DNA from: a virus | Strand: one strand, 5' to 3' | IMG/VR virus record: IMGVR_UViG_3300019889_000008 | Span: 9,827-73,826 of that record | DNA length: 64,000 nucleotides | In this document: in pieces, positions 1 through 64,000 of the stretch | Numbering within the stretch: position 1 is the stretch's first letter | Layout of the letters: each line of letters starts with the position of its first letter | Program-made: the position numbers and the translations under genes | Notes under the pieces: generated by a model | Told to the model about the DNA's origin: nothing | Seen by the model: only the letters and a program-made list of their open reading frames with translations | Databases searched by the model: none

Positions 1-2
1 TG

Positions 3-578
3 GCCCTGTCGGCCACGGATTCGCAACTGATCGAGCAGCTCCGCTGGACCGGCGAGGTGGTGTGCTCGACCTTCGGCGTTCCCGCGTACATGGCTGGGAT
101 CGGGCCGATGCCGGCCTATAACAACATCGAGGCGCTGTCGCAGCAGTATTACTCGCAGTGCCTTCAGATCCTCATTGAGAGCATCGAACTCTGCCTCGGC
201 GAGGGGCTGGCGCTGCCGAAGCCCTACGGCGCCCGGTTCTCGATCGACGATCTGCTGCGGATGGACACGGCCACCATGGTCAAGGCCGAGGCCGACGCGG
301 TCGGCGCCGGCATCAAGTCGCCGAATGAGAGCCGGCTCCGCCTCAACCTGCCGCCGGTCAAGGGGGGCGGGACCCCGTATCTCCAGCAGCAGAACTACTC
401 GCTCGCCGCCCTGGACGAGCGCGACAGCAACGACCCGTTCGCGCTGCCGCCGGCCCCGGCGCCCCAGGTTCCGGCGCCGGCTGATGACCAGGGGGATGAC
501 GAGCCGCCGGTCGACGAGGCCGTGGCCGCTTCCTTCGCAGCGCGGCTGACCCGGCGGCTGCTCCAGGCGGCTGCATGA
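3..578 (+). CDS. Phage portal protein, HK97 family (C-terminal part; truncated by window start)
   Basis: Motifs [22 protein letters not shown] and [20 protein letters not shown] are typical of HK97 portal C-termini. Confidence 0.9.
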
Positions 579-2221
579 TCACGGTGGTGATCGGTCCGCC
601 GACCGCGGGGAAGTCGACCTACGTGGCCGAGCACGCCAGGACCGGCGACGTGATCGTCGACTATGACGCCATCGCCAAGGCGCTCGGCTTCGCGGCCGAC
701 CATGATGTCGAGGGCTCGATCCGGCTGGTGACCCGATCCGCGCGGGTCGGCGCCATCAATCGAATTGTCGACGGCCTCGACGACGACGCTTGGATCATCG
801 CCACGAAGCCGAAGCCGTTCCGGCTCCTTGCCTACGCCAAGGCCGGGGCGGAGTTCGTGATCGTCGACCCCGGCAGGGAGGAGTGTCTCCGCCGGGCCAA
901 GCTCCAGAGCCGGCCGCCGGGCGTCTTCGCGGCGATCAATGACTGGTACGACGATCCGCCCGTGTTGCCGGGAGCGGATGGAGGGCCGAAGGCGATGCTC
1001 GGAAAAACTGCCGGCGTGGCCGACATGGCCGATGCTGTCTATGACGCGGTCGAGGTCTATGTCGAACGCCAGATGCGCCCGATGCGGGGGCTGGCCACCA
1101 CGAACCGGCAAGACATCGAAGCCTGCACGGCGATGCTGTGCGTGATGGAGACCGAGGTCAAGGATCTGCGCTCGGTCAATGGCGACCTTGTCGAGCGGCT
1201 TGTCGACCTGACAGAACGGCTGTCCATCCTGGAGGCCAGAGAGGCCATTGCCGGCCCGCAGGGGCCCGCTGGGGCCGATGGGGCGCCTGGAGTGGCCGGT
1301 GCCAGGGGCGAACCCGGCGAGGCTGGCCCAGCCGGCCCCCAGGGGCCTCCGGGCCAAGACGGCGTGGCCGGCCTGGCGGGCGAGTCCGGCCCGAAGGGCG
1401 AACCCGGCGAGATGGGCCCCGAGGGGCCGCAGGGTCCGGCTGGCCAAGACGGCCTGGCCGGCGCCGATGGCGCGCCCGGCGAGATGGGTCCGGCTGGGCC
1501 CCAAGGTGACATGGGCCCGGAAGGGCCTGCTGGCCGCGATGGTCTAAACGGGGCGCCCGGCGCCGATGGCGCGCCCGGCGAGGCGGGTCCGGCTGGCCCG
1601 CAAGGGGATATTGGCCCGGCTGGCCCCGCGGGCCTGGACGGGGCCTCTGGCGCCCCTGGCGAGGCCGGGGAGCCGGGTCCGGCTGGTGCCCAGGGCGAAC
1701 GGGGCCTGGAGGGGCTACCGGGCGCCCCTGGCCGCGACGGGCGCGATGGCATGGCCGGTGCCCAGGGCGAACGGGGTCTGCCCGGTCCGCAGGGCGAGGC
1801 CGGCCCAGTTGGGCTGCGGGGCGACCGCGGCGAGAAGGGCGACCCCGGCCGCGATGGTGCCAGCGTCGCCGACATGGACTTCTCCTCGCCGGATGGCGGC
1901 CGGACGTTCGTCTTCAGCATCGAGGGCGGCGATACCGTCCTCACCAACGAAGTCCAGACCCGGAACACGATCTGGCAGGGCGTCTATCACGAGGGCGAAA
2001 CCTACCAGCCCGGCGACCTTGTCACTCTCGGCGGCTCCATGTGGCACTGCAACCTGGAGACCACCGAGCGCCCCGGCGAGGCCAAGGCCGCCTGGACGCT
2101 CTGCGTCAAGCGCGGACGCGACGGCAAGGACGGCAAGGACGGCGACCGCGGCGAGCGCGGGCCCGAGGGCAAGGCCGGTCGTGACCTGACCCAGATCGCT
2201 CCAGATGGGACGCGCTACTGA
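575..2221 (+). CDS. P-loop kinase-like domain fused to a collagen-like head accessory protein
   Basis: N-terminal GPPTAGKST Walker A; long G-X-Y repeat; C-terminal [30 protein letters not shown] module seen after portal genes. Confidence 0.75.
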
Positions 2222-2523
2222 TGGCCACCACCCCGCTCGTGACCTTGGAGATGGTGCGCGCTCGGCTCCGGATTGATGCGACCGACGACCAAGAGGACGT
2301 CGAGCGTCTCATGGCCGAGGGCACCCGCATCATCCTCGGCTATCTGAAGCCGCAGCCGGCGGGCACTGCCCTCGACCGCGGCTGGACGATCAGCACCGTG
2401 CCCGAGCACATCCAGACCGCGATCCTGCTCGTGATCCGGGCGCTCTACGATGGCGAGGACAACGTGCTGTCGCAGTCGGTGCTCGACGTCCTCCATCGAG
2501 ACCGGGACCCGGCGCTCGCATGA
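2221..2523 (+). CDS. Head-tail connector (HK97 gp6-like)
   Basis: LVTLEMVRARLRID...VPEHIQTAILLVIRALYD; position in gene order. Confidence 0.85.
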   Translation: MATTPLVTLEMVRARLRIDATDDQEDVERLMAEGTRIILGYLKPQPAGTALDRGWTISTVPEHIQTAILLVIRALYDGEDNVLSQSVLDVLHRDRDPALA

Positions 2524-2867
2524 GCCGGCAGCCGCTCCGGGCCCGGCGGCTCCGGACCCGTCTCCAGTTCTATCGTCCGATCGAGAACGTCAGCCCGACC
2601 GGCAATGTCGATCTCGGTTGGGTGTTGCACGTGGAACGTTGGGCCGAGATCGCGGAGATGAAAGGGCGGGAGCAACTGGAGGCCGGTCGCCTGGAGGCAC
2701 AGGTGCCGGCGACGGTCCGCGTCCGGTACGACAGCGAGACGGTGCAGATCGACGCCTCCTTCCGGGCCGGTCCGACCGGGCCCGACCTTGCGGTCGTGTC
2801 GGTCGCGCAGCCGGACCAGATGCGCCGAATGATCGAGATCGTCCTGCTCACGGGGAAGCCCGGCTAG
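2520..2867 (+). CDS. Head closure / head-tail adaptor (SPP1 gp16-like)
   Basis: LRTRLQF..WAEI..GRE..ATVRVRY pattern; position. Confidence 0.8.
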   Translation: MSRQPLRARRLRTRLQFYRPIENVSPTGNVDLGWVLHVERWAEIAEMKGREQLEAGRLEAQVPATVRVRYDSETVQIDASFRAGPTGPDLAVVSVAQPDQMRRMIEIVLLTGKPG

Positions 2868-2871
2868 ACCC

Positions 2872-3336
2872 GTGGGCACGTTCAAGGTCGATGGCATGGC
2901 CAAGCTCGATCAGAAGCTTCGGGAGATGCCCGAGGCTGTCCGAGCGGCGATGTCGGAGGCCATCTCCGATGGGATGGATGATCTCACCAACTACCAGCGC
3001 CGGCTCGCCCATCGGGTTTGGCGCACGGGCGAGTTGGAACGAAGCATCGGCTGGGGCTGGGTCACGCCGGGCCAAGCCGGGCTGGAGGGGCTGAAGAAGT
3101 TCCGGGCCGTCAACCTCGCGGCCAAGGGGGCGCTCCAACTGGCCGCCAAGGCATATGCCGGCCGGGTCGACGGGCACGAAGCCTACTACGCCAAGTTCGT
3201 TGAGTTCGGCACACGCTTCATGCCGCCGCGGCCCTTCTTCTATCCGGCCTATCGGATCAAGAAGAAGGAGATCAAGCGCAACATCTCGCTCGCGGCGCGC
3301 CGGGCCATCAAGCAGATCGCGAAGGCTGCCGCATGA
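2872..3336 (+). CDS. HK97 gp10-like tail component
   Basis: TGELERSI and YYAKFVEFGTRFMPPRPFFYPA motifs. Confidence 0.9.
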   Translation: MGTFKVDGMAKLDQKLREMPEAVRAAMSEAISDGMDDLTNYQRRLAHRVWRTGELERSIGWGWVTPGQAGLEGLKKFRAVNLAAKGALQLAAKAYAGRVDGHEAYYAKFVEFGTRFMPPRPFFYPAYRIKKKEIKRNISLAARRAIKQIAKAAA

Positions 3337-3749
3337 GCCCAGATGCCTCGAACGAACTGCTGGAGGCGGTGCGTGACCGGCTGCTCGCCGACCCGGCGGT
3401 GACCGCCATAGTCGGGACCCGTATCTTTGATCGGCCGGACATGGGCGTCGCCTTCCCCTGGCTCCAGATCGGGGAGACGCAACTCCTCCCGTTCGAGGCG
3501 CACTGCGTCACCGGGACGAGCATCTTCTTCACGCTCCATGGCTGGGGTCGGGACGGTCACGCTGGCGACGCCATGCGGGCGCTCGGCGCCGCCGTCTACG
3601 GCAGCCTCCATGCCCAGCGCTTCGCCCTGCCGGCGCCCTACGCGCTTCAGACCCTCGAACATCAGAACACGCAGGTTCTGCGCGATCCGGACGGCACGAC
3701 CCGCCATCTGGTGACCGAGTACCGCGCCGACACCACGGCCGACATCTAA
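3333..3749 (+). CDS. Tail completion/terminator protein (DUF3168)
   Basis: LLADPAVTAIVGTRIFD..FPWLQIG..RDPDGTTRH. Confidence 0.85.
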   Translation: MSPDASNELLEAVRDRLLADPAVTAIVGTRIFDRPDMGVAFPWLQIGETQLLPFEAHCVTGTSIFFTLHGWGRDGHAGDAMRALGAAVYGSLHAQRFALPAPYALQTLEHQNTQVLRDPDGTTRHLVTEYRADTTADI

Positions 3750-3830
3750 CCGGCCTGCCCCGACCCGGCCCTTGGGCAAGGCTGACCGGCCCGCAGCGAT
3801 GCGCGCCATTCCCATGATGGAGCCCTTGCC

Positions 3831-4283
3831 ATGGCCCAGCCCGAACTCGTCGGTGCGAGGGAACTGCTGCTGTACTTCGAAGATCCCGATACCCCCGACG
3901 CTTGGCTCTTCGCCTGCGGCATCAACTCCCGAGCCCTCAACGGCACCCTCAACAACACGGAAACGCCGACCGCGGATTGCGATGACCCCACGGCGATGCC
4001 CGTCCGGCGAGTGACGGCCAACTATTTTGCCGAGGACATCTCGGGCACCGGGATGCTGGCGATGGAGCGCTTCGACGACTTCGAGGAGATCTACCAGTCG
4101 GCAATCTCGCACCGCTGGCGGATCGGGCTCCTGAACAGGGGCTATTGGCAGGGCCCGTTCCTGATGACCAGCCGCAACGTGGGTGGCGAGCAGGAAGGGT
4201 ACGTCACCCTTGAGATCGCCCTCACGAGCGATGGCCCGGTCCCGTACACGGCCGATCCCACCTTCCCCGGAGTGACCACCTGA
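3831..4283 (+). CDS. Major tail tube protein
   Basis: CGINSR..DCDDP..ISGTG..WQGPFLMTS..IALTSDG; position. Confidence 0.85.
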   Translation: MAQPELVGARELLLYFEDPDTPDAWLFACGINSRALNGTLNNTETPTADCDDPTAMPVRRVTANYFAEDISGTGMLAMERFDDFEEIYQSAISHRWRIGLLNRGYWQGPFLMTSRNVGGEQEGYVTLEIALTSDGPVPYTADPTFPGVTT

Positions 4284-4714
4284 TGACCTGGACAGCCCTG
4301 ATCGAGGTGCCGTTCGCCGATGAACTGCACCGCTTCCGCCTTGGCCTCGGCCAACTGGAAGATCTGGAGACCCGGTTCCGGGTCGGCACGATCGAATGGG
4401 TCGAGCGGTTCCGCGCGAACCAATGGCGCATCGGCGAGATGCGTGCCGTGCTGATCACCGCGCTCGTCGGCGGCGGCATGGACGCGGCCCAAGCCAAGGA
4501 GGTCGTCGACCGCTGCATGATGGCGTGGCCGATGGTCAAGAACGTCAAACTGTTCTGGCTGATCGTCAACGCCGCAATCCTGGAACCGCCGAGCGGCCTG
4601 TCCGCGGGAAAAGATCAAGCGGACGAGGAGGAGGAGGAGATGGTCTCAGCCTCGCCCGCCTTCTCGGCCTCGGCGGAGCCCTCGGTTACACGGCGGAAGA
4701 AGTCTGGCGCATGA
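4283..4714 (+). CDS. Tail assembly chaperone (G); -1 frameshift would give GT ending at 4839
   Basis: FRLGLGQLEDLE..LVGGGM motif; slippery G-GGA-AAA at 4606-4612; -1 frame open to 4839. Confidence 0.8.
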   Translation: MTWTALIEVPFADELHRFRLGLGQLEDLETRFRVGTIEWVERFRANQWRIGEMRAVLITALVGGGMDAAQAKEVVDRCMMAWPMVKNVKLFWLIVNAAILEPPSGLSAGKDQADEEEEEMVSASPAFSASAEPSVTRRKKSGA

Positions 4715-4813
4715 GCCTGTGGGAGTTGACCGCTCTCGTGGACGGGTTCAACGCCGCTCATGGCAGCGATGGCGATAAGCCGGAAGGCATGACGGTGGAA
4801 CGGTTGAAGCAGA

Positions 4814-5218
4814 TCAACCCGCCGAAGACGCTTCACTGAGCGAGCGCTTCAATTCTTGGGCCCGCGCCTCGTCGCTTTCCACCTTCGCGGGGTCGCAAGG
4901 GCCAGCGGACCGGGCGTTGAAGCGGTCGAAGTAGGCATCGACGATTTGCTTCACCGCTTCACGTGAAAGGCCTGCCTCTTCGGCAAGGCCGGGCAGCGCA
5001 AGGCCGTGTCCGACGATGGCGTTGCTGGCCTTGTAGCGCTCGGCCGCGTCGTCCTTGAGGCAAAAGATCCTGCCGCCATCGGCGTCGCCCTGGGCTCGTG
5101 CCATCTCGACAAACGCTTCAGCCGGGCTCGGCTTGCCCGATCCGAAATCGTGGACGTTGGCGCCGACCACTCCGCCCATCAGGGCGGCGATCACAATCAT
5201 CGGGATGTAATGGCTCAC
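4814..5218 (-). CDS. Exported/membrane hypothetical protein (moron-like, antisense within tail operon)
   Basis: GTG start preceded by AACCCGGAG; hydrophobic N-terminus MIVIAALMGGVVGA. Confidence 0.55.
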   Translation of the reverse strand: MSHYIPMIVIAALMGGVVGANVHDFGSGKPSPAEAFVEMARAQGDADGGRIFCLKDDAAERYKASNAIVGHGLALPGLAEEAGLSREAVKQIVDAYFDRFNARSAGPCDPAKVESDEARAQELKRSLSEASSAG

Positions 5219-5272
5219 TGAAATCTCCGGGTTTCTGAGTCGTTCCCGCACGCATACCATGAGGCGGGTTTT

Positions 5273-7795
5273 ATGGCAAATACAGAGCTTGAGACCCTGC
5301 TAGTCACGGTCGAGGCCGATCTCCGCCGCTATTCCAAGCAGATGCAGCAACTCGGTCAGATGACCGATGGCGGATTCAAGAAGGCCAGCAAGGCGGCCAA
5401 CGATGCGTTCGGGAACATCGAGACCCGATCGGTACGGGCCGGCGCCGCCGCCACACGGGCGATGCAGGACGCCCAACGCTCCTCGCGCCAATTTGGTCAA
5501 CAACTTCAAAACGTTGGCTACCAAGTCGGTGACTTTTTTGTGCAGTTGGAGGGCGGCCAGGGGGTCGTAAGAGCCCTCACGCAACAAGGGTCGCAAGTGC
5601 TCGGCGCCTTCGGCCCGTGGGGCGCCATCCTCGGCGCCGCCGCTGGTGCGGCAGGCGCCCTGGGCACGGCGCTCCTGGGCATGGGCGAAGAGGCGAACAA
5701 GGCTGCGGCGGCAACCGACTCGTTCAAGGTCGCCCAAACTGCGCTCGGCGGGGTCCTGACCGAAACCCAGGGAAAAGTCTCCGACACGAAAGACGCTCTG
5801 AGCCTCCTCCAGCTCGGATATGCCAGCCTGGCCAAGCTGGCCCTGAGCGACGCGATCAAGAAGAACAACGAGGCCATCGCCGAGAGCTTCAACGAGATCA
5901 AGGATGCCGGCGACTGGGAGTGGGTCGTTACGGTCCTCGACCAATACGATGCAGCCGCGAAACGTGCCGGGCAGACCTTTGCCGAAAAGTTCGGGCCGGG
6001 GCTGGACAGGTTCCGGCAGTCGCTCGACGAACTCGGCAAGACGGCGACGCCGACGCTCGCGCAGATCGAAGCTTTCATCGACGAATTGATGGCCCTCCAG
6101 GGGACCGTGCCGGGCGCCGAACAGCGCATCCGCGGCCTCCTCGAAGCCGTCGCGCCGCTGATCATGAAGCTGAAGGATCAAGCGGACCGCACCCGCGCGC
6201 TCAACGAGTTGAACGAGGCGTTCGCGCGAAGCGGCGGCAAGGCTACTACCGCTCTTCAGGTACTCGGCTTCGGCTTCGTGAGCGCCACCACGCAGGCGGC
6301 CGATTTCGGCAATGCCGTCCGTGGCGCTGTCGGAGCGATGGACACGCTGTCCAACATGAAGCCGACGTTCCCGATGGTCGAGGGCACCGGCAACTTGAGC
6401 TTCGGCGGCAAGCCGCGCGGAGTCCAGGGCTTCGGGACGACCGGCCAGACCTTCGGCAAGCTGGACCCGTCGTCGCTGCTGTCGGAGCCCGCCTGGGTCG
6501 ACAGCGACGAGATCAATAAGGCGATCAAGCCGCTCAACGTGATGGGGCTCGGCTTCGCCAAGGTCGTCCCCGAGGCGGTGGAATTCACGGAGTCGCTCAA
6601 CGGCGCCAGGGGCGCGATCGTTGACCTGTCCAAGGCGCCCAAGACGTTCGCCTTGGGAGGGCAGGGTCTGGCCTTCGGCGGCGCCATGGCCGATCGTCCC
6701 GACCTGTTCGGTGGCACCTTCGGCCAAGACAACCCGGCGTTTTTGGAGTCCAGCAAGTTCTCCGATTACGAAGGCGGGGTCATCAAGGAGAAGAAGCCGA
6801 AAGCCGAAAAGGCCGAGAAGCGGACGCCAGAGGATCGCGCCGAGGACCGGACCCAGGCCCTTAAGGACGAGATCGCCTACAACGAGCAATTGGCGGCCGT
6901 CTACGGCCAAGGAATCGAGGCCCGTAACCGCGTCACGGCCTCGTATGAGGCGCTCAAGGAGGCCCGCAAGACCGGCCTGGCCGAGGGCTCCAAGGAATTC
7001 CAGCAGTTCGTCGACACGCAGACCGCGCAGAACGTGGTCAACCTCGGGCTGGAGCATCGTCTCGACCTGATGAAGCAAGGTCAGACGCTCACCGAATCCG
7101 TGATGACGGATCAAGAGCGACTGAACAAGTTGCTCGCTGAATACAAGGCGATGCTCGACGCGGGCGCGATCGGGAATGAGGTCTACAAGCGGGCCGTCGA
7201 GACTGCCACGAACCAAAATCAAGATCTGATCAGCGCCATCGAAGGCGTCGGCGGCGCGATCGAGTCCGGCATCCAGGACGCCGAAAGCTTCGCCGATGCG
7301 CTGGAAAAGATCGGCCTCCAGCTGCTCCAACTCGTCGGCCAAGGGCTGTTCGGCCAAGGCCCGCTCGGCGGCATCATCAACGGCCTCCTCGGCGTCGCGG
7401 GTGGCGGCATCCTCGGCACTCCGGCCGGCGCGATCGGCGGCGGCGGGGCGACCGCGGGCGCTACCGTGGGGGGTTTGTCCGCCGGGCTCGGAACCGGGTT
7501 CCGGCGCTCCTTCGCTGCCGGCGGCATGGGCGGGCCGGGCCCAATCCTGACCGGCGAGCAGGGCCCGGAGATCGTCAACATGCCGGCCCGCGGCTACGTC
7601 ACCCCGGCCAGCGCCACGCGGCGGCTCTTGGCGCCGGCCAGCAAGGCCCAGCCCATGCACATCACGGTCAGCGGCGCCAAGGGCAATCAGGAGATCATGC
7701 GGATGATCTCGGTCGGGGTGGCCGAAGGGGTGCGCCAGTCCGGCAAGAACGTGCCGGGCATCCAGAACAATTACAATCTGCGGTTCGCACCGTGA
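5273..7795 (+). CDS. Tail tape measure protein
   Basis: 840 aa, Ala/Gly-rich helical; NVGYQVGDFFVQ..QQGSQ motif; C-terminal FAAGG..GEQGPEIV. Confidence 0.92.
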   Translation: MANTELETLLVTVEADLRRYSKQMQQLGQMTDGGFKKASKAANDAFGNIETRSVRAGAAATRAMQDAQRSSRQFGQQLQNVGYQVGDFFVQLEGGQGVVRALTQQGSQVLGAFGPWGAILGAAAGAAGALGTALLGMGEEANKAAAATDSFKVAQTALGGVLTETQGKVSDTKDALSLLQLGYASLAKLALSDAIKKNNEAIAESFNEIKDAGDWEWVVTVLDQYDAAAKRAGQTFAEKFGPGLDRFRQSLDELGKTATPTLAQIEAFIDELMALQGTVPGAEQRIRGLLEAVAPLIMKLKDQADRTRALNELNEAFARSGGKATTALQVLGFGFVSATTQAADFGNAVRGAVGAMDTLSNMKPTFPMVEGTGNLSFGGKPRGVQGFGTTGQTFGKLDPSSLLSEPAWVDSDEINKAIKPLNVMGLGFAKVVPEAVEFTESLNGARGAIVDLSKAPKTFALGGQGLAFGGAMADRPDLFGGTFGQDNPAFLESSKFSDYEGGVIKEKKPKAEKAEKRTPEDRAEDRTQALKDEIAYNEQLAAVYGQGIEARNRVTASYEALKEARKTGLAEGSKEFQQFVDTQTAQNVVNLGLEHRLDLMKQGQTLTESVMTDQERLNKLLAEYKAMLDAGAIGNEVYKRAVETATNQNQDLISAIEGVGGAIESGIQDAESFADALEKIGLQLLQLVGQGLFGQGPLGGIINGLLGVAGGGILGTPAGAIGGGGATAGATVGGLSAGLGTGFRRSFAAGGMGGPGPILTGEQGPEIVNMPARGYVTPASATRRLLAPASKAQPMHITVSGAKGNQEIMRMISVGVAEGVRQSGKNVPGIQNNYNLRFAP

Positions 7796-8460
7796 TGCTG
7801 CTGATCCCGTTCCCCAGCGTCTTGTCGCCAACGTTGCAGAACTGGTGGCTCGACGCGCGCTCCCGGTCCGGCGGCGAAACCGTCGCCGGGCGGGAGCAAG
7901 TCATCTCATCTGGGCTTCAGCGCTGGCGCGCGTCCATGAGTTTCCCTCTGTTCAACAGGGAAACGATCCTGGCCTTTCGGTCCTGGATTACGCAGATGGA
8001 TGGACGTGCCAATCGGACGTTGATCGGTCCCTGCGATTGCTCCAACGGCAACCGCCTCGGCCCGTCCATCGGCGGCATCCCGCACAGCGATCAGACGATG
8101 CACAGCGACGGCGCCGGCTATGCCCAGGGCGCGGTCCCTGGAGAGGTGGCGGCGGCTGCGTCGGTTGGGAGCAATCAAGTCCTGATCTACAACGGCTCGA
8201 CCGAGATGCCGATCCAACTCGGGGCATTCATCGGTCTCGGCGACTATCTCTACGTGATCATCGCGGCGGTGCCGGGTTCCAACAACGAGACCCTTCTCAC
8301 CTTGGCCCCCAAGCTTCGGGCGACTGTCCCGATCGATACGCCGATCGACTGGTGCCGCGCCCGCTGTCCGATGCGGCTCATGGCCGACGACAGCGGCTCT
8401 TACGATCTCAGCCTCGGGCGCTACGGCACCGCGACGCTCGACCTTGTCGAGGTGTGGTGA
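7792..8460 (+). CDS. Distal tail protein-like
   Basis: Directly after TMP; WRASMSFP..WITQMDGRAN pattern. Confidence 0.6.
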   Translation: MMLLIPFPSVLSPTLQNWWLDARSRSGGETVAGREQVISSGLQRWRASMSFPLFNRETILAFRSWITQMDGRANRTLIGPCDCSNGNRLGPSIGGIPHSDQTMHSDGAGYAQGAVPGEVAAAASVGSNQVLIYNGSTEMPIQLGAFIGLGDYLYVIIAAVPGSNNETLLTLAPKLRATVPIDTPIDWCRARCPMRLMADDSGSYDLSLGRYGTATLDLVEVW

Positions 8461-9065
8461 TGCCATTGTTCCCGGATGCCGTGCGCGATCAGGCGCAGGG
8501 CCTGCACGTCGTTGCAGCGCTCTTCGTCACGTTCGATTTTCTCTCGGGCCCGGTGTTCGTTTGGGAAGGCGACGGGCCTCTCGATCGTGCTGGCGTCACT
8601 TGGCGCGGTCTGGGGTCTCGCGTCGACAACGACGGCAGCCCATTGCAATCGATTGATGGGCTGGAGCAGGCCGTCAACGGGGTGGCGCCACAGGTGACGC
8701 TCACCCTGTCCGGCGTCGACCAAACGGTGGTCGCCGCAGCCCGTGAGGATGTCGCCAACAACGAGATCGAAGGCCGCGACCTGACCATTCAGATCGGCTT
8801 CTTCGACGCCACGCAGCCAGGCTTGGTTCCCTTGGACGATCTTCTCGTCCTCGGCGTCTGGAGCATGCAGAAGCCCAACTTCACCGCCACTGGGCCGACA
8901 GTCAGGACGATCACGTTGCCTTGCGAGACCCTGTTCGCGCAACGCAGCCGGTCGCCGTTTGGCCTGCTGACCGACCGTGATCAGCAGCGCCGTTTCCCAG
9001 GCGACCTTGGCTGCCAATTCCCGCCGTGGCTCGTCGACAGGGACGTTGCGTGGCCGCGCCACTAG
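8460..9065 (+). CDS. Minor tail/baseplate protein
   Basis: DFLSGPVFVWEGDG..TWRGLG..TDRDQQRRFPGDLG. Confidence 0.7.
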   Translation: MPLFPDAVRDQAQGLHVVAALFVTFDFLSGPVFVWEGDGPLDRAGVTWRGLGSRVDNDGSPLQSIDGLEQAVNGVAPQVTLTLSGVDQTVVAAAREDVANNEIEGRDLTIQIGFFDATQPGLVPLDDLLVLGVWSMQKPNFTATGPTVRTITLPCETLFAQRSRSPFGLLTDRDQQRRFPGDLGCQFPPWLVDRDVAWPRH

Positions 9066-9475
9066 GCGCCTCCGGGCCGGCCTTCGACGCCGGCCTGGCC
9101 GACCATCTGGCCATCGGCAACGAGACCGCGTTCGAACTGGGCCGGTGCGATTGCTCGCTTTGGGTCGCCGACTGGGTTCGCAAGCGGGTCGGCGTCGACC
9201 TGGCGGCGGACTTCCGCGGCAAGTACCGCACCCGAACCGAGTACCTGCGGCTGCTGATCCCCATGGGCAACCTCGTGCGGTTGACCGCGCGGAGGCTGGA
9301 AACCATCGGCTCGGAGATCATCCCGGAAGCCGAGGCGCAGCCCGGCGACATCGGGATCGTGCCATCGACCGATGGCCCGGTGCTCGCGATCCGTGGCGAT
9401 GGCGAGTGGCTCTGCAAGACCGACGACCGGCTGTTGGCCGCCCCACACGCGACGATCGCCTGGAGACTGCCGTAG
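9026..9475 (+). CDS. NlpC/P60-like tail assembly protein (DUF6950-like)
   Basis: FELGRCDCSLWVADWV..GVDLAADFRGKY..AQPGDIG. Confidence 0.7.
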   Translation: MARRQGRCVAAPLGASGPAFDAGLADHLAIGNETAFELGRCDCSLWVADWVRKRVGVDLAADFRGKYRTRTEYLRLLIPMGNLVRLTARRLETIGSEIIPEAEAQPGDIGIVPSTDGPVLAIRGDGEWLCKTDDRLLAAPHATIAWRLP

Positions 9476-12400
9476 ATGGCCAAGGCAATCCCGATCGTCC
9501 TTGGCGTGGCGGCAATCGCCCTCACTGGTGGCGCGGCTATCCCTGGGGTCGCGGTTGGCCTCGGCATGACCGCGGGGATGATGTCGGCGATTGGTGTCGG
9601 GCTTTCGATCGCCGGCACCCTGGCCGCGACGCTCCTGGCGGAGACGCCGCCCAAGCCGCAGATGCAGGAGGGCGACGTCTCGATCCGGCAGGCGATCCCG
9701 CCTCGCGTCCGGCTCTACGGCCGGCAGCGGATCGGCGGGACGATGCTGTATTACGACAGCACCAACGACGGCGATCTGCTCAACCTGATCTGCCACTGCG
9801 CCCACGAGGTCGCCGAGTACGAGGAGGATTGGCTCAACGACGATCGGGTGCAGATCGACGAAAACGGCAACGTCCTAGATGACCCGTGGTGGCAAGAGGG
9901 TTCGTTCGGGGAGGAGGGCAGCAGCACCGTCGTCATCGTCCACAACCTGGGCTCGCCCGACCAAACGATCGGCGACCTACCAGATCCGCCGTGGACCGCG
10001 GAGCATCGCGGTCGCGGCCTCTGCGCCACGCGGGTCAAATATTCGGATCTGAAAGACGAAGACCAACTCAAGGTCTTCCCGAGTGGTCCGCCGCCTTATC
10101 GAGTGGTGCTGAAGGGCGCCAAGATCTTCGATCCGCGAGACGTTGGCCAGACCGCCGGGATCGAGGCAGGCTACCAATGGTCGGACAACGCGGCGCTCGT
10201 GGTCCTGGACTATCTGACCCGAACCGAAAGCGGCATCCCGGTCGGGTTCGGCATCCCGTTCGACCGCATCGATCTCACCAGTTTCACGCTCGCCGCGGAC
10301 GTGTCCGATCAACTGATCCCTATCAAGATCGAGGGCGAGGTCGTGGGTGTCGAGAAGCGGTGGCGCTCCTGGGGAGCCTACGAGCTGACCGAGGACCGCA
10401 AGGACGTCCTGAAAGATCTTCTCGACGCTTGCGCTGGCCGCCTGATCCAAGGCGGAGACGGCAGGATCGGATTGTCGGTCGGCTCCGGACGATATCGGGC
10501 CGAAGTGCTCGATGAATGGACTGTTCCAGATGGCATCCCCGTGTCGTCGGTGACCCTGGACGAAATGCAACTCTACGGGTGGGACCTGACCGAGGGGCGC
10601 CCCGCGATCGAGCGGGTGAACGAGGTCCGCGCGACCTACGTGTCCGAGGCTTGGGAATGGGCCGAGACCGAGGCCGGCATCCAGACCGACGAGGACGGGA
10701 TCGAGCGGAACGGCACCGAAAGCAGCCAGATCAAGCTTCGGTTCGTCCCGTCCGAGAGCCAGGCGCAGAGGGTGGCGCGGGAGGTTCTGCGCCGGGGCAA
10801 TCCGACCTGGACTGGTACGGTCCGCACCACCCTCGCGGGCCTCGACGCCTGGGGTGAGCGCTGGATTACCCTTCAGATCAGCGAACTCGAAATCGACGGG
10901 ATCTTTGAGATCACGGGAATCCGGCTCGATCGCGAGACCATGATGGTCGAGATCGGTGTCGCGTCCTATGACGCGTGGTGGGACTGGACCGCAGAGACCG
11001 ACGAGAAGGCCCCGGCTGTGCCGCCGCCCCTGATGGACGACGACGCCGAGATCCCGGTCCCCGAAAACGTCGTCGTCACGATCGCGCATCGTGCGCTGAA
11101 CAATGGCACCCTTGTGGCAGTCGGCATCATCGCGTGGGACCCGCCGCCGCGCTCGGTCTATGTCGGCAAGGCTCGGTATCGGCCGGTGTCTCCTGCGAAT
11201 GGGCCATGGCAGCCGCTCCCGGTGGCGCAGGATAGCAACCAAGTCGAGACGTTCCCGCTGGAAGACGGCATCGCCTATGAGGCCCAAGTGCGCTTCATCG
11301 GATCGCGCGGTTCCGGCAGCGATTGGTCGACCCCGCCAGCGCTGTTCACCGCGATTGCCGATCCGGTAGCCCCGTCCGCTCCTGTACTCCTGTCCGCCAC
11401 ACCAGCGGGCGCCAACGTCAACCTGTCCGCGACTGCCGCGAACAGCTCGAACCAACGCCTCATTCGGTTCTGGCGCGATAGCGATGCCACCTTTGCGGGC
11501 GCTGTCGACATCAGTGGTGCGATCTGGACCGGCCCGAACGGCATCGCAACCTACACCGATACGCCGGGTCCTGGGGCTTGGCGATATTGGGCGACCGCTG
11601 GCAACTGGAGCGACGTCGACAGCGCACCAATTGGGCCGGAGGCGGTGACGATCACGCCAGCGGCCCCGGTCATCGTCTCGCCGGCCACGCCCTATCTGAC
11701 CAGCGACAACACGCCCACTTACAGCGGCACCGGCCCAAACGGCACCACCGTGCATCTCTACGATGGCGCCACCGATGTCGGATCCATCGCTGTCGTAGCC
11801 GGCGCCTGGAGCATCACCGCGTCGACGCTGGCCGATGGTACGCGCAATGTCACGGCCGAGGCGGTTGCGCCAGGCCCAATCACCAGCGTCGCCAGCAACG
11901 TCGTTGTGACCACGATCGACACGGTGGTGTCGCCGCCGGTCATCACCACGTCGTCGCCGCTGTCGACCACCGACACCACGCCGGACACCAGCGGCACGTC
12001 GGAGCCCAGCGCCTCGATCGCCATGTTCCGCGGCGGCTCGACTCCTGCGGGATCTGCCACCGCGGACGGCGCCGGGGTCTGGACGGCGACGCTCTCGCCG
12101 GCACTGGCGGTTGGCAGTTATAGCATCACCGCCAAGCAGACCGACCTGGCAGGGAATACCTCGGGTGCGTCCTCGGCGCTGATCCTGAACGTAAACCCGC
12201 TGGCGCCAGCGATCAGCACCAGCACCGCGACCATTGGCAACACCAACCCCGTCGTCGCCGGCACGTCCACCGCCTCGGCCAGCATCGGCGTCTATGTCGA
12301 CGGCGTGCTCAACCAAACCGTGGCGGCCGATGGCTCGGGCGCCTGGACGGCGACCCTATCCGGCCTCACCGCCGGGGCGCGCAGCATCACGGCTCGGCAA

Positions 12401-13657
12401 ACTGTCGCCGGCTTGACGTCGGCGGACTCGACGGCGATCACGTTGACCGTCGTCTGGTACGACCCAGATGCGACGATTTCGATCGACTATCCGGGGCAGC
12501 GCTATCGGCTTAACGGTTCCGAGGTTGACGCCTCGGTGTCCGGCTGGGGTGGCCTGTTCACCACCCTGACCACGCCTGCCCAGATCGCCCTCGGGTTGGA
12601 TGGGCAGATGCACTACTGGGCCGCGAACACCCTCCCGATCGTGACCGGTTCCTCGGGCTCGCTGATCCGGCAGCCCACTCGGACCAACAGGCAGACCAAT
12701 TTCAACGTCGCCCCGGTCACCAGCGTGACGACCAACCTGACCATCAGCGGCGGAGCCGGCGGCACGCTCACGGCGGCATCGGATAGCTCTGCCCTGACCA
12801 GCGGGATCTTCGACGCCTCCATGGCGGCGATCATGACCACGGGCAACGCCTTCAAGATCGACAGCACCACGGCGGCCGGCGACGTGCTGGTGACGATCAC
12901 CGGCACCTGCGGGATCACCACCAACTGCTCGTTCCAGATCTGCATGCGGGGCGATAACTGCTCAATCGAGACCAGCAACGCCAGCCCGGCCACGCTCGCG
13001 ACAGTGATCGGCTCGGGCTCGGTCTATCAGCGGATCGCGGTCACATTCGTCCCCGCCGCGATCGGAGATCAGATCGTCATTCGGGTGCCGACCGGGCTGG
13101 TCGTTTGGTTCATCCTCAACTCGCTCGAACAGGGGACCGGAGTCAGCGGCCCGATCGTAGTTGCGGGCGCGAGCGCGACCCGCGGCAGCCCCACGGTTCG
13201 CCGCACCCTTGGTGCCGAGTGGAACGCCACCGAGGGTTATGTGACTTCGAAGGTGCAGCAGATCGCGAACGCCGCGAACGCCGGCTACATCGCCGAAGTT
13301 CGGGCCGCCGACGCGTCTAATCTGCAACGCCTGAAGGCCGCTTCCGCCAGCTCGTTCAGCGGCACCACGATAGTTGCGGCAGTCGCCCAAGCCGCCCCGA
13401 CCATCACCGCGACGGCGGGGGCGACGCACACGATCTGCTATGGCTGGAAGGCCAATGACTATGCCGCCGCCATCGACGGCGGCGCGGCGTCCATCGATAC
13501 CAGCGGCTCGGTCCCGACCGGCTCGCCAGCGGTGCTTGAGGCGATGCGGCCCGACGCCTTCGAATTCTTTGGCCATCACATGCGGCTGAACCTCGGCGTC
13601 ACGAAGCCCGCGAACGTGACCATCCAGGCCAAGAGCGGCTGGACGACCCTGACCTAA
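9476..13657 (+). CDS. Tail tip / host-specificity protein with FN3 and Ig-like repeats
   Basis: 1393 aa; LYGRQRIGG, WSDNAALVVLDYL; repeats such as TDTTPDTSGTSEP..ADGAGVWT..YSITAKQTDLAGNTS. Confidence 0.85.
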   Translation: MAKAIPIVLGVAAIALTGGAAIPGVAVGLGMTAGMMSAIGVGLSIAGTLAATLLAETPPKPQMQEGDVSIRQAIPPRVRLYGRQRIGGTMLYYDSTNDGDLLNLICHCAHEVAEYEEDWLNDDRVQIDENGNVLDDPWWQEGSFGEEGSSTVVIVHNLGSPDQTIGDLPDPPWTAEHRGRGLCATRVKYSDLKDEDQLKVFPSGPPPYRVVLKGAKIFDPRDVGQTAGIEAGYQWSDNAALVVLDYLTRTESGIPVGFGIPFDRIDLTSFTLAADVSDQLIPIKIEGEVVGVEKRWRSWGAYELTEDRKDVLKDLLDACAGRLIQGGDGRIGLSVGSGRYRAEVLDEWTVPDGIPVSSVTLDEMQLYGWDLTEGRPAIERVNEVRATYVSEAWEWAETEAGIQTDEDGIERNGTESSQIKLRFVPSESQAQRVAREVLRRGNPTWTGTVRTTLAGLDAWGERWITLQISELEIDGIFEITGIRLDRETMMVEIGVASYDAWWDWTAETDEKAPAVPPPLMDDDAEIPVPENVVVTIAHRALNNGTLVAVGIIAWDPPPRSVYVGKARYRPVSPANGPWQPLPVAQDSNQVETFPLEDGIAYEAQVRFIGSRGSGSDWSTPPALFTAIADPVAPSAPVLLSATPAGANVNLSATAANSSNQRLIRFWRDSDATFAGAVDISGAIWTGPNGIATYTDTPGPGAWRYWATAGNWSDVDSAPIGPEAVTITPAAPVIVSPATPYLTSDNTPTYSGTGPNGTTVHLYDGATDVGSIAVVAGAWSITASTLADGTRNVTAEAVAPGPITSVASNVVVTTIDTVVSPPVITTSSPLSTTDTTPDTSGTSEPSASIAMFRGGSTPAGSATADGAGVWTATLSPALAVGSYSITAKQTDLAGNTSGASSALILNVNPLAPAISTSTATIGNTNPVVAGTSTASASIGVYVDGVLNQTVAADGSGAWTATLSGLTAGARSITARQTVAGLTSADSTAITLTVVWYDPDATISIDYPGQRYRLNGSEVDASVSGWGGLFTTLTTPAQIALGLDGQMHYWAANTLPIVTGSSGSLIRQPTRTNRQTNFNVAPVTSVTTNLTISGGAGGTLTAASDSSALTSGIFDASMAAIMTTGNAFKIDSTTAAGDVLVTITGTCGITTNCSFQICMRGDNCSIETSNASPATLATVIGSGSVYQRIAVTFVPAAIGDQIVIRVPTGLVVWFILNSLEQGTGVSGPIVVAGASATRGSPTVRRTLGAEWNATEGYVTSKVQQIANAANAGYIAEVRAADASNLQRLKAASASSFSGTTIVAAVAQAAPTITATAGATHTICYGWKANDYAAAIDGGAASIDTSGSVPTGSPAVLEAMRPDAFEFFGHHMRLNLGVTKPANVTIQAKSGWTTLT

Positions 13658-13718
13658 CGCGCTCGGCGCCGCCCTGCGTCTTCCGAAATCACGCCAATCC
13701 CCACGGAGATGCCCGATT

Positions 13719-15785
13719 ATGGCAATCCCGACTGCTGACCAGATCTGGAAGGATTTCGATCCGGAAGGAAATCCGCACGAGCCGATCAAGGAGGAGATCC
13801 GGCGCTACCTGAATTTCGTGTTCGCGCTCGCCACTGCGGCCGGGATGAAGACGTATCCCACCAAGGCGGCGATGGATGCGGATACGACCCAACCGGATGG
13901 CATGCCGGCTCTGCTCTATGCCGACCCGGTTGCCGCGAACAACTTCCCGACCGTCTGGGTCTGGAATGACGCATCAAACATCTGGATCGCAGGTGTCGAT
14001 CGGATTGCCGAAGTCAAGGCCACGGCGGACGACGCCAGCGCAAAGGTCAACCCGCTCGCCGCGGCAATGACGATCGTTCCGACGAACATCGTCAACTTTG
14101 TCGCCGGGTTGAACCTCGGCGAGGTCATGCAGCGGCTGATCGCGTCCCCGGTCTACAGTTACTTCGTCAGCAATCAGATCGATGGAGTCTTCCACGGCGC
14201 GCGGCTCGACGGCGATTACGAGTTCATGGGGCTCAAGTTCCGGGTGGTCCGGTCGCCCTATCCGATCTTCGTCACCAACGAGCAAGGCGAGCCGGTCTGG
14301 ATGCTGGGGGACGATGGCTTCCCGCTCGGCGGCCTCACGCCGGACCAGGAGGCCGAAGTCCAGACGATGATCGACGCCTCTGGCGGTGGCGCCTCGGATG
14401 CGACGTTGACTCCGGTCTACCTGGACGCGGGCAAGCTCTACGAGGTCGATGCGGACGGCCCGAGCCTCGTGCTCGACCCGGCGCCGTATGCCTTCAGCCG
14501 CAGCGCGGTCAGGGACGCCGATCGGACGGTCACGGTCACGAACCGGCCCTTCATCTCCGCCACCGAGACGGCTGTCGCGGTCGATCAGGGGCTCGGCCTG
14601 GCGGTGCCGGCCTCCCCGAAGATCCTCAACATCTGCCCCGGCACCGGGCAGAGCCTCTTGGTCGGCTTCCAGGGCAACCCGCTCACGCTGGGCCTGACCA
14701 ATCCCTATCCCGAGAAGATCCTCAAAGGGCTCGGGCTCGATGTCCGGCTCGGGCTCGCCTCCGACGCCGGGACGAACCCGGTCTTCAATCCGGCGGTGCT
14801 GACCGACTTCGATCCGCTGATCTCGATGACCGGCACCGGCGGTTCCGCCTTCGGGGTGACCGTGTTCGAGGGCATGGGCCCCGGCATGCTGGCGCCGCTC
14901 GACGAGGCGATCGGCCTCACGCCGCGCCACCTGTTCATGGCGATCGGCCGGGGCGGGCAGCCCTACTCGACGATCAGGAAGGGCACGAACTGCTACGCCA
15001 ACATCATCGCTGCGGCGACCAAAGCCTGCGCCCTGGCCGTGGCGAAGGGATGGGTGCCCTTTATCCCGTTCGTGACGATCGTCCACGGCGAGGCCGATGG
15101 CGCCAGCCTGACGTATTACGACGATCTCATCGAGTGGCAGGACGACCTCAACACCGACCTGAAGGCCATCACCGGCCAAGCGGCCGACATCTTCTTCCTC
15201 ATCAGTCAGCCCTCCGCCTTCAGCGCCGGCAATCACCTATCCGGCCTGGCCATGGTCAAGGCCATGGAGGACTTCCCGGATCTGTTCACGGTCGCCGCGC
15301 CGAACTACCAGTTCCGCACCCTCTACGATGCCGACCTAACCCATCTGACCGGGCCGGGCTACTACGCCCTCGGGCGCGACTACCTCGCCCGTGCCGCCCT
15401 CCAGCAGGCTTACGGCGGCGGGTGGCGTCCGCTCTGGCCGATCCGCGCGGACGCGACCTGGGATGGGACCACGCTCACCGTGCCGTTCAACGTCCCGGTC
15501 GGGCCGCTGGTGCTCGACACGGTCACGCTCCCCGATCCCGGCTCCTACGGATTCAAGGCCGTTGATGGCAGCGGCGATTTCCCGATCCTGACGGCGGCCC
15601 TCGCCGCCGGAAATACCGCGATGGCGTTCACCTTCACCCGCGCCAAGTCAGGCGCCGCCACGCTGCAATATGCCCTGACCGGTTACGGCATGCCGAAAGT
15701 GCTCGCCGATCAGCCGCGCGGGAACCTGCGCGACAGCGCACCCGGCGCCCCGAACTGGTCCCTCCATTTCGACCTCGCGTTCTAA
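13719..15785 (+). CDS. Tail spike/fibre with SGNH-hydrolase (acetylesterase-like) domain
   Basis: GTGQSL, GRGG, VHGEAD and DLTHL blocks. Confidence 0.6.
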   Translation: MAIPTADQIWKDFDPEGNPHEPIKEEIRRYLNFVFALATAAGMKTYPTKAAMDADTTQPDGMPALLYADPVAANNFPTVWVWNDASNIWIAGVDRIAEVKATADDASAKVNPLAAAMTIVPTNIVNFVAGLNLGEVMQRLIASPVYSYFVSNQIDGVFHGARLDGDYEFMGLKFRVVRSPYPIFVTNEQGEPVWMLGDDGFPLGGLTPDQEAEVQTMIDASGGGASDATLTPVYLDAGKLYEVDADGPSLVLDPAPYAFSRSAVRDADRTVTVTNRPFISATETAVAVDQGLGLAVPASPKILNICPGTGQSLLVGFQGNPLTLGLTNPYPEKILKGLGLDVRLGLASDAGTNPVFNPAVLTDFDPLISMTGTGGSAFGVTVFEGMGPGMLAPLDEAIGLTPRHLFMAIGRGGQPYSTIRKGTNCYANIIAAATKACALAVAKGWVPFIPFVTIVHGEADGASLTYYDDLIEWQDDLNTDLKAITGQAADIFFLISQPSAFSAGNHLSGLAMVKAMEDFPDLFTVAAPNYQFRTLYDADLTHLTGPGYYALGRDYLARAALQQAYGGGWRPLWPIRADATWDGTTLTVPFNVPVGPLVLDTVTLPDPGSYGFKAVDGSGDFPILTAALAAGNTAMAFTFTRAKSGAATLQYALTGYGMPKVLADQPRGNLRDSAPGAPNWSLHFDLAF

Positions 15786-15801
15786 TTAAGGAGCCCCAAG
15801 C

Positions 15802-16542
15802 ATGGCGCTGCATCCCCTTGCCTTGCAGATCATTGCCCCGCAGGCGACGCCCCGGCCCGGCCTGCCGTCGCCGTTCGGCACGAGCGCGCTGACCGGCTTC
15901 TCCGGTGCCCTGGCCGTGTTCGACATGCTCTCGGAAGGAGATCTCACTGGGAACGGCTACCGGCTGCTCGGCGATTATGAGCTGACCAGTACGGGCCTGC
16001 TGCTGCCGGGCGGCGTCTCCGGTCTCAGCATCGGGCTCGTGCCGCCTTCGGGCAGTTACACGATGTGCATCGCGGCCAAGGCGGCGGCCGATGCTGCCGC
16101 GGACGGCTTCTTCGTCTCCTGCCTCGACACCGATGGCAATGTCGGAGCCGGCATCCGCTACGTGATCAGCACCACGAATGTGCAGGGCCAAGTGTTGCAG
16201 GCCAGCGGCACCGCGCTCACGACCACGACCGCGGTGACCAGGGCACTCGACACGTGGTTTGCAGTGTGCTTCCGCACCAACTCGGCCCTCGCCCCGCCGA
16301 GCAACATCGGCTTCATGCTGTCGAATACCTCTGGCATCTCCGCCACCGCCACGGTCGGCGCCCTCAACACGCCGACGAAGAACTTCCGGATCGGTGACGG
16401 CTGGACGGCCACCAAGGGCGTCAAGGGCACCCTCGGCATGCTCGCGATCTATGATGGATTGAAGAGCCAAGGCGACATGGCGGCGATCATCGCCGCCATG
16501 CGCTCAGAGATGGCCACGAAACACGGCGTCACGATCCCTTAA
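15802..16542 (+). CDS. Beta-rich (LamG/lectin-like) virion protein
   Basis: DTWFAV..NFRIG..GTLGMLAIYD pattern. Confidence 0.45.
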   Translation: MALHPLALQIIAPQATPRPGLPSPFGTSALTGFSGALAVFDMLSEGDLTGNGYRLLGDYELTSTGLLLPGGVSGLSIGLVPPSGSYTMCIAAKAAADAAADGFFVSCLDTDGNVGAGIRYVISTTNVQGQVLQASGTALTTTTAVTRALDTWFAVCFRTNSALAPPSNIGFMLSNTSGISATATVGALNTPTKNFRIGDGWTATKGVKGTLGMLAIYDGLKSQGDMAAIIAAMRSEMATKHGVTIP

Positions 16543-16842
16543 CCGGGGCGTGGCGCCCGGTCACACCGCCGGGCAAGAGCCCTCTACTGGCGCCGGGGCG
16601 AGGCTCAAGTAAGCGGCGAATTTCTGCTGCTCGCAATCTGTTCCGGTCGATAACCCCCATGCGGTTCCCACGAGTAGGGCAAGCGCAAAGGCGATGCCGG
16701 CGAGTAGAGGGTTCAACGTGATCTCCATCAATGCTTAATCGACTATTCGTGTGGCGCGCCACTAGGCGCGGGTCTGACAATATGGCCTCCCAAAAGACGA
16801 GTCCAGACCAGACCCAAGCGGAAACTCATAAGCGGGTCCAAA

Positions 16843-17151
16843 ATGTCCGACCATGAAGACGGGCCACGCTACTCTATGCGCCGCGCCAGCGACTTGCCCG
16901 AGATCCGTGATCTTGTTCGTGAGGTGCAGGAACTCAGCCGCCGGGTCACGATCATCGAGACCAAGCTGGACCTATCGCTTCAGCGGGTGAATGAGGCGCT
17001 CGCCGATCTCCGGACCGACGTGGCCGGCTGCGCGACCAAGGAGCAACTCAAGCCCGCGGTCTGGCTCTTGGGGATCATCGGGTCGACCGGTGTCGGCGCC
17101 TTCGTCCTGACCTTGTGGAATCTGGTGCTCAAGCGGGGCGGTGGCCCATGA
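16843..17151 (+). CDS. Coiled-coil membrane protein (lysis region)
   Basis: Heptad region plus C-terminal TM helix. Confidence 0.5.
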   Translation: MSDHEDGPRYSMRRASDLPEIRDLVREVQELSRRVTIIETKLDLSLQRVNEALADLRTDVAGCATKEQLKPAVWLLGIIGSTGVGAFVLTLWNLVLKRGGGP

Positions 17152-17690
17152 ATGGTCGCGTGTCGGTCCCCTGGTATCGGCAGCCCCTGTGGTGGCTGAC
17201 GATCATCGTCGGGCTGCCCATGGCGGCTGCCATGTCCATGATGCTCTGGGCCCTGATCGACCGCGCCCCGCCCGCGGTCTACAGGGGGCTCAATGCCGGC
17301 GCCTACGACCCGGCGACCCGCATCCTGTCGCTGCAATGGATCGTCCATCGATACCGCTACTGCCCAGGGGTGTTGACCCGCTCGATCGAGGCGGATGTCG
17401 GCGGGACGATCAGTTTGCCGTCCGTCGTCATTGATCCGGACGCGATGACACCAGAGGTCCGCGCCGCGCGGATCGGAACGACCTACATCGGTGGGACCAA
17501 TCTCATCGAGATCCCCCCCACTGTCGGCGGCACGATCAAACTGACGACAGTCCCCCGGTTTGCCTGCTCGCCGTTTCAGGTTTTTGCCCCGATCGAGGCG
17601 GCGGTGCCCTCGATCGTCTTCACGCTGCCGGACCCTGAGTCCTGGCCTGGCGGCGGCCTGCCTGTTCAGGTAGCGCCGATCCCGGAGTGA
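17148..17690 (+). CDS. Membrane-anchored hypothetical protein
   Basis: N-terminal TM; ATGA-type overlaps with both neighbours. Confidence 0.5.
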   Translation: MNGRVSVPWYRQPLWWLTIIVGLPMAAAMSMMLWALIDRAPPAVYRGLNAGAYDPATRILSLQWIVHRYRYCPGVLTRSIEADVGGTISLPSVVIDPDAMTPEVRAARIGTTYIGGTNLIEIPPTVGGTIKLTTVPRFACSPFQVFAPIEAAVPSIVFTLPDPESWPGGGLPVQVAPIPE

Positions 17691-18076
17691 TCATGGCGAC
17701 CACACCGCGCGAGACATCGAGCCGAGCCTTCGACCGTGGGCGCGAGGCCGGGGAGATAGCTGGTCAGATCTCGGCGCGGCTGGAGGGCCACGATCGGCAT
17801 TTCGAGGCCATCAATGGATCGATCGCGAAGGTGGCGGCCGAACTGCACGTCATCACTCTGACCATGCAGCGGCTCGCGGATCAGGCGGCGGCGCGGGATG
17901 CGACCACTGTCGCGACATCCCAGGCCCGACGAGATGCCGGCGAGGCCCAGCGATACACCGCGGCCGACAACTGGTCACGGTGGCAGAAGGTCTTCGCCGT
18001 CCTGGCCGCGATCGGCGTTGTGGTCGGCGCCGTGGCCGCCCTGTGGGTCTTCGGGACGCCGCGCCCCATCCCATAG
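17687..18076 (+). CDS. Coiled-coil membrane protein
   Basis: RLEGHDRHFEAINGSI followed by C-terminal TM. Confidence 0.5.
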   Translation: MIMATTPRETSSRAFDRGREAGEIAGQISARLEGHDRHFEAINGSIAKVAAELHVITLTMQRLADQAAARDATTVATSQARRDAGEAQRYTAADNWSRWQKVFAVLAAIGVVVGAVAALWVFGTPRPIP

Positions 18077-18088
18077 ATCGAGGCTTAC

Positions 18089-18799
18089 ATGATCTCTGCC
18101 GAGATGCTGCGCGCCCTGTGCCCACAGGGCGCGGAGACCGTCATTGCCGGCCTGGCGCGATCGTTCGATCTGCTGTTGCCGGCCTTCACCCTCTCGACGC
18201 CGCTCCGCCAGGCGCACTTCGTGGCCCAGGCCGCGGTCGAGACAGCCTACTTCCGGACCCTGCGCGAGTACGGCACCGGCCAGCGCTATGCCCCCTATAT
18301 CGGCCGCGGGCCGGGCCAACTGACGTGGGAGGCCAACTACGTCGACATGGGCCGCCGCCTGGAACTGCCGCTCAAGGCGCAGCCCCAGCTGGTCGAGGAG
18401 CCCGCGCTCGGCACGCTGGTCTTCCTGATCTACTGGATGCACCACGGCCTCAACCGCTACGCCGACGAGGACGATGGCCGGGCGATCTCGCGCGCCATCA
18501 ACCGCGGTTCCGCGGCTTCCGACAAGCCGGCGAACGCAGAGAGCGAGCGCCTAGCGATGGCCGAGACGGCCAAGGCCCTGCTCGGCGCCAGCAAGCCAAC
18601 GCGCACCATCAAGGCCCTCCAGGCGGCGCTCAATCGGCTCGGCGCGCAACCCAAGCTTTCGCTCGATGGTATCGCCGGCCCAGCGACCGAGGCCGCGGTG
18701 CTTTGGTTTCAGGCGGAGCGCGGCTTGGCGGTGGACGGCAACGCCGGGCCGGGGACCTGGGCTGCCATCGACGACGCCCTCGCCGAACTCGACGCCTAG
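18089..18799 (+). CDS. Endolysin: GH19 domain plus peptidoglycan-binding domain
   Basis: RQAHFVAQAAVET, YIGRGPGQLTWEANY, LQAALN..DGIAGPAT..FQ..GLAVDGNAGPGTW. Confidence 0.92.
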   Translation: MISAEMLRALCPQGAETVIAGLARSFDLLLPAFTLSTPLRQAHFVAQAAVETAYFRTLREYGTGQRYAPYIGRGPGQLTWEANYVDMGRRLELPLKAQPQLVEEPALGTLVFLIYWMHHGLNRYADEDDGRAISRAINRGSAASDKPANAESERLAMAETAKALLGASKPTRTIKALQAALNRLGAQPKLSLDGIAGPATEAAVLWFQAERGLAVDGNAGPGTWAAIDDALAELDA

Positions 18800-18814
18800 G
18801 AATGGAGCGCCTCA

Positions 18815-19000
18815 ATGGCCCCTCTCCCGATGCTTGCCAATCTCATAGCGGCGGTGATCGCCGTCGCGCTTTTGGTGTGGCTTATCAAGCAGATACCGAT
18901 CGACCAATGGGTCAAGAGCGCTCTCTACGTGCTGCTCGTGGTTCTGCTGCTGCTGTGGCTGCTCTCGATCTTCCCGATCGTGCAACCCGTCATCCAGTGA
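18815..19000 (+). CDS. Small two-TM membrane protein (holin-associated)
   Basis: 61 aa, two hydrophobic helices separated by QIPID. Confidence 0.6.
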   Translation: MAPLPMLANLIAAVIAVALLVWLIKQIPIDQWVKSALYVLLVVLLLLWLLSIFPIVQPVIQ

Positions 19001-19008
19001 GGTGATCC

Positions 19009-19197
19009 ATGGACTTCGGCAAGATCTCGAAGGCAATAGCTGGCGCTCTCGCTGCCGGCTTGGGTGGCGCCGGTACGACTGCGGTCGTGATCCCCGATGG
19101 CGTGGCGATGCCATGGTACGGCTACGTCATTGTCGGAGCGATCAACGCTGTGTTCGGTTTCGTGGTGGTCTACTTCGCACCGCGGAACACGGCTTGA
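19009..19197 (+). CDS. Putative holin
   Basis: 62 aa, KAIAGALAA..VVYFAPRN, two TMs, follows endolysin. Confidence 0.6.
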   Translation: MDFGKISKAIAGALAAGLGGAGTTAVVIPDGVAMPWYGYVIVGAINAVFGFVVVYFAPRNTA

Positions 19198-19198
19198 T

Positions 19199-19435
19199 CT
19201 AGCGTTGGATGGGCCGCCGTCTTCCGGATCGTAAGCCCCGTTCGAACTCTCCTAGAGCGGCTTTGCGCTCTGCCACCAACTCCCTGAGCCTTGGGACGTT
19301 CGATTCGGGCACCTCGCCCAGGACTTTCCACTTGTAGATTGTCCGACGATTGACCCCCAGAGCCCGAGCGGCCGGAATTATCCAGTTGTCACCGAAAAGG
19401 AGCGCCCCAGCCTGCTCAAAGTAATCGAAATCCAT
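19199..19435 (-). CDS. Small HTH transcriptional regulator
   Basis: AARALGVNRRTIYKW HTH; GGAG upstream. Confidence 0.75.
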   Translation of the reverse strand: MDFDYFEQAGALLFGDNWIIPAARALGVNRRTIYKWKVLGEVPESNVPRLRELVAERKAALGEFERGLRSGRRRPIQR

Positions 19436-19459
19436 GTGCAACTCCGTTAGAGACGAATC

Positions 19460-19490
19460 GCCCCGGTCTTCTTGGCCGGGGCTTTTTTTT
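19460..19490 (+). terminator. Rho-independent terminator of late operon
   Basis: GCCCCGG/CCGGGGC stem followed by T8. Confidence 0.85.
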
Positions 19491-19558
19491 GCGCGCGTGA
19501 TCCGGCGGATTCCCAGGTCTTTGGCGCGCTCATGTTTCCGGGATCGAAGTGACATAAG

Positions 19559-19689
19559 GGGCACCACTATGAGACCAAGGGGGCACACTCTCGCGCCCGG
19601 CACCTTAGCAAAGAATGTCGCAGGTTTGTACTAGCTTAATGAGCGGGCTTACCCCCCAAGGACTACTAGAGGGGCACATGGCCGTGCCC
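19559..19689. promoter_or_regulatory. GGGCAC-N6-GTGCCC operator-like palindromes
   Basis: Perfect copy 19672-19689; 1-mismatch copy 19581-19598; 2-mismatch copy 19559-19576. Confidence 0.55.
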
Positions 19690-20306
19690 CTCCCGTGCTC
19701 GAATCTGAGCCCTGCCGCGATATGCCACAGGGCACACTTTTAACAGAAAAACCGCCACATTTAGCAAATGATGGACATATGGTGACTCTGGCTCGGAGTC
19801 CCTGGGAGTCTCGGCGAATCGATTACCACTATTCCATTGTAGCGAGTTGTTGAGCGTTTCGCCAAAATACTCGACTGTATACTTTGTCTAACTCTGAATC
19901 TCGTCGAGTCAGTCACCCGTCACTGCCTGTCGTATTGTTGATTCCGCCTTTAGCTTCACTGCGGAGATCTTTATTCTTTCCTTATGCGATCGTTCGGCGA
20001 CTCGCTCGGAGGGGGTTGCAATGGTTCTCGACTCGGGATTAACTTCTCAGAGGGAGGCTCATTCGTGCAATTGATCGACCTTTTTCTTGATAACGGCTCG
20101 CAGCCCGCGGAACACCGGGCAATAACGGGGCCAGTGCCCCGTGCCGTCTCCCCGCCTATTCTGTGGCTGTCGCAGGAGGAACCCTGATGGAACGAACGAT
20201 TGGTCAGCCTTTGTCTAAAATTGTTCCGAATTCTAGTTTCACGATATCCAAACGTCATTTGAGATCCGTTGATTTCCGTCCCCTGTTGATGCAGGAGGGT
20301 CAACGA

Positions 20307-21923
20307 ATGACAGACGACGAGATCCCCGACACGGCCATCGCCCTCGCGCTGAAGCGGGCGGCGGGTGAGAAGCTCAGGAAGAGGAAGGCGACACGGGCCG
20401 AACGCGAGGCCGCCAAGCAGCGCCGCCTGGACAAGGTCAAGAGCAAGGCGCCAGCCGAGGCGCGGCCACCGCGACCGATGCCGGCGCCACAGACTGCTGC
20501 CCCGCTCCAGGTCTCGGCGCAGCAGCATCTCCAGGACAAGGCCGCCCGCGAGCGCCGCATCCGCGAACTGACCGCGATCTCCCTGGGCCGCGCCGTGGCA
20601 ACGGTGGTAGCCCCGCCAGAGCGGCCACCGCCATCACCGCCCACGGGCCCCGATGATCCGCGGATCAGGAATGGCACCCTCGCGCCATCGCCCAAGGTGG
20701 CGGCGATGCTCAGGTCAACTGTCTCCGAAGCAGCGACCGCGGCCTCCGCGCCGAGGCCGCGGGTCGAGCGGAGCGGCTATCCCGCCGAGTACCTGGAGAC
20801 CCTCCGATCCGGCACGCCCGAGGCGATCCTCGCCGGGAGGCTCGCCAAGGATCTGAAGGGCACCGACCTCGACGCCTTCAATCGGGCTCGGAAGCGCGAG
20901 TTGGATGCCGTCCTCGCCGGGCGCCGGTTCAACGAGTTGAGCCGGGACGAGCGCAAAGCCTACATGCTCGTCAAGGCGCGGCACCTGAAACTGATCCTCG
21001 ATCCCACGCTCCCAAGGGCGCGGCGGAAGGGTGCGGCGCGCGGCCGTGTCGGGACGATCATCGACCGGCTCCGCCACGAAGCCCGGCTCACGATCAAGCA
21101 GGTGGCAGAGCAGGCCGAGGTGCCGGCTTACAGGCTGGCGCACATCGTCGCCGGCAAGCGCCCGGCCAAGGAGGCAGACGCCAAGCGGCTCGGCAACCTG
21201 TTCAACGTCAACCCGGAGACCTTCATGACGACGACCAACACCGCTGCTGCATCACCGCCCGAGCCCCGGCGCTCCGCGGTGAACGGCATCACCCCGCCGA
21301 AGACCAATCCGAACCGGCCGGGCTACAATGAGACGACGGACATCGCCCGCCTCGCGGCCCTGACCGAGCCGCGCTCCAGCGACACCGCTTTCCAGGCCAC
21401 CCTTCGCCGGATCATGCGGGAGCGCGGGCTCATGGCCCAGCACGTGGCCAAGGTTTGCGACCTGTCGCTCGACGTGCCGGGCCGGCTCTTGCGCGTTGGC
21501 AGCGTGCCGAGCCCCGCCACCCGCAGGAAGCTTGTCGCCGGCCTCGGCATGAGCGAGGAGTTGTTGTTCGGCAAGCCCGCGCCGAAGGCCACCAAGCCCG
21601 CGCCAGAGGCCCCGCCAGCGGCCGTCGCCGTCCCGCGGCTAGCCCAGCCCCAGGAGGCGCCGGTTTCCGACTTCGTCGGCCCCACCGTCGCTGTTGAGAT
21701 GGGCGTCCCCATGCCGCCCATCGTCCTGCGCTCCGATCGCTACCCCTGGGCCATGCCCAAGGGCGGGAGCTTCAAGGCCGATGCGCCCTTCGGCATGTCG
21801 TGGGGAACGTTCCGCAGCCGGTTCGTAAAGATGCTCGACCGGCAGAGCGAGATCCTCGGCCACTGGTACACGTTCGAGGAGAACGAGCCCGATGGCTCGA
21901 TCCGGGTCTGGAGGGTCATCTGA
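20307..21923 (+). CDS. Large protein with two XRE-type HTH domains
   Basis: IDRLRHEARLTIKQVAEQAEV and LRRIMRERGLMAQHVAKVCDLS; CAGGAGGG RBS before 20307. Confidence 0.65.
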   Translation: MTDDEIPDTAIALALKRAAGEKLRKRKATRAEREAAKQRRLDKVKSKAPAEARPPRPMPAPQTAAPLQVSAQQHLQDKAARERRIRELTAISLGRAVATVVAPPERPPPSPPTGPDDPRIRNGTLAPSPKVAAMLRSTVSEAATAASAPRPRVERSGYPAEYLETLRSGTPEAILAGRLAKDLKGTDLDAFNRARKRELDAVLAGRRFNELSRDERKAYMLVKARHLKLILDPTLPRARRKGAARGRVGTIIDRLRHEARLTIKQVAEQAEVPAYRLAHIVAGKRPAKEADAKRLGNLFNVNPETFMTTTNTAAASPPEPRRSAVNGITPPKTNPNRPGYNETTDIARLAALTEPRSSDTAFQATLRRIMRERGLMAQHVAKVCDLSLDVPGRLLRVGSVPSPATRRKLVAGLGMSEELLFGKPAPKATKPAPEAPPAAVAVPRLAQPQEAPVSDFVGPTVAVEMGVPMPPIVLRSDRYPWAMPKGGSFKADAPFGMSWGTFRSRFVKMLDRQSEILGHWYTFEENEPDGSIRVWRVI

Positions 21924-22273
21924 TGCTCAAGGTCGAGGCCGGCGCCCTCTGCCCAAATTGCGGTGCCGAAATCCAGTATTGCATCATCCAGACCGTTGAC
22001 GCGCCGCCGGAAGCGATCAAGGCGCTGAAGCGAGCGATGGCGGCGCACGCGGTTGAGCAGCGGCTGGCCCGGCACAGCGAGCGATCCCTGATGTGGATTC
22101 GGTTCCTCTGGTACGTCGTCGCCTTCATGTCGGCTTGGGCTGGCTTCGCCCGAGCGTTCGGCCCGGAAATGATCCCGACATGGGCTGCTGTCGTTGCGAA
22201 CGCCACAACGGCGATGGTGGCGATGACCGCTGCGATGTGGGTCGTCGACCTGAAGCAACGGGCGACCCGCTGA
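21923..22273 (+). CDS. Membrane hypothetical protein with CxxC
   Basis: CPNCG plus two TMs. Confidence 0.5.
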   Translation: MLKVEAGALCPNCGAEIQYCIIQTVDAPPEAIKALKRAMAAHAVEQRLARHSERSLMWIRFLWYVVAFMSAWAGFARAFGPEMIPTWAAVVANATTAMVAMTAAMWVVDLKQRATR

Positions 22274-22782
22274 TGGCCGAATCTGGCTTAATCCCCGATC
22301 AACTCAGGGAACAGATCGTCGCCGGTCTGCCTGCCCATTGCGCCAAGATCTGCGAGCAGATCCTCGTGGAAATGGGCGAACTCATGTTCGCTTTGGCCAT
22401 CGTGGTCACGGAGAGTGACGTGCATACGATCATGATCCCGGTCCCGACCCCCGAGACCGAGGCCGCGGTGGCCGCCGGGATGCGGCGCCATCTGCGGGAG
22501 CATGGCGCGGTCGCCTATGCCGTTTGCACCGAGGGCTGGCTTCGATTCACCGGTCGGGATGGCCTGTCGGACGAGGCGCCCCCCAGCGAGCATCCGGACG
22601 GGGTCGAGGCGGTGCTGGTCATGGGCCAGACGCCGGGCGGCCCGTTCCATTCGTTCTTCCGGACGATGCGCGATGCCGATGGGAAGATCTTTGCCCTCGG
22701 CGAGGATCTTGTGGCCGGGCGCACGCCGCCAACGACCGGGCTCTTCATGGGGCTCCTTGACCCCGCTCCGCAACTGCATTGA
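22273..22782 (+). CDS. Hypothetical protein (paralogue of 22793-23329)
   Basis: AVAYAVCTEGW..HPDGVEAVLVMGQT. Confidence 0.6.
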   Translation: MAESGLIPDQLREQIVAGLPAHCAKICEQILVEMGELMFALAIVVTESDVHTIMIPVPTPETEAAVAAGMRRHLREHGAVAYAVCTEGWLRFTGRDGLSDEAPPSEHPDGVEAVLVMGQTPGGPFHSFFRTMRDADGKIFALGEDLVAGRTPPTTGLFMGLLDPAPQLH

Positions 22783-22792
22783 GGGACGAGCC

Positions 22793-23329
22793 ATGGACCT
22801 TGGGGAATGGAGCCGGCTGCCTGAGCCGCAGCCCCTCTCGGACGAGCAGCGGACGGTCTTCGAAACCGACATTCTCGGGATCGGGCTGGACACGTGCGAG
22901 ACGCTCTTCCAACGGCTTGGCGAGATGCCGGGCGGCCTGCTGGTCATCGTCTCCGCCAAGGGGGCGCGGATCATCAGGGTCCCCATGCCGCAGGACTTTG
23001 CTGTCCGCACCGCGGTGGCGGAGACGTGCCGGAACCTGATCCTCGCCGATCACGCGACCGCGTACCTTTTCGCCTTCGAATTCTGGCTGCGGACCGGCTC
23101 GGCCGAGGATCTGAAGAAGCCCCAGCCCAACTATGCCGATCTTCCCGACAGCAAGGAGGGCGTCATGATCTGCGGCCAGACGTCGGAAGGCAGTTTCGGC
23201 TCCGCTTTCGACATCGTTCGGTCCAGGCGGGGAGCGTTCAAGAAGCTCCGCCCGCACGATCACGTCGGCGGCTACATGCAGTTCACCGGCATCTGGACCG
23301 ATCTGCTCTACCGCCAGCAGGCGAGTTAA
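22793..23329 (+). CDS. Hypothetical protein (paralogue of 22273-22782)
   Basis: ATAYLFAFEFW..LPDSKEGVMICGQT. Confidence 0.6.
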   Translation: MDLGEWSRLPEPQPLSDEQRTVFETDILGIGLDTCETLFQRLGEMPGGLLVIVSAKGARIIRVPMPQDFAVRTAVAETCRNLILADHATAYLFAFEFWLRTGSAEDLKKPQPNYADLPDSKEGVMICGQTSEGSFGSAFDIVRSRRGAFKKLRPHDHVGGYMQFTGIWTDLLYRQQAS

Positions 23330-23663
23330 CAGCACAAGGGAGGAAGGTCATGGCAATCGAAATGCCGGACGGGACGATCGGCCTCACGCCGGAAGAGGGC
23401 GCGGCGTTCTACGGGCGAGCGAACGAGGCGCTCATGACCGACATCGCAGCCGCAGCCAAGACCCACGGCCTGCGCGCGATCAGCGTCGTCGCGTTCACCC
23501 GCGACGTCGGTGTCCTCACGTTCTCGACCGGCGCCGACGACGAGTGGCGCGAGATCGCGCGGTCGCTGGCGCTCAAGATGGGCGTCGATCTCGGCGAGAT
23601 GTTTGACACCAAGCCGCGGGTCGTCGGGCCGACCAAGGTCCGCAGGATTGGGGAGAGCAAGCG

Positions 23664-24011
23664 GTGACCCAGGCGGGCCCAATGTCCGCCAGCGACGCGG
23701 CGCTCCTGCACGACGAAGCGGCCAAGGAGGACATTCTCACGATCTGGACGGTGACCACAGGCACCGCCGATTTCGGATCTCGCTTCGTGGCCCGGCCGCA
23801 CTTCATCGGCGGCGTGCGCAGGGTCCCCATCGGCCCACTGATCGCCGACACATACGTCTCGTCGCGCTACCTGATCGCCGACACATACGTCTCGTCGCGC
23901 TACCTGATCGCCGACACGCTGGAGGAGGTTCGGGAGATGTTGCCGCACGGTCTGAGCCGGCTCAATTGAAACGCTGAAGACGACGCGGTGATCGTCGAGA
24001 CATGGATCTAG
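23664..24011 (+). pseudogene. Hypothetical gene with 33-bp tandem duplication and in-frame TGA
   Basis: LIADTYVSSRY x2; TGA at 23967 followed in frame by NAEDDAVIVETWI*. Confidence 0.5.
23838..23917 (+). repeat. 33-bp tandem repeat (about 2.4 copies)
   Basis: CTGATCGCCGACACATACGTCTCGTCGCGCTAC x2 plus a partial copy. Confidence 0.95.
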
Positions 24012-24020
24012 GAGCACGCG

Positions 24021-27000
24021 ATGGAAAAGCTGATCAGGGTTTCGATGATGATCGACGGCCGGGGCGAGACCATCACGGTCGGCAGCCTCTACGATGCCGG
24101 GGCCCAGGCCGCGTCCTTCATCCGGCACCTCAATCTGGACGAGCACGTGGACGCCGAGGTTCGGATCGAGGTCGAGATCAGTGAACTTGCCACGTCCGGC
24201 TCTGTGGAGTTCTGACATGGCGGAGGAGTTGATCCGGCGCGCCGCGCCCAAGATCGTTCGGACCTACCACGATAAGTCGTCCTGGGGTCCCGGCCCCTGG
24301 CAGTCGGAGCCCGACGAGGTCCGCTGGAGCGACAGCAGCACCGGCATCCGCTGCGTGCTGATGCGGGCCCGCGGTCTCGGGGTCTGGATGGGCTCGTGCG
24401 GCCTTCCAGGAAATCACCCGTGGGAGCGCCTCAAGGCCGAGGACATTCCGACCGGCGTCCATGGCGGCATCACCGCCAAGGCCGTCGTCATGGGCGACGG
24501 CTCCGGGATGACTTGGATCGGGTTCGGCTGCGCCGGCCCGCGGGATTTCGCGCCGGGTGTGACCGACGTGCCGCGCGGGCAACGGCTGATCTACCGTGAT
24601 CAATGGTTCGCCAAGATTCAGGTGCTCCGCCTCGCCGTGGAGATCGTGCTCGCCACCGGGCCCGGCGCTTGGTGGGAGGGCGCCCATGGCTGACTTCTGC
24701 AATCAGTGCGCTGCGGAACTCGGGTTCCCGTATGGCGACCTGGACGGCATCACCACCGCGGCCGGCTGGGCAAGCGGCCTGGCGGCGATCGTCCTCTGCG
24801 AAGGATGCGGCCAGACCCAGGTTGACCCCGAGGGCAACTGCATCGCGGACGACTGCCTACGGCAGCACGGCTTAACCAAGGGGAGGCAAGGCGATGAAAC
24901 AGATCCCATTGGACATTGAGATCCCGGAGGACATGGAACGGGCCGCGGAGGCCCTGGGCCCGGAGCGGCTGGTGGCGATGCTTGACGCCATGTCCGCCGC
25001 AGCGGCCTTCCTGCACGAGCACGGCTGGATGAAGTTCGGGGTGGTCATGCAGAAAGGCGATCTGCGCGTCGTCTTGACGCTTGATGGTCAGATCTCGGTC
25101 GGGGGCGACGTGCCGGACTCCGGGGTGCCACCAGAGATCCACCGGCTTGCTGGAGCGCGGAGGCCGAACTGATGACCGATAGCAAAGATCTGATGCAGCG
25201 GGCCTTGCGGCTGCTCGGCCGAGCCCGCGCGGTCCTGGAGGAAAAGGACGGCGATCTCGTCAACAGGTCGGTCGAGCATGACCCCTTGATCCTGGTCACC
25301 GAGGCCGAAGATCTGTTCGAGGATGTTGCCATGCGGCTCGGCCTCGTTACCCCGCCGCGGACGGTGTCGATGCCGATGCCGAGCGGGGCGCCGGTCAAGG
25401 GCCTCCCGCACCAGGACCGGGCATGGTTCGATGCTGGGCTGGTGCTGGAGTTCCTGAAGCGGTGCCCCCACCACGGCGAGGCGCCGCAGCAAGGATGGCT
25501 CTCCCTCGTGAGGGAGGCGTGCCATCGCGTCGCCATCCTGGAGGGCACCAACGCAGCGCTCGAAATCTTGGTCGAGAAGCGGACCCTGACGCCGACGAGC
25601 GCGGCGACCGGAACGATGGACGAGTTCGCCCGCACGGTCGGGCTCATGCTCGATCTATTCGTGAGGCTGGGCTTGATGAAGGACGTCCTCGCCGATGCGC
25701 TTCGGTTTGAAGCCGATCGGCTGGATGCCGAGGACGAGGCGGAGGCGGCACCATGAGCGGGATGATCTCAGATTTCGAGACCAGACTGGAGCAACTGATC
25801 GACGAATGGATGGCCCATGGCGGCGAGATGGGCGACGTGGAGGATGAGCACGGCCAGAACCGCAGCGTCGAAAGCGGGGACGAGCCATGACCGACAAGAC
25901 GACGTGCCAGAGCTGCGAGATCGGCACCCTGACCGAGACCCTGGAGCAACAGGTCTTCGATCTTCGGGTCGGGCCTCGGCCGACTGATCTCGTGTCCCTG
26001 GTGGCCGAGGACGTCCCGGTGAAGACCTGTGACCATTGCGGCGATCAGACCACCGACTGGCGTGGCGGCCGGGCCCAGGAGCGCGCGGTCGCCGCCTATC
26101 GCGAGCAGGCGCGAGGGGAGTGACGCCATGACCGGCTATGTCCATCCGCCGGCCTTTGACCCCCCCAGGGTCTTGGTCACCGCGGAGCGGCTGGTGTCCG
26201 CCATGGCGTACATCGAGACCGCGCGTCCGAAGCGCTTCCTGAATCTCCTGCGCCAGGCCGGCCTCCTGGCCGCTGGAGTGGCGAAGCTGATCGACGACGG
26301 CATCGCGGGTGGTCGCGGCGGATATGTGGATTTCGGCGAGGTCGCTTCAGCCATGGTCCGGGTCGCGTCCTCCCGCCCCAAGATCGGTCGCACCGGGCTG
26401 GAGGCAGGATTGAGCGCGCTGGCCGACTTGGTGCTGATGCACCGCAACGAGGCGGACAAACCGCGGGCCGAGGCCGAGATGGATGCCCTTGCGGTGGCCT
26501 CGCTTGCTGCATTCGATCTGCTGAATGGAGACCAGCCATGAGCCCATACATCGAAGATCTGCTGCGCCGCATGGGCGACTACGTCAAGGCCGAGAGCGAT
26601 CGGCTCGGTCCCGGCCCCCATTACCACGTCATGCACCCCGTGACCTTGATGGCAGAGGCCAGGACCGCGCTGCGGGCGGCCGAGATGCTCGCCGAGCGCC
26701 ACGGGCTAGGAGAATACATCCAATGAGAGAACCCCCCACGATCGAAGACTTGGTCGACCTCGTCGTCCGGATGGAGGAGGCCGGCTGGCAGCGCAAGGGC
26801 TTCAAGATGGAGCGGGGAGGCCACTGCGCCCTGATCGCACCGGACGGGACCATCAAGGTGACGGGCCCAGGGGACGCCCCCTCTGACATCGGCGAGATCC
26901 TCTCGCCGCCGGGCGACGGGAAATGGAGGCACGATGCTTGACCGGGTTCTTACCGACCGAGCGGTGGTCGACCGCGCCTGGCCGATCGTCATCGTCCAGG

Positions 27001-27444
27001 ACCGATACGGCGGCACATACAGCGGCGGCGGCTGGCTGGCCATCGCCAAGGCCGACGAGGTGGAGCCTCACGCCTACGGCATGAGCCGCATCGCGTGCTG
27101 CCTCAACGCGGGCCCGCACGGCAGTGACACCGCCGCCATGGCCTTTTGGCTCTTCCCGCCGGATTGGATCGCCGCTGGCCGGTCACCGGACGAGGCCGCG
27201 GTTGCGCTGCTGGCCAAGTTGACAGGGCTGGAGGAGCGTCCCGATGTTTGAGACCACAGAGCACAGCGTCGTCTTCATGGCCAAGCTCCGCGATCTGGAA
27301 CGCGGCGGCTTCAAGCTCTGCGGCGTCGTCCTGCAAGACCGGGAACAGCCCGACCAGCTCGTGGTCCTGACCGAGCAGGGGAAGGTGATTTGCCTGCCGG
27401 CAGCGCCACCGCAATCGACCGACGATGGAGGCGGCGATGCTTGA
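24021..27444 (+). other. Cluster of small, translationally coupled hypothetical genes (e.g. 24217-24693, 24686-24919, 24894-25172, 25172-25756, 25887-26123, 26128-26541, 26934-27251)
   Basis: ATGA/TGATG overlaps and GGAG RBSs; several CxxC Zn-ribbon proteins. Confidence 0.6.
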
Positions 27445-28084
27445 CCCGACGAAGTTGACGGAATGGCCATGGCGACCCGCCGGACGGGTGGATCAAGCAC
27501 TTCAACACGAGCCGGTGCCGCCCGGATGGCGACCCAGCAAAGGAATCAATCGGATGGCCGGAGCCGGCTTCAACATCTCGCAGATAGACCCGGAGGATGC
27601 TCGCATTATCCGCGAGGCCGCCGCGGACTCAGTCGTCCCCTGTGGCTCGTGCAACGCTTGCTGCCATAGCCCGGTCGGTGTGCAGCCCCAGTTCGGCGAC
27701 GACCCATCGCTCTACGAACTGGCGATCAACGTCGACACGTCGGCGCCGAACGGGCACACGATGGTCACGCTCAACCGCAAGCCGGATGGCTCCTGCTACG
27801 CCCTGAAGAACGGGCGGTGCTCGATTTGGGAGAAGCGGCCCCAGGTCTGCCGGGCGTTCGACTGCCGGAAGATCTTCGCCATGCACACCAAGGAGGAGCG
27901 CCGGGCCCTCGTCGATCTGAAGTATTTCAAGCAGGCCATCTTCGACGCCGGGCGCAAGCGGTTGTCCACCCTGGCCAACGCCGAGGCCCTGCGGGACGCC
28001 TGCAAGCGGATCGGCTATGGCCGGATGGCCCTCGACTACATGGAGCGCCGCCGCGGCGTGGTGCCGAAGGGGCCGCGGTCATGA
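27437..28084 (+). CDS. YkgJ-family cysteine-cluster protein
   Basis: CGSCNACC..DGSCYAL.NGRCSIWEKRPQVCRAFDC. Confidence 0.85.
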   Translation: MLDPTKLTEWPWRPAGRVDQALQHEPVPPGWRPSKGINRMAGAGFNISQIDPEDARIIREAAADSVVPCGSCNACCHSPVGVQPQFGDDPSLYELAINVDTSAPNGHTMVTLNRKPDGSCYALKNGRCSIWEKRPQVCRAFDCRKIFAMHTKEERRALVDLKYFKQAIFDAGRKRLSTLANAEALRDACKRIGYGRMALDYMERRRGVVPKGPRS

Positions 28085-29294
28085 GCCGGCCCATCCCACC
28101 AGAGGATCTGCGTGACCTCTTCATGCGCGTGCTCGCCGGCTATGCCCACTTTTGGGCGACGCTGCCGGACAAGACCCCGCTCGAACGATGCAACGGCCTC
28201 GCCTTCTCGTTCCTGGTGATGCTCGACGGGGGCAACATGAGCCTCCCTGTCTTCGATTTGGTCGCTCGTCCGCATCCGGACGACAAGGCGTTCCATCAAG
28301 GGCGTGGCACAGATTGGGTCGAGGATGGCACGGTCATCAGCGACATCGGCCTTCATGAACTCTGGCATCGATACGAGAAGGGCCCCCAGCCATGACCATG
28401 CACATCGATCGCCCGGTGCCCGGAGAGTTCCGCGCTGCCTGGAAGCCAACGGCACCCGAGGACCCCATCTTCAAATGCCGGGCTTGCGGCTCTGCCGATG
28501 TCTGGTATCGCCCATGGACGTCAGCCTGCGGCGGCCATGAGGACGTCCTCTATGAGTGCCGGTCGTGCGATCGGGAATGGTGGGTCGAGGGGCCCGACGC
28601 CTGATGGCCAAGACATTCGGCGAGCTGGGGCTGCGGCCCCGCGAGATGCGAGTGATCAAGGCGTGCCTGTATGCCCGCACGCTGGTGCCGAATGGGCATT
28701 ACCTGTGCGCGCTCCATGAGGTGGCATCGGCCAAGCGTTTGATCGCGAGGGGCTTCGTCACCGACGTGACCAGCGAGGCCGGACTGGCGCCACGCTTGCC
28801 GGGTTGGATCGTCGTCAAGATCGACGAAGCGAATATTGAGGCGATGCAGAAGGCGTAACGCTATGACCGGCTACGTCCATCCGCCCGGCTTCGACTTTCC
28901 GATGGTCACCGTGACCGCCGATCAGCTTGAGCGCGCCATGGCGTACATCAAACTTGCCCGTCCCGCGGAGTTCCGCCCCATCATCAAGCGATCCGGCTTG
29001 CTCACCGCCGGGGCGGCAAACCTGATCCGCGATCAGATGGGCGGCGGCCGAGGAGCATTCGTCGCTTTAGGAACGATCATGGCCGCGATGGTTAGGGTCG
29101 CTGCAAAGCGCCTGGACATTGGGCGCGCCGGCCTCCATGCCTCGCTTCTGGACCTCGGGGACTTGGCCGTGATGAACGTCAAGGAAGAGCAGCGGGCCAC
29201 GAAGCGCGATGAAGTGCAACGGATGGCCGAGATGGCGCTGATCGCGTTTGATCTGTTGACGGGGGCAGCCGAACGATCTCCTAGGCCATCGTAG
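28081..29294 (+). other. Hypothetical genes 28081-28395, 28392-28604, 28604-28858, 28863-29294
   Basis: Coupled ORFs; the last is a paralogue of 26128-26541. Confidence 0.55.
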
Positions 29295-29709
29295 GCCAGG
29301 GAGCGAGCGTGAGGGAGGGCGGGGCCGACAAGGGGTTCCGGGGTCATCTTCACCGTTCGAGGATGTAGACCACCGAGAGCATTCGGCCCCGCCGAAGAAT
29401 CTATCAGATCGAGACCACCGGTCAAGGCGGCCTGGCCGCTGATCCCGATGGTCAGCCGTTCGGGTCTTCGCCGCCGGCTTCGCCGATCTGATCCTCGACG
29501 AGCGAGAACTCGCCGCAGGTTTCGTCGCCGTCTGAGATCTCCCCTTCGGCCTCGCAGCTCTCGACCCGCTCGGCAACCGACCGAAGCAGCGCGGCAACCT
29601 TGGCCGGCCCTCGGCCGAAGTCATCGATCTCCAGGGTGAATGACATCTCGCTCTCCATCTGTGGAAACCCGCGCCCCGCGGGCGGCGCATCGTTTCCCGT
29701 TTTGGAGCC

Positions 29710-29754
29710 AAAAGAAAGACCCCGCCATGTGGATGGAGTCACTCCATGGCGGGG
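29710..29754 (-). terminator. Terminator-like hairpin, minus strand
   Basis: CCCCGCCATG/CATGGCGGGG 10-bp stem followed by TCTTTCTTTT on the minus strand. Confidence 0.6.
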
Positions 29755-30093
29755 CCTAGTGTGGCGATCCTGTCTGCGCTCAACCCGGAGAGGAATAACG
29801 CAGCGCGGCGGTGATGCCCGTGTAAACGGCGCCGCTAGGTGCCTGGAAGGACCATAGCGCAACGGGTCGGGCATTGCCACCCGGCTCGACCGGAGATGGA
29901 CACCGGGTCAGGGCTCACATATGATGCCCTCGCTGCAACACGTCACGCACGAACCGTCTTGCCAGCCTCGGGCCCAACATCGAGCCCCCCTCGTTGCCGG
30001 TGCCCGATGCGGCCGGTCCCCTTCCCTGGGCCTGTGGCTTCGATAGCCACAGTAGCTTTGCGGGACCGGCCGCTCCCTTAGAAAGCCCCAGAT

Positions 30094-30300
30094 ATGACCG
30101 CAGGACGCATCCACCCCCCGTGGGACGAGAAGACGATTGCCGGCCTCAACCGGTGGCAGGCGAACGACCGGGTGCATCCGTTCACGTGTGGCAACGGGCA
30201 CGATCTGGTGGCGAGGCCCGAGGGATGGTTCTGCCGGGATTGCGACTACACGCAAGATTGGGCTTGGGCCTTCATGGCCACCTATCAGCCGCCGCTCTAG
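30094..30300 (+). CDS. Small Zn-binding phage hypothetical protein
   Basis: HPFTC..GWFCRDCDYTQDWA. Confidence 0.6.
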   Translation: MTAGRIHPPWDEKTIAGLNRWQANDRVHPFTCGNGHDLVARPEGWFCRDCDYTQDWAWAFMATYQPPL

Positions 30301-30550
30301 ACATCGCCCGAGGGCCGGCCTAGATTCTTCGGGCGAATGTTGACCCACACCATCCGCACCGGTCCGGCCCCATCTTTCCCCTTTTGCGCGGGGGGGTCTG
30401 ATGCGGGCCGGCCACCTTCCACCACCGTCCATCGCTAGAAGGCCCCGCCGTCGCGCACAGCGCGCCCGTGGCGGCCGAGGCGCCCCGCCGCTACACCGGG
30501 GCGCCTCGGCCTGGCGGGCCTCTGTGCGCGCCCTGTGCGCGGCCGGCCAT

Positions 30551-32140
30551 TTACCGCCGGATGAAGTCGGCGATGACCGCGGGCGTATCGGCATCGAACC
30601 CCACCACGTCCAGCATGCCGCCATCGTTCGGGTCCGCGATCGTGAACCCGTTCGAAGTCATCGCGACGACCGCCAGCTTGGCAGCGATGCCGGTCTTGGT
30701 CCGGTACAGTTGCAGGGCCTGGACCGGGTGCATCCGGCCCGCATAGGTCTCCGCGTCCGTGTAGATCACGAAGGCGTCGACCTCCAGGCCGTGCTCCAGC
30801 GCATAGAGCATCGGAAGCGAGCAATCGGTGCTCTGGAACCCGAGCGTGCCCATGTAGCGGACCACGTCGCCGAGCCGCTGGCGGGGCGAGATCGCGAGCG
30901 GCATGAAGCCGCGCGAGAAGCCCATCAGGTGATAGTTCTGCTCGGTCGCCGCCGTCACGAGCGCCATCGCCGCCGCGCCCTCACGAGCGGTCAGCGAGGT
31001 GCCGGCGATCTTGTTCCCCTCCATGGAGCCCGAGACGTCGATGCCGAGCAGGAGGCGCTTGCCGGTCGGCTCGATGGTCCGGAACGCCGCATAGAAGCCG
31101 GCATCGAGCGCATCGACGATGCTCTGCACCGGCGCCCACGTGAGGCTCCCGCGCTCGCCATGGCCGCTCGCATAGGTCCGCTGCGCCAGCAGCAGGGCGA
31201 GCGGATGGACGCGGGCCGCCTTCAGCGCCGCCTCATCCTGCACGGTTCGGCAGACATGCATCGCCGCGTCGCCGAGCGGCTTCAGCAGCCCCACGGCCGT
31301 CATCTTGGCCAGCGACCGGATCATCGCCGTGAGCGGCATGCCCGAGAGCAGCGCAGCCCAGACCTCGACGCTGTTCAACGCCGGAATCGGCACCGCCTCG
31401 CGCGGCAGAGAATACGTCCGCACCAGAGCCGCGATCTCGCGCGACGGCACGCCCTCGACGTTCGCCTCCTCATAGCCGCGCACGATCGCCGGCAGGGCCT
31501 CTGCCGTCTTCTCCCGGCCGCAGATCCAATCGAACAGGGCACGCCGCTCCGCATCGTCGACCGCAGTCAGCGGGTGCGCGAGCCGCAGCAGATCTCGATG
31601 CGCCCAGCCGTCGCGCTGGCGATACTTCACGGCCTGGAGCGCCAGCCTGTCGATCGGCTTGCGGGCATACCAGTCGGCGAAGGCGCGCTTCGTGCCACGG
31701 CCCCAGCCGCCGAAAGCCTGAACAAAGTCGGCGGCGTGGAACAGATGGGTTCCAGTGCGGGCGACCTTGTGGAGCGCATCGCCGGCCGCGCGGCGGGTCC
31801 GGTCATCGCCGAGCTTCATTGCCATGGCGAGCGCGAACAGCGCCGGGTCGTTCTTCGGCGCCCGGCCCTCGACGCTGATCGCCACGATGGTCTCGACCGC
31901 GCGCAGGCCATCTGCCGCGATGCAACGCTCGACGGCGTCCGCGCTCTCACGGGTCAGCTTGCCCTCGTTGATGTAGAAGGTGCCGCCCTCGGAACCGAGG
32001 ATCAGGAACCGCTCCAGACGCATCCAGTCGTCGACCGGGAAGGCGTAGCCCCCAGCGGAGTTCGGCACGGTGCCCGCGATCGGCTCGGTCTGCGGGGTGG
32101 CTCCGCCGCGCCCGATGTGCCGGGCGAGGTACGACGTCAT
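30551..32140 (-). CDS. rsr: Ro60 / TROVE-domain RNA-binding protein (Rsr orthologue)
   Basis: NSAGGYAF..RFLILGSEGGTFY, KYRQRDGWAHRDLLRLAH, RVHP, vWA DVSGSM, TDCSLPM, DVVGFD; GGAGGG RBS. Confidence 0.96.
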   Translation of the reverse strand: MTSYLARHIGRGGATPQTEPIAGTVPNSAGGYAFPVDDWMRLERFLILGSEGGTFYINEGKLTRESADAVERCIAADGLRAVETIVAISVEGRAPKNDPALFALAMAMKLGDDRTRRAAGDALHKVARTGTHLFHAADFVQAFGGWGRGTKRAFADWYARKPIDRLALQAVKYRQRDGWAHRDLLRLAHPLTAVDDAERRALFDWICGREKTAEALPAIVRGYEEANVEGVPSREIAALVRTYSLPREAVPIPALNSVEVWAALLSGMPLTAMIRSLAKMTAVGLLKPLGDAAMHVCRTVQDEAALKAARVHPLALLLAQRTYASGHGERGSLTWAPVQSIVDALDAGFYAAFRTIEPTGKRLLLGIDVSGSMEGNKIAGTSLTAREGAAAMALVTAATEQNYHLMGFSRGFMPLAISPRQRLGDVVRYMGTLGFQSTDCSLPMLYALEHGLEVDAFVIYTDAETYAGRMHPVQALQLYRTKTGIAAKLAVVAMTSNGFTIADPNDGGMLDVVGFDADTPAVIADFIRR

Positions 32141-32167
32141 GATCCGTCCCTCCATGCTGGCGTGGGT

Positions 32168-32300
32168 GGTGCGAACGTGTTGTTTGGCAACCGTCGAGGT
32201 GCTCTACCACTGAGCTACGGCAGGCTTTCGCCCGACGACGGGATTCGAACCCGCGGCCACCCGCTTACGAGGCGATAACGATTACCAGTCGGCTCGCACC
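32168..32300 (-). ncRNA. yrlA: YrlA-type Y RNA (tRNA-mimic domain)
   Basis: Terminal stem GGTGCGA/TCGCACC; T arm (GCGGG TTCGAAT CCCGT) lies 5' of D arm (GCTC AGTGGTA GAGC); acceptor-like stem closed by GAAA; directly upstream of rsr. Confidence 0.9.
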
Positions 32301-32309
32301 CTATGGGGT

Positions 32310-32375
32310 GCCCCGAGCGTGTTGCTGGCGGTGGGTGTCATCATGCGAGATAACCCATTGCCTCCGGCTCAGAGC
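32310..32375 (-). ncRNA. Second, minimal Y RNA (Ro-binding stem only)
   Basis: GCTCTGAGC/GCTCGGGGC stem; shares GAGCCG..GTTATC and CAACACGYTC with the YrlA. Confidence 0.7.
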
Positions 32376-32645
32376 GCGGTCCTGCTACTGCGTTTTGGAT
32401 TTGGCCGCAATGCTGTTTCGTATTTCAGCCTGGCGTCGGCCTGGCCGGGCGCCTGACAAACCTCTTGCCCCTGCCCGGCGGCCATTCGGCAACACCTAGC
32501 TTCCCGAGGAGCCGCCGTAGGAAGCGATCCTCCCATCGGTCCTGCCAGATCCGATACGCAATCTCGGTCTTGAAGCCGGGCAGGAACCGGGCAGACCAGC
32601 GGTAATGCGCGCCAAAGCGCCGCCGTTTTTGGCTATGACTGGGCA

Positions 32646-33261
32646 TTATCTGGTGACCTCGTTCTTGCCGGCCGCCTTACGGCGCATCTGGCGCCTCCGG
32701 TGATTGGTCCGGTGCGGCTGCGCGGCTTTCTTGGAGATCCGCCTCCAGAGCCGCATGAAGATGTCATGGGGCCGGCTCCAATAGTTCTCGTTCCCAAGGA
32801 AGACCTGCATGGCGATCCAGGCCGCCCTGCGATGGTTCGACCCTTTCCGAACTTCTCTGACCCCGATCTCGACCGCTGCCGCTTCGCTGACGCCAGCGTT
32901 CGCAGGCTGATCCCTCGCAATCCTAAAGCGGCTGCGGTTCCTCCTCCGCCACTCCTTCTCTTCCGGTGTGCGCACTGGACCGGACGTGCCGTTCAGGCGC
33001 GCGAGCAGCTCGTCGATGGCTCGGTTACGGGTGGACATCGGTCTCGCCCCGCCAATAGGCCAGCGCGGCGCAGCGGTGGCGCTGTAGGGCCTTGGCGCGC
33101 TGGGCCTGGGCCACGGCGGCCCGGCGCTGCGCCTTGGCCTGTAGGGCCTTGCTGCGGCGGCGGGTGCGGTGACGCTTGGGGTGGCTGCGCTCCTGGCGGT
33201 TGTCCAGGAGCGCTTGCCGGGCCTCGTCGCTATTCGGATTGTCGAATGATCGGCGGGTCAT
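32646..33261 (-). CDS. Two very Arg-rich small hypothetical proteins (32646-33038, 33025-33261)
   Basis: Coupled ORFs, highly basic. Confidence 0.45.
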
Positions 33262-33270
33262 GACCGGAGA

Positions 33271-33347
33271 TGGAGGCAGGAAGCGGATTCGAACCGCTGA
33301 CCTTCAGGTTATGGGCCTGACGAGCTGCCGGGCTGCTCTATCCTGCC
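33271..33347 (-). tRNA. tRNA-Met(CAU), initiator-like body with G1-C72, C33 and U73
   Basis: GGCAGGA TA GAGC AGCCCGGCA GCTC G TCAGG CCCATAA CCTGA AGGTC AGCGG TTCGAAT CCGCT TCCTGCC T CCA. Confidence 0.92.
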
Positions 33348-33392
33348 TGCCGATCATATGCCAATGATGGCCGCGGCGGCAACAGCCGGGTC

Positions 33393-33935
33393 TCAGGCAC
33401 CGAACTCGTCGGTATAGTGCAGCAGCATATCGATGTAGGCATCGCCGTTGACCGACGACGGATTGGACCCGAGCAGCGCATTCTGGATGTCGCCGCGCGT
33501 GATGTAGCCGTCCGCATGGGACCAATCGACCCGGCCTGTCGCACGGAGCCGGCGCAGCGTTTCGATCGCCTCGGACAGCCTGATGTGCTCGAAAGCGTAG
33601 ACCCAGCCGCGATTGTCGTAACCGTGGAACAGTTGCTCCGCGCTCCTGCTGTCGAGCCCGAGCCATCGAGCGGCGACAATCGGGATCGCCCATCTCCCAT
33701 GAACGTCGCCAGTCCAAAAGCCCACCGGATCTGCCAGCAGGACAGCGTGGCCTGCCATGCAGGCCGGCGTTCCACATTCATCCGAGAGGCCGCACCAAGA
33801 GCCCATGAAGAACCGCGCTCGATGCCCGGTCACCGGGTCCAGCCACCCGGTCTCGCCCGCAGCTTGGACCTCTTCCATGTGGGCGATCAGGACGTCAAGA
33901 TTGGTCGTGGTGATGTTGAACGAACCATCGGGCAT
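33393..33935 (-). CDS. Phage hypothetical protein
   Basis: CGTPACMAGHA motif; GAGGAG RBS. Confidence 0.6.
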   Translation of the reverse strand: MPDGSFNITTTNLDVLIAHMEEVQAAGETGWLDPVTGHRARFFMGSWCGLSDECGTPACMAGHAVLLADPVGFWTGDVHGRWAIPIVAARWLGLDSRSAEQLFHGYDNRGWVYAFEHIRLSEAIETLRRLRATGRVDWSHADGYITRGDIQNALLGSNPSSVNGDAYIDMLLHYTDEFGA

Positions 33936-34217
33936 AGCTGGGCTCCTCTGTGAGCGGGCTAGGAGTAGATCCGGCGCCGCTGGTGATGGAACGGCATGTA
34001 GCCATAGAGCGGCCGGCGGGACGGCAGGCCCATGCGAAGGCGCCACCGATGGCGAGCAACGATCTGGGCCTGCTCCCGCTTTCGAGAGAAGGTCCGCCAT
34101 TCGTGCGCCAATCGCTCATGGAATGGCGTGTCGAAGTCGAGCAGCCGATCGTCTAGGCGAAACCGCAGCCGGCGCCTGAAGGGGATCAGCCGAAGGACAA
34201 CCATCTTCCCCTCGCGT

Positions 34218-35015
34218 CTATTCCTCGCCGGCCTTCATGGCTTCCACCATGAGCGCGGTCAGATCCCTTTTGCGGCTCGGCTTGCACTGGACCTTGATCA
34301 GGTCGACAGGGCCGCCGGGCACCTCGTCGTTGAACACCCCGACCACGATGCGTCCCGTGAACCATGCGAAGGTGTCCAGGTCGGTCCGGCCGGCATACAG
34401 CATCGGGCCCTCGGCGAACTGGTGATGCCCATGAACGACATGCCTGTCGCCGTGGCCCCGCTCGTCGTCGTCATCGTAGAGCTTCCACATGAGCACATGA
34501 GGGCTCTGCTCACCGAGCGAGACAGTGGGGTCGACGCCGGCATGGACGAACACCCGATGTTGAGTGACGCAGATCATCGGAAGGCCGTCGAGCCAATCGA
34601 GGTGCTCGACCGGCACGATCGCCCGGTCGGCTATCTCGCCGACCTTCTGGCCGTATGAGATCAGCGTCGCCCCGCCGCCGTTGACGATCCACCACCCGAG
34701 GTCGGCTTTCCCGGATGCGCATTGGACCATGATGTCCTCGTGGTTCCCCTTGAGGCAGATCCAAGTCCAGCCCGGCGACGGCCCGGCCATCAGCCGGTCG
34801 ATGATCTGCTTGCTCTGCGGGCCCCGGTCGACATAGTCGCCCAAGAAGACGATCGTGCCAGGCCGCTTTGCATCGGCCTCGATGGCGGCCAGCGCCGCCT
34901 CCAGGATGTCGAGGCGTCCATGCAGGTCCGCGATGGCATAGGTGTAGCCCCGCGGGGCCTGGAGGCCCGCCAGCAGCCGGTCGCGCATTTCGTGTGCGGA
35001 GATGGTCTTGGGCAT
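34218..35015 (-). CDS. Metallophosphoesterase (Ser/Thr phosphatase, NinI/PphA-like)
   Basis: DLHG, GDYVDRG, GNHE, HAG and HGH motifs. Confidence 0.92.
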   Translation of the reverse strand: MPKTISAHEMRDRLLAGLQAPRGYTYAIADLHGRLDILEAALAAIEADAKRPGTIVFLGDYVDRGPQSKQIIDRLMAGPSPGWTWICLKGNHEDIMVQCASGKADLGWWIVNGGGATLISYGQKVGEIADRAIVPVEHLDWLDGLPMICVTQHRVFVHAGVDPTVSLGEQSPHVLMWKLYDDDDERGHGDRHVVHGHHQFAEGPMLYAGRTDLDTFAWFTGRIVVGVFNDEVPGGPVDLIKVQCKPSRKRDLTALMVEAMKAGEE

Positions 35016-35038
35016 CGTCTCACCGGTGTGCAAAGATC

Positions 35039-35186
35039 GCCGCGGGCCGGGCGCTAATCCGGCCTCCCTCTTGAGCCGACCTGATTCTCTTCGGCCGGGC
35101 CCGGCCTCCAAGGATAGGGCTCCCGAACCTGTACAAAGGTGGGGCGCCTGAGACGGCGGCATGTCTGCTTCCCACGCTGCCGCGGC
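35039..35186 (-). ncRNA. tRNA-shaped structured RNA with non-canonical loops
   Basis: GCCGCGG/CCGCGGC closing stem; D-like hairpin GCGTG GGAAGCAGA CATGC; T-like hairpin GCCGG ATTAGCGC CCGGC. Confidence 0.5.
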
Positions 35187-35234
35187 CACGCCATCATATC
35201 CGAGATCGGGCACAGATCAATGCCCATTGCGTGG

Positions 35235-35323
35235 TGGTGGGCGCCCGAGGATTCGAACCTCACGCGGCCGACCCGTCTCGGATTGCGCGCCGGGTTTACA
35301 GCCCGGTGACGGGAAAGGCGCCC
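35235..35323 (-). tRNA. D-armless tRNA-Tyr(GUA)-like RNA
   Basis: GGGCGCC TTTCCCGTCA CCGGG CTGTAAA CCCGG [27-nt variable arm] TGAGG TTCGAAT CCTCG GGCGCCC ACCA. Confidence 0.8.
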
Positions 35324-35499
35324 CGAGAGGTTTGAGCGGGGAATACACACGGCAGCCCTCCCCGCCCGACACAGCTACCTCAGACCGCGTCCGGCCCTTG
35401 GACCACTGCGGCGCCCCCACCTCGGAGGGACCGCTGCTGAAGCCTACCCATCTGCCGAGAGAAGGCTTCCATCTCGCACTGCCACCTAGCCCGCATGGG

Positions 35500-35570
35500 A
35501 TCGGGCGGCTGGATTCGAACCAACGTTGCAGAGACCAAAGCTCTGTGTCCTACCGCTAGACGACGCCCGA
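35500..35570 (-). tRNA. tRNA-Gln(UUG)
   Basis: TCGGGCG/CGCCCGA acceptor; CAGAG CTTTGGT CTCTG anticodon arm; GTTGG TTCGAAT CCAGC; U73 followed by CCCA. Confidence 0.9.
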
Positions 35571-35579
35571 GCGGGAGGA

Positions 35580-35668
35580 TGGCGGAGGGCGGAGGAATCG
35601 AACCCCTAGCGCTGTCAACGCTACCCCGGTTTTCGGGACCAGTTGCCGGCCATTCAGCGGCGCCCTCC
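35580..35668 (-). tRNA. (8/4) allo-tRNA / tRNA-Ser(CGA)
   Basis: 8-bp acceptor GGAGGGCG/CGCCCTCC; 4-bp T stem GGGG/CCTC; G73 CCA; long variable arm; anticodon loop CCCGAAA. Confidence 0.88.
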
Positions 35669-35670
35669 AT

Positions 35671-35759
35671 TGGCGGAAGGGGAGAGGATCGAACTCTCGC
35701 GAGGACTGGCCCCGGCTCCCGGATAGCAACCGGGCGCATTACCGCTCTGCCACCCTTCC
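35671..35759 (-). tRNA. tRNA-Ser(GCU), canonical 7/5
   Basis: GGAAGGG/CCCTTCC GCCA; CCCGG TTGCTAT CCGGG; long variable arm. Confidence 0.93.
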
Positions 35760-36138
35760 AAAATCAGAAGGATGATCGACTCGATTGCTGTCGATATCGC
35801 AGGGCGTGGGTCATGTCGGCCATGTAGCACGGCGCCTTCGCGGAGTCTAGATCGGCCAGCAATCAGCCCGCCGGTCTCGGAGACTAGCGCCCCGCCCAAA
35901 AACGGCAATTATGCATTCGTTTTTGGATGCTGTCGTCTTAACCATTCGAGCCAAGAAATTATGAACAATCCCATATACAACATGGGCGGCGAGGTTGGTG
36001 GCGATCCGGTTGTCGATCAACTCGCCATCCTGCTACTCGTCGCATTGGTCGTGATCTTCATCGTCGGATATTGCTGGTGGTCGCGACGACTTTCCAGCCG
36101 TGGCGACCGCCCCCCGAAACCATGAGATCTCCGCTGGG

Positions 36139-36366
36139 TTAAGAGGGGGGCAACATTTCGTTGCGGAGCTTCCTCACGGTCTCCGCGAGCCTGTCTGCGG
36201 TCTCGCGGGCGGTGACCATCCGCTCCTCCATCCAGAGCAGCCGGTGGCACGCCTCCTCGACAAGCGAGAACCATCCCTGCTGTGGTGCATCGGCGGACGT
36301 CCGCACGAAGTCTAGGACCGCTTGCGCGTCGAACGTGTTTCGGTCCTGCTCGGGGAGCGTTCCCAT
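36139..36366 (-). CDS. Hypothetical protein (matches an internal domain of 25172-25756)
   Basis: LPEQDR..FDA..APQQGWFSLVEEACHR. Confidence 0.6.
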   Translation of the reverse strand: MGTLPEQDRNTFDAQAVLDFVRTSADAPQQGWFSLVEEACHRLLWMEERMVTARETADRLAETVRKLRNEMLPPS

Positions 36367-36827
36367 GGTGATCTCTCCTGGGGCGGCCGGAAGACGATGA
36401 CTTCAGCGGCCAGCGGGTTGAGGTAACGGAAGATCTCGGCGGCCACCAAGAGCCACGGCAGGCCACCCTTGCCGCAGCCAAGGGCTGGGACGCCGATGGA
36501 ATTGATGCCAAGCCGCTCGATCGTTGGGGCCAAGTGGCTCAACCCCCAGCCGATCCATTCGGGCCGGCTGGGCTTGCGCCACTCCCGCTTCGTCGGGAAA
36601 TGGATGACCCACCGCGGGTGCGAGCCGGAGCCACGGTCGAATTCGTGCAGGCGCCCCGGCTGCAACTGGCCAATGGCGCAGGCGGCCATGTAGGAGCGGC
36701 TCGCCTCGGGAAAGCGGTGCCGGAACTCCTTCGCCAGCCCAGCGCCCATCACGCCCTCGCAGTTCACGGGGTTGACCAGGGCCTCGGCGCCGCAGGCGAA
36801 GATGTCGCCGTCGCTGTATCGGATCAT
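36312..36827 (-). CDS. Macrodomain protein, DarG-like ADP-ribose hydrolase
   Basis: GDIF..ALVNPVNCEGVMGAGLA, IHFPTKREWRKPS, SIGVPALGCGKGGLPW. Confidence 0.9.
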   Translation of the reverse strand: MIRYSDGDIFACGAEALVNPVNCEGVMGAGLAKEFRHRFPEASRSYMAACAIGQLQPGRLHEFDRGSGSHPRWVIHFPTKREWRKPSRPEWIGWGLSHLAPTIERLGINSIGVPALGCGKGGLPWLLVAAEIFRYLNPLAAEVIVFRPPQERSPWERSPSRTETRSTRKRS

Positions 36828-36828
36828 C

Positions 36829-38081
36829 CTATCGCCTCCTCGGCGCCCGATGCCCGAGCGCCTTATAGAGCGCATCGCGGGTCTCGACGTCGTCTGGCCC
36901 GTACCGGAGCGAGTTGTTAAAGTGAGCCCCAAGCACCAGAGCAATCGCTCGAACTCCGGGCTCCAAATAGACGTACTGGACCCATCCGAAGACGGGCCGA
37001 CACGGGGTAGGAGGTTTTGGCAACCTCTCTTCCGTGATCCAGGTGGCCACTGCCGTCCCGCTCCGCCCGAGAAGCTTGGCCAACTCGGGCGGCGTGAACG
37101 TGAGCAATGATGCCCATTCGTCGTCGACATTGACCTCACGGACACTGCCGAAATCCATCAAGCGATCAAGTCGCAGCCGGGGATCATCGACGAACACGCC
37201 CGCACGCTCTCGATATGAGTCGCGAGCGCGCTCGGCGGTTCCAGAGCCATAAGCCTTGCGGCGCCGCCGGTTGTGCTCTTCGCCCCAATAGCGATCCTTC
37301 CGCTCTTCAGGCGTCAAGCCGCCGCGCGGGCCTGACCCGATGCCCAAGGATCGCCCGGGATGTTTCCCGTCTCGTTTCATCAGCGGGTGCTCAGGGGAAC
37401 ATACCGCTTGCTCGACACGTCGTACCGCATCAGGTCGGGGCACCGCGCTTTGATCTGTGACAGATCATGCGAGGCTTGGGCATAGGTGACCTCGCCGATC
37501 CGAACGATGTCGGCGCGGTTCAATGATCCGGTGCGCATGAGATGTTCAACGGCCTTGGCGAGGCGCACACGGACTCCTGGCCGTAGTCCGGCCCATGTCC
37601 CGCTCCCATCGCCGTTGTCACCTTCGGACGCCACGGCATCGCGCGACCGCTCCGCCTCGGTCAGGATCGCAAGAACGTCGGCGATCTTGAGCGTCGTATA
37701 GGTGACGCCAGGGATTGCTGCGTGGCTCTCGACGACCCGACGTATCTCTGCGAGATCGACCATCTCCGGATCAGTCCCGGCAGCCATTCAGATGGTCCGC
37801 TTGCTCGGCCAATCGCGGGGCATGTTCGTCGCCGCCCCCGGCACCTTGGTCGCCGAGGCGAGGTAGTCCATTCGGGTCCGGTCGCGACGGCCCTCGGCGT
37901 CGCGCTCGTTGTCCGACAGCGCGAGCCAAGCCGTCACCATGGCCCGATACACGTCGCCGAGGGTCTCTGGTGCTGGCAAGCCCAGCGCCGCCATACGGGC
38001 GAAGCAGCCGGGCTCCATGTCACAGGCATGCAGCACCATAATGGCGCCGTGCTGCTCGATCGCTTGTTCAACGGTAATCAT
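36829..38081 (-). other. Hypothetical genes 36829-37380, 37380-37787, 37788-38081
   Basis: Coupled ORFs; the first has an HTH-like segment ELAKLLGRSGTAVATWI. Confidence 0.5.
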
Positions 38082-38180
38082 CTGTCTCTCCGGGTTGCCT
38101 TATGGGGCCACAATACCGTGCCCAGCCCAAACGTTGAAGGGCCGCCTGGACAATGCCCGGCGGCCCTTTCCAAGCATCGC

Positions 38181-38350
38181 GGTTTGTAAGTCTCCGTGGA
38201 ACCCTATGGGCCGCCTTGGTCCCCGCATTTCGGTTTGTAAGGCCCAAGTCGTTGATATCGCTTAATTCAAGGGATACTGGAAGTTCTTCTACCCTGCCCT
38301 GTGTGCCGCAGAAATCCTGGAGTTTTTGGCAGGTTTGTAAAAGGTTTGTA
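38181..38350. mobile_element. Candidate attP (arm-type repeats plus IHF site)
   Basis: GGTTTGTA at 38181, 38232, 38332 and 38343; CAAGTCGTTGATA (WATCAAN4TTR on minus strand) at 38245-38257. Confidence 0.55.
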
Positions 38351-38372
38351 GAACAGGTCCCGTCCGCCGTTC

Positions 38373-40124
38373 CTATTTCGGTCCCTTCTGATCGCGCTGG
38401 TGGGGCTCGGCGAATACCCTTTGGCACCACTGCGCGGCATCGAACTCGTCGTCCATGGCCGCCTTCAGCGCCGCCTCGGCGACCTGGAGATCGTTGCGGG
38501 CTCGCTCGACGGCGCGCTTGGCGGTTTCCCATCGCCGCTGCGCCCGGCGCTGCTCCAGCGTGGTCATCGCTTGCGCTCCCACGTTCCACCTTTCGCGATG
38601 ATCCGCCGGGCGCAGTCCAGGCCAAAGGGGAACCATCCCTGCGACCGATCCTCTGGGACATCCTCCCGGTCGTGATACGTGTTGTCACGCTGATCCAACT
38701 CCAGCCATGCGGCCGGGCCCTTGAGCGGCTCCCCGCATCGGGTGCAGGACCGGTTGCTCGGGTCGATCTCGTCGGCGCGGCCGATTTGGCGCGGTTTCGG
38801 TTTGCCGGTCACTTCAGCGCCTCCTCAATCGCAACCCGCACGGCCTCGGCACGCTCTCGGTCTGCTCGCCGGATGGCCACGGTAAGCCGCCGGATTTTCC
38901 TGGCGCTGGTCACGGCAAGCACCCGAAGGATCTCATCGTCGGAGCAATGGGCTTCGCGAAGCATGGTCACGACCACGGATTTCTCGGCCATGGTCATTGG
39001 CCGTTCGCTAGCGGCCTTCAGGAGGCCCTCAATCTCCGCCAAGCGGCGACAGCCGATGGCAGGCATGCTCTCGATTTGGTGGACACCAGCGGCGGCAAGG
39101 TCCGCGGCCATGGCGGCGCGCTCGACCCTGGTCATCTTGGCGGAGTCAACCGCGGCCCCCGGCTTCAGCAGCGCGCGGCTGCCGTGGCTCCGATACACGT
39201 CCTTGATCTTGCCGGACCCGATGGCCTTGAGATCGGTGTCCTTGATGGCCCGCCGGGCTTGCCGCCGCTGCTGGGCCCGCGTCGTCGATTTGCCGGTCAT
39301 GATTGTGGTCCCTTGGGCACGGCCTCTCTGCCTGCATCGGTGATGTAATGATCGCCGTGAACGTTGGGGACGATCAACCCTGCTGCCTCCAGGCCGGCCA
39401 AGGCGACCTTGATCCGGTGCCGATCAAAGCCGGTCCGGCCGCCGCCACGGACGACCCCATCGGGGTGCGCCGCGCCGTCCTGGAGGAGGCGCACCTTCGT
39501 GACGGACAGGCGGACGGTCATCGTGTCACCTCCCGCGCCGCTGGCGCGGCCTTCTGTGCCTGGATGGCCTCCTCGGCCCAGCGCCGCACCATGGCGGGGT
39601 CGGGGCCGTTGAGCAGCGAAGTGATCTGCTCGACGCTGTTGCCGGCCTCGACCATGCGCCTGACCATATTTCTGGAAACCGAGAGGAAGGAAGTCATCCT
39701 TGGCCTCCCTTCGGGTCGGCAATCTCCAGATCCTTGCCCCATACGTCGCCGCTGTTGATCAGGTAGACCAGTGCTCTGGAGATCGTCGGCGTGGTGACCG
39801 TGGCGATCACGACCCCGAGCCTGTTCCTGATGGCCAGACCATCGGCCCTGACCGGCGGGAGGACGAGGCTCTTGGCAGTCTGGGTCATGGCCGGCCTCCC
39901 ACGGCGGCGCTGGCCGGCGTTGGGCCCTGTGCGGCGTCCAGGCGGCGCACGGTGGCCTCCAGGCGCCGGATATAGGCCACGGCCAGCGGCAGGGCGTATT
40001 CGGGCGCGAGGCCCCGGCCGTCGGCGGCGTCGGTCAGGGCCGCGGACAACTCTTCGTCATCCTTGAAGGTGACGAAGAGATCATCCAGACGGGGGCGGCG
40101 GGCGAGTAGATCGAGCATGTTCAT
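38373..40124 (-). other. Small coupled hypothetical genes between candidate attP and integrase
   Basis: 38564-38812, 38809-39300, 39297-39521, 39694-39888, 39885-40124. Confidence 0.5.
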
Positions 40125-40135
40125 GGCTGCCACCC

Positions 40136-41251
40136 TCACCCGACGTCCCGGAAGCGATCCCGCATCTTGCGCGCAACGCCCTTTTGCAGGATCGCCTGCT
40201 GTGCGGCATCGCAATACCGCTGGACCTCGGAGAGGGTCTTGTGGCCCGTCACGGTCATGATCTCGTGCGGGGTGCAGCCGGCCTCGGCCAGCCGCCGGGC
40301 CGCCGCCTTGCGCAGGCCATGCGACACGCACCGATCGGGAAGCCCGGCGGCATCGAAGTTGTCGGCCATCCAGCGGCTCAGGGTGGTCGGGGCGAACTTG
40401 CGGTGGATGCCGTTGAGGAGAATGTGCTGGTGGATGTCGGTCGGCACCTTCTCCCGCGCGCAGGTTTCCTTCCACGCATCGAGCGCCTCGATCAGTTCGG
40501 GCTCGCAGTTGATGTTGAGCGTCCGATCGTTCTCGGCGTCGTCGCCCTTCTCCTGCTGCACCGCCATGGTGGCCCGGCGATGACCCTCCTTGTCGGTCCA
40601 CCACGTGATCTCGGGCAACTTCATCTTGGCCACGTCGACCACCCGCTGGCCGCTGTAGAGGAACAGGGCGAAGGCCGTCCGCTCCCGCGTCCCAAGCTTC
40701 CACCGCTTCTCGTACTGCGCGATCTCCGCCTCGTTCCAAGTGTGGTGACTGCCGATCTCCAACTTGTCGACGCCCATGGTCGGGTCGCGGTCGATCCACC
40801 CGCGCCGGATCACAAACTTGGTCAGTTGCCGCATCACCTTGAGCAGGTTGTTATGCTGGCCGGGGCGATCGTGGTAGGTCGCGAGGAACTCCTCGATCTT
40901 GGCGACCGGGGTGCCCCGCACCGACCGGTGGCCATGGAGCCGGCAGAAGATGTTGAGCAGCCGGGTGGTCTTCTTCTTGGCCTCCTCGCCCTGCGCGCCG
41001 AGCCCGACCTTGATGAAGTCGGTCTTGGCGGCGTTCCACGTCCGGTCGCCGCTGCTGGTCTTCACGACCTCGGTCAGCGGCGTCGCCTGGGGCGCGAAGC
41101 CGAGCGCCATGGTGTACTGCCCCATGTATTCGGGCGAGCCCGGCTTGCCGATCAGCTTCACCGCCTTCTGCTTGGGATACCGGAAGTAAGACCGCTCCTT
41201 GCCGTGCCGGTCGGTGAAAGTGTTAACGTATTTCAAATTTACGGTTGTCAT
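40136..41251 (-). CDS. int: Tyrosine integrase
   Basis: LFLYSGQRVVDV, HGLRKAAARRLAEAGCTPHEIMTVTGHKTLSEVQRY; N-terminal DRHGKERSYFR. Confidence 0.95.
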   Translation of the reverse strand: MTTVNLKYVNTFTDRHGKERSYFRYPKQKAVKLIGKPGSPEYMGQYTMALGFAPQATPLTEVVKTSSGDRTWNAAKTDFIKVGLGAQGEEAKKKTTRLLNIFCRLHGHRSVRGTPVAKIEEFLATYHDRPGQHNNLLKVMRQLTKFVIRRGWIDRDPTMGVDKLEIGSHHTWNEAEIAQYEKRWKLGTRERTAFALFLYSGQRVVDVAKMKLPEITWWTDKEGHRRATMAVQQEKGDDAENDRTLNINCEPELIEALDAWKETCAREKVPTDIHQHILLNGIHRKFAPTTLSRWMADNFDAAGLPDRCVSHGLRKAAARRLAEAGCTPHEIMTVTGHKTLSEVQRYCDAAQQAILQKGVARKMRDRFRDVG

Positions 41252-41267
41252 TATGATCTCCGGGTTA

Positions 41268-41359
41268 GGACACGTATCGGTGCCAGGGCACACATTAGTG
41301 CCTTCGCCCGGAGATCGGGAAGGACTATTTTTACAAACCAAGGGCACCGGGGCGTGCCC
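41268..41359. promoter_or_regulatory. Three GGGCAC-N6-GTGCCC-type palindromes upstream of int
   Basis: 41268-41285, 41286-41303 and 41342-41359 (perfect). Confidence 0.6.
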
Positions 41360-41628
41360 TAGGCGTCGTCCCATGACGTGTCGCGGACCGGCGCCGCCAG
41401 ATCCCAGACGCCACCGACATGCGGGATGGCCTTGTATGCCGCCCGCAGTTCGTCGGCATCCCAGGTCATGACCCCGCCTACCAGCCTGGCGGGCGGCATC
41501 TTCCGGTCCTTGACCATCCGCTGGAAATTCGACACGCCGATGCCGACATAGGCCGCGGCCTCGTTGATCTGGAGGCCGAGCAGGCACGGCAGCCGGTCCA
41601 GGGCTTCAGCGCGGGCAACCTTCTTCAC
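41359..41628 (-). CDS. xis: Excisionase/AlpA-like HTH protein
   Basis: EAAAYVGIGVSNFQRMVKDRKMPPAR..WD; directly upstream of int. Confidence 0.8.
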   Translation of the reverse strand: MKKVARAEALDRLPCLLGLQINEAAAYVGIGVSNFQRMVKDRKMPPARLVGGVMTWDADELRAAYKAIPHVGGVWDLAAPVRDTSWDDA

Positions 41629-41817
41629 CTAGACCTCCCTGATCACGTAGCCATAGAACTCCGGATCGGCGGCGATGAAGTCGAAGACGTCGCCGTAACC
41701 CAGCCCCAGCTTTTCATGCACCAGCATCCAGTGCGCGCCCTCGGGGAGATCGAGTTCCCCGACCTCCTCCAGCACGTCGCGGACCCGATCCTTGGTCGGC
41801 CTGGCCACGATCCCCTC

Positions 41818-42711
41818 CTAGACCATCTCGGGGAACGTCTCCTTGACCCCACCGCGGGTCCGGAAGACGAAGTTATTGGGCCTCTTACCCAAGCGCACGG
41901 CATTCCAGGCTTTCCAGAGCACCGCCAATTCGATGATGATTGGTCGCCGCCCGGCATCGGCCGCCGCATTGACGAAGTACCGGCGGACGGTCATCGCCGG
42001 ATGATCACTCGACAATCCGACCCCGGTGGCGATCTGCTCGCAGAACGACAGGGCGAGATCTGGGTCTATGCGGGAAGTCCGCAAATAGAAGAAGCCCCAA
42101 GCCGCAACCTTGATCGGCCTGAAAACCCTGTTCCAATCCCGCCCTCGCATGCTCGCGTCGATGATGTCGGGGTTCGCTTCCACGTGCAGCCGCAGATCCT
42201 CGTTCGGGACGATCTCGTTGAATGTCGTGTTCCCGGCGTTCAAGGAGATGTCGAACCGGGCGATGGCGGCGGTGTTCCGATCCTTCGCCAGATCGTGCCG
42301 TTTCAAAGTGTCTTGGCCAGTCCGAACACCGGGTCCATCCATTGTGTCGTATGCATCCGGGTCGATACCGAAGATCACGTAGGACACGAATGGTTTGCGG
42401 GCCCTTCGGCCGCCGAGCAGTCGGTGCTGGCCATTGGCCAAATTGCCGTCCCAATCGAAGATGATCGCCTCGCCATTCAGCCGCCATTTTCGGGCGCTGA
42501 TGCGACCGGAGTACAGCGTGATGCGCCCCTTGCGGATGGCTCTGTTGTTGACCGGGTTTCGGGCCAGCATCTCCTCAAAGCCATTCTCGTCGATCTCGAT
42601 GACGACAACCGCAGCCGTTTGGACGAGATAGTCCAGGAGCCTTGCCCAGCCCGCCCTCGTCTTTGGCGTAACGATTCGCGGGACATCAATCACATACGGA
42701 AGCTGATCCAT
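41818..42711 (-). CDS. ParB/Srx-like domain protein
   Basis: NRAI..WRLNGEAIIFD.DGNLANGQHRL. Confidence 0.7.
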   Translation of the reverse strand: MDQLPYVIDVPRIVTPKTRAGWARLLDYLVQTAAVVVIEIDENGFEEMLARNPVNNRAIRKGRITLYSGRISARKWRLNGEAIIFDWDGNLANGQHRLLGGRRARKPFVSYVIFGIDPDAYDTMDGPGVRTGQDTLKRHDLAKDRNTAAIARFDISLNAGNTTFNEIVPNEDLRLHVEANPDIIDASMRGRDWNRVFRPIKVAAWGFFYLRTSRIDPDLALSFCEQIATGVGLSSDHPAMTVRRYFVNAAADAGRRPIIIELAVLWKAWNAVRLGKRPNNFVFRTRGGVKETFPEMV

Positions 42712-42977
42712 TCCTCCCCCCTATTTGAGCCGCTTGAGACCGATCTCCTTCACCGTCTCGAACTCGATGCGCGAGCGGCGGAAGACCTCGTCCTTGGCCC
42801 AATACAGGACGTGCCAGCACTCGCGGACGTCCTGCATCCCGGCGGCCCGGCCCATCGACTGATAGGTCACGATTTCGCCGGCTGGCACCTTGAGCAGCAG
42901 GGCGACGAGGCCCTTCCGCTGATCGATGCGGGGCCGGCTCGGCCTGCGCATGGTGGCGATGCCCATTTCCATCTCGG

Positions 42978-43457
42978 TCACCTCCTGTTGAGCGATGCTT
43001 CCTGGCTCGCCCGGTCGCGCTGACTGCGGTAGGCGTCGGACAGCCGGGTCCAGATCCCGGCGGCGTCGGGGTTGCTGTCCAGGTCGCGCCGGCTCTTGCA
43101 GCCGCAGATGCGCCGCACCTGCACGGCCGCCGCCTCCTCGCTGTCGACCTTGAGCCAAGCCTGGAATTCGGCGTCCTTGCACAGGATGCCTGCCTGCTTG
43201 ACGAACGGGAGCTTCCGCCACGACTGCCGCTCGGGTTCCGGGGCCGGGAGATCTTTGGTCATGCGCACCGCCAGAACGTCGGGGTCGAGGGTGACGATGG
43301 CGCAGGGCCGCGACACCCCTGGCAGCGGGAAGCCGCCGAGCCGGTGGTGGATTCCATCGCCATCCTCGATCGGGGCCTCGAACAAGATCTGGACGACCCC
43401 GCGGCTGGGGATGGCTTTCAGCTGGACGAAGTCGGCGATGATCGGTTGCTCGGTCAT
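42978..43457 (-). CDS. Phage hypothetical protein
   Basis: AGILCKDAEFQAWL..VRRICGCKSRRDL. Confidence 0.6.
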   Translation of the reverse strand: MTEQPIIADFVQLKAIPSRGVVQILFEAPIEDGDGIHHRLGGFPLPGVSRPCAIVTLDPDVLAVRMTKDLPAPEPERQSWRKLPFVKQAGILCKDAEFQAWLKVDSEEAAAVQVRRICGCKSRRDLDSNPDAAGIWTRLSDAYRSQRDRASQEASLNRR

Positions 43458-43978
43458 GCCGCCGGCTCCGCTGGCAACGCGAACTTCAGGCCCCACGACC
43501 TCCAGGCGGCGCCGACCGCGCCAGTGCCGGGGAACAGGTCGTGGAGATCATCTTCCGGCCTGGCGCCGGCCATCTCGAACGCCCAATGGCAGACCGCCTC
43601 GGGCTTGGCCCCGGTCAACCCGCGCCGCAGGGTGATCGACTCTGCGATCCAATCCCGCATGACGAGCCGCTTCGACACGACCGGTTTGCGCGCGGCCTTG
43701 ACGATGACCGGTTCCCACGCGAAAGCGACCGAGACGTTCCGCTTGAAGGCGGCGAAGCCTTTCACCCATGCCATCCAGCGGGCTCCGGTGCCCTCGACCA
43801 TCGGGGCGAGGAGCGCCATCGAATAGGGGGTCGCGTTGGTGTGCAGGACCCACCCGTCGAACTCGGACTGGAGCCGATCGATCAGACCGCGGAAGTCGAT
43901 CTCGCCCGAGTAATCCGGCTGGTCCCGGTAGAGATGGGCGCAGCCGGGATACGGGGGGTCGGCGTAACCGATCCTCAT
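43454..43978 (-). CDS. Small amino (N6A/N4C) DNA methyltransferase-like protein
   Basis: YADPPY catalytic motif; DLFPGTGAVG SAM-binding motif. Confidence 0.75.
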   Translation of the reverse strand: MRIGYADPPYPGCAHLYRDQPDYSGEIDFRGLIDRLQSEFDGWVLHTNATPYSMALLAPMVEGTGARWMAWVKGFAAFKRNVSVAFAWEPVIVKAARKPVVSKRLVMRDWIAESITLRRGLTGAKPEAVCHWAFEMAGARPEDDLHDLFPGTGAVGAAWRSWGLKFALPAEPAA

Positions 43979-44177
43979 CACCGGTTCGCCCCTCTCGGAA
44001 CGATCGTGAAGCCGCGGGCCTCCAGCCTTGCCAGGGCCTCCTCGGCCTCGACCATATAGCCGGACCAATAGCCGTCGACCATGTCCAGGTCGGCATCGGC
44101 CTTGCACGCTTCGAACCGGTCCAGCTTGCCGTCGATGCTGGCCCAGACGGCGGCGAGCGCCTCGATGGCGGACGTGG

Positions 44178-45032
44178 TCATTGCGGCAACTCCATCGGTT
44201 CGGCGGCCAGGGTCTCGGCCTCGGTGATCAGGTCGATGGCCCAGCCACGCTCGGGGTCGGTGGCGGCCCAAGCCCGGATCGCCTGGACGGCATCCTTGTT
44301 CTCCTGGATGTCGATCAGCCGCCGGTTCGTGCCGAGACCCCGGATCAGATTGGTCAGGAAGTCTTTCGCCCCGGTGCCGTTGGCCGGGAACTTCCGCTCC
44401 ACGACCCGGCCGGTGAACGTGTCGGGCGGGAATGACAGGACGAAGTGCCGGCCGCCCGTGGCCGCGTCCTGGGGCCGCTGGGCCGGCACAGGCGGCGATG
44501 GCGGGCTGGTGGGGGTGTCGGCCTGGCGTTCGGCCTGGCGGCGCCCCTGGCCACCCTGTGCGCCCTGGCGCTGGCCGTCGCGTCCGGCGTTGGCCACTCG
44601 GTCGCGGACGAAGTTGCCGGCGGCGAGCCCACCATCATCGTCCTCGTCGCCGGTCAGCCCGACCGCGGCGCCGAAGGCATACCGCTTCGCATAGGTGATC
44701 GCGCTGCCCATCTGCTGGGCCGTGTATTCCCGGTCCAGCACCACGGGGATCTCGGTCTCGACCCATTGGCCCGAGGCGTGCATCAGCAGCGTGGTGACGA
44801 CGAGCGGCCCCTTCTGGGAATACTCGGGGGCCTGCATCCAGGCGATGGCGTTTTCGCTCAGGGCGGCGCGGGCCGCGTCGATCAGGGCATCGAAGGTCGC
44901 ATACTTGAAGGTGTACTTGCCGCCGGTCTTGGTCTGAACCTCGACCGGCCGATCCCGGCCGGGGTTCTTCATCGCGCCCTGAGCCTTGGCCAGGGCCTCG
45001 GCGAACTTGTCGATCTCCATGCTGCGGATCAT
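44178..45032 (-). CDS. erf: ERF-family ssDNA annealing protein
   Basis: ALAKAQ..YA..TTLLMHASGQW..QQMGSAITYAKRY..DEDDDG. Confidence 0.93.
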   Translation of the reverse strand: MIRSMEIDKFAEALAKAQGAMKNPGRDRPVEVQTKTGGKYTFKYATFDALIDAARAALSENAIAWMQAPEYSQKGPLVVTTLLMHASGQWVETEIPVVLDREYTAQQMGSAITYAKRYAFGAAVGLTGDEDDDGGLAAGNFVRDRVANAGRDGQRQGAQGGQGRRQAERQADTPTSPPSPPVPAQRPQDAATGGRHFVLSFPPDTFTGRVVERKFPANGTGAKDFLTNLIRGLGTNRRLIDIQENKDAVQAIRAWAATDPERGWAIDLITEAETLAAEPMELPQ

Positions 45033-45034
45033 GG

Positions 45035-45541
45035 TCAGCCCTGCCGGATGGAGATTGTGGGGGCCGGGTTCGACAGGGCCGCGCCGGGCACGTCATCGCC
45101 AGCATCGAGCGCGGCCTTGATGTCAGCCTTGACCGGCTTCCGGATGATCTTGACGTAGGCGTCGGGCAGCGCCGCCTCGTCGGTGACGATCACGTGCCGG
45201 CTGCCCTTGGTCAGGGTGACGGTCGCCTCGGGGAAATCGAACCGCTTCCGGGCCGCCGCCTCCATGGCCGCCTGCACCAGGAACTGCTTCCGCATGACGC
45301 GGTCCTCCAGCCGGCTTTTCCGGGACGCCATCTTTCTGATCCGCGCGGTCAGCGCCTCCGCCATCGTCTCGTCGTCCAGCGACGACACGATCAGCGCCCG
45401 GCACCGCTCGGGGAAATCCGAGATGCCGTCGAGGGTGTCGGTCAGCGCCGGCTCGTCCTCGGCCAGGGTCGGGAACTCGCGCAGCAGAGCTTCGCGCAGG
45501 GCCGCATCGGACGCGGCATCGGCCTGGAGGCTTCGATTCAT
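45035..45541 (-). CDS. Siphovirus Gp157-family protein
   Basis: DEAALPDAYV..KADIKAALDAGDDVPGAALSN. Confidence 0.85.
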   Translation of the reverse strand: MNRSLQADAASDAALREALLREFPTLAEDEPALTDTLDGISDFPERCRALIVSSLDDETMAEALTARIRKMASRKSRLEDRVMRKQFLVQAAMEAAARKRFDFPEATVTLTKGSRHVIVTDEAALPDAYVKIIRKPVKADIKAALDAGDDVPGAALSNPAPTISIRQG

Positions 45542-46440
45542 GGCTTCATCCCCAATGCGACATAGGCGGCCGGCATGCCCCACAGGATCAGCACCAGACC
45601 GGCGGCGAGGATGATCGTGCCGAGCACGGTCTCCGCGGCGCCCGATGTGGTTCGGCAATGGGGCGATGCGACGAGCGCGGTCCCGTAGATGACGAGGAAG
45701 ACCGCGGAGATCAGGAGGATCACGCCGGTCACAGGATCATCTCCTGGACCAAGCGGGCTCCGATGGCGGCGACCCAGAACACGGCGTTCATCCCGAGGTA
45801 GATGTAGAGAGCCTGCCGGGTTGTCTGCGCCGTCCAGACGATCCGGCCAGCCATGCCTTGGACGATCATCATCGCGGTCCCGAAACCGGCCGTGAACGCG
45901 CACGTGGCCATGAAGGCGGCGAGGAGGGCCCTGGTCATGCCGCAGGCCCCTGGAGGATCGCCGAGACGAGGCAGATGACCCAAAACAGGGCGATCGTCCC
46001 GAGGTAGTAGCAGGCGGCTTCCCGGCGAGCCTGCCGCGTCCAGGCGACGGGGCCATTGAGCTTCTCGGCGATCATCAGCATTAGGCCGAAGCCTGCGATG
46101 AAGCCGCCGGTCGACATGCAGGCGAGATAGATGGCGTCGATCACGGCATCTGCTCCCGCCGGACCTGGGCACGGATGCGGTCGCGCTCACGGCCGTCGTC
46201 GATCTTGTCCTCGGTCCACCACCGATGATGGGCAACGATGTCGAACGGGGCCCAATGGAGCCGGGGCGTCCCGTTGCTGGTGACCTCCATGACCTTGGAG
46301 CCACCGATCACGTCGTAGCCGGGCTCGCTCTCGTCATAGGCGGAGCAGGCGTCGTCGAGGCGATCGTAGAGCGAGACCATGTGCTTGTGGTCCAGGACGC
46401 TCCACCAGATCAGGACATAGAGGGGGGGCATGGCGCGCAT
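45538..46440 (-). other. Three small membrane proteins plus hypothetical 46141-46440 (start of leftward operon)
   Basis: Hydrophobic coupled ORFs; 45729-45938 and 45935-46144 resemble each other. Confidence 0.5.
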
Positions 46441-46582
46441 ACCGATCTCCCGGTTGCACCTTGCGGCTGGGCTGTAAGGGGTAGATGTCGAGGGCTCCGA
46501 TCCGAGCCCGTGTCGATCCATCGATCATGTGATTCGACCGTTTGGCCGTCAAGCACGTTTTCTAAGCGGATCGTGTCATGCC

Positions 46583-46649
46583 TGTGGATAAATCTGGGGG
46601 TTGTAAGTTCCGGATCTGTCATATGGGCCCATATGGGCCCATATGGCCC
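46583..46649. promoter_or_regulatory. Divergent control region: DnaA box and CATATGGGCC repeats
   Basis: TGTGGATAA at 46583-46591; three 10-bp repeats at 46620-46649. Confidence 0.45.
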
Positions 46650-46790
46650 CAATAGAGTCCCGTACAATAAAAATTCAACCGTCCGAGTTCATGAAGTCAT
46701 CGGCGACAGTTTATGACCTAATTGTATGGCACTCATTTTTACTTTGCTTTTCCAGTTGCCAAGCCGTCCAAAACGCGATCTCTTTTGGGC

Positions 46791-47051
46791 ATGCTCTATT
46801 GTGATGCAGCCCTGTATCGAGTGCAGCGGTGGATCGAAGACCTCGATCCGAACCTGCGTTCTGCTGTCGTTCTGGCGGGCCTGACAGGGCTCAGTCTTGG
46901 GACCATGCGCCGCTTCTTGGCGCCGGGCGGGGTCGGCAACGCGACCCTCGATACCCTGCGGCGCCTGGAGCGGCACGTGCCCGCGGATTTCATGCCGCTG
47001 CGCATGCACGCGGAGATCGCGCGGGACGAAAAGTCGGCGAACGCCGCCTGA
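46791..47051 (+). CDS. Cro-like HTH protein
   Basis: LAGLTGLSLGTMRRF..NATLDTLRRLE; first gene of rightward operon. Confidence 0.55.
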   Translation: MLYCDAALYRVQRWIEDLDPNLRSAVVLAGLTGLSLGTMRRFLAPGGVGNATLDTLRRLERHVPADFMPLRMHAEIARDEKSANAA

Positions 47052-47399
47052 CCACCAACGGGCCGGCGCGACCGGCCACGGGAGGCTCCCTATGGTCGAT
47101 TTCGAGAAGATGGTCGGTTCCGGAGCGCTGAAGAAGCGTCTGGCCACGGCGGTTGAGACGATCGCGGGGTACGACCGCGACATCGCCGGGCTCAAGGCCC
47201 AGCGGAAGGAGGCCCTGGCCGCCGCCGAGGCCGACGACAAGCTGTCGCCCGGCGCTGTCGCCTATCTGGCCCATCTCCACCGCACCGGCAACAGCGATCG
47301 GGTCACGTCGGCCATCTGGCCCGTGGTCGAGAAGTATGCCGAGGTGCTGGGCCTGAAACTGCCCGGCAAGGATCAGCTCGATCTCTTCGACGAGGGCGA

Positions 47400-47870
47400 A
47401 TGATGGTTCGGCCGCCCAGGCCGCCGCCGCTCGGCACGTTGACGCCGTCCCAACTCCGCCGGCACCAGCTCTCGCTCGTGACAGAGGATGCGGTGCAGGC
47501 GGAGATCGTCTCGGTGCTGCGTCGGCTCCCGCCGCCGCCGCTCGGCCCCGCTTGGACGGCGATCAACCCGATCCCGGCCAAGAGCAAGGCTGTGGCCGGC
47601 ATGTCGAAGCGGCTCGGGCTCGTGCCCGGCTTCCCGGATCTGCACGTGCTGTGGGGTGGCGTCGCCGCCTATGCCGAGTGCAAGCGGCCGATCGGTGGAC
47701 AAGCCGGCTATCAGCAGCCCGAGGTCCAGGCCGCGCTCCGTGAAGCCGGCGGCCGGGTCGCGGTGGTGACCAGCCTGGACGAGTTCCTGGGCTTCCTCCG
47801 GTCGACGTTCCCGGAGCAATGGGCCGCGCTCGGCCTTGCCGCCCCGGTCCTGTGGAAGGCGATGCAATGA
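47400..47870 (+). CDS. VRR-NUC / PD-(D/E)XK nuclease
   Basis: EDAVQ..GLVPGFPDL..AECKRP..Q. Confidence 0.8.
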   Translation: MMVRPPRPPPLGTLTPSQLRRHQLSLVTEDAVQAEIVSVLRRLPPPPLGPAWTAINPIPAKSKAVAGMSKRLGLVPGFPDLHVLWGGVAAYAECKRPIGGQAGYQQPEVQAALREAGGRVAVVTSLDEFLGFLRSTFPEQWAALGLAAPVLWKAMQ

Positions 47871-48395
47871 ACGCGATGTATTTCGCCGTGAAGGTCGGCC
47901 TGGCCGGCAATCCCAAGATCGCCGAGGCGGCCGAAATCTCGGGCACCGACCGGTCGGCCGTGGTGGCGGTGCTGCTGGCGATGCTGGAGGCGGCGGCGCA
48001 GTCGGACCCGCCCGGCGACCTGTCCGCCTTCGATCCGGAGGTGTGCGCCGAGGCTTACGGGATGGAGTGGGTCGACATCGCATCGATCGTCGATGCCCTC
48101 CGGGCTGCCGGCGTCGTCGGTGTCGGCTTCAAGAACTGGGCCGACTGGGGGCCGCACGACGAGGGGGCCCGCCAATGACCCCGATCGCCGACATCCTCGA
48201 CCGGGTGCTGTTCGAGATGGCCGAGGCGATGGACTGGCCGCTCGATCCCACGTCGCGGTTCTTCTACCGGCTCGCCGATCTGCTGCCGGCGGCCACGGTC
48301 AAGTCGCTGATCCTGGACGCCTGCCAGGCCGGCATCCTGTCGGTCAATCAGGCCCGCCGGCTGATCGTGGCCCTGGACCTGGGGGCCGAATAGGG

Positions 48396-49217
48396 ATGGT
48401 CGAGAACTGGCTCCGCTGGCACGTCGGGACCGGAACCGATCCGAAATGGAAGGTGGTCGCCCGCCGTTGCCGCCAGCCGGTCCATGCGGTCCTCGCGGTG
48501 TGGGCGCTGATGCTGGAGTGCGCATCGCAGGCTGCCGACCGGGGCACCCTGGAGGGGTGGGACGACGAGGATGCCGGCGCAGCGCTGGACCTGACCGTCG
48601 AGGATGTGGCCGCGATCCGTGAGGCCATGCAGGGCAAGGTGCTCGACGGTGGTCGTCTTGAAGCCTGGAGCCGGCGGCAACCGAAACGCGAAGACAATTC
48701 GGCAGATCGTGTCCGTGCGTTCCGCCAGCGAAAGCGAGCGTCACCGATCGTTACGGATGGCGATGTAACACAGGGTAACGCTTCGGAAACGCAAAGAAAC
48801 GCTAGAGGAGAGGAGAGGAGAGTAGAGGAGAAGAGAGAAGAACAAGATCCGGTTTTTTCGCTTCGCTCAAAAACCGACGCTCCTCGCGTTTCGGCTGAAG
48901 CCGAGCCCGCGGTCGCGTCGCCGATCGAACCGAAGGCCCCGGAAACACCGCAGCAGGCCCCGTCCAGGCCCATCGGCGACGTGCTGTGGGCGGAGGGGCT
49001 GGCGTACCTCAAACGGGCTGGTGTGCCGGAAAAGCAAGCCCGGTCGCTGCTGGGTCGCTGGCGCCGCGACTTCGGCGACGGCGAGGCCCTGGCCGCCATT
49101 GCCGAAGCCGACAAGGCCGCTGCCACGCAGCCGGTCGAATTCGTCACCGCCATCCTCCAGCGCCGCCGGCAGACCAGAAGCCGCGATGCGCCGTCGTCCA
49201 CCCGGTACGCGATCTAG
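48396..49217 (+). CDS. Phage replication initiator-like protein
   Basis: WLRWHVGT.TDPKWKVVAR, W..RQPKRED.SADRVRAFRQRK, EERRVEEKRE. Confidence 0.7.
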   Translation: MVENWLRWHVGTGTDPKWKVVARRCRQPVHAVLAVWALMLECASQAADRGTLEGWDDEDAGAALDLTVEDVAAIREAMQGKVLDGGRLEAWSRRQPKREDNSADRVRAFRQRKRASPIVTDGDVTQGNASETQRNARGEERRVEEKREEQDPVFSLRSKTDAPRVSAEAEPAVASPIEPKAPETPQQAPSRPIGDVLWAEGLAYLKRAGVPEKQARSLLGRWRRDFGDGEALAAIAEADKAAATQPVEFVTAILQRRRQTRSRDAPSSTRYAI

Positions 49218-49224
49218 GCCGGCC

Positions 49225-49539
49225 ATGCGGGTCGAGGTCACCAGCGTCCGCCAGGGGCTCGAAGCCCAAGGCTTCCGGCTCCGCTCCTACAACCCCGGCG
49301 AGCACCACTCCGTCTGCCCACGGTGCAGCCCCCAGAGGACGAAGAAAAATGCCCGATGCGTTTCCGTCCGGATCGAGCCCGATGGGGCCGCATGGCAATG
49401 CCACCACTGCGGATGGCGAGACGGCTTCCGGCTACACGGCGATCAGCCGGGCCGCCGAGAAGTGGTTCCACAAGCGGGGCATCCATCACGGCGCCCTTCG
49501 GGTTGGCGGCGTGTATTCGGAGGTTCGGGGCGGCTCTGA
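49225..49539 (+). CDS. Primase zinc-binding domain (separate reading frame)
   Basis: CPRCS..CVSV..WQCHHCGW. Confidence 0.75.
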   Translation: MRVEVTSVRQGLEAQGFRLRSYNPGEHHSVCPRCSPQRTKKNARCVSVRIEPDGAAWQCHHCGWRDGFRLHGDQPGRREVVPQAGHPSRRPSGWRRVFGGSGRL

Positions 49540-51901
49540 GGCGATCGTCTTCCCCTACCGGCGTCGCGGCACGATCGTGAACCGGAAATATCGAGCCGAG
49601 GGCAAGCGGCTCTGGATGGATACCGGCGGCGAGTTGATCCTGTGGAACCTGGACTGCCTGCTGTCGAACCCGGATCACGTCTACATCGTCGAGGGCGAGC
49701 CGGACGCCCTGGCCTTCATGGAGGCCGGGATCTGGAACGTGGTCTCGGTCCCGAACGGCGCGGCTCCGCCGGTTGAAGATGGCGACCGGGGGGTGCCCGA
49801 GCCCGACCGGGACGATGCCTTCCGCTACCTGTGGAACTGCCGGGACGAGTTGGCCGGCAAGCGCTTCGTCCTGGCCGGCGACACGGATGCGCCTGGCGTG
49901 CATCTCCGCCATTCGCTCGTGGCCCGGCTCGGCCGCGCCAACTGCGACGTCGTCGATTGGCCCGAGGGGGTCAAGGACGGCAATGACTACCTGATCGAGG
50001 TCGGGCCCGAAGCCTTCGCCGAGTACGTGCGGGCCAGCCGCAAGCCGTATCCCATCCGGGGCCTGTGGGCATGGAACGAGGTCCAGCCGACCCCGCCGAT
50101 GGAGACCCTCGACATCGGCATCCCGCTGCTGCGCCAGCACGTCCGGCTGGCCCGCGGAACCGTCTCGGTCGTCACCGGCATCCCGAACCACGGGAAGGCA
50201 TTGGACATCGACACGCCGATCCCGACGCCATCGGGCTGGACCACCATGGGCGCGTTGCAACCCGGCGATCAGGTGTTCGACGAGAAGGGGAAGCCGTGCC
50301 GGGTCGTCGCCGCAACGCCGGTCATGCACGACCGACCGTGCCACCGGATGCGGTTCTCGGGCGGCGCCGAGATCGTGGCCGATGCCGCTCACGAATGGGC
50401 GACCGTATCTGAGGCGGCTCGGCGCCGCGCCAGGACCACCAGCACCAATGCTCGGCTGTCGATCTCCACGACCGCGGAGATCGCGGCGTCGCTGAAATCG
50501 CAAGGCAAGAACAACCACCAGATCCCGCTCTGCCGGCCGCTGGAACTCCCGGAGGCGGCGTTGCCGATCGAGCCCTATGTCCTCGGCGTCTGGCTCGGCA
50601 ATGGCACCACCGCATCGTCCGGCCTCACGCAGTTCGACCTAGCCGTGATCACGGGCATCCGCGAGGCCGGCTACGGCGTGAACGAGCGAGCCCGCGCCGG
50701 GAGCTTCTGGATCGTCGGCCTCAACCCGCTGCTGCGTGCCCTGGGCCTGCTCGGCGACAAGCACATCCCGGCGATCTATCTCCGGGCCTCGGCTCCGCAG
50801 CGGCTGGCTCTGCTGCAAGGTCTGATGGACACGGACGGTTACTGCCATCCGGAGAACGGATGCGAGTTCACGTCCGTCAAGCGCGCGCTCGCCGAGGGCG
50901 CCTATGAACTGGCACTGTCGCTCGGTATCCGGGCTCGCTGGAGCGAGGGCAGAGCAACGATCGACGGCCGGGATTGCGGCCCGAAATATCGGGTGCTGTT
51001 CTCAACCGACGTCCCGGTGTTCCGCCTGGAGCGGAAACTCGCACGCCAGAAGATCGGTCGGCACACGAAGGTCGGCGCCTGGACGGTCACCGCCTGCGAC
51101 CCCGTCGACAGCGTGCCGGTGCGATGCATCCAGGTTGACTCGCCGTCCAGCCTGTTCCTCGCCGGGCGGCAGATGATCCCGACGCACAACTCCGCCCTGT
51201 GGAAGCAGATCGCCTGCCAGATGATCAAACTCCACGGCTGGAACGTCACCGCCGCCAGTTTCGAGGACCGGGTCTACGCGAACCTCATGCCCGAGCTGCT
51301 CCGGATCATGAGCGGCCTCGGGCCCTCCCTGGAGCCCTGGGTCGTGGCGGCGCGGGCCGAGGCGGCCCTGGTGCTGGCCAAGCACATGTCCTTCATCGCC
51401 GACGAGGGCTATGTCGACGAGCCCATGACCCTGAAGTGGCTGGTCGACATCGCACGGGATGCGAAGATCCGGTACGGCACCGCCTTCTTGATCTTCGACC
51501 CGTGGAACGAGATCGAGCACCTGTGGGGTCGCGATCAGAACGAGACGCAGTACATCGGCGAGGCGCTCCGGGATCTGAGGCGGCTCGCCGTCGAACTGGA
51601 CATGCACATCATGATCGTCGCGCACCCGACCAAGGTGCTCGATGGTCAGGCGCCAGGGCTCTACCACATTTCCGGATCGGCCCATTGGGCAAACAAGGTC
51701 GACATCGGCCTTGTCGTGCATCAGCCGCACTTCGCCCAAGGCCCAGGCGGCCCGACCGAGATCTACGTCCGCAAGATCAAGCGCGCCGAACTCGGTCAGC
51801 GCGGGATCGTGACCGTCCAGTTCAACCCGGCCACCGCCTCGTTCGAGGCCCCAGCCGGCCGCCCCTTTGATGATCCCGACGTGGAAAGGACCGCAGCATG
51901 A
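49349..51901 (+). CDS. TOPRIM primase-SF4 helicase (T7 gp4/Twinkle-like) containing an intein
   Basis: IVEGEPDAL, SVPNGA, DTDAPG, KDGND, TGIPNHGK|S, IFDPWN, VAHPTK, ISGSAHW; start codon uncertain. Confidence 0.9.
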   Translation: MPDAFPSGSSPMGPHGNATTADGETASGYTAISRAAEKWFHKRGIHHGALRVGGVYSEVRGGSEAIVFPYRRRGTIVNRKYRAEGKRLWMDTGGELILWNLDCLLSNPDHVYIVEGEPDALAFMEAGIWNVVSVPNGAAPPVEDGDRGVPEPDRDDAFRYLWNCRDELAGKRFVLAGDTDAPGVHLRHSLVARLGRANCDVVDWPEGVKDGNDYLIEVGPEAFAEYVRASRKPYPIRGLWAWNEVQPTPPMETLDIGIPLLRQHVRLARGTVSVVTGIPNHGKALDIDTPIPTPSGWTTMGALQPGDQVFDEKGKPCRVVAATPVMHDRPCHRMRFSGGAEIVADAAHEWATVSEAARRRARTTSTNARLSISTTAEIAASLKSQGKNNHQIPLCRPLELPEAALPIEPYVLGVWLGNGTTASSGLTQFDLAVITGIREAGYGVNERARAGSFWIVGLNPLLRALGLLGDKHIPAIYLRASAPQRLALLQGLMDTDGYCHPENGCEFTSVKRALAEGAYELALSLGIRARWSEGRATIDGRDCGPKYRVLFSTDVPVFRLERKLARQKIGRHTKVGAWTVTACDPVDSVPVRCIQVDSPSSLFLAGRQMIPTHNSALWKQIACQMIKLHGWNVTAASFEDRVYANLMPELLRIMSGLGPSLEPWVVAARAEAALVLAKHMSFIADEGYVDEPMTLKWLVDIARDAKIRYGTAFLIFDPWNEIEHLWGRDQNETQYIGEALRDLRRLAVELDMHIMIVAHPTKVLDGQAPGLYHISGSAHWANKVDIGLVVHQPHFAQGPGGPTEIYVRKIKRAELGQRGIVTVQFNPATASFEAPAGRPFDDPDVERTAA
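50198..51190 (+). mobile_element. Ala-starting (class 3-type) intein with LAGLIDADG-like endonuclease in the helicase P-loop
   Basis: GK|ALDIDTPIPTPSGW..HEW..LQGLMDTDG..VRCIQV..IPTHN|S. Confidence 0.92.
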
Positions 51902-52188
51902 GCGATGCAATGAACGAGGGCCTGCCCGTGGCCGGCTACCGGCCGCAGACCGACGAGGCCGTCGCTCTCGTCAACGAGAACAAGGAACTGGAGGAGCGCG
52001 TCCTTCGCCAGATGGATGCGATCCGCGCGCTCGTCAACGAGGGCGAGCCGGACCTGATCGACTTGCGGTGGTTCGCCATCGCCAGGACGCAGATCGAGCA
52101 GGGCTTCATGGCGCTCAACCGGTCGATCTTCAAACCCGGCCGGGTCCGCCTAGCCGACGACGATGCGCCGCCGAAGGCAGGGCCGTGA
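51898..52188 (+). CDS. Acb2/Tad1-like cyclic-nucleotide sponge (anti-CBASS)
   Basis: GYRPQ..VNENKELE..RWFAIARTQIEQGFMALNRSIFKP. Confidence 0.7.
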   Translation: MSDAMNEGLPVAGYRPQTDEAVALVNENKELEERVLRQMDAIRALVNEGEPDLIDLRWFAIARTQIEQGFMALNRSIFKPGRVRLADDDAPPKAGP

Positions 52189-52387
52189 TGGGATGGTTCC
52201 TCAATTGGTTTTGGGGGCCTGAGCCCGAGTTCAAGCCGGGCGAGGCCCTGCCGTTCCTCCGCTGGCGCGGCGACCGTCTCGTCCGGCCGCGGGTCCCGCC
52301 GCCGATCCAGTACATCATCCAGGGCCCCCGGCTCCCGTGGGTCAACGAGCACAAAATGCCGGGCCGCCGTCCGGAGGATCTCCGCTG

Positions 52388-53479
52388 ATGCTCCGCCTGC
52401 TCGATCTCTTCGCCGGCATCGGCGGCATGAGCCTGGGCCTCCAGCGATCGGGCCATTTCCGCCCGGTGGCGTTCTGCGAGATCGATCCGTTCTGCCAGCA
52501 CGTCCTCCGCAAGCATTGGCCCGAGGTTCCGATCTATGGCGACGTCCGAACCCTCAACCGAGCCCGCCTCGCCGCCGATGGAATTGCCGTTGACGCCATC
52601 TGCGGCGGCTTCCCCTGCCAGGACATCTCGGCCGCGGGGCGAGGCGCGGGGCTTCATGGCTCCCGTTCCGTTCTCTGGCGTGAGTTCGCTCGACTGCTTG
52701 GCGATCTACGACCCCGATACGCGATCGTGGAAAACGTCGATGCTCTCGCTTTTCGGGGTCTCGGAATCGTTCTTGGAGACTTGGCCGCGCTCGGGTTCGA
52801 TGCGGTCTGGCATTGCATACCGGCTGCCGCCGTTGGTGCCCGACACCTGCGCGAGCGGGTCTGGATTGTGGCCTACACCGATCGCTCGGGATTGGAAGAG
52901 CAGTTCTACCGCCACGCGCCAGAACTCGCGGCCGCTGTCGGAACACATACCTGGGGCTCTGAACCCCCTGTGGGTCGAATGGCTTATGGGATTTCCCCTT
53001 TACTGGTCGGAGGTGGCGTAGATGAAGCGGCCGTGGCGCATCCGGAAGGCGGCGCAGCGCGCCGTCTCGCTGGCCGGAAAGCAATGCAGCGAGTGCAACG
53101 GGACGCACCGGCTCCAGAGACATCATCCGGATTATTCGAAGCCGAGCGAGATCGTCATCCTCTGCCAGCGGTGCCACGTCGCGGCCGACATAGCAGCAGG
53201 CTTCCGGAAGGTGAAGCAGCCGAAGCTCTGCAAGGTGTGCGGAACCGAGTTCCTGCCGAACCACAGCCGGAAGCACAGCACGTGCAGCCGGGAGTGCCTC
53301 TCGGAGATCGGCCGCCAGAATTCGTTGAAGCGGTGGCGCCGGGTGGCCGAAAACCAAAGGCCCGCAAGCGCAAGCTGATGAAGAACCGCGTCAACCGCGT
53401 TCGCGCGCTCGGCAATTCCGCGGTCCCACAAATCCCGGAAATCATTGGCCGTCTGATCGGCAACCTGGAGGCAGCGTGA
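52388..53479 (+). CDS. C5-cytosine DNA methyltransferase, alpha chain
   Basis: LDLFAGIGG, GGFPCQD, ENV, RERVW; motif X RVRALGNSAVPQ. Confidence 0.9.
   Translation: MLRLLDLFAGIGGMSLGLQRSGHFRPVAFCEIDPFCQHVLRKHWPEVPIYGDVRTLNRARLAADGIAVDAICGGFPCQDISAAGRGAGLHGSRSVLWREFARLLGDLRPRYAIVENVDALAFRGLGIVLGDLAALGFDAVWHCIPAAAVGARHLRERVWIVAYTDRSGLEEQFYRHAPELAAAVGTHTWGSEPPVGRMAYGISPLLVGGGVDEAAVAHPEGGAARRLAGRKAMQRVQRDAPAPETSSGLFEAERDRHPLPAVPRRGRHSSRLPEGEAAEALQGVRNRVPAEPQPEAQHVQPGVPLGDRPPEFVEAVAPGGRKPKARKRKLMKNRVNRVRALGNSAVPQIPEIIGRLIGNLEAA
52536..53021 (+). CDS. MTase beta chain overprinted in an alternative frame
   Basis: TWPRSGSMRSG, LWPTP.ARDWK, LNPLWVEWLMGFP (motif IX-like). Confidence 0.75.
   Translation: MATSEPSTEPASPPMELPLTPSAAASPARTSRPRGEARGFMAPVPFSGVSSLDCLAIYDPDTRSWKTSMLSLFGVSESFLETWPRSGSMRSGIAYRLPPLVPDTCASGSGLWPTPIARDWKSSSTATRQNSRPLSEHIPGALNPLWVEWLMGFPLYWSEVA
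53022..53378 (+). CDS. HNH/zinc-finger protein nested inside the MTase alpha gene
   Basis: CSEC..HHPDYSKP..LCQRCH..CKVCG..CSREC; GGAGGT RBS. Confidence 0.75.
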   Translation: MKRPWRIRKAAQRAVSLAGKQCSECNGTHRLQRHHPDYSKPSEIVILCQRCHVAADIAAGFRKVKQPKLCKVCGTEFLPNHSRKHSTCSRECLSEIGRQNSLKRWRRVAENQRPASAS

Positions 53480-54156
53480 TCCACTATCACGGGACGCCGA
53501 TCTCCCCGGTGATCGAACGGCAGAAGATGGCCGGCAAGCACTTCTGCGTCTCGTTCGAGCGGCCGGACGATGCCGAATGGTGCCTCGCCAACGGGCAGTC
53601 GGTGCTGTGGGACAATGGGGCCTATAGCGCCTTCCGCCACGGCAAGCCGCTGGACACCGGCAAGCTTTACGCATGGCTTGAGCGGCGTCTGGCGCAGCCC
53701 CATTGGGCCATCATCCCAGACCGGATCGGCGGCGACACCGACGAGCAGCGGGCCATGGTTTCGGCCTGGCCGTTCCCGAGGACCCTCGGAGCGCCGGTCT
53801 GGCACATGGCGCTGGCGATCGACTATTTGCTCGAACTGGCCGACGAGTGGCCGAGGATCTGCTTCGGCAGTTCCGCTCGATACTGGCAGATCGGCAGCCC
53901 GATTTGGGAGCGCCGCTGCGACGAGGCGTTCAACGCCCTGGCCAAGCGGCATCCGCGGTTGCCGTGGGTCCACATGCTGCGCGGCCTCGCCCTGGCCGGC
54001 GACCGGTGGCCCTTCGCCTCGGTCGACAGCGCCAACGTCGGGCGAAACTTCAAGACCCTCAACACGTGTCCCGAGCGCATGGCCCGCCGGCTCGACGCCA
54101 TCCAGTGCCCGATCATCTGGACCCCGCGGATGGTGCAGCAGGATCTCGTCGCATGA
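53476..54156 (+). CDS. TGT-fold DpdA-like 7-deazaguanine transglycosylase candidate
   Basis: DNGAYS, PDRIGG, PVWH, GSS, HMLRG and SVDS in TGT-barrel order. Confidence 0.6.
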   Translation: MIHYHGTPISPVIERQKMAGKHFCVSFERPDDAEWCLANGQSVLWDNGAYSAFRHGKPLDTGKLYAWLERRLAQPHWAIIPDRIGGDTDEQRAMVSAWPFPRTLGAPVWHMALAIDYLLELADEWPRICFGSSARYWQIGSPIWERRCDEAFNALAKRHPRLPWVHMLRGLALAGDRWPFASVDSANVGRNFKTLNTCPERMARRLDAIQCPIIWTPRMVQQDLVA

Positions 54157-54662
54157 TGCTCCTGGCCCTCTACGTCCTCACGGTCCCGGCCGCCAATTGG
54201 CTGATCGGCAACGTCGGTCGCTGCGTGCCGGATGGCCCGTGCCTGATCCCGGTCGGGCTGGGCCTGGAGGCACCGAGCGGCGTGCTCATGGTCGGCCTGG
54301 CGCTCGTCCTCCGGGACGCCATTCAGCGCCGATACGGCGTCGCCCGCTCGCTCGCCGCGGTCCTGGTGGGATGCCTTGCCTCCCTGCTGCTGGCGCCGCA
54401 CGAACTGGTCATCGCCTCGGGCGCCGCCTTCCTGTTCTCCGAGTTGGCCGACCTTGCCGTCTACACGCCGCTCCAGCGGCGCCGGCTCGTCCTGGCCGTG
54501 CTCGCCTCCGGTGTCGTCGGCGCCGCCGTAGACAGCGCGCTCTTCCTCTGGATCGCGTTCGGGTCGTTGGACTTCTTCGCCGGGCAGATGCTCGGGAAGG
54601 TCTACATGACCGTCGCCGCGATCCCTCTCGTGCTCCTGACCAGAAAGAGGGCTCTCGCATGA
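54153..54662 (+). CDS. VUT/YhhQ-family preQ0/preQ1 transporter
   Basis: AANW..LVLRDAIQ..ASGAAFLFSELADLAVY..VDSALFLWIAFG..GK. Confidence 0.85.
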   Translation: MMLLALYVLTVPAANWLIGNVGRCVPDGPCLIPVGLGLEAPSGVLMVGLALVLRDAIQRRYGVARSLAAVLVGCLASLLLAPHELVIASGAAFLFSELADLAVYTPLQRRRLVLAVLASGVVGAAVDSALFLWIAFGSLDFFAGQMLGKVYMTVAAIPLVLLTRKRALA

Positions 54663-57600
54663 CATCGTTGATCAAGGACGTGGTCGCCCATATCCGCCGC
54701 CAGGCCGAGGCCGACCTCGCATCGCATCCCCACTCCGCCCCGGTTGACCGGGACTATCTGGCCATCGTTCTCGCCGCGGCCGATCTGTCGACCGAGATCG
54801 AGGGCCTGACCATGGGGCAGGCATACCAGATCGTCGGGCACCTCCTGGCGGCGCATGGCGACCCGTCCCACTGGCCCAGCGAGGCCGAGGAGGAGCGGGT
54901 CCTGAACTACCTGTCGGCCGGGGACTATCAGGACTCGTTCCTGCCGTGGCCCAGCGAGGCCAAGGAGGCATCATGATCAGCACCCACAAGGACCGGACCT
55001 ACGGCACCAAGCGCGTCCAGATCGGCGACCGCTGGCGCACCGACTTCCTGCTGCACTGCTCGGGCTGCGGCGGCGAGGACACGATCCACATGGACCCGAA
55101 CTGCAAGCCTGACCTGATCGTCCAGAAGTTCGAGCGGATGGGCTGGAAGGTCGACGAGCGCAACCCGACCCGCAACCTGTGCCCCATCTGCTCCAACCCC
55201 AAGGCCAAGCCCCCGAAGGAGGACGTCATGGCCGAACTTCCCAAGGGCCCGTCCCACGAACAGCGCAAGCGCATCGCGGCGCACCTCCGCGGGATCTTCG
55301 ACGAGGCGCGGGGCTGCTACTTCGACGGCCACACCGATCAGACGGTCGGCCAGGAGTTGCAGATGCCTTGGGCCTGGGTTCGCGAATGCCGCGAGGTGCT
55401 GGGGTTCGACATCAAGATCGATCCGGAGATCGAGGCGCTGCGCAGCGAGTTCGCCACCCTGGCCGACATGCTCGTCGCCGCCGAGGCCAAGCTGGCAGCG
55501 CTCGAAAAGAAGCGGCTCGCGTCATGACCGCGAGCCCAGAGCAGGAGGCCCGCATCCGAGCCATCGGTGCCGCGGCAATCGAGATCATCGAAGCCATGAG
55601 ACTGATCGGCCAGGCCCATGGCCTGTCGACGTCGGAAGGGCTGACCGCGATCCGCATTGCGGCTGCGTCGATGGAAGGGGCCGCCGAAGCCGTCGAGGCG
55701 ATCATGCGTTCGGCCATGGGAGGGAATGATGGCGCCCATTGATGTTGAAGCGGCGGTTGCCGAGCTGGAGGCGGCGACGGACACGATCGCCGGCGTGATC
55801 TTCAGGGTCGTCGAGGAGGCGGACATGAACCCGGCCCGCGCGATCTATGCCACCGCCTGTTGCCTGCTGGCCATGGTCGAGGCGCTGCCGGCCGAACTCC
55901 GGGAGCAGGCGATGAGCGACGTCGTGGCGCTCCTACAAGGCGGCCTGGCCGAGTTGGCACAGGACGTCCCGGAGGAGGCCGTGACCGCATGACCACGCCG
56001 CAGATCATCATGACGGTCCTGCTGACCCTCCGCTTCGTCGGCCCGCTCGCCCGAAGCTTCGGGGCCGAGTTCCCGATCCGGAAACCGACCGCGCCCTGGG
56101 CTGACTTGGTCGCGCAGGGTCTGGCCGTTGCCACCTTCGCGGGCCTGCTGGCCTGGGGCGGCTTCTGGAGGGACGCATGAGCCCGCCGGCCACGCTGACC
56201 CGCAAAGGCGTCAAAAGTGTGCCCCAGGGTCTCCCCTACGGGCTGCATTTCGCCTACAACGGAGCCTTCATCAAGATCGACCCGGAGGTTCTGGCGAGTT
56301 GCCTCTGGAGCGATGGCCGGTGCTGGACGGCCGACATCGATTGGGCCCAGCGGATCACGGAACGGCTCGCCGCAAAAATCACCGGAAAGGCATAAGCCAA
56401 TGAGAGATCTCCGACTGCTCGACGCCCACCGTGTTCAGATCAATGGCCTGTCGGCCGGCGACGACCGGGAGGGCGCATTCCAGATCCCGTCGCCGATCGA
56501 CCGTGGCACGCTGCGCATCATCGCCTCGGCCGACCTGGGATGGGATCACGTGTCGGTCAGCCGGCAGAACCGCCCGCCAAACTGGACCGAGATGTCGTTC
56601 GTGAAGCGGCTCTTCTTCAAGGAGGGGGAGACCGCGATGCAACTGCACGTGCCGGTCGAGGACCACGTCAACTGCCACCCAAACTGCCTCCATCTTTGGA
56701 GGCCCCATGACCAGGAGATCCCCAGGCCGCCGTCGATCATGGTCGGGGCGCCGAACGGGACGGTCGGTGATGGGGTGGCGGACGACACCGCTGCCGTCCT
56801 GGCCGCGCTCGACGCCGCCGGGGCCTTGGTCCAGAGGAAGGCGAGAGGGTGACCATGATGGCGACGGCACGCACCGATCCCGCCAGCATTGCCGAGGCGC
56901 TGCACGATCTGCAAACGCATGCCCGCGCTTGGCGCTCGCTGCTCAACGAGGCGGCCGACAAGGCGATCCGTCGTCCGCCGGACATCGACGACCGGTTGTA
57001 TTGGGAACACGAGATCGAGGTCTTCGACCGGGTGGTCAGCACACTCGCCGGGCTCGGCGTCCACTTCGATGATCCGATGGAGATGCCGTGATGGCGGACA
57101 ACCTGAGCGATGCGGAGGCCGTCGTCGAGGCGCTAATGGCTCTGCAAAAGCATCGCCGCACGTGGCGTTTGGCGCTCGTTGCCGCCATGGAGCGGGAACT
57201 GGCGTCGCCCGAGAACTGGGATGACCGGTCCTATTGGCCGGCGGAGATCGCGGCCTTCGATCAGGTGCTCGATGCCCTGTCCAATTTCCAGGTCGTGGTC
57301 CTTCCCGGCCCGAACACGGGGGTGAAATGATGGACCCCAGGTTCGCCGATGAGGGGCTCATGGCATGGCTCGGCGTCGATAATCCCGAAGCCGAGCAGCG
57401 GGTGCTCGATGCCATGGCGCCAGCTTGCCGGGCCGTCTCCTCGTCGCTTCGGAAGTCGGGACTCGATGACCGCCAGGCCGCCTTTATGGTGGTGATGATC
57501 ACGGGCGCTGTCCTGGCTGCCCAGCCCAGCCCCAAAGACCGCGACAGGCTGATGGTCGAGGCCATCCTGGCCCTGGACCGGGTCCGCGACGGATGGGCCC

Positions 57601-57870
57601 AGGCGCGGCCCAGGCGCGGCCCCCGGCCGCCGGTGCAATGACATGGAAATCGCCGTCACCGAACTGGACGCCGAGGGCGTCGAGATCATGGGCTCGGTCC
57701 ATGCCCTTGTCGGCTTCGCCGATGCCAGGAGGGTCAAGGAGAGCCGGAAGCTCCGGGTGACCGGATTCGTCTTCACCAGCGAGGACGGCACCCGCGTGTC
57801 GATCCAGATGGAGGCCGACGAGATGCGCGAACTGCGCCGGCTCATGGATATGGCCATAGAGGGGACGTGA
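54659..57870 (+). other. Cluster of small hypothetical genes (incl. 54973-55527, 56400-56852, paralogues 56849-57091 and 57088-57330)
   Basis: Coupled ORFs; 56400 has the conserved GWDHVSVS..PNWTEM..HPNCLHLW motif. Confidence 0.55.
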
Positions 57871-58262
57871 TCATGATCAAGCTCATCACTCTCACGCTTG
57901 TGACCTTCGGGCTGGCGGCAGGGTTGGCAGCCTGCAACGATGCCGACGTGGCCTCCTCCAATCTGTCCAAGGCTGCTGACAATTTCGAGATCAATCGCCG
58001 CGTCATCTTCTACAACGGCATCACGGACAGTTACATGTTGACGATCGAGGGCCGCTGTTCCCTCGGAAACAAAGACGGGCCAAAGCAATTGACCGTCACC
58101 TGTAAGACCGGGGCCAACTCCTTCAAGAAGCATTTCCTCGGCCTCTCAGACAACGTGACTTATTTCGTCGAGCAGATCGACGGCGCGGACGTGAGCACTT
58201 ACCACTACCGGGTCATCTTCAAGCCGGCCACGATCATCCCCGATGTGGATTTCAGAAATTAG
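57867..58262 (+). CDS. Conserved phage lipoprotein
   Basis: Lipobox LAAC; ADNFEINRRVIFYNGITD..KKHFLGLSDNVTYFVEQ. Confidence 0.75.
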   Translation: MIMIKLITLTLVTFGLAAGLAACNDADVASSNLSKAADNFEINRRVIFYNGITDSYMLTIEGRCSLGNKDGPKQLTVTCKTGANSFKKHFLGLSDNVTYFVEQIDGADVSTYHYRVIFKPATIIPDVDFRN

Positions 58263-58538
58263 GAGCCCGGCGATGGCTGATCCCGACGTGATCTACCTGG
58301 AGCCCGATCCGGGGCCCTCCGATGACCGGACGTGGTGCGTCAATGACGTCTGGCCCGAGGAGTATGGCCAAGGCCCGAGCGGGATCAAATACGTCCGCGC
58401 CGATCTCCACGAGGCGGCGCTGAAAGCGGCCCGCGCCGAGGCCGCCGCCGCCTGCACCGCATGGCTTCTGCAACGCTGTGGGAAGCGCGTTGACGTCGCG
58501 ATGTCGGTCGGGATGCAGATGGTGGTGCTGGACGGATC

Positions 58539-59087
58539 ATGAGCGGGACCAAGACCAAGGCCAGGACGCAGCCGCTGCTCGAAACATCCGAGCGGGCCCA
58601 GCACGCCGCTGCGATCATCGACCGAAGCATCGGGACGGCCATCGGCGCCCCGCGTGGCCGGCTCATTCAGAACCCGCTTGACCGGCTGTTCGTCCGCAAC
58701 ACGATCACGCAGCGGATGTATTCCGCCGGGGCCAAGCTGAAGGAGGATTTCGAGATCGGGCTTCTCGGCGCCCGTGACACGGAGGGCAACTTCCATCTCG
58801 GGATCAAGGGCCAGTCGAATCACGCATGGGTTCCGGACGTCCGACTGGACGCCATCACCCGGTTCAAGGGCGCCATGAAAGCGCTGGGGGCGCCGCTGGG
58901 CACCGTCCTGGTGGCCTTCTGCTGCTACGACCGGGACGTGGTCAAGATTGCCGCACAGCAGGGCCGCAACCGGGACAAGGTGATGGGCATCGTCGAGATC
59001 GGGCTCGAAACCCTGGCCGATCACTACGGCATGCTCGGCAACGACCGGCAACGCAAGATGCAGGGCTATAGAGTCGAGGAGGATTGA
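58539..59087 (+). CDS. Putative late-gene activator/antiterminator (DUF6456-like)
   Basis: PLDRL..ITQRMYSAG..GLETLADHYG; last gene of replication operon. Confidence 0.55.
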   Translation: MSGTKTKARTQPLLETSERAQHAAAIIDRSIGTAIGAPRGRLIQNPLDRLFVRNTITQRMYSAGAKLKEDFEIGLLGARDTEGNFHLGIKGQSNHAWVPDVRLDAITRFKGAMKALGAPLGTVLVAFCCYDRDVVKIAAQQGRNRDKVMGIVEIGLETLADHYGMLGNDRQRKMQGYRVEED

Positions 59088-59332
59088 GGATGGTGGGGTT
59101 CGCGCCGACACCAATGCCGCCGCCGGGCTACTACATCGCCGAGGAACTCAAGGCCCGCGGCATCACCGTAGAGGACTTCGCTCGCCATCTCCGCATAGAC
59201 GGATGGCACGCGGAGCGGCTGCTGGACGGGGGTCTGCGGATCGATGAGCCATTCGCCGCTGCGATCGGGCAGCTGTTCGAGGTGTCGCCCGATCTGTTCC
59301 TCAACCTCCAGCGGGCATACGACGATCAATAG
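59084..59332 (+). CDS. HigA-like antitoxin HTH protein (orphan)
   Basis: PPGYYIAEELKARGIT..FA..SPDLFLNLQRAYD. Confidence 0.8.
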   Translation: MRMVGFAPTPMPPPGYYIAEELKARGITVEDFARHLRIDGWHAERLLDGGLRIDEPFAAAIGQLFEVSPDLFLNLQRAYDDQ

Positions 59333-59415
59333 CCGGGACTCATGCCGGAAAATCAATATCTTGTGCGATGCCGCACGGTGTGTCAGCATCCCCCCCATCA
59401 TGACGAACTGTCAGT

Positions 59416-59447
59416 GACGCCCGGCCTGAGCCGGGCGTTCCTGTTTT
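59416..59447 (+). terminator. Terminator hairpin between convergent genes
   Basis: GACGCCCGGC CTGA GCCGGGCGTT then CCTGTTTT. Confidence 0.65.
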
Positions 59448-59755
59448 CAGTGCTGACTCACCTGCCCGGGCGAAGTCGCGATCTCCTCCGCCGTGGACAT
59501 GGCGTCGAGGATTTTAGCCAAGTGGTCGATGTCGGTCTGTTTGAGATCGTCCGGCGAAGACCGGTTGAAGAAAACATGGCTCAACTTGCCCATCGCCAGG
59601 ATCTTGGCGTCAATCTGTGCTTTCAGAAATAGGAACTGATCCTCCAGGCTAAGGACAGGGTCTTGGTCAGGCATGATCGGTATCTCCGGGTTGCGGCCTT
59701 GTGGCCTTGGTTCGACGGCTGGACGTTCGCTCTTTCTGGCGGCGAATGGAAGCGA

Positions 59756-60229
59756 TCAGGGCTGATCACTGATCAGAAGCTCGAACTGGTCTGGACCGAT
59801 CTTCATCCGGAGCACCTCGCCCGCGGTCCTGTCGATCCAATGCTGGATGTCGTAGGCGTCGATCTTCTCGACCCCGTCGTCGCCGCCGAAGGACTCGTTC
59901 TTGGCGCCCCACACTGTATCGGGGTCCATGGTTTCGGGATCGCACTCCTTGGCGTAGGCGACCCGCTGCATCCGTTCGCTGGCCATCAGCGCCGGCCGCC
60001 CGTTGCTGACGAGGTAGACGCCGTCGTCGCCCACCAGATGCAGGCCGGGAGTGATCAGGGCCGGGTCCACGTCCTCGGGCAGCACGGCGCCCGCGTCGAA
60101 GTCTGGCGCGTTGCCGTCCTTGCGGCACTCGGGATCGCACATCTCTTCGAACGTCGGGGCGTGCTCGGGCGCGGTGAAGGCGTGATCGAGAAGCTCTTTC
60201 ACCGCGGCTTTGTTGAATGTGAGGATCAT
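59756..60229 (-). CDS. DUF3085-like protein
   Basis: PGLHLVGDDGVYLVSNG..VAYAKECDP..FGGDDGVE. Confidence 0.75.
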   Translation of the reverse strand: MILTFNKAAVKELLDHAFTAPEHAPTFEEMCDPECRKDGNAPDFDAGAVLPEDVDPALITPGLHLVGDDGVYLVSNGRPALMASERMQRVAYAKECDPETMDPDTVWGAKNESFGGDDGVEKIDAYDIQHWIDRTAGEVLRMKIGPDQFELLISDQP

Positions 60230-60245
60230 CTGGTCTCTCCGGGTT

Positions 60246-60398
60246 GTCGTCGATTCACTAGGGGGTCGTCGATCTACTTGGGGGTTTTGCCGGCCGCCGG
60301 CCGATTTCGGCGGCCCTCGGGCCGAGCCCGGCCGCCCGGTCGTCGATCGACTGGGGGTGGTCGTCGATCTACCAGGGGGTCGTCGACCGACCGGGGGG
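60246..60398 (+). repeat. Five ~19-bp repeats GTCGTCGAYYNACYNGGGG
   Basis: Copies start at 60246, 60265, 60339, 60360 and 60379. Confidence 0.8.
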
Positions 60399-61163
60399 TT
60401 CGGGCGATCCGGCCGATTTCGGTGTCTCCCATCGGAGACACCCCCTGTCACCGAATGGAGACACCCCCCAACCGCGACTCGGTCGCAACGGTGGCCGGCC
60501 CGCCAAAATGCGAAGCGGTCGCAATGGACCCCAGGCTCGGCGATCTCGGGCCGCCCACAAGGGCCGCCCGTGAAACCCGGCCGATCGGTACTACCAGCCC
60601 GGCTTGGCGATCTCTGGCCGGCCGAAAACCGTCCAAGCGGACTGCCCTGGCCCGCTAGGGCGAGCCCCGCCGGGGGCCAAGCTGGGGCCAAGCTGGGCGA
60701 GCCCGGCTGTAGGGCCGGCCCCACCAGCGCCACCAGGGCCGCCCCACCAGGGCCGGGCCCGGCTGGCCCCCACCAGCGCCGGCCCGGCTGTAGAGCGGCC
60801 CCACCATGGCGGGCCATGGCAACGCGGGGCGATTTGGGCCAGGGCCGGCCCGCACAGGGGGCCGCCAAGGGCCCTTGGCCGAGTGCCGTGGTAGGGTGGC
60901 CTAGGCGAAACCGACTGCCCTTGTACAGGGCCCCTACGCAACCGGGCCCCCGGCCCCCGGCCCAGGCCGGCCCCGTTGGGCCCGCCTGGACGAGGCTTGG
61001 CCCGCCGGCTGTAGGGCCGCGGGGCTGGGCTTGGGTCGGGCGTAGGCTGGGGCTGGGCCCCATGGCGACTCCTGTGGCGCCGGGGCCGGCTGGCCCTGGC
61101 ACTGGCAAAGCCCCGCGCGGCGGTTGCCGGCGGGGCTGTAGGGGCTGGGCTGGTAGGGCTGGC

Positions 61164-61770
61164 CTAGCGGGGCTTGGGCGGGGCGTTTTTCGCCCCCCAG
61201 GCGGCCCGGTTTTCGCCCTCGGCTCTTGCCATGGCTTCCGAATAGTAATGGCCAAGGTCTTGGTACTGTAGCGCAACACCATAGGCGTGCCTGGAAAGCT
61301 CAATAGCCAAGTCATACTGGAAAGAAACCCTGGCTTCCGTGGTTTTCACCAGTAGCCACTCAACAATATCCTCTGGTGGCAACTTGCCGATTTCTACATT
61401 GCGGCGGCGCGGGTTCATAGGTTTGGCTCCGGGTTGTGGGGGCCCTGGCCGGCCCCTGGCACTGCCTCGGCCCCGCGCGGCGAAAGCCGGCGGGGCTGGG
61501 CTGGTGTAGCGGCGGGGCCGCCTAGCAGGTTTCGCCGCTGGCAAGTAGGGCGTAGAAAGCGCGCTGCTGGGCTTCCTGGGCCGCGCTCTTGGCTTCATGG
61601 GCCGCCACCAGCGCCGGGCCCCAGTCGGCGCGCTGGTAACTGTAGCGCCGGGCTGTAGCGGCCCGCCGGCCAAACTGAGCCACTAGGGCCGCCGTGAAAG
61701 CGTTGTCGGTTTCCTGGGCCGCCAAGTTGGCATCGTAGTAGGTTTGGCCCAAGGGGGTACGGGTGGCCAT
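61164..61770 (-). CDS. Two small hypothetical genes (61164-61418, 61522-61770)
   Basis: Each preceded by AACCCGGAG and a GGCAGTGC element. Confidence 0.6.
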
Positions 61771-61891
61771 GGTGGACTCCGGGTTAGGGGGCCGCGTTGC
61801 GGGCCCTTGCACTGCCTTAGCCCCGTTGGCCGGGGCCAAGCGGGGCTGGTGGCAAGTAAGGGGCCAGCCGAAGCCGGCCCCCGCCAAGTAA

Positions 61892-62560
61892 CTAGCCAAC
61901 GATTCGGTACACCATTTCACCGTCGACCTTTTCGGCTTCTACGGCCAGCCCAAGCTTCACCTTGATGGCCCCAGCAATGGCGCCGCGGGCCGTGTGGCGT
62001 TGCCAGCCGAAAGCCTCCATGGCCTGGGTCAGGGTACAGCCCTCGGGCCGCCGCAACATGGCCACATAGCGCGAAAGCTTGGTGTCCCGCGGCGCCTTGG
62101 GCTCGGCCGGCTTCTTTTCCGCCTTGGGCTTGCGGGGTGCCTTGGCCGGCTTCGCCCCGCGCTTGGCGCGCTCCTTCAAGAGTCCGGCGGTAAGCGCATC
62201 CTTGCCCTTGCCACGGGCCGCCTTGGCAGCCTTGCCGGCCGGCTTGGCCCGCAACTTCACCGGGGGCTCGTCCACCAGATCCGAAAGCGGAGTCCCTGAG
62301 TCGGTGGCCGGGCCGCCGGCCGGCTGGCCCGCCGAGTTCGTAGCCTCGGCGAAAGCGTAGGGCACCGGCTCGGTGGTGGCGCTAGGGGATGGCCCAGGCT
62401 GCGCGGGTTCGAAGGCGTGCGCTGTATGGATCGATGTAGCGCCGGCCGGGGCCGCCGTGGGGAAAGTGAATCCCCCCTCGGTGGCGTACACGGTGGCCGG
62501 GTCCACGTTGGCAGCCTTGGCTGCGCGGATCGCGTTGGACTTGGTGCTGTAGGTTTTCAC
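61892..62560 (-). CDS. DUF3489-domain protein
   Basis: TKL..VAMLRRPEGCT..GWQRHTARGAIAG..KLGL..VYRI. Confidence 0.85.
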   Translation of the reverse strand: MKTYSTKSNAIRAAKAANVDPATVYATEGGFTFPTAAPAGATSIHTAHAFEPAQPGPSPSATTEPVPYAFAEATNSAGQPAGGPATDSGTPLSDLVDEPPVKLRAKPAGKAAKAARGKGKDALTAGLLKERAKRGAKPAKAPRKPKAEKKPAEPKAPRDTKLSRYVAMLRRPEGCTLTQAMEAFGWQRHTARGAIAGAIKVKLGLAVEAEKVDGEMVYRIVG

Positions 62561-62661
62561 GGTGGTTCTCCGGGTTTGCGGGCCCCTGGATCGGGGCCCT
62601 TGCACTGCCCTAAGCCCAGCCGCTTTCGCGGGCTGGGCTGGGCTGTAGGGGCTGGGCCGGC

Positions 62662-62868
62662 CTAGTCCTCGGCGCCGATGGCCAACTCGGCGACCCGCTC
62701 CAGTAGGGTCGCGATCCGGCCCGCCTCGCCAACGTGGCCCCAATTCACGTCGTCCGGGCTCACGCCGAAATGTTCGTTGCTGGCCCGCTGGACCACCGCC
62801 AGTAAGGCGTCGATCCGGTTCTTGTGGGCAACAAAGTTGGCCAGGGCTGACTCGTTGGTGGTGGCCAT
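62662..62868 (-). CDS. Small conserved phage protein
   Basis: ALANF..IDALL..HFGVSPDDVNWGHVG. Confidence 0.75.
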   Translation of the reverse strand: MATTNESALANFVAHKNRIDALLAVVQRASNEHFGVSPDDVNWGHVGEAGRIATLLERVAELAIGAED

Positions 62869-63041
62869 GGGGCTTCTCCGGGTTGCGGGCCCTTGGGGCC
62901 CTGGTGGCGTTTCCGCCGGGTTCGTTTCAACACCAGCAATATGGCTCGTTTCCGGGCCCCGTGGGAAGTCGGAAACCGCGGAAAACCGCGGAGTTCGATT
63001 GCGTAGATCCCCCCCTTTCTGATAATCATCGGGTCACACAT

Positions 63042-63377
63042 ATGAGCCCTGGCCAGCCCCGCCGGGCCCGCTACGCCAAGGCGCCGTGGGACTCCCTATA
63101 CAAGACCGCGCGGTGGCGCGCGCTACGGCGGGCCCAGCTTGCGCGGGAACCCTGTTGCGCCATGTGTACAGCCGTGGGGCTGGTACGGGCCGCCACCGTG
63201 GCCGACCACATACAGCCCCACAAGGGCAACCCGGCCCTTTTCTACGACCCGGCCAACCTACAGACCCTTTGCAAGCCCCACCACGACTCGGCCAAGCAAC
63301 GGTGGGAAAGGCTGGGGCTGGTGGAAACCGGGGCCAATGGTTGGCCCGTGGTGGCCCCGCCGGGCCCCCGCCGCTAG
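63042..63377 (+). CDS. HNH endonuclease (terminase-associated, HK97 gp74-like)
   Basis: W..LR..QL.REPCC.MC..ATVADHIQPHKG..NLQTLCKPHHDS.K. Confidence 0.9.
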   Translation: MSPGQPRRARYAKAPWDSLYKTARWRALRRAQLAREPCCAMCTAVGLVRAATVADHIQPHKGNPALFYDPANLQTLCKPHHDSAKQRWERLGLVETGANGWPVVAPPGPRR

Positions 63378-63580
63378 GGCCAGCCCCGCTCCGGCCGGCC
63401 AGGGCCCAGCCCGGCCCCACGCCATGGGCTCGACCCACGGGGGCCAGCTGGCCCAGCTTGGCCCCAGCTAGCGGCGGGCCAGGGCCACCAGCCCCAGCCG
63501 GCCAGCCCCGCGGGCCCAGCGCCACCAGGGCCACGCCGAGCCCCGGCTGGCCCCACCCTTTCGACCTGGTCGCGGCCCGG

Positions 63581-63930
63581 CGATCCTACACGGCGGCGAC
63601 GATGAACCCGGCCAAGCCATACCACCAGCCCGGCTTGGCGATCCGACCCGGTATCCACTCGGCGCCACGGTGAAACCGGCCAAGCGATCCAACTCGGCCG
63701 GCGCGGCGATCCGAAACGATCCACACGGCAGGCGCGATGAACTCGGCCGGCCGATCCTACACGGCGGCGACGACCATCGATCCACGATCCACCCGCCGCC
63801 GACGATGAACTCGGTCGATCCACCAGGGGCCGATGGAAGATCGAGGCGGCCGGGCTCGATCGAGGCGGGGGTCGGCGCCTTTGGATCCAAGGTCTGGACC
63901 GTGAACATCGACTCGATTCTTGCTCGGATC
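63581..63930 (+). repeat. GATC-dense degenerate repeat block near the presumed genome end
   Basis: 13 GATC in about 350 bp; 22-bp repeat CGATCCTACACGGCGGCGACGA at 63581 and 63752. Confidence 0.75.
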
Positions 63931-64000
63931 GGCCGGCGGACCGCTCGATTCTTGCGGGAAGGGGGGGGTCCCTGCGACTGCTTCTTAATACGGCCGGGGG

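What the first reader, a model, noticed from the sequence alone, without database searches (positions are those of the whole stretch)
30551..36827. Candidate phage RNA counter-defence module: Ro60, two Y RNAs, irregular tRNAs, phosphoesterase, macrodomain
Seen: one co-oriented minus-strand region with a macrodomain, tRNA-Ser(GCU), an (8/4) allo-tRNA, tRNA-Gln, a D-armless tRNA-Tyr, a tRNA-shaped RNA, a metallophosphoesterase, a C33 tRNA-Met, Arg-rich peptides, two Y RNAs and Ro60. Knowledge: bacterial Rsr/Y RNA is tied to RNA decay (PNPase) and to rtcB RNA-repair operons induced by tRNA damage, and phage tRNAs can offset anticodon nucleases. Inference: most RNAs here deviate from canonical tRNA shape or anticodon loop, suggesting nuclease-resistant substitutes and decoys handled by a phage Ro RNP. 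No RNA ligase is visible in the window.
Basis: partly seen in the sequence, partly recalled or inferred. Interest (0 to 1): 0.88.

Follow-up and report, generated by a model that had tools for sequence, protein, structure and literature searches.

The report
Phage Ro60 cassette beside odd tRNAs
A temperate soil phage carries side by side a Ro60 protein with two Y RNAs, five tRNAs (three non-standard), a DarG-like macrodomain and a lambda-type phosphatase. All are real and most look like separate anti-defence accessories, but close relatives keep the tRNAs without Ro60, so this is probably not one machine.

Summary

**What is there**
- Ro60 (TROVE plus Ro60-type vWA).
- A YrlA-type Y RNA and a 67-nt minimal Y RNA just upstream of Ro60.
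- tRNA-Met, tRNA-Ser(GCU), an 8/4 tRNA-Ser(CGA) and tRNA-Gln.
- A tRNA-Tyr with no D hairpin.
- A PPP-family phosphatase, a macrodomain and small basic ORFs.

**Context.** The contig is a complete temperate phage, with Gam, Erf and integrase upstream. Its host is probably an alphaproteobacterium.

**Key results**
1. Two complete collinear relatives keep the macrodomain, tRNA cluster, phosphatase and basic ORF but have no Ro60. Ro60 plus both Y RNAs is a clean 1.9-kb indel (30548-32423).
2. The tRNA-Tyr belongs to a phage class in which the D strand pairs with the variable loop. All 24 distinct sequences show the pairing, with 15 different hexamers. This scan has found the class before on other DNA, and I found no paper describing it.
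3. The 8/4 tRNA-Ser is a published class, with homologues in about 140 mycobacteriophages.
4. C33 in tRNA-Met and in the 8/4 tRNA-Ser is a recent U-to-C change.
5. The macrodomain is DarG-type and points to DNA de-ADP-ribosylation.
6. No RNA ligase was found.

**Verdict.** This is a mosaic of separately promoted accessory units. A Ro-centred tRNA-decoy machine is not supported. However, 15 of 71 bacterial Ro60 loci lie beside tRNA arrays.

The parts
30551..32140 (-). Ro60 (Rsr) orthologue, 529 aa. An upstream in-frame ATG at 32155 would give 534 aa.
   Evidence: Pfam TROVE and vWA_Ro60. phrog_850. The MIDAS-type motif DVSGS is visible in the translation. The 529-aa form is the one on record.
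30548..32423 (-). Ro60 plus Y RNA cassette: a clean indel relative to relative G002
   Evidence: The flanks 30422-30547 (83% identity) and 32425-32448 (96%) are adjacent in G002. No TROVE gene in G001, G002 or G003, with a positive control in G000.
32168..32300 (-). YrlA-type Y RNA: a permuted tRNA-like domain closed by a long bulged helix
   Evidence: Rfam RF02553 at 31.5 bits over model positions 24-84. Fold z-score -2.4. blastn homologues 100-400 nt upstream of Ro60 in about 20 or more other loci. The published ET08 YrlA scores 37.4 bits.
32311..32377 (-). Minimal Y RNA (bulged stem only)
   Evidence: RF01656 (nematode sbRNA, a Y RNA relative) at 31.5 bits, E 0.002. The same family hits upstream of Ro60 in L001 and L006. 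Predicted hairpin, z-score -1.8.
32425..33038 (-). Two basic ORFs (73 aa and 130 aa) found only in this phage among the three compared genomes
   Evidence: Translations. No Pfam or PHROG function. Absent from G001 and G002 apart from the last 24 nt.
33025..33261 (-). Conserved 78-aa Arg/Lys-rich ORF
   Evidence: 82-88% aa identity in G001 and G002. No family match.
33271..33347 (-). Elongator-type tRNA(CAU) with C33, preceded by a promoter-like site at 33353-33382
   Evidence: ARAGORN and Rfam at 60.5 bits. U33 in the G002 copy and in the L012 and L015 homologues. Promoter-like site.
33393..33935 (-). 180-aa phage protein of unknown function
   Evidence: phrog_889 at 1.5e-7. Conserved in G001 and G002. 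The protein atlas finds only viral hypothetical clusters.
34218..35015 (-). PPP-family (lambda NinI / PrpA / Rhizobiales-like) metallophosphatase, 265 aa
   Evidence: Pfam Metallophos. phrog_246, NinI-like. Motifs DLHG, GDYVDRG and GNHE seen. PDB best hit is lambda phosphatase 1g5b. 60-63% identity to Mesorhizobium, Brucella and Phyllobacterium proteins.
35038..35220 (-).
   Evidence: The promoter motif is kept in G000, G001 and G002. The 7-bp closing helix is kept with one compensatory pair.
35235..35323 (-). tRNA-Tyr(GUA) with no D hairpin. Its D strand CCCGUC pairs with GACGGG in the variable loop. A73 and CCA are encoded.
   Evidence: Alignments A1, A3 and A4. All 24 distinct family members have a perfect 6-bp complement, with 15 different hexamers. 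Shuffles give a mean of 5.4 and a maximum of 12.
35324..35497 (-). 174-nt segment found only in this phage, between tRNA-Gln and tRNA-Tyr; unexplained
   Evidence: Absent from G001 and G002. No Rfam hit. Fold no better than shuffles. No homologue in fetched loci.
35498..35570 (-). Canonical tRNA-Gln(UUG)
   Evidence: The anticodon stem covaries with G001 and G002.
35581..35668 (-). 8/4 tRNA-Ser(CGA) of the allo-tRNA group, with C33, G73 and encoded CCA
   Evidence: tRNA-Sec model at 33.2 bits. The eighth acceptor pair covaries G-C / U-A across homologues. About 144 phage records hold homologues. The class is described in PMC5389517.
35671..35759 (-). Canonical class II tRNA-Ser(GCU)
   Evidence: The anticodon stem covaries with G001 and G002.
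36312..36827 (-). Stand-alone DarG-type macrodomain, 171 aa
   Evidence: Pfam Macro. PDB 5m31 (T. aquaticus DarG macrodomain) at 1e-36 and 5m3i (M. tuberculosis DarG) at 1e-32. The residues aligned with K80, N22 and W83 are kept; the one aligned with K29 is Ala. Conserved in G001 and G002.

Best explanation
The stretch is the far end of the leftward early operon of a temperate phage organised like lambda (Gam, Erf, integrase, then accessory genes). It is a mosaic of separately acquired and, in part, separately promoted accessory units, not one machine.

**Unit 1: macrodomain.** A stand-alone DarG-type macrodomain probably removes ADP-ribose that a host DarT toxin places on phage DNA.

**Unit 2: tRNA cluster.** It holds four tRNAs: Ser-GCU, 8/4 Ser-CGA, Gln-UUG and the pseudoknotted Tyr-GUA. 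These are most likely working decoders. They serve the phage's commonest Ser codons and give it its own supply if host tRNAs are depleted or cut. The rewired variable region of tRNA-Tyr is a plausible escape from nucleases that cut the tRNA-Tyr variable loop.

**Unit 3: phosphatase.** A lambda NinI-type PPP phosphatase sits behind its own conserved promoter and structured leader. Its substrate is unknown.

**Unit 4: tRNA(CAU).** It has its own promoter-like site.

**Unit 5: Ro60 cassette.** A self-contained 1.9-kb cassette carries a minimal Y RNA, a YrlA-type Y RNA and Ro60. Among the compared genomes it is present only in this phage. By homology it forms a Ro60/Y RNA particle that engages host 3'-5' exonucleases such as PNPase to handle structured or damaged RNA.

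**Shown and inferred.** The presence, family membership, conservation pattern and indel boundaries are shown. All activities and any defence target are inferred.
For: **Phage and lifestyle**
- Whole-genome collinearity with two complete IMG/VR phages at 70-90% nucleotide identity.
- Integrase, Erf-like and Gam-like genes lie upstream.

**Modularity**
- G001 and G002 lack TROVE, while the positive control in G000 is found.
- The cassette boundaries are exact.
- tRNA-Met is present in G000 and G002 but not in G001.
- Two further segments are found only in G000.
- The conserved promoter motif GGGCATTGATCTGTGCCC...GATATGATG lies upstream of the phosphatase leader in all three phages, and a similar site lies before tRNA-Met.

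**Working tRNAs**
- Compensatory changes occur in the Ser-GCU and Gln anticodon stems.
- The eighth acceptor pair of the 8/4 tRNA-Ser covaries.
- The Tyr pseudoknot pairing holds in 24 of 24 sequences.
- TCG (291) and AGC (240) are the phage's top Ser codons.

**Proteins**
- DarG type for the macrodomain.
- PPP phosphatase.

**Ro60 and Y RNAs**
-.
- The nearest Ro60 proteins are alphaproteobacterial (about 61%), closer than any catalogued phage Ro60 (53% or less).

**Published precedents**
- Phage Ro60 with two upstream Y-like RNAs binding PNPase (PMC12135203).
- Septu and retron-Eco7 cutting the tRNA-Tyr variable loop (PMC13096335, PMC11555353).
- The macrodomain alone suffices as a DarT antitoxin (PMC5179494).
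Against: - No expression, processing or binding data exist. Only the source soil metagenome holds this DNA.
- Ro60 and auxiliary tRNAs do co-occur elsewhere more than chance would give:
  - 15 of 71 bacterial Ro60 loci have 14-24 tRNA genes within 5 kb;
  - mycobacteriophage Sparky has Ser-GCU, an 8/4 tRNA-Ser homologue, Pro, Trp, Tyr and YrlA just upstream of Ro;
  - tRNA(CAU) homologues lie 1-2 kb from Ro60 in two other viral contigs;
  - an 11,557-bp Logan contig probably carries both a 73% Ro60 and a 68% phosphatase homologue.

  So a functional tie between Ro60 and the tRNAs cannot be excluded.
- The host is unknown. Codon supply, tRNA escape and the presence of DarT therefore cannot be checked.
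- K29 of DarG is Ala here.
Confidence: 0.6

Rival explanations
1. The whole block is one RNA counter-defence module, in which the phage Ro60/Y RNA particle handles, protects or presents non-standard tRNAs. Those tRNAs act as nuclease-resistant substitutes or decoys against tRNA-targeting defences, with the phosphoesterase healing RNA ends.
For: - Ro60 and tRNA clusters co-occur in Sparky, in two viral contigs and in 15 of 71 bacterial Ro60 loci.
- Two independent U33-to-C changes occur in strongly conserved tRNAs.
- The tRNA-Tyr variable loop is rewired, and that loop is the published cut site of Septu and retron-Eco7 (PMC13096335).
- A Ro60-like phage protein counters a defence system (PMC11482910).
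- The phosphatase family includes the Pnkp phosphatase as a distant member.
Against: - The same tRNA cluster, phosphatase and macrodomain are kept in two complete relatives with no Ro60.
- The Ro60 cassette has clean indel boundaries.
- No RNA ligase was found.
- The macrodomain is the DNA-acting DarG type.
- The phosphatase is an ordinary NinI/PrpA type, common in Hyphomicrobiales.
- Internal promoter-like sites are conserved.
- The tRNAs match abundant codons.
Confidence: 0.15
2. The block serves the lysogen, not lytic growth. One phage tRNA replaces a host tRNA gene disrupted by integration (tRNA-dependent lysogeny). Ro60 and its Y RNAs, expressed from the prophage, improve host survival under UV, oxidative or starvation stress, as bacterial Rsr does.
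For: - The phage has a tyrosine integrase about 3 kb upstream.
- The units have their own sigma-70-like promoters that could fire in a prophage.
- tRNA-dependent lysogeny is documented (PMC10865867).
- Bacterial Ro60 aids stress survival (summarised in PMC12135203 and PMC4201824).
- The Ro60 is closest to cellular alphaproteobacterial proteins.
Against: - attP and attB are not identified, and no host genome is known.
- Five tRNAs are more than one integration site would require.
- The 8/4 tRNA-Ser and pseudoknotted tRNA-Tyr classes also occur in phages with large tRNA arrays. I did not check the lifestyles of those phages.
Confidence: 0.12
3. Plain codon supply plus hitch-hiking. The tRNAs only boost translation of phage codons. 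C33 and the other oddities are neutral or mildly harmful drift. The Ro60 cassette is a recent passenger with no role in infection.
For: - Anticodons CGA and GCU match the two commonest Ser codons, and CAA makes up 24% of Gln codons.
- C33 is recent and not shared by all relatives.
- The cassette is absent from three of the four related contigs examined.
Against: - The tRNA genes are 92-96% identical between phages whose flanks are 70-77% identical. That is strong purifying selection, yet the near-universal U33 changed twice.
- The Ro60 reading frame is intact, with high GC3 (0.89).
- The pseudoknotted tRNA-Tyr design is conserved across very different phages.
Confidence: 0.1

Closest known systems
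Bacterial and phage Rsr/Ro60 with YrlA/YrlB Y RNAs (Chen et al. 2014, PMC4201824; Thermus phage phiLo Ro60 with Yrl1/Yrl2, PMC12135203)
   Same: - TROVE plus vWA protein.
- Two Y RNAs directly upstream of the gene.
- One Y RNA has a permuted tRNA-like domain and the other is a bare bulged stem.
- The Rfam score is in the range of the published phage member ET08.
   Different: - The host phage is a temperate phage, probably of an alphaproteobacterium. Of the 355 catalogued phage records with Ro60, 350 are actinophages.
- The protein is closer to cellular alphaproteobacterial Ro60 than to any catalogued phage Ro60.
- The cassette is present or absent among otherwise collinear phages.
Salmonella rsr-yrlBA-rtcBA RNA repair operon (PMC7790460)
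   Same: Ro60 and two Y RNAs lie next to genes that could touch RNA ends or tRNA damage.
   Different: - No RtcB, no Rnl-type ligase and no RtcR-like regulator were found.
- The neighbours are tRNAs, a PPP phosphatase and a DarG-type macrodomain.
(8/4) tRNA-Ser of the allo-tRNA group in alphaproteobacterial phages (Mukai et al., PMC5389517)
   Same: 8-bp acceptor stem, 4-bp T stem, long variable arm, G73 and a serine anticodon.
   Different: - C33 in this phage and in G001.
- Homologues also occur, mostly unannotated, in about 140 mycobacteriophages.
Phage tRNAs that evade tRNA-cutting defences (PMC10264068, PMC11555353, PMC11464382, PMC13096335)
   Same: A small phage tRNA set that includes Tyr, with changes in the anticodon loop or variable region relative to the usual form.
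   Different: - No host, nuclease or cleavage data here.
- The tRNA-Tyr change is a whole-architecture rewiring, not a point difference.
DarG macrodomain and phage orphan DarG-like antitoxins (PMC5179494, PMC11825919, PMC13309987)
   Same: - About 1e-36 to the T. aquaticus DarG macrodomain.
- The catalytic Lys equivalent to K80 is kept, as are N22 and W83.
- Stand-alone, as in the phage orphan antitoxins.
   Different: - No C-terminal DarT-binding domain.
- The K29 equivalent is Ala.
- Activity is untested.
Lambda NinI / PP-lambda and Rhizobium phage 16-3 p047
   Same: Same PPP motifs. Matches phrog_246. 66% nucleotide identity to 16-3 p047.
   Different: It carries a conserved promoter and a roughly 175-nt structured leader whose closing helix covaries.
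Pseudoknotted phage tRNA-Tyr with no D hairpin
   Same: Same design: the 6-nt D strand pairs with the variable loop inside a 4-bp variable stem, followed by a conserved UGG. Also GUA, A73 and CCA.
   Different: Here it sits in a five-tRNA set of a 74-kb temperate phage, not in a large array.

Membership tests
Ro60 / Rsr (TROVE) | TROVE (HEAT-repeat ring) domain followed by a Ro60-type vWA domain | tested here: met
   Pfam PF05731 at 6e-38 and PF25045 at 2e-62.
Ro60 / Rsr (TROVE) | MIDAS-type DxSxS motif in the vWA domain | tested here: met
   DVSGS is seen in the translation. Read by eye.
Ro60 / Rsr (TROVE) | Binds Y RNA and tethers a 3'-5' exonuclease | not testable with these tools
   Needs EMSA or RIP. 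The precedent is PMC12135203.
YrlA (Rfam RF02553) | Permuted tRNA-like domain: T arm, capped acceptor-like stem, D arm | tested here: met
   The cmscan alignment covers model positions 24-84, including GGUUCGAAUCC and AGCUCAGUGGUAGAGC.
YrlA (Rfam RF02553) | Encoded within 4 kb of Ro60 and closed by a long bulged helix | tested here: met
   It ends 27 nt before the Ro60 ATG. Homologues occupy the same position in about 20 or more other loci.
YrlA (Rfam RF02553) | Reaches Rfam's curated score (69 bits) | tested here: inconclusive
   31.5 bits here. The published ET08 YrlA scores 37.4, Sparky 36.6 and Cashline 42.2. Known phage members therefore also fall below the threshold.
(8/4) tRNA-Ser / allo-tRNA | 8-bp acceptor and 4-bp T stem, with position 8 paired | tested here: met
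   The eighth pair is G-C here, in Lacusarx and in Sparky, and U-A in Bxz1, Rey and Bongo. The alternative fifth T-stem pair never forms.
(8/4) tRNA-Ser / allo-tRNA | Long variable arm, G73 and a serine anticodon | tested here: met
(8/4) tRNA-Ser / allo-tRNA | Charged by SerRS and used in translation | not testable with these tools
   Indirect only: UCG is the phage's commonest Ser codon.
Canonical cloverleaf tRNA-Tyr (RF00005) | D stem-loop between the acceptor and anticodon arms | tested here: not met
   Only 10 nt lie at that position. ARAGORN and the Rfam tRNA model both miss it.
Pseudoknotted phage tRNA-Tyr with no D hairpin (scan-defined class) | The hexamer after U8-U9 is complementary to a hexamer in the variable loop; also GUA anticodon, canonical T arm and A73 | tested here: met
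   All 24 sequences are perfect, with 15 different hexamers. Shuffles give a mean of 5.4 and a maximum of 12 of 24. The search pattern fixed three of the six D-strand bases; the three free bases carry the covariation.
DarG-type macrodomain | Sequence kinship with solved DarG macrodomains and the catalytic Lys (K80 of T. aquaticus DarG) | tested here: met
   5m31 at 1.3e-36 and 5m3i at 1.1e-32. FPTK aligns with K80, and N22 and W83 are kept. Residue roles come from PMC5179494.
DarG-type macrodomain | C-terminal DarT-binding domain and an adjacent DarT gene (the full DarTG system) | tested here: not met
   The protein is only 171 aa. The DarT family search found nothing, but its controls also found nothing. 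I therefore file it as an orphan DarG-like macrodomain and not as a DarTG system.
PPP-family phosphatase (lambda NinI / PrpA / RLPH) | Metallophos fold with GDxHG, GDxxDRG and GNHE motifs | tested here: met
   Pfam PF00149. phrog_246 at 2.8e-46. Motifs read. PDB hits 1g5b and 5vjv.
RNA repair systems (Rtc, Pnkp/Hen1, T4 Pnk-Rnl) | An RNA ligase (RtcB or Rnl family) | tested here: not met
   No PF01139 or PF09414 match in the 73.8-kb genome, and the controls rang.
Nuclease-evading phage tRNAs | Differs from the host tRNA at or near a known cut site and resists cleavage | not testable with these tools
   The host is unknown. Only differences between phages are seen: U33 versus C33 and the rewired Tyr variable region.

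The most novel reading that the evidence does not exclude
Ro60/YrlA particles and auxiliary tRNA sets are partners in a general anti-tRNase strategy of mobile elements.

- The non-standard tRNAs here would be escape variants from host tRNA nucleases. These are the Tyr with its variable loop locked in a pseudoknot, and the 8/4 Ser and the Met with U33 changed to C.
- Ro60, with its tRNA-mimicking Y RNA, would then clear cleaved host tRNA fragments, or shield or titrate the nucleases.
- The recurrent Ro60-tRNA-array neighbourhood would reflect this partnership. It is seen in 15 of 71 bacterial loci, in Sparky and in other viral contigs.
Probability: 0.15. Interest if true: 0.85.

Novelty: new variant of a known kind. 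Interest (0 to 1): 0.55.

Why it matters
**Mostly known kinds.** Phage Ro60 with Y RNAs, 8/4 tRNA-Ser, phage DarG-like macrodomains and NinI phosphatases are all published.

**What this locus adds**
1. *A natural presence/absence pair.* Collinear phages occur with and without a cleanly delimited Ro60/Y RNA cassette. This shows the cassette moves as a unit, and it gives the comparison needed to test what a phage Ro60 does.
2. *Another member of an apparently unpublished tRNA architecture.* The tRNA-Tyr has its D helix rebuilt by a pseudoknot with the variable loop. Here I found three cultured Pseudomonas phage homologues that could be tested directly. The published cut site of Septu and retron-Eco7 is the tRNA-Tyr variable loop, which makes resistance an obvious hypothesis.
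3. *A recurrent neighbourhood of Ro60 with tRNA arrays in at least four bacterial lineages.* I did not find this described in the papers I read.
4. *Two independent U33-to-C changes in otherwise strongly conserved phage tRNAs.*

Tried and rejected
- **The look-up of encoding contigs was closed.** I could not fetch the 11,557-bp Logan contig that probably carries both the 73% Ro60 and the 68% phosphatase homologue. Their co-location rests only on equal contig length.
- **No near DNA match in catalogued phages.**
- **Sequencing-run search.** Only two DNA runs of one soil sample, the likely source, hold the stretch, and no RNA holder is listed. Nothing can be said about expression, and I did not spend read laying.
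- **The conserved 18-mer promoter in JGI metagenomes.** It gave 30 stretches, but only the two already-known relatives are kin. The rest are chance hits.
- **Ro60-based locus search in IMG/VR.** It found only distant Ro60 loci (54% or less), none sharing the other genes.
- **The 331-aa reading of the phosphoesterase.** Rejected: GC3 is flat upstream of 35015 and the relatives start later.
- **Folding energies.** Those of the odd tRNAs and the 174-nt insert are not better than shuffles. Support comes from covariation only.
- **Pfam, PHROGs and the protein atlas.** They gave no function for the 73, 75, 78, 81, 130, 135 and 180-aa ORFs. One Pfam query for the plus-strand ORF was sent in the wrong frame (35969 instead of 35961) and should be ignored.
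- **DarT family search.** It is uninformative because its controls were silent.
- **Initiator tRNA reading of the tRNA(CAU).** Rejected by eye: G1-C72 pairs, and the anticodon stem has only two G-C pairs.

Full report
**1. Is it there?**

Yes. ARAGORN and Rfam at curated thresholds find three tRNAs on the minus strand: Met-CAU at 33271-33347, Gln-UUG at 35498-35570 and Ser-GCU at 35671-35759.

A permissive Rfam scan of 30000-38000 adds four more hits:
- a tRNA-Sec-like hit at 35584-35668 (33.2 bits);
- a second at 35239-35323 (28.5 bits);
- a YrlA hit at 32198-32261 (31.5 bits, model positions 24-84);
- a hit to the nematode stem-bulge RNA family at 32310-32376 (31.5 bits).

Pfam gives three protein families:
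- TROVE plus vWA_Ro60 for 30551-32155;
- Metallophos for the ORF ending at 34218;
- Macro for the ORF ending at 36312.

The anticodon loop of tRNA-Met reads CCCAUAA and that of the 35584-35668 RNA reads CCCGAAA. Both therefore have C at position 33.

**2. What genome is this?**

The window is part of a 73.8-kb virus record with 66% GC. Structural genes lie on the plus strand. A leftward block holds a Mu Gam-like protein, an Erf-like annealing protein and a tyrosine integrase at 40136-41587. The phage is therefore temperate, and the finding lies at the far end of its leftward operon.

The phosphatase is 60-63% identical to proteins of Mesorhizobium, Brucella and Phyllobacterium, and 66% (nucleotide) to p047 of Rhizobium phage 16-3. 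The nearest Ro60 proteins are from alphaproteobacterial MAGs. The host is probably an alphaproteobacterium, perhaps of the Hyphomicrobiales. This is an inference.

**3. Relatives decide the module question.**

A DNA pattern taken from the odd tRNA-Tyr recovered two IMG/VR contigs. Both are complete, with direct terminal repeats, and both are collinear with this phage at 70-90% identity. I call them G001 (68,373 bp) and G002 (72,773 bp).

Both relatives keep the following:
- the macrodomain;
- tRNA-Ser(GCU), the 8/4 tRNA-Ser and tRNA-Gln;
- the odd tRNA-Tyr;
- a conserved promoter-like motif;
- the phosphatase;
- the 180-aa ORF and the 78-aa basic ORF.

Neither has a TROVE gene, while the same search finds it in this genome and in control genomes.

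Against G002 the junctions are exact. Window 32425-32448 (96% identity) and 30422-30547 (83%) are neighbours in G002. So 30548-32423, which holds the spacer, the short Y RNA, YrlA and Ro60, is a clean 1.9-kb indel.

Other differences between the three phages:
- The 73-aa and 130-aa basic ORFs form a second piece found only in this phage.
- tRNA-Met is present in G002 but not in G001.
- A 174-nt segment (35324-35497) and a roughly 390-nt segment (35834-36220) are also unique to this phage. The second holds a possible plus-strand 54-aa ORF.
- A third related contig, G003 (84% complete), also lacks TROVE.

The region is thus a hot spot for small insertions. Ro60 is not needed for keeping the tRNA cluster.

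**4. The RNAs**

*Ser-GCU and Gln.* Both are canonical. Their anticodon stems carry compensatory changes between the three phages.

*The 8/4 tRNA-Ser(CGA).*
- It has an 8-bp acceptor stem, a 4-bp T stem, a long variable arm, G73 and an encoded CCA.
- Homologues at 75-80% identity occur in about 144 phage records: cluster C-type and Bongo/Rey-type mycobacteriophages, plus Sphingobium, Erythrobacter and Rhodococcus phages. They are annotated variously as Ser, Leu, OTHER, a CDS or nothing.
- The eighth acceptor pair covaries between G-C and U-A, and the alternative fifth T-stem pair never forms.
- The class is published, including in alphaproteobacterial phages (PMC5389517).

*tRNA-Tyr(GUA).*
- It has a 7-bp acceptor stem, UU, a 6-nt strand, the anticodon arm, a 4-bp variable stem with a large loop, a canonical T arm, and A73-CCA.
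- The 6-nt strand is complementary to six bases in the variable loop.
- Homologues in three cultured Pseudomonas phages (SCYZ1, Rembedalsseter, Lyrsu03) show compensatory changes in that pairing and in the variable stem. ARAGORN misses them all.
- A looser pattern brought the set to 24 distinct sequences. All 24 have a perfect 6-bp complement, with 15 different hexamers. Random re-pairing gives a mean of 5.4 and a maximum of 12.
- The pattern fixed three of the six D-strand bases, so the three free ones carry the test.
- A UGG usually follows the 3' strand and could stand in for the D-loop GG. This is an inference.
- Earlier follow-ups in this scan reached the same reading on at least 34 other genomes and found no paper. 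My own literature search found none either.

*C33.*
- In the 8/4 tRNA-Ser, this phage and G001 have C33 and G002 has U33, as do the mycobacteriophage and Lacusarx homologues.
- In tRNA-Met, this phage has C33. G002 and the two homologues in other viral contigs have U33.
- These tRNA genes are 92-96% identical between phages whose flanks are about 70-77% identical. They are under purifying selection, yet U33 changed twice. The meaning is open.

*Y RNAs.*
- The YrlA match covers the T-arm, capped stem and D-arm. The flanks form a long bulged helix.
- The published ET08 YrlA scores 37.4 bits with the same Rfam model, and Sparky and Cashline score 36.6 and 42.2. A score below threshold is therefore normal for phage members.
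- blastn finds the tRNA-like domain 100-400 nt upstream of Ro60 in about 20 or more other loci.
- The short RNA is a bulged hairpin with the GGGUUAUCUC stretch familiar from animal Y RNAs (my recollection). It hits the same sbRNA family that also hits upstream of Ro60 in two other phage loci.
- Two Y-like RNAs upstream of a phage Ro60 have been shown to bind it in Thermus phage phiLo (PMC12135203).

*The 'tRNA-shaped RNA'.* It starts about five bases after a conserved -10 box and ends just before the phosphatase start codon. Its 7-bp closing helix is kept in all three phages with one C-G to A-U change. The interior is poorly conserved. I read it as a structured leader. A tRNA shape is not shown.

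**5. The proteins**

*Macrodomain.*
- It matches the solved DarG macrodomains of Thermus aquaticus (1e-36) and Mycobacterium tuberculosis (1e-32).
- The Lys aligned with the catalytic K80 is kept, as are N22 and W83. K29 is Ala.
- In DarG the macrodomain alone is a sufficient antitoxin (PMC5179494).
- Phage orphan DarG-like antitoxins are published (PMC11825919, PMC13309987; abstracts).
- This points to reversal of DNA ADP-ribosylation, not to RNA.

*Phosphatase.*
- It has the DLHG, GDYVDRG and GNHE motifs.
- It matches phrog_246 (NinI-like).
- Its PDB hits are lambda phosphatase, plant Rhizobiales-like phosphatase 2, ApaH and, weakly, the Pnkp phosphatase.
- Lambda phosphatase has 2',3'-cyclic phosphodiesterase activity in vitro (my recollection of work by Keppetipola and Shuman). 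An RNA-end role therefore cannot be excluded, but nothing here points to it.

*RNA ligase.* No RtcB or Rnl-type ligase is present in the genome.

**6. Links between Ro60 and tRNAs elsewhere**

- In mycobacteriophage Sparky the order is Ser-GCU, an 8/4 tRNA-Ser homologue (80% identity), Pro, Trp, Tyr, YrlA and Ro.
- tRNA(CAU) homologues lie 1-2 kb from Ro60 in two viral contigs.
- Among 71 bacterial loci with Ro60 homologues, 15 have 14-24 tRNA genes within 5 kb, and two more have 7-8. They come from Eremiobacterota/Vulcanimicrobiota, Gaiellaceae and other Actinomycetes, Alphaproteobacteria and Myxococcota.
- I found no mention of Ro60 in a paper on mycobacterial tRNA arrays.
- A preprint notes that the Ro60-like gp130 of phage Bas63, which counters the Ppl system, sits next to that phage's tRNA genes (PMC11482910).

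This recurrent neighbourhood is the main evidence that keeps a functional Ro60-tRNA link alive.

**7. Reading**

The best-supported picture is a mosaic of accessory units with separate histories and, in part, separate promoters:
- an anti-DarT macrodomain;
- a small set of working tRNAs that match abundant phage codons (TCG 291 and AGC 240) and may also act as back-up against tRNA-cutting defences;
- a NinI-type phosphatase;
- a mobile Ro60/Y RNA cassette.

[quoted passage not shown] A tRNA-Tyr whose variable loop is locked into a helix is therefore a natural candidate for resistance. This is an inference.

It is weakened by the Ro-less relatives, by the DNA-type macrodomain and by the absence of a ligase.

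**8. Novelty**

Ro60 with Y RNAs in phages, 8/4 tRNA-Ser, DarG-like phage macrodomains and NinI phosphatases are known kinds. The pseudoknotted tRNA-Tyr appears unpublished, but this scan has found it repeatedly. New here are:
- the clean presence/absence of the Ro60 cassette among collinear phages;
- the cultured Pseudomonas phage members of the tRNA-Tyr class;
- the double U33-to-C change;
- the count of tRNA arrays beside bacterial Ro60 genes.

Noticed in passing
L021:1501-1587 (Bxz1); also Alice, Catera and about 135 other mycobacteriophage records: Cluster C-type mycobacteriophages carry an 8/4 tRNA-Ser(CGA) homologue that is mostly unannotated or mislabelled as Leu, OTHER or a pseudogene neighbour. 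A published analysis states that these phages avoid tRNA-Ser(cga) (PMC10264068).
   Followed up: partly
L077, L079, L082-L085, L092, L094, L105, L116, L120, L125, L126, L130, L133 (within 5 kb of Ro60): 15 of 71 bacterial Ro60 loci lie beside arrays of 14-24 tRNA genes, in at least four lineages. Several arrays have adjacent Ser(cga)/Ser(gct) pairs like the one in the window.
   Followed up: partly
L105:290-364: ARAGORN calls a tRNA with a CUA (amber) anticodon inside a tRNA array next to Ro60 in a Vulcanimicrobiota MAG.
   Followed up: no
L007:13258-13369 and L009:12848-12960: DUF3800-III RNA (Rfam RF02962, above the curated score) lies about 5-9 kb from Ro60 in two viral contigs.
   Followed up: no
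window 35324-35497: A 174-nt segment was inserted exactly at the CCA end of tRNA-Gln, so that Gln now ends UCCC. It is absent from both relatives. It has no Rfam hit, no homologue and no special fold, and it contains a terminator-like hairpin at 35351-35366.
   Followed up: partly
window 35834-36220: A roughly 390-nt AT-richer segment unique to this phage. It holds a possible plus-strand 54-aa ORF with a hydrophobic stretch (35961-36125) and a promoter-like site at 35908-35936 facing the tRNA cluster.
   Followed up: partly
window 35193-35225; G001 42,690-42,760: The palindromic promoter-like motif GGGCATTGATCTGTGCCC is conserved in the three phages and duplicated in tandem in G001.
   Followed up: partly
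L012:5891-5967 and L015:6851-6927: Homologues of the phage tRNA(CAU), all with a U73-type discriminator and U33, lie 1-2 kb from Ro60 in two unrelated viral contigs.
   Followed up: partly
L029:447-1123: A 437-kb viral contig carries two canonical tRNA-Tyr genes and a pseudoknotted one in the same cluster, so the odd form does not always replace the canonical one.
   Followed up: no
window 30480-30520 and 32424-32450: An imperfect direct repeat of about 14 nt (GCCAGGCCGA-type) lies on both sides of the Ro60 cassette and may mark the recombination site.
   Followed up: no

Follow-up and report, generated by a model that had tools for sequence, protein, structure and literature searches.

The analysed window, a stretch of 64,000 nucleotides, lies within a viral contig of 73.8 kb whose G+C content is 66%. 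Its genes include those for tail tape-measure and tail-fibre proteins, for a primase/helicase and for a NinI-like phosphatase, and this combination of tail and replication genes indicates that it belongs to a tailed phage. The sequencing runs that contain the window region consist of soil-metagenome DNA alone. The window harbors a cluster of tRNA genes, which surrounds the unusual tRNA-Tyr-like gene analyzed in this study and comprises the following elements:

35759-35671, minus strand: tRNA-Ser(GCU)
35668-35580, minus strand: 8/4 Ser(CGA) gene of the allo-tRNA-like kind, C33 replacing U33 (anticodon loop CCCGAAA)
35570-35498, minus strand: tRNA-Gln
35324-35497: spacer of 174 nt between tRNA-Gln and the tRNA-Tyr-like gene
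33347-33271, minus strand: tRNA-Met

The Ser(CGA)-like gene (35580-35668) was missed by ARAGORN with default settings and by Rfam at the gathering score. In two close relatives of the window, L013 and L029, tRNA-Gln and the Tyr gene are 1 nt apart instead of 174 nt, and the window thus carries an insertion between these genes. The open reading frame directly downstream of the tRNA-Tyr-like gene (34218-35213, minus strand) codes for a NinI-like Ser/Thr phosphatase (phrog_246, E = 3e-46) and also weakly matches the phosphoesterase portion of a family of RNA ligases.

The tRNA-Tyr-like gene itself consists of the parts listed below. H5 and H3 denote two complementary hexamers, and values for homologues refer to the alignment described further below.

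35235..35323, minus strand: whole tRNA-Tyr(GUA)-like gene, 89 nt from G1 to the encoded CCA, identified from the sequence and with covariance model R1
35316..35323, minus strand: 5' strand of the acceptor stem, 8 nt, GGGCGCCU (GGGCGCC plus U; G1 = 35323); helix 1 is 99.4% paired
35314..35315, minus strand: UU connector, UU in 42 of 44 distinct members
35308..35313, minus strand: 5' hexamer H5, CCCGUC, the strand in the place of the D arm, pairing with 35272-35277
35307, minus strand: invariant A separating H5 from the anticodon stem, resembling position 26 (A in 44/44)
35290..35306, minus strand: anticodon arm with stem CCGGG/CCCGG and loop CUGUAAA, GUA at 35297-35299 (sequence; covariation of helix 3)
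35286..35289, minus strand: 5' strand of the variable stem, CGCG (permutation test, Tyr-type members)
35278..35285, minus strand: linker before H3, CAAUCCGA, A-rich in most other members
35272..35277, minus strand: 3' hexamer H3, GACGGG, within the loop of the variable arm, pairing with H5
35268..35271, minus strand: UCGG, the conserved N(1-2)GG after H3 and a candidate stand-in for G18-G19
35263..35266, minus strand: 3' strand of the variable stem, CGCG (permutation test, Tyr-type members)
35247..35261, minus strand: T arm with 4-bp stem GAGG/CCUC and loop UUCGAAU (helix 4)
35239..35246, minus strand: 3' strand of the acceptor stem, GGGCGCCC (alignment)
35235..35238, minus strand: discriminator A73 (35238) and encoded CCA (35237-35235); A73 in 33 of 34 Tyr-type members, CCA encoded in 37 of 44 members
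35232..35234, minus strand: second CCA (resulting in CCACCA), probably a 3' trailer, lacking in the close relatives L013, L029 and L212

The gene is canonical in its anticodon arm (5 bp, 7-nt loop, U33), its UUCRANU-type T loop, its discriminator and its CCA end. The eighth base of its acceptor strand, U, pairs with G35246, and the variable region spans 28 nt (CGCG-CAAUCCGA-GACGGG-UCGGC-CGCG-U). Outside mitochondria, a cloverleaf that includes a D hairpin is taken to be universal. ARAGORN with default settings made no call at the gene, and the Rfam tRNA family RF00005 did not match it in either gathering-score or E-value mode. The single weak Rfam match was to tRNA-Sec (RF01852; 28.5 bits versus a cut-off of 47), and Rfam 15 holds no family for a tRNA architecture with an H5:H3 helix. 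When folded alone, the gene is predicted to adopt a rod-like shape that is no better than those of shuffled sequences (z = −1.19), a result that says little at a G+C content of 71%.

Homologues were gathered with sequence patterns. A first scan, in which the 5' hexamer and the anticodon loop were fixed, found low-G+C viral contigs with genes of the same layout; a pattern of this kind cannot show covariation and was used as a lead only. Later patterns left both hexamers free and were applied to IMG/VR, JGI metagenomes and one genome per prokaryotic species, and IMG/VR was scanned again with the anticodon free as well. Since the patterns demanded a tRNA-like frame and most of them also the GUA loop, the resulting set is a sample and not a census. 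Candidates were parsed on their acceptor, anticodon and T stems alone, and covariance model R1, which consists of three nested helices and contains no H5:H3 pairs, was used to produce the alignment (A5). R1 aligned 45 matches (44 of them distinct) with scores of 44–94 bits; the window gene scored 86.7 bits (E = 1e-22). The homologues stem from viral and metagenome contigs, one Rhizobiaceae metagenome-assembled genome (MAG) and cultured phages, and the 44 distinct sequences share a common layout across G+C contents of 41–73%. The 185,579 species genomes contained one true member, on a contig of the Rhizobiaceae MAG (L185), while the other 22 matches were due to chance, which makes this architecture essentially a phage feature. 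BLAST searches against GenBank phages with confirmation by R1 revealed members in Pseudomonas phages SCYZ1, Lyrsu01-03 and Rembedalsseter and in Nitrincola phage 1M3-16, in each case with no annotated feature beneath the gene. For the Trp-type member described below, BLAST against GenBank phages gave no match. The member in Nitrincola phage 1M3-16 (L380:1497-1583; NC_024217) is of the Arg(UCU) type, scored 43.8 bits and is located 2 nt upstream of an annotated tRNA-Met. It has one mismatch in the anticodon stem and an extra base in the 3' strand of the acceptor stem, and may be a degenerating copy.

A local hairpin in the place of the D arm is absent from all 44 distinct members, in which the acceptor and anticodon stems are separated by 9 nt (UU, the hexamer and A); a normal D arm, which the earlier note on this DNA had named as the sign of a simple deletion, thus occurs in none of them. 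That note had also pointed out that CCCGTC in the window is exactly complementary to GACGGG in the variable arm and had suggested searching homologues for covariation between the two hexamers. The homologues indeed keep the pairing. In A5 (columns 11–16 with 51–56), 98.9% of the H5:H3 cells are paired and covariation was found at every position, with double-sided compensatory changes in six of six pairs. The middle pairs vary between C-G, G-C, U-A, A-U, G-U and U-G, and at least 16 different complementary hexamer pairs occur among the homologues. A clean compensatory double change is seen already in the close relative L212, which has the same acceptor stem as the window and carries CCCCUC/GAGGGG versus CCCGUC/GACGGG. 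For comparison, the anticodon stem (helix 3) is 99.1% paired and covaries at all five pairs. Among 42 candidates obtained without a filter for hexamer pairing, 38 form six of six pairs and four form five, as compared to 8% with six pairs when the partners were permuted. RNAalifold predicted the H5:H3 helix unprompted. For all four helices taken together, 97.9% of the cells are paired versus 65% in shuffles, although the significance of such shuffle controls is overstated because the homologues are kin. This problem is partly answered by a control with slid registers, in which moving the 3' partners by one to three columns left only 37–56% of the cells paired (versus 97.9% in the true register), and by the many independent pair types. 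Judged by these comparative data, the H5:H3 pairing is real and far beyond chance. The covarying hexamers, with their at least 16 pair types and double-sided changes at all positions, support the view of the earlier note that the gene represents a selected fold and not a decayed gene.

The acceptor stem, the GUA anticodon arm, the T arm and A73, which had been described as intact, are all present, but the stems of the upper half are 8 bp and 4 bp long and not 7 bp and 5 bp. The eighth acceptor pair is G-C in 20 members, U-G in 17, U-A in three, A-U in two and C-G in two, and the 5'-side base of a would-be fifth T-stem pair is usually mismatched with its partner, which closes the eighth acceptor pair instead. 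This covariation together with the mismatched fifth T-stem pair indicates an 8/4 rather than a 7/5 branch. A U-U mismatch at the second pair of the 4-bp T stem (A5 columns 73/85) was observed in 12 of the 44 members, mostly together with a G-C eighth acceptor pair. Anticodon and discriminator vary together, with A73 in 33 of the 34 Tyr-type (GUA) members and G73 in the Trp-type (CCA) member. The encoded CCACCA is present in the window, as had been noted, but is not conserved: the tails of close relatives read ACCAGCTC, ACCAGCGA and ACCATATA, and CCACCA is unique to the window, where it is probably a mere 3' trailer. An interpretation of CCACCA as a decay tag was rejected as a conserved feature since the close relatives lack it.

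The variable arm has a conserved organization comprising an outer stem of 3–6 bp, an A-rich linker, the hexamer H3 and the motif N(1-2)GG. The last five nucleotides before H3 are 59% A across the family, and GG follows H3 at an offset of 1 or 2 in all 44 aligned members. The member in Pseudomonas phage Rembedalsseter (L379:513-600), which is outside the alignment, has UGUGU in place of GG and a perfect H5:H3 helix (CCCCAC/GUGGGG). In the 34 Tyr-type members the variable stem of 3–6 bp covaries (UGCC/GGCG, CGCG/CGCG, UGUC/GACG and CGAGUA/UACUCG), and its mean length of 4.44 bp exceeds that obtained with permuted partners (3.37 ± 0.19; none of 2000 permutations as high). The form of the variable arm that had been drawn from the window alone, a hairpin with a 6-nt loop, did not prove general, as its inner CCGA/UCGG pairing is confined to the window's own clade; there, the GG could be drawn into this pairing at the expense of its proposed role.

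Since H3 is located inside the loop closed by the variable stem and H5 outside of it, simultaneous formation of both helices results in a pseudoknot. Such a pseudoknot had been proposed in the earlier note as a replacement of the D arm, and the covariation of the variable stem in addition to that of H5:H3 strengthens this proposal. Alternatively, H5:H3 could form without a simultaneous pseudoknot, giving a three-arm tRNA with an anticodon branch of 11–12 layers and a large 3' bulge, in which the variable stem would be an alternative or transient structure. The nested consensus of RNAalifold, which needs H5:H3 alone, and the Arg-type members, whose variable stem is just 2–5 bp long and ambiguous in register, are in line with this alternative. 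We nevertheless consider it unlikely, because the variable stem covaries in the 34 Tyr-type members and is significantly longer than permuted ones, and because linkers of 5–10 and 4–6 nt leave space for both helices.

Members of the family, hereafter referred to as rebuilt genes, are arranged head-to-tail with ordinary tRNA genes and are often only 1–10 nt away from their neighbors. Thirteen Tyr-type loci possess at least 15 tRNAs predicted by ARAGORN, and ten of these lack a canonical tRNA-Tyr. In locus L144, 37 tRNAs cover 19 amino acids with Tyr alone missing, and the rebuilt gene is located in a gap of the array; L218 with its 36 tRNAs shows the same pattern. A canonical tRNA-Tyr is also present in L177, L224, L271, L280 and L353, and the rebuilt gene is thus not always the sole Tyr tRNA. 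Locus L353 encodes 44 tRNAs with no canonical tRNA-Trp and contains a rebuilt Trp(CCA) gene with G73, and none of the ten rebuilt Arg(UCU) genes is found in a locus with a canonical Arg(UCU) gene. Judging from these anticodons, the architecture is not limited to Tyr, and versions for Arg(UCU) and Trp(CCA) exist. Members also occur in small phages. The 47-kb Pseudomonas phage SCYZ1 carries its member beside tRNA-Pro and the small terminase gene, and its genome has no annotated synthetase or other translation protein, which suggests that a dedicated partner protein is not needed. The Lyrsu phages (about 47 kb), which are related to SCYZ1, and Rembedalsseter (45 kb) each carry a member, too. Based on the filling of vacant array slots, the rebuilt gene appears to be used as a decoding tRNA.

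The loci contained further elements of note. A phage-encoded tmRNA (L133:5466-5828) is located inside an array of 23 tRNAs, and a tRNA with a CUA anticodon (L280:9453-9527; an amber suppressor, designated 'Pyl' by ARAGORN) inside an array of 36 tRNAs. L286 and about 60 other loci from IMG/VR metagenome 3300045988 share a nearly identical element of ~50 nt with an acceptor-like stem (AGCGG/CCGCU) and a perfect T arm (CAAGG-UUCGAUU-CCUUG) and with no anticodon arm, which resembles a tRNA minihelix or a tmRNA's tRNA-like domain.

The rebuilt genes might also encode a tRNA-shaped RNA that does not decode and instead draws off, as a decoy or sponge, a host enzyme that cuts or modifies tRNAs, or that acts as an element in the processing or regulation of the array. 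The five loci that hold a canonical tRNA-Tyr as well would fit such a non-redundant role, and the nucleases of Septu and retron-Eco7 are known to attack tRNA-Tyr. Yet the anticodon loop is strictly tRNA-like (U33, GUA, A37-A38), the discriminator follows the anticodon (A73 with GUA, G73 with CCA), CCA is mostly encoded, and the genes fill exactly the missing amino-acid or codon slot of near-complete arrays. A non-decoding function is therefore quite improbable in our view.

Even less credible is a recoding tRNA that is charged with serine by SerRS, owing to its 8/4 branch and long variable arm, and that would insert Ser at Tyr codons. The idea derives some appeal from the 8/4 allo-tRNAs with long variable arms, which have serine identity and diverse anticodons (PMC5389517), and from the 8/4 tRNA-Ser genes that adjoin members of the family. 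It is opposed by A73 instead of G73 in 33 of the 34 Tyr-type members, by the engagement of the variable-arm loop in H5:H3, by the short variable region of the Arg type, and by the arrays, in which the gene fills an empty Tyr slot beside several Ser tRNAs; we thus regard Ser recoding as very unlikely. A canonical tRNA-Tyr that decayed by deletion of its D arm and acquired the hexamer complementarity by chance at high G+C content would agree with the lack of recognition by ARAGORN and the Rfam tRNA model, the poor single-sequence fold (z = −1.19) and the 66% G+C of the window, but can practically be discarded in view of 44 distinct homologues at 41–73% G+C with compensatory changes in every helix including H5:H3, the absence of a D hairpin from all of them, and their status as the only Tyr gene in most large arrays. 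A remnant of an integration site was rejected, too, as the gene is of full length and located in arrays and beside terminase genes of small phages.

The reading that we prefer, and consider quite probable, is a working phage tRNA-Tyr(GUA) of unusual architecture, in which a long-range helix would substitute for the D stem. The gene is conserved, its four helices and the variable stem are documented by covariation, and its filling of array slots by the gene content of the arrays; function as a tRNA-Tyr is likely on this basis. We infer the three-dimensional arrangement as follows. The 8-bp acceptor stem would stack on the 4-bp T stem with its normal T loop, yielding a 12-bp branch and an upper half of ordinary length. 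H5 would pair with H3 in the loop of the variable arm while the variable stem is formed, thus generating the pseudoknot. Because H5 leads through the invariant A into the anticodon stem without a break in the chain, stacking of the 6-bp helix on this stem is expected, as for a D stem, and the helix would there replace the 4-bp D stem and the two tertiary layers above. In tRNA-Sec and allo-tRNAs, the same layers are filled by a 6-bp D hairpin. H3 would run to the elbow, and the GG that follows would be placed where G18-G19 meet the T loop, so that the L shape is kept; this contact and the L shape are modelled on known structures of tRNA and tRNA-Sec. Charging and decoding are likewise deduced: after processing, the RNA would receive tyrosine from the host TyrRS, for which A73, GUA and the long variable arm are retained, and would read UAY codons. 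Consistent with the feasibility of translation without a D arm, an artificial D-armless tRNA was functional with unmodified E. coli translation components, but was unstable (PMC11551756).

A possible origin of the rebuilt genes is suggested by a neighboring gene in L212 (L212:500-586), directly upstream of the member, which is an 8/4 tRNA-Ser and a relative of the window's Ser(CGA)-like gene; it folds with acceptor, D and T stems of 8, 6 and 4 bp, respectively, and with an AAUGG D loop. The combination of H3 and UGG resembles the 5' D strand and the start of the D loop moved into the variable loop, and H5 with the following A would correspond to the 3' D strand. Due to this likeness, the family may go back to an 8/4 tRNA whose D arm was permuted. 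Probably, the ancestor was an 8/4 tRNA with a 6-bp D stem whose 5' D strand plus GG was shifted to the variable loop.

The selective reason for such a rebuilding can only be approached by conjecture. Phages are stopped by Septu and retron-Eco7 through cleavage of tRNA-Tyr within its variable arm, and the tRNA-Tyr of phage T5 escapes cutting by means of a different variable loop (PMC13096335; PMC11555353). We speculate, at a rather low probability, that the fold, with its helix-locked variable loop, missing D loop and preserved stability, may serve the escape from tRNA-cutting defences. According to a broader and rather doubtful proposal, the rebuilt genes would form a new class of elongator tRNA of tailed phages (comprising at least Tyr, Arg(UCU) and Trp, with a permuted D arm or pseudoknot), selected as a phage tRNA supply that is invisible to host defence nucleases reading the D or variable arm, with PtuAB of Septu and retron-Eco7 as examples. 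Escape from these nucleases leaves the Arg and Trp versions without an obvious explanation.

As far as can be told from the aligned genes and their surroundings, the rebuilt tRNA is a new structural variant of tRNA that is widespread in phages and invisible to standard annotation. It would represent another way to build the core of a tRNA, which, as the slot-filling suggests, is apparently used by the ordinary bacterial translation machinery. If our reading is correct, phage tRNA sets appear to lack Tyr because tRNA finders and Rfam miss the genes, and tRNA censuses and arguments from codon usage are biased. The rebuilt genes would then also offer a natural test of the D-arm needs of RNase P, CCA-related trimming, TyrRS, EF-Tu and the ribosome, a new scaffold for the design of orthogonal tRNAs and a candidate counter-measure against tRNA-targeting immunity. 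The members in cultured phages make these questions directly testable.

Several known RNAs share individual traits with the rebuilt genes. The closest resemblance in architecture is to the 8/4 allo-tRNAs, which comprise tRNA-Ser and tRNA-His of alpha-proteobacterial phages and combine an 8-bp acceptor stem and a 4-bp T stem with a 6-bp 'D' helix and a long variable arm (Mukai et al. 2017, PMC5389517). Like the rebuilt genes, allo-tRNAs occur in phage tRNA clusters (PMC5389517), and 8/4 tRNA-Ser genes are located beside members in the window (35580-35668) and in L212 (500-586). However, the D stem of allo-tRNAs is a local hairpin with a small loop, whereas the strands of the rebuilt helix are separated by the anticodon arm and the second one is located in the variable loop. 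Moreover, the identity of the rebuilt genes would be Tyr, Arg or Trp according to their anticodons (GUA, UCU and CCA), in contrast to Ser or His in allo-tRNAs, and the rebuilt form is absent from the main text of the allo-tRNA study (PMC5389517). Mitochondrial D-armless tRNAs, such as the mammalian mt-tRNA-Ser(AGY), and the engineered E. coli 'mini HisT' share with the rebuilt genes the lack of a D hairpin and a short connector between the acceptor and anticodon stems, but this connector consists of 4–5 unpaired nucleotides, the contact between the D and T loops is lost, and the molecules have a Y shape and are unstable (PMC11551756). According to the same 2024 paper, all known bacterial tRNAs are canonical and natural armless tRNAs are exclusively mitochondrial (PMC11551756). 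The rebuilt tRNA differs from these forms in its conserved and paired connector, the retained GG and its phage and bacterial cytosolic setting. With tRNA-Sec (RF01852), the rebuilt genes have in common an extended acceptor stem, a 6-bp D helix and a long variable arm, but they possess GUA instead of UCA, lack the D hairpin, have a branch of 12 bp and not 13 bp, and score below the 47-bit cut-off of this family. Canonical bacterial class II tRNA-Tyr likewise has A73, a D region starting with UU-CCC, a long variable arm and the anticodon GUA within CUGUAAA; it differs by its 7/5 branch, its D hairpin with G18-G19 in the loop and its variable arm, whose loop is free and which is cut by Septu and retron-Eco7. 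In the accessible literature on D-armless or pseudoknotted phage tRNAs, no phage or bacterial tRNA with a D stem formed by the variable loop has been described. A precedent for a pseudoknot that builds a tRNA shape is provided by the TYMV-type tRNA-like structures of plant viruses, where it is located at the acceptor stem of the genomic 3' end. In the rebuilt genes, the pseudoknot would instead form the equivalent of the D stem in a free-standing tRNA gene.

Follow-up and report, generated by a model that had tools for sequence, protein, structure and literature searches.

The gene at positions 35580 to 35668 on the minus strand of the window (the whole 64,000-nucleotide stretch of viral DNA that we analyzed) is, judged by its sequence, a real and intact phage serine tRNA gene. 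It is 89 nt long with an encoded CCA and takes the form of an (8/4) tRNA-Ser(CGA): compared with the usual 7/5 form, its acceptor stem is longer by one pair (8 bp) and its T stem shorter by one (4 bp). We consider it more than a chance fold because it gives a subthreshold tRNA-Sec score, has homologues in many genomes, and belongs to a family with covariation in every helix. Most likely, it functions as a regular decoding tRNA-Ser(CGA) despite its unusual shape, and we infer its expression, charging, and decoding.

RESULTS AND DISCUSSION

Structure and detection of the gene

All parts of the gene lie on the minus strand. The 5′ strand of the acceptor stem (nt 1 to 8, GGAGGGCG, 35661 to 35668) pairs with 35584 to 35591 (CGCCCUCC) in 8 bp, all of them Watson-Crick. 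At positions 8 and 9, a CC linker takes the place of U8-N9, leaving no U8; linker and D arm together occupy 35645 to 35660, the D arm having the stem GCUG/CGGC and the loop AAUGGC (G18 and G19, with C as Y20). Two A residues separate the D arm from the anticodon arm (35626 to 35642), which has the stem CUGGU/ACCGG and the loop CCCGAAA, with the anticodon CGA at 35633 to 35635. Both C32 and C33 (the latter at 35636) are in this loop. A GG linker and a long variable arm, the 17-nt hairpin UAGCGUU-GAC-AGCGCUA, follow at 35605 to 35625 and abut the T stem. The T arm (35592 to 35606) has the 4-bp stem GGGG/CCUC with one G-U pair and the loop UUCGAUU. The 3′ strand of the acceptor stem, the discriminator G73 (35583), and CCA (35580 to 35582) complete the gene at 35580 to 35591. 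All 25 base pairs of the family and three additional pairs of the variable (V) stem are intact in this copy.

An earlier reading of this DNA from its letters (here, the sequence-only reading) had described an 8-bp acceptor, a 4-bp T stem, no U8, C33, and G73. Each of these features is present, and the sequence quoted there is the reverse complement of 35580 to 35668. The description of the D arm as Sec-like and compact is loosely true, but this copy has a 4-bp stem with a 6-nt loop and no fifth A14:U20 pair, since A14 and C20 cannot pair.

Standard searches passed over the gene. ARAGORN reported three other tRNAs in the window and not this one, Rfam at gathering thresholds over the window did not report it, and the Rfam tRNA model (RF00005) gave no match at 35580 to 35668 even at E ≤ 10. 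A permissive Rfam scan gave a tRNA-Sec match of 33.2 bits (E = 5e-4), which is below the gathering score of 47. Our family model, R1, scored the gene at 94.2 bits, with the sequence itself in the R1 training set. Single-sequence folding was uninformative here (z = −1.3), and the structure of minimum free energy (−40.1 kcal/mol) was not a cloverleaf.

The phage and its tRNA cluster

The window (GC, 66%) comes from a 73.8-kb IMG/VR virus record that encodes tape-measure, tail-fiber, primase/helicase, and methyltransferase genes as well as a tyrosine integrase (40136 to 41587). The record represents a roughly 74-kb tailed, integrase-bearing phage, the host of which is probably a soil alphaproteobacterium. 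An alphaproteobacterial host is moderately supported by the best tail-fiber matches, which are weak (24 to 28% identity to phages of Sinorhizobium, Rhizobium, Paracoccus, and Agrobacterium), and by the chromosomal tRNA copies that resemble the gene most among the matches listed, those of Reyranella and Ancylobacter.

The gene sits in a co-oriented cluster in the order tRNA-Ser(GCU), 2 nt, 8/4 gene, 9 nt, tRNA-Gln(UUG), a 174-nt spacer, and an irregular element at 35238 to 35323. The tRNA-Ser(GCU) upstream (35671 to 35759, minus strand) is a canonical 7/5 tRNA found by both ARAGORN and the Rfam tRNA model (56.3 bits); the 2-nt gap (AU) is counted from its CCA, which confirms the neighbor named in the sequence-only reading. 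Downstream, the tRNA-Gln(UUG) (35498 to 35570, minus strand) is syntenic with locus L009 and is probably cotranscribed with the 8/4 gene. Upstream of the cluster is a weak sigma-70-like promoter match, by consensus only (9/12; 35908 to 35936, minus strand). On the same strand, the cluster is flanked by genes for a calcineurin-like metallophosphoesterase (34218 to 35213) and a macrodomain protein (36312 to 37145), both partly conserved in L009.

Covariation supports the 8/4 fold

We examined the fold in two alignments. The first, A2, holds 37 distinct viral sequences aligned with plain MAFFT. The second holds 69 distinct sequences fitted to R1, which favors the structure; the answer from A2 agrees with it. 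In A2, the 8/4 structure paired 97.7% of cells, compared to 41 to 55% in slid-partner controls. In the R1 alignment, 98.8% of cells were paired, with compensatory changes in 20 of the 25 pairs.

The eighth acceptor pair was formed in 36 of 37 sequences in A2 (GC16/AU13/UA6/CG1) and in 68 of 69 in the R1 alignment (GC39/AU22/UA6/CG1), where it took all four Watson-Crick forms. In the R1 alignment, all eight acceptor pairs either covaried or were conserved, and the anticodon stem covaried at all five pairs. The V-stem pairs all covaried, with up to five pair types each, and the pair closing the V arm was formed in 37/37 sequences of A2 in four pair types. The T stem was 100% paired, with compensatory changes in two of its four pairs (GC/AU and GC/CG/AU). 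The CC linker and D arm were invariant in homologues selected by pattern; for the D arm, this invariance in A2 is partly an artifact of the pattern used in the search. Second copies whose D stem is GCCG/CGGC or GCGA/UCGC preserve pairing. Relatives with U20 can form the fifth pair A14:U20, giving 5 bp and the tetraloop AUGG, while variants with A20 cannot.

It is barely conceivable that the gene is an ordinary 7/5 tRNA-Ser misdrawn, with position 8 unpaired and five pairs in the T stem: some annotation pipelines do label the mycobacteriophage homologue plainly as tRNA-Ser and ARAGORN reports 119 of 165 family members as such (among the matches listed), but 28 of 37 sequences fail to form the extra T-stem pair required by this fold (the window copy has A.C), acceptor pair 8 is formed nearly throughout, and the fully covarying V-arm pair would also be disrupted. 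Single-sequence energies barely separate the drawings (−37.3 kcal/mol for 8/4 versus −35.1 to −35.7 for 7/5 or 7/4, a difference of ∼2 kcal/mol). Comparative data settle the fold, and the 8/4 structure is, by the measure of its compensatory changes, under selection. The claim of an (8/4) tRNA with serine identity and the anticodon CGA is thus supported by covariation, namely by the four types of pair 8 (n = 69) and the 28/37 sequences without the 7/5 pair, and the outcome named beforehand as fatal to it, a favored 7/5 fold, is contradicted on comparative grounds. A canonical class II tRNA-Ser (7/5, U8, and U33) was likewise ruled out by covariation, the CC linker, C33, and the lack of an RF00005 match.

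Relation to known tRNA classes

The main text of Mukai et al. 2017 (NAR 45:2776, PMC5389517) describes 8/4 and 9/3 tRNAs found among the false positives of tRNA-Sec searches. Among them are (8/4) tRNA-Ser species with serine anticodons in bacteriophages, proteobacteria, and rumen Clostridia, including the tRNA clusters of alphaproteobacterial phages, and those with Y20 are classed as (8/4) allo-tRNAs; 8/4 and 9/3 allo-tRNAs efficiently insert serine in Escherichia coli. By its described features, the window gene belongs to this (8/4) tRNA-Ser/allo-tRNA class as set out in that main text. It shares with it the 12-bp 8/4 branch, the long V arm, G73/U73, a serine anticodon, Y20, a location in a phage tRNA cluster, and detection as a subthreshold tRNA-Sec match. 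Position 20 is C in the window copy and C or U in 37/37 sequences of A2, in which the search pattern allowed any base there. The serine UCN anticodons, the wobble base that tracks GC content, and the use of UCG, all taken up below, point to the same class. However, the "long D stem with tetraloop" of the published main text differs from the window copy, and 5 bp with a tetraloop is available only to the U20 relatives.

The gene therefore adds a member to a class described in 2017 and leaves the picture of tRNA structure unchanged. What is new here is the breadth of the family, the frequent adjacency to tRNA-Ser(GCU), the recurrent C33, and the finding that a link to Ro60 is not general. The main-text passages of Mukai et al. 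consulted here do not mention a C33 loop, pairing with tRNA-Ser(GCU), cyanobacterial arrays, or mycobacteriophages; the term "Mycobacter" is absent from them, and "Actinobacteria" occurs only for tRNA-Sec.

The allo-tRNAs of Acidobacteria (Silvibacterium and Edaphobacter) treated in the same main text resemble the window gene in their 8/4 (or 9/3) branch, long V arm, and serine identity elements. However, they carry Ile, Arg, Asp, Leu, and other anticodons and would recode, whereas the window gene has a cognate serine anticodon, so that no recoding is implied for it. Acidobacterial genomes also carry the exact family of the window gene, with the loop CCUGAAA (among the matches listed). Bacterial tRNA-Sec (Rfam RF01852) shares the 8-bp acceptor, the long V arm, and a small D loop, and it too is first charged by SerRS. 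It differs in having a 13-bp branch (8/5), a 6-bp D stem, the anticodon UCA, and a need for SelA/SelB. A Sec function for the window gene was ruled out by its 12-bp branch, 4-bp D stem, CGA anticodon, and score (33.2 bits, with gathering set at 47).

The family is widespread and often missed

Homologues 79 to 100% identical to the gene were found in 140 phage records, 41 viral contigs, and at least 120 species genomes. The first set came from BLAST against cultured phages, which gave 79 to 80% identity in about 140 Mycobacterium phage genomes; the second came from an IMG/VR scan with the D-arm motif; and the third came from a stricter pattern with one genome per species. These numbers do not sit with the view of the sequence-only reading that the class is rare. 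Members of the 8/4 family are much more common than had been supposed and frequently escape standard tRNA finders.

Among the matches listed, the species genomes are mostly those of cyanobacteria, in which the gene lies within large tRNA arrays (mean, 15.6 tRNAs within 3 kb), and the other carriers are Acidobacteria, alphaproteobacteria, actinomycete metagenome-assembled genomes, and Polyangia. Several of the phage carriers are proviruses. In the long arrays of cyanobacteria (Nostoc, Leptolyngbya, and Oscillatoriales; loci L046 to L165), the gene is an 8/4 tRNA-Ser(UGA) that usually follows tRNA-His(GUG) or tRNA-Arg(ACG) and in most cases lacks an encoded CCA. The available text of a paper on cyanobacterial L-arrays (PMC8421152) does not mention the 8/4 fold and holds nothing specific on its tRNA-Ser, and a full-text literature search for the D-arm motif returned unrelated primers only.

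A canonical tRNA-Ser(GCU) lies within 60 nt of the 8/4 gene at 16 of 45 viral and 11 of 120 genomic loci (among the matches listed). This adjacency recurs in Mycobacterium phages Alice and Yucca and at loci L009, L013, L021, L023, L027, L032, L068, and L086. In Alice (gene 77) and Yucca (gene 84), both Bixzunavirus of cluster C1, the copy is annotated as tRNA-Ser(cga) directly after tRNA-Ser(gct). The 8/4 fold, the D arm, and the order Ser(GCU) then Ser(CGA) are shared with the window gene at 79 to 80% identity. Unlike the window gene, these copies have the loop GUCGAAU (U33, G32, and U38), a C31.A39 mismatch, a shorter V arm, and an actinobacterial host.

None of the fetched mycobacteriophage records annotates its copy as 8/4. 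The copies in cluster M phages Rey, Bongo, and Estes are unannotated; that of Rey lies under a hypothetical open reading frame, and coding sequences are annotated across the tRNA in Rey and Skinny. Of 60 mycobacteriophage records sampled (H33 to H92), 15 label the copy tRNA-Ser, 4 label it tRNA-OTHER, and 41 give no tRNA annotation (e.g., L003:1505-1587). With about two-thirds of the sampled records lacking an annotation, surveys of phage tRNAs will count too few Ser NGA tRNAs, which bears on the claim that mycobacteriophages avoid them (van den Berg et al. 2023, PMC10264068). The recorded host of the 140 mycobacteriophage records is nearly always Mycobacterium smegmatis, apart from a few M. 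abscessus prophages. Cultured phages of this kind make the charging, decoding, and toxin sensitivity of natural 8/4 tRNAs directly testable.

Serine identity and proposed decoding

The identity elements of bacterial SerRS include GGA at positions 1 to 3, C11:G24, G73, and a long V arm, and all of these match the window gene. Across the family, GGA at positions 1 to 3 is nearly invariant, and most homologues have G73 or U73. G18 G19 and the T loop are canonical. The sequence A36-A37-A38 fits the motif for i6A37 modification by MiaA, which is a putative modification here.

Among the matches listed, the anticodon is CGA or UGA (Ser UCN) in 114 of 117 distinct family sequences; of the other three, two have a shifted loop and one has AGA. 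Mean GC was 0.60 at CGA loci and 0.47 at UGA loci (Mann-Whitney p = 3e-12, with relatedness ignored; among the matches listed). Anticodons in the family are thus confined to Ser NGA, with a wobble base that follows GC content. Among the serine codons of this phage, UCG ranks first (36%) and AGC second (27%), and the two serine tRNAs of the cluster, CGA and GCU, match these top two codons. We found no class II synthetase core in the phage.

We consider it quite probable that the gene makes a functional phage tRNA-Ser isoacceptor with a noncanonical 8/4 split between acceptor and T arm, and the tRNA is most likely charged by the host SerRS and reads UCG. In the scheme that we propose, the gene would be transcribed as one cluster with tRNA-Ser(GCU) and tRNA-Gln, and the tRNA would be released by RNase P and 3′ trimming, with CCA already encoded. 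The host SerRS would serylate it by way of the long variable arm, G73, the pairs G1-C, G2-C, and A3-U, and C11:G24. EF-Tu would then carry the tRNA, and it should accept it because the acceptor and T helix come to 12 bp as in elongator tRNAs, not the 13 bp of tRNA-Sec. At the ribosome, the tRNA would read UCG, the serine codon that the phage uses most. The sequence-only reading had called the natural role of such tRNAs unclear. Members with a serine anticodon pose no particular puzzle, since their anticodons and the codon usage are in keeping with ordinary UCN decoding.

C33 and possible evasion of tRNA-targeting toxins

U33 is nearly universal in tRNAs and forms the U-turn of the anticodon loop. 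Because C33 replaces it in the window gene, decoding may be weakened. C33 occurs in 16 of about 115 distinct family members, on several sequence backbones, in the loops CCCGAAA (alphaproteobacterial), CCUGAAA (acidobacterial), CCUGAAC (low-GC phage), and UCCGAAA; the majority (about 86%) combine U33 with an ordinary CUYGAAA loop (all among the matches listed). ARAGORN recovers only one of the C33 members. The phage has a second U33C tRNA, tRNA-Met(CAU) (33274 to 33347, minus strand), with the loop CCCAUAA, C32-C33, and U as its discriminator. Among the other tRNAs of the fetched phage clusters and arrays, C33 is present in 90 of 1,827 distinct sequences (4.9%), concentrated in Leu(GAG), Gly(GCC), and Ile(GAU). 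An unusual loop of another kind (G32, U38, and a C31.A39 mismatch) marks mycobacteriophage copies, 13 of the 37 sequences in A2.

One explanation, compatible with a decoding role, is that the 8/4 shape and/or the C32-C33 loop makes the tRNA insensitive to host toxins or defenses that target tRNAs, so that serine codons would still be translated when the host tRNA-Ser is attacked. Candidate agents are anticodon nucleases of the VapC type and MenT/AbiEii-like nucleotidyltransferases directed at tRNA-Ser. Evasion through mutation of the anticodon loop was proposed by van den Berg et al. 2023 (PMC10264068), who also state that VapC cuts the GA of Ser NGA anticodons and that Ser NGA tRNAs are rarely encoded by mycobacteriophages. 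The recurrence of C33 on different backbones, the C32-C33 of the tRNA-Met, the C33 in other array and phage tRNAs, and the second unusual loop of the mycobacteriophage copies are all consistent with evasion. However, no nuclease or toxin is linked to the host of this phage, and relaxed selection on accessory tRNAs would raise the frequency of C33 too. Since most members have U33 and an ordinary loop, the 8/4 shape itself has no shown link to evasion. We regard evasion as possible but doubtful.

A broader form of this idea, which we hold to be unlikely, is that phages and mobile tRNA arrays carry their 8/4 Ser(NGA) tRNAs as a toxin- or nuclease-proof replacement set for the host tRNA-Ser, above all in the C32-C33 variant that the window gene shares with the phage tRNA-Met, the "avoidance" of Ser NGA tRNAs by mycobacteriophages then being an annotation artifact. 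If so, mycobacteriophages do carry a Ser NGA tRNA, in a shape that tRNA finders often miss. The recurrent C33 of accessory tRNAs is a cheap and testable lead on evasion at the anticodon loop.

The same base could be read as damage, with C33 disabling a decaying or inactive gene that hitchhikes in a mobile tRNA cluster. C33 is indeed a departure from a near-universal feature, many irregular tRNAs occur in accessory arrays, and some allo-tRNA variants were inactive in E. coli according to the main text of Mukai et al. (PMC5389517). Decay is nevertheless improbable: every family and V-stem pair is intact, CCA is present, and the identical C33 loop recurs in at least six other distinct sequences (L007, L009, L024, L032/L068, L086, and L097) with compensatory changes elsewhere.

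Possible roles in lysogeny and the Ro60 module

The tyrosine integrase of the phage raises another explanation, tRNA-dependent lysogeny, in which the phage tRNA would replace a host tRNA-Ser gene destroyed by integration. Such lysogeny is documented in actinobacteriophages (PMC10865867), and several 8/4 carriers are proviruses. We consider this very unlikely for the window gene, as neither attP nor attB was identified and the family also occurs in chromosomal tRNA arrays and in mycobacteriophages of the genus Bixzunavirus (cluster C1), among them one that an abstract calls strictly lytic.

A Ro60 gene (TROVE plus vWA; 30551 to 32155, minus strand) lies 3.4 kb from the 8/4 gene on the same strand. 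Immediately upstream of Ro60 is a YrlA-like match (32198 to 32261, minus strand; 31.5 bits, E = 1.3e-4), which is below the gathering threshold of 69. At a second locus (L023/G019), TROVE is within 1 kb of the tRNA pair. These neighbors would suit a nontranslational, tRNA-like RNA of a Ro60/Y-RNA module, such as a Ro60 ligand or decoy. The co-occurrence of allo-tRNA and TROVE that the sequence-only reading had put forward as a check proved not to be general: of the 41 phage records with an 8/4 tRNA, only 3 contain TROVE, and the closest complete relative, G005, lacks it. The RNA also has a true tRNA topology, with open 5′ and 3′ acceptor ends and GCCA, and its serine-restricted anticodon points to decoding. 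A role in such a module is accordingly a remote prospect. The permissive Rfam scan gave no YrlA match at 35580 to 35668 itself. A Y RNA of the YrlA type, in which the acceptor-like stem is permuted and capped by a loop and the ends form the Ro-binding stem, was ruled out by the open acceptor ends and GCCA.

Other elements near the tRNA cluster

The irregular element at 35238 to 35323 (minus strand) is a second 8/4 tRNA-like gene, with the anticodon loop CUGUAAA (GUA), A73, and CCA. It has only 9 nt at the place of the D arm. The sequence CCCGUC in this linker is the complement of GACGGG, which forms the loop of a 26-nt hairpin in the variable arm, set in a V region of 28 nt. Homologues are present at L009, L176, and L188, and in L188 both sides have changed together (CCCCUC with GAGGGG), one compensatory event in support of a long-range helix.

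The 174-nt GC-rich spacer between tRNA-Gln and this element (35324 to 35497, minus strand) folds no better than its shuffles (z = −0.7). It is an indel, as L009, the closest relative, lacks it and has just 2 nt between the two genes. By eye, it contains a repeated acceptor-like GGGCGCC followed by the D-loop-like AGUGGUCCAAGGG. A DUF3800-IX RNA match in a related viral contig (L007:5452-5518, minus strand), at a distance of about 130 nt from the tRNA pair, scored 41.2 against an Rfam gathering score of 36.8.

Follow-up and report, generated by a model that had tools for sequence, protein, structure and literature searches.

A probable homing-type HNH gene overprinted within a two-chain C5 cytosine methyltransferase gene of a phage

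How can an endonuclease gene be kept inside the coding sequence of a DNA methylase whose own frame runs through it to the last motif? The question is raised by a locus of the virus record IMGVR_UViG_3300019889_000008 (IMG/VR), of which positions 9,827 to 73,826 were analysed. This stretch of 64,000 nucleotides is called the window below; all coordinates refer to it, and all features described are on the plus strand. A sequence-only reading of the locus had described three overlapping genes, namely the alpha chain of a methylase, its beta chain, and an HNH gene. Our analysis points with good probability to a free-standing homing-type HNH gene, held in place by overprinting within the two-chain methylase.

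The alpha chain is encoded by an ORF of 363 aa at 52388..53479, with its ATG at 52388 and its stop codon at 53477-53479, as read from the sequence. This ATG is the putative start codon; alignments of homologues open at it and not at the upstream GTG at 52337, and a Shine-Dalgarno-like GGAGG (52373..52377) is located 10 nt upstream. Residues 3-168 of alpha correspond to the Pfam family DNA_methylase (PF00145, 1e-34), and phrog_363 is matched at both ends of the protein (6.6e-69). In the alignment with 16 homologues, F8, G10-G13, P76-C77-Q78, E115-N116, R155, R157, and G342-N343 are invariant, and the invariant columns fall into FAGIGG (motif I), GFPCQ (motif IV), ENV (motif VI), HLRERV (motif VIII), and LGNSAVP (motif X), the motif pattern of a C5 cytosine methyltransferase. 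Motif X, RVRALGNSAVPQIPEIIGRLI (53396..53458), is read in the alpha frame 3' of the insertion, with G342, N343, V346, and P347 invariant. Alpha had been described as motifs I-VIII, about 130 low-information codons, and motif X; this layout was confirmed, the codons being an insertion of 129 codons at 52998-53384, which alpha reads through as a linker. Motif IX and the target-recognition region are absent from alpha and are supplied by a protein of the +1 frame, beta.

Beta has a length of 161 aa if counted from the first ATG of its ORF (52536..53021), which is the putative start codon; GAGG is found at 52523-52526, 9 nt upstream of it. The protein matches phrog_1008 (6e-19). Its alignment contains the conserved blocks YDPxTxSW(K/R)TS, ETWPRSGxMRxG, and WPTP, a variable region, and a motif IX-like LNPxWVEWLMGFP. 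A tblastn search with beta matched 69 phage records, each time within an annotated methylase gene and in its other frame, and relatives of beta are encoded on at least 579 viral contigs. In 78 of about 82 loci, the frames follow one order: the N-terminal part of alpha uses frame f, beta uses f+1, and motif X returns to f.

Over alpha codons 100-165 of 72 distinct viral genes, the +1 frame shows an identity of 54.7%, versus 29.3% after synonymous permutation (z 104), and contains no stop codons versus about 124 expected. In the control region (alpha codons 5-95), the identity of the +1 frame is 31% versus 27%, with 109 stops. The third positions of alpha codons are conserved at 0.8-1.0 from about codon 103 onward. 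Selection at the protein level on both frames can be noted over 52689..52997, where alpha motifs VI-VIII and EPxVGRxA are opposed to the beta core. The alpha/beta overprint is a trait of the family, far beyond chance, and the earlier suggestion of an M.EcoHK31I-like beta in the alternative frame thus holds.

Judging by these frames and motifs, this phage gene encodes a two-chain C5 cytosine methyltransferase of the M.EcoHK31I kind. In M.EcoHK31I (E. coli HK31, recognition sequence YGGCCR), beta is nested in the other frame of alpha (Lee, Kam and Shaw 1995, as cited in PMC2836561), and both chains are needed for activity, as shown experimentally according to the same source. By the architecture described there, alpha likewise bears motifs I-VIII as well as X, and beta bears motif IX. 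M.EcoHK31I, as described there, is without the endonuclease insertion that is present here. Its recognition domain is attributed in PMC2836561 to alpha, whereas in our locus the variable region with the WPTP repeat belongs to beta.

The structure of the complex of beta with alpha, the insertion included (363 aa), was predicted with a score of 0.90, whereas the best control reached 0.01; 58 of 80 solved complexes attained the mark used, and so did 2 of 110 mismatched pairs. Contacts agree between runs by at least 73%, and the pLDDT of the partner is at least 74. Segments 138-155 and 330-348 of alpha are predicted to contact segments 42-52 and 98-113 of beta, with motif X of alpha packed against motif IX of beta, while no contacts are predicted for alpha residues 201-329. 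This result may mirror a resemblance to solved single-chain C5 methyltransferases. By the precedent of M.EcoHK31I, motif X and the catalytic core (motifs I-VIII) would come from alpha, motif IX and the variable region for DNA recognition would come from beta, which is translated from the +1 frame within alpha, and both chains would assemble into one enzyme. The production of a single chain by a double ribosomal frameshift was also considered and rejected: beta has its own Shine-Dalgarno-like site and ATG, the ORFs are clearly separate in loci L097 and L099, and M.EcoHK31I consists of two chains.

Alignment with homologues lacking the HNH gene, the way proposed by the sequence-only reading to map the insertion, reveals a gap of 387 nt, i.e., 129 alpha codons, at 52998..53384. 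The two closest relatives, L007 (alpha 95% identical) and L014, lack the cassette; at the empty junction of the L007 type, the sequence is TGGCTCCTTGGCTTCCCT/ATCGGGTGGACC. The cassette contains a new C-terminus of beta (LYWSEVA and the stop codon), a ribosome-binding site, and the HNH gene, and its site is behind the functional end of beta and before alpha motif X, in the beta frame. Both flanks have diverged. The level of identity to L007 is 62.5% over the 32 nt directly 5' of the insertion (52966..52997) versus 91-95% elsewhere in the upstream part of the gene, and 73% over the 15 nt directly 3' of it (53385..53399) versus 96-98% further downstream. The upstream flank resembles a co-conversion tract. 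Of the sequencing runs listed as containing the stretch, none is an RNA sample and all come from the source soil sample, whose contigs span both insertion junctions without differences; none of them skips the insert.

The HNH gene (53022..53378) encodes 118 aa and begins at the base right after the beta TAG, so that the motif IX peptide and the HNH/zinc-finger protein follow each other exactly as the earlier reading had placed them, and all frames were found at these coordinates. Its Shine-Dalgarno site, GGAGG (53009..53013), is located within the last beta codons, 8 nt upstream of the putative start ATG at 53022; most other HNH-bearing loci have a similarly spaced GGAG or GGAGG. The protein matches phrog_2340 (endonuclease, 2e-9) and phrog_1271 (HNH, 1e-5). 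Its core, CxxC...HH...CxxCH, is formed by C22, C25, H34, H35, C48, C51, and H52, and C70, C73, C88, and C92 form a C-terminal Cys4 zinc ribbon. The catalytic His and the eight zinc cysteines are invariant across 12 homologues; the classic asparagine of H-N-H is not evident. In the structural model (pLDDT 86), the strands 31-34 and 45-48 and the helix 49-59 make a ββα fold. The top structural matches found by VIA-align are the HNH nucleases 4h9d (Z 5.4) and 5h0o (Z 5.0), both weak, and the HNH restriction enzymes Hpy99I and McrA are also among the matches.

Other searches with this protein returned little. For the 118 aa, no Pfam HNH family was found at E up to 0.1, with only a sub-threshold match to the NinG zinc ribbon, and no PDB structure matched the model in a Foldseek search at E up to 0.001. 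When PDB sequences were searched with the HNH profile or with beta, nothing beyond chance matches to zinc ribbons and Kelch repeats came up. In 50,697 phage records, tblastn detected just weak matches, to an endonuclease of Staphylococcus phage K-like phages, and only 15 homologues are recorded in a collection of 5.8 billion proteins. Similar to the zinc-ribbon HNH proteins of phages, Gme HNH (4h9d) and GVE2 HNH (5h0o) (PMC3592412), the protein combines a ββα-Me core, a CxxC...CxxC zinc site, and an extra ribbon. The Gme and GVE2 HNH genes adjoin terminase genes and aid DNA packaging (PMC3592412), whereas the HNH gene described here is inside a methylase gene. Both the nuclease activity of the protein and its target are putative.

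Homing endonucleases are usually housed in introns or inteins, and a LAGLIDADG-containing, intein-like insertion is present in the primase-helicase of the same phage. It could therefore be asked whether the insertion is spliced out, either as a compact intron from the RNA or as an unusual intein from the protein, with a mature alpha devoid of the spacer. This is very improbable. A search for Rfam intron families over 51800-54200 gave none at E up to 1, and a Pfam scan of the in-frame read of alpha returned DNA_methylase only, with no Hint or intein family. Just 30 of the 387 nt are outside the HNH ORF, so there is no room for a ribozyme. An intron would not need an open host frame, yet the frame is open in 22 of 22 loci. 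The 129-residue linker itself is no more conserved than relatedness explains: its identity among loci is 0.263 versus 0.220 after permutation, compared with 0.277 versus 0.248 for the control frame. Since this excess over expectation is no greater than that of the control frame, the linker was rejected as a selected protein and is treated as a spacer. The absence of any intron or intein, claimed from the sequence alone, is in agreement with these results.

The open alpha frame over the HNH gene was previously explained by an off-frame that is stop-free. The frame is indeed open, but the explanation has to be refined, as the openness is a product of selection. In the window alone, 14.7% of synonymous permutations leave the frame open, which is not significant by itself. 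However, in all 22 of the 22 methylase loci with a hidden HNH gene, the read-through frame contains no stops, with a per-locus permutation chance from 0.147 in the window down to <0.001; the chance is far lower in loci of low GC content than in the window (GC content from 0.39 to 0.65 in the 21 loci for which it was computed). In the same loci, the third frame over the HNH gene contains 1-16 stops, and in L119, a free-standing HNH homologue outside a methylase, the corresponding frame contains 14. In L106, the HNH gene has an internal stop, and the alpha frame is nonetheless open. The open host frame is not mere luck and is kept by selection across the family; alpha continuity is therefore under selection.

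These figures also bear on the reading of the locus as a decaying relic, in which the HNH gene, the interrupted alpha, or both are nonfunctional and the open frame is a chance product of DNA with 65% GC. The 14.7% found for the window alone, the decay of the HNH gene seen in L106, and the dispensability of phage methylases (PMC11855218) are all compatible with it. Against it, the catalytic and zinc residues of HNH and the motifs of alpha are all intact in the window, the Shine-Dalgarno site and ATG are present, and the open frames of the whole family indicate selection for a continuous alpha. We consider a relic improbable.

HNH genes occupy the same site in about 20 other methylase genes of the alpha/beta type, and in one Staphylococcus phage methylase an HNH gene is located at another position. 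About 2% of the family carry one (3 of the best 80 beta loci, plus the window). A scan of representative bacterial genomes with HNH yielded one locus within a methylase (L106) and four weak zinc-ribbon matches. On the alpha tree, the HNH-bearing genes require 9 changes, and a single clade of them is rejected by the AU test (p 1e-52). The HNH copies of L039 and L090 share 76% identity, whereas the identity of their alpha chains is only 58%. A mobile selfish gene is indicated by the patchy distribution, by an intragenic site that is fixed, and by the divergence of the flanks. Identities among the HNH copies are 45-76%, and their divergence is about that of the methylases (r 0.57), which suggests that the invasions are mostly old; many losses could mimic many gains.

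The relation of HNH to beta deserves separate attention. The beta stop and the HNH start abut in the window, L021, L087, L088, and L095, while in L056 and L091 both are fused into one ORF in which the internal ATG and the Shine-Dalgarno site are kept. Such a fusion is not required of a purely selfish element and counts against the reading we prefer. It is in line with HNH being a working partner of the methylase, one that uses the recognition of beta to cut unmethylated sites in a compact restriction-modification-like or exclusion module. HNH is always behind beta and in its frame, and HNH restriction enzymes exist, Hpy99I and McrA being among the structural matches. Nevertheless, HNH is present in only about 2% of the family and missing from the closest relatives, a partner would have no reason to lie within alpha and burden it with a 129-residue spacer, both fused loci retain their internal ATG and Shine-Dalgarno site, and the scattered distribution with diverged flanks fits invasion. 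We regard such a partner as rather unlikely. An HNH protein that is located behind beta or fused to it may also borrow its recognition and form a cut-unless-methylated module, which would combine homing with the exclusion of unmethylated competitor phages; this, too, is doubtful. Of the two roles offered by the sequence-only reading, homing is supported, and the compact restriction-modification-like unit has found little support.

The free-standing homing gene can be envisaged as follows. A small HNH gene with its own Shine-Dalgarno site was inserted behind beta and ahead of alpha motif X. The nuclease would be made by ribosomes finishing beta or by ribosomes that bind GGAGG. Ribosomes translating alpha would read the HNH gene in its -1 frame, producing a 129-residue spacer that lacks sequence conservation and probably loops out ahead of motif X. 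Across the variable region of beta, alpha already accommodates an off-frame linker of arbitrary sequence, so it could afford the extra spacer and would presumably remain active. Selection purges stops from the read-through frame, for which synonymous changes of HNH suffice. The nuclease is most likely a homing enzyme that cuts HNH-less methylase alleles of co-infecting relatives, and repair would copy HNH in, along with short flanks.

In T4-like phages, free-standing homing endonucleases make genes-in-pieces, such as nrdA, which mobE splits in Aeromonas phage Aeh1. As in that case, a conserved phage gene houses the endonuclease of our locus with neither intron nor intein, and the function of the host gene would be preserved. 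The nrdA product is split into two polypeptides, whereas the host frame reads through here and gives one chain.

The idea of a hidden HNH gene, as the sequence-only reading conceived it, stands but is not new. The ShiLan domain, published in 2025, is an out-of-frame HNH hidden in an N6/N4 methylase gene of actinophages (Arsenault, Gosselin and Gogarten 2025, PMC11855218; Gosselin et al. 2023, PMC9957025). In both cases, the HNH gene is in an alternative frame of a phage methylase gene, the host frame is free of stops, and no signature of an intron or intein was found; the insert is distributed patchily over the methylase tree and flanked by a short repeat of the target region, and its in-frame read should, by prediction, loop out. 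The hosts are different, an N6/N4 amino-methyltransferase for ShiLan and a two-chain C5 enzyme here. Dorothy gp75, an intein-bearing member of the ShiLan methylase family (PMC9957025), matches N6_N4_Mtase (PF01555). The ShiLan HNH has 195 aa and is in the +2 frame, whereas ours has 118 aa and is in the +1 frame; unlike in ShiLan, this is the frame of the second host chain, and three proteins share the stretch. For the ShiLan HNH, no ribosome-binding site was found, and leaderless GTG initiation was proposed (PMC11855218); our gene, by contrast, has a canonical GGAGG and an ATG abutting the beta stop codon. A tblastn comparison of the two HNH proteins gave no match, and our HNH matched no mycobacteriophage in the 50,697 phage records. 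By these comparisons, the HNH gene appears to work like the ShiLan element, yet it is apparently a separate lineage. The nested alpha/beta methylase and the hidden HNH are each known; their combination has not been described before.

The locus indicates that a homing endonuclease gene can persist within a coding gene without any splicing, by overprinting. This strategy reaches beyond the amino-methylases of actinophages to an abundant C5 methylase family of environmental phages, with GC contents from 0.39 to 0.65 and including one Staphylococcus phage, and it touches the question left open in PMC11855218 of how a hidden HNH is translated. Two of the three genes escape gene callers, and beta hardly ever receives an annotation. 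For studies of selection on three overlapping products, the locus is also a compact, testable system. More generally, host genes with nested frames may be favoured landing pads, since arbitrary sequence is already tolerated in their off-frame linkers.

The window derives from a 73.8-kb soil virus record of IMG/VR, which CheckV classifies as complete. Its alpha ORF (52388-53479, + strand) has motifs I-VIII of C5 methyltransferases, with motif X at its end; Pfam identifies it as DNA_methylase (1e-34), and both of its ends match phrog_363. Two more ORFs are found in the +1 frame relative to alpha: beta (52536-53021) and, starting on the base right after it, an ORF of 118 aa (53022-53378) with a CxxC...HH...CxxCH core followed by a second Cys4 ribbon. 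When the ORFs were re-read from the sequence, all three coordinate pairs of the sequence-only reading proved exact, and its observation of three ORFs in two frames at 52388-53479 was confirmed.

The alpha/beta overprint, which had been proposed from this single locus, is real and extends throughout the family. The match of beta to phrog_1008 is at 6e-19, and each of the 69 phage records matched by tblastn has the match within an annotated methylase gene, in the other frame (for example, Che9d gp80 and Synechococcus phage Ssp-JY42). Scanning viral contigs turned up at least 579 relatives; of the 80 kept, essentially all place beta in f+1, between an alpha N-part and a motif X that both lie in frame f. 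Aligned by codon, 72 distinct alpha genes show third-position conservation of about 0.4-0.6, which rises to 0.8-1.0 from alpha codon 103 on. The identity of the +1 frame over codons 100-165 is 54.7% versus 29.3% under synonymous permutation (z 104), with 0 stops observed versus about 124 expected; in the control region (codons 5-95) it is 31% versus 27%, with 109 stops.

Conserved blocks of beta are YDPxTSSWRTSQ, ETWPRSGMMRxG, WPTP, and the motif-IX-like LNPTWVEWLMGFPxGWT; there is also a length-variable region built of repeated WPTPxA modules. Since alpha after motif VIII is a non-conserved off-frame reading of this variable part, it always holds an arbitrary linker. The usual beta tail ...GWTDLEPSETxSSRK (homologous locus L002:1309-1971) is merely the +1 reading of alpha RVDRLRALGNAVVPQ, motif X. 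The same nested architecture has been proven for M.EcoHK31I (PMC2836561). The predicted complex of beta and the window alpha, with the insert left in place, reached a score of 0.90 versus 0.01 for the best control; of solved complexes, 58 of 80 attain this level, as do 2 of 110 mismatched pairs. At least 73% of contacts agree between runs, the partner pLDDT is at least 74, and beta motif IX is predicted to contact alpha motif X, with zero contacts within alpha 201-329; this pass may stem from likeness to solved single-chain C5 methyltransferases. Some cluster F mycobacteriophages (Seabastian, gp75/gp76, L003:1233-1992; Dorothy, gp71/gp72, L111:2272-3361) have their alpha/beta methylase annotated as two overlapping genes in a row; these phages have an interrupted alpha frame, and the beta frame is annotated as the second gene.

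The closest relatives of the window locus, L007 and L014 (alpha 95% and 90% identical), have no HNH gene. Alignment of their DNA with the window leaves a clean 387-nt gap at 52998-53384, so that the roughly 130 low-information codons first noticed in alpha correspond to an insertion of 129 codons. The cassette carries a new beta end (LYWSEVA, stop), GGAGG 8 nt ahead of the HNH ATG, and the HNH ORF, which takes up all but 30 nt of the insert. Contigs of the source sample from two runs span both junctions unchanged; none of the runs listed for the stretch was an RNA run. An Rfam search of the HNH locus gave no match at E up to 1, and no intein family was found in the alpha-frame reading of the insert, in agreement with the suggested insertion without an intron or intein. 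Across 12 HNH homologues, the two catalytic His residues and the eight zinc cysteines do not vary. Neither the Pfam HNH models nor Foldseek, run with the predicted structure, gave a match; that structure is confident (pLDDT 86), and the best structural matches of residues 1-63 are the HNH nucleases 4h9d (Z 5.4) and 5h0o (Z 5.0), with modest scores, followed by Hpy99I and McrA. The interpretation of the sequence-only reading, a putative endonuclease inserted into the methylase and tolerated by a stop-free off-frame, is supported.

A profile search revealed HNH homologues, with identities of 31-76%, at the same site, behind the GWT of beta and ahead of motif X, in the viral contigs L021, L039, L056, L087, L088, L090, L091, L094, L095, L097, L099, and L104, the metagenome contigs L112-L118, and one MAG contig, L106. 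At most loci, the HNH start adjoins the beta stop, and the WTE codons supply the GGAG ahead of it. A single ORF spans beta and HNH in L056 and L091, where the internal ATG is retained. In the low-GC L097:1438-2877 and L099:1600-2910, alpha stops early, past motif VIII, and it is the beta frame that runs through HNH into motif X. Both loci resemble M.AquI but differ from it by an HNH gene inside beta, in the third frame. Several loci have two copies of a stretch of about 12-17 codons (W..EPxxGRVAxGVPxRVD), one on each side of HNH; the upstream copy retains the beta reading, and the downstream copy keeps the alpha reading without beta overlap, so this motif is under selection in alpha too. In one HNH subtype (L090:2486-2881), the HNH ORF ends in the same GWTDLEPSETxSSRK tail as beta, and the cassette therefore lies between two copies of the tail segment. 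A more distant HNH is found in a single-chain C5 methylase of Staphylococcus phage CUB-EPI_14, gp45 (L105:812-2617), annotated as one 601-aa DNA-cytosine methyltransferase: directly ahead of motif IX, its +1 frame holds an HNH/zinc-ribbon ORF of 164 aa (L105 1959-2453), which has a GGAGGAG site.

The frame leading on to motif X is free of stops over HNH in all 22 methylase loci with a hidden HNH, whereas the remaining frame has 1-16 stops. When HNH codons were permuted synonymously, the frame stayed open in 14.7% of trials for the window, in 0.1-2% at most other loci, and in a fraction below 0.001 at loci of GC 0.39-0.53. These counts show selection for an open read-through frame. In L119, a free-standing HNH homologue outside a methylase, the corresponding frame has 14 stops. 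At L106:1326-1646 (Gammaproteobacteria, GC 0.41), an internal stop breaks HNH between its core and its zinc ribbon, and alpha is open throughout; this HNH may be a decaying copy. Linker amino-acid identity among loci is 0.263 versus 0.220 expected (control frame, 0.277 versus 0.248). Conservation of the linker beyond relatedness was not found, which argues that it is a spacer.

In a 90-row tree built from the alpha N-part, the presence of HNH in 11 genes requires 9 changes, near the shuffled mean of 10.4, and forcing the HNH-bearing genes into one group costs 379 log-likelihood units (AU p 1e-52). HNH and alpha identities correlate only moderately (r 0.57), and in some pairs HNH is clearly more similar than the methylase (L039/L090, 76% versus 58%). 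The HNH copies are old, and the tree alone does not separate many gains from many losses. In the window, the wider flanks of the insertion are 91-95% identical to the HNH-less L007 upstream and 96-98% downstream; of the flanks touching it, 32 nt show 62.5% identity and, on the opposite side, 15 nt show 73%. Such diverged flanks are what co-conversion of donor flanks would leave, and they point to recombination with a foreign allele.

Immediately upstream of the methylase, 51898-52188 (+) encodes a 96-aa protein with a Pfam Acb2/Tad1 hairpin domain (4.8e-18), which suggests the anti-CBASS/Thoeris sponge family. The gene at 53476-54156 (+) overlaps the alpha stop codon (GTGA) and matches the queuine tRNA-ribosyltransferase-like (DpdA-like) family phrog_887 (4.5e-35); for the next ORF, 54153-54662 (+), the Pfam match is Vut_1 (8e-14), of the YhhQ transporter type. 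The pair resembles a cassette for 7-deazaguanine salvage, linked in a chain with the methylase. The Toprim primase-helicase ORF (48986-51901, +) contains a LAGLIDADG_3 domain (2.9e-6) in a stretch with Cys at its start and HN-S at its end. This stretch looks like an intein, which would give the phage another homing element, of the classical kind, 1 kb upstream.

The concept of a hidden HNH is not new, because Arsenault, Gosselin and Gogarten (2025) described the ShiLan domain (PMC11855218): inserted into a methylase gene of actinophages, it leaves the host frame free of added stops and conceals an HNH gene in a different frame; it shows neither intron nor intein features, and its distribution is patchy. 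The ShiLan host is an N6/N4 enzyme (Dorothy gp75, a member of its family, matches PF01555), whereas that of the window is a C5 enzyme; the HNH lineages show no relation by tblastn, and the relative HNH frame is +2 in ShiLan and +1 in the window. For the ShiLan HNH, the authors found no ribosome-binding site and proposed leaderless initiation (PMC11855218), whereas the window HNH has a canonical site directly behind the beta stop. Unlike the ShiLan host, the window host is itself a two-frame gene, and three products are therefore encoded on the same DNA. The window locus is a new combination of two known kinds, the nested methylase of the M.EcoHK31I type and the hidden HNH of the ShiLan type.
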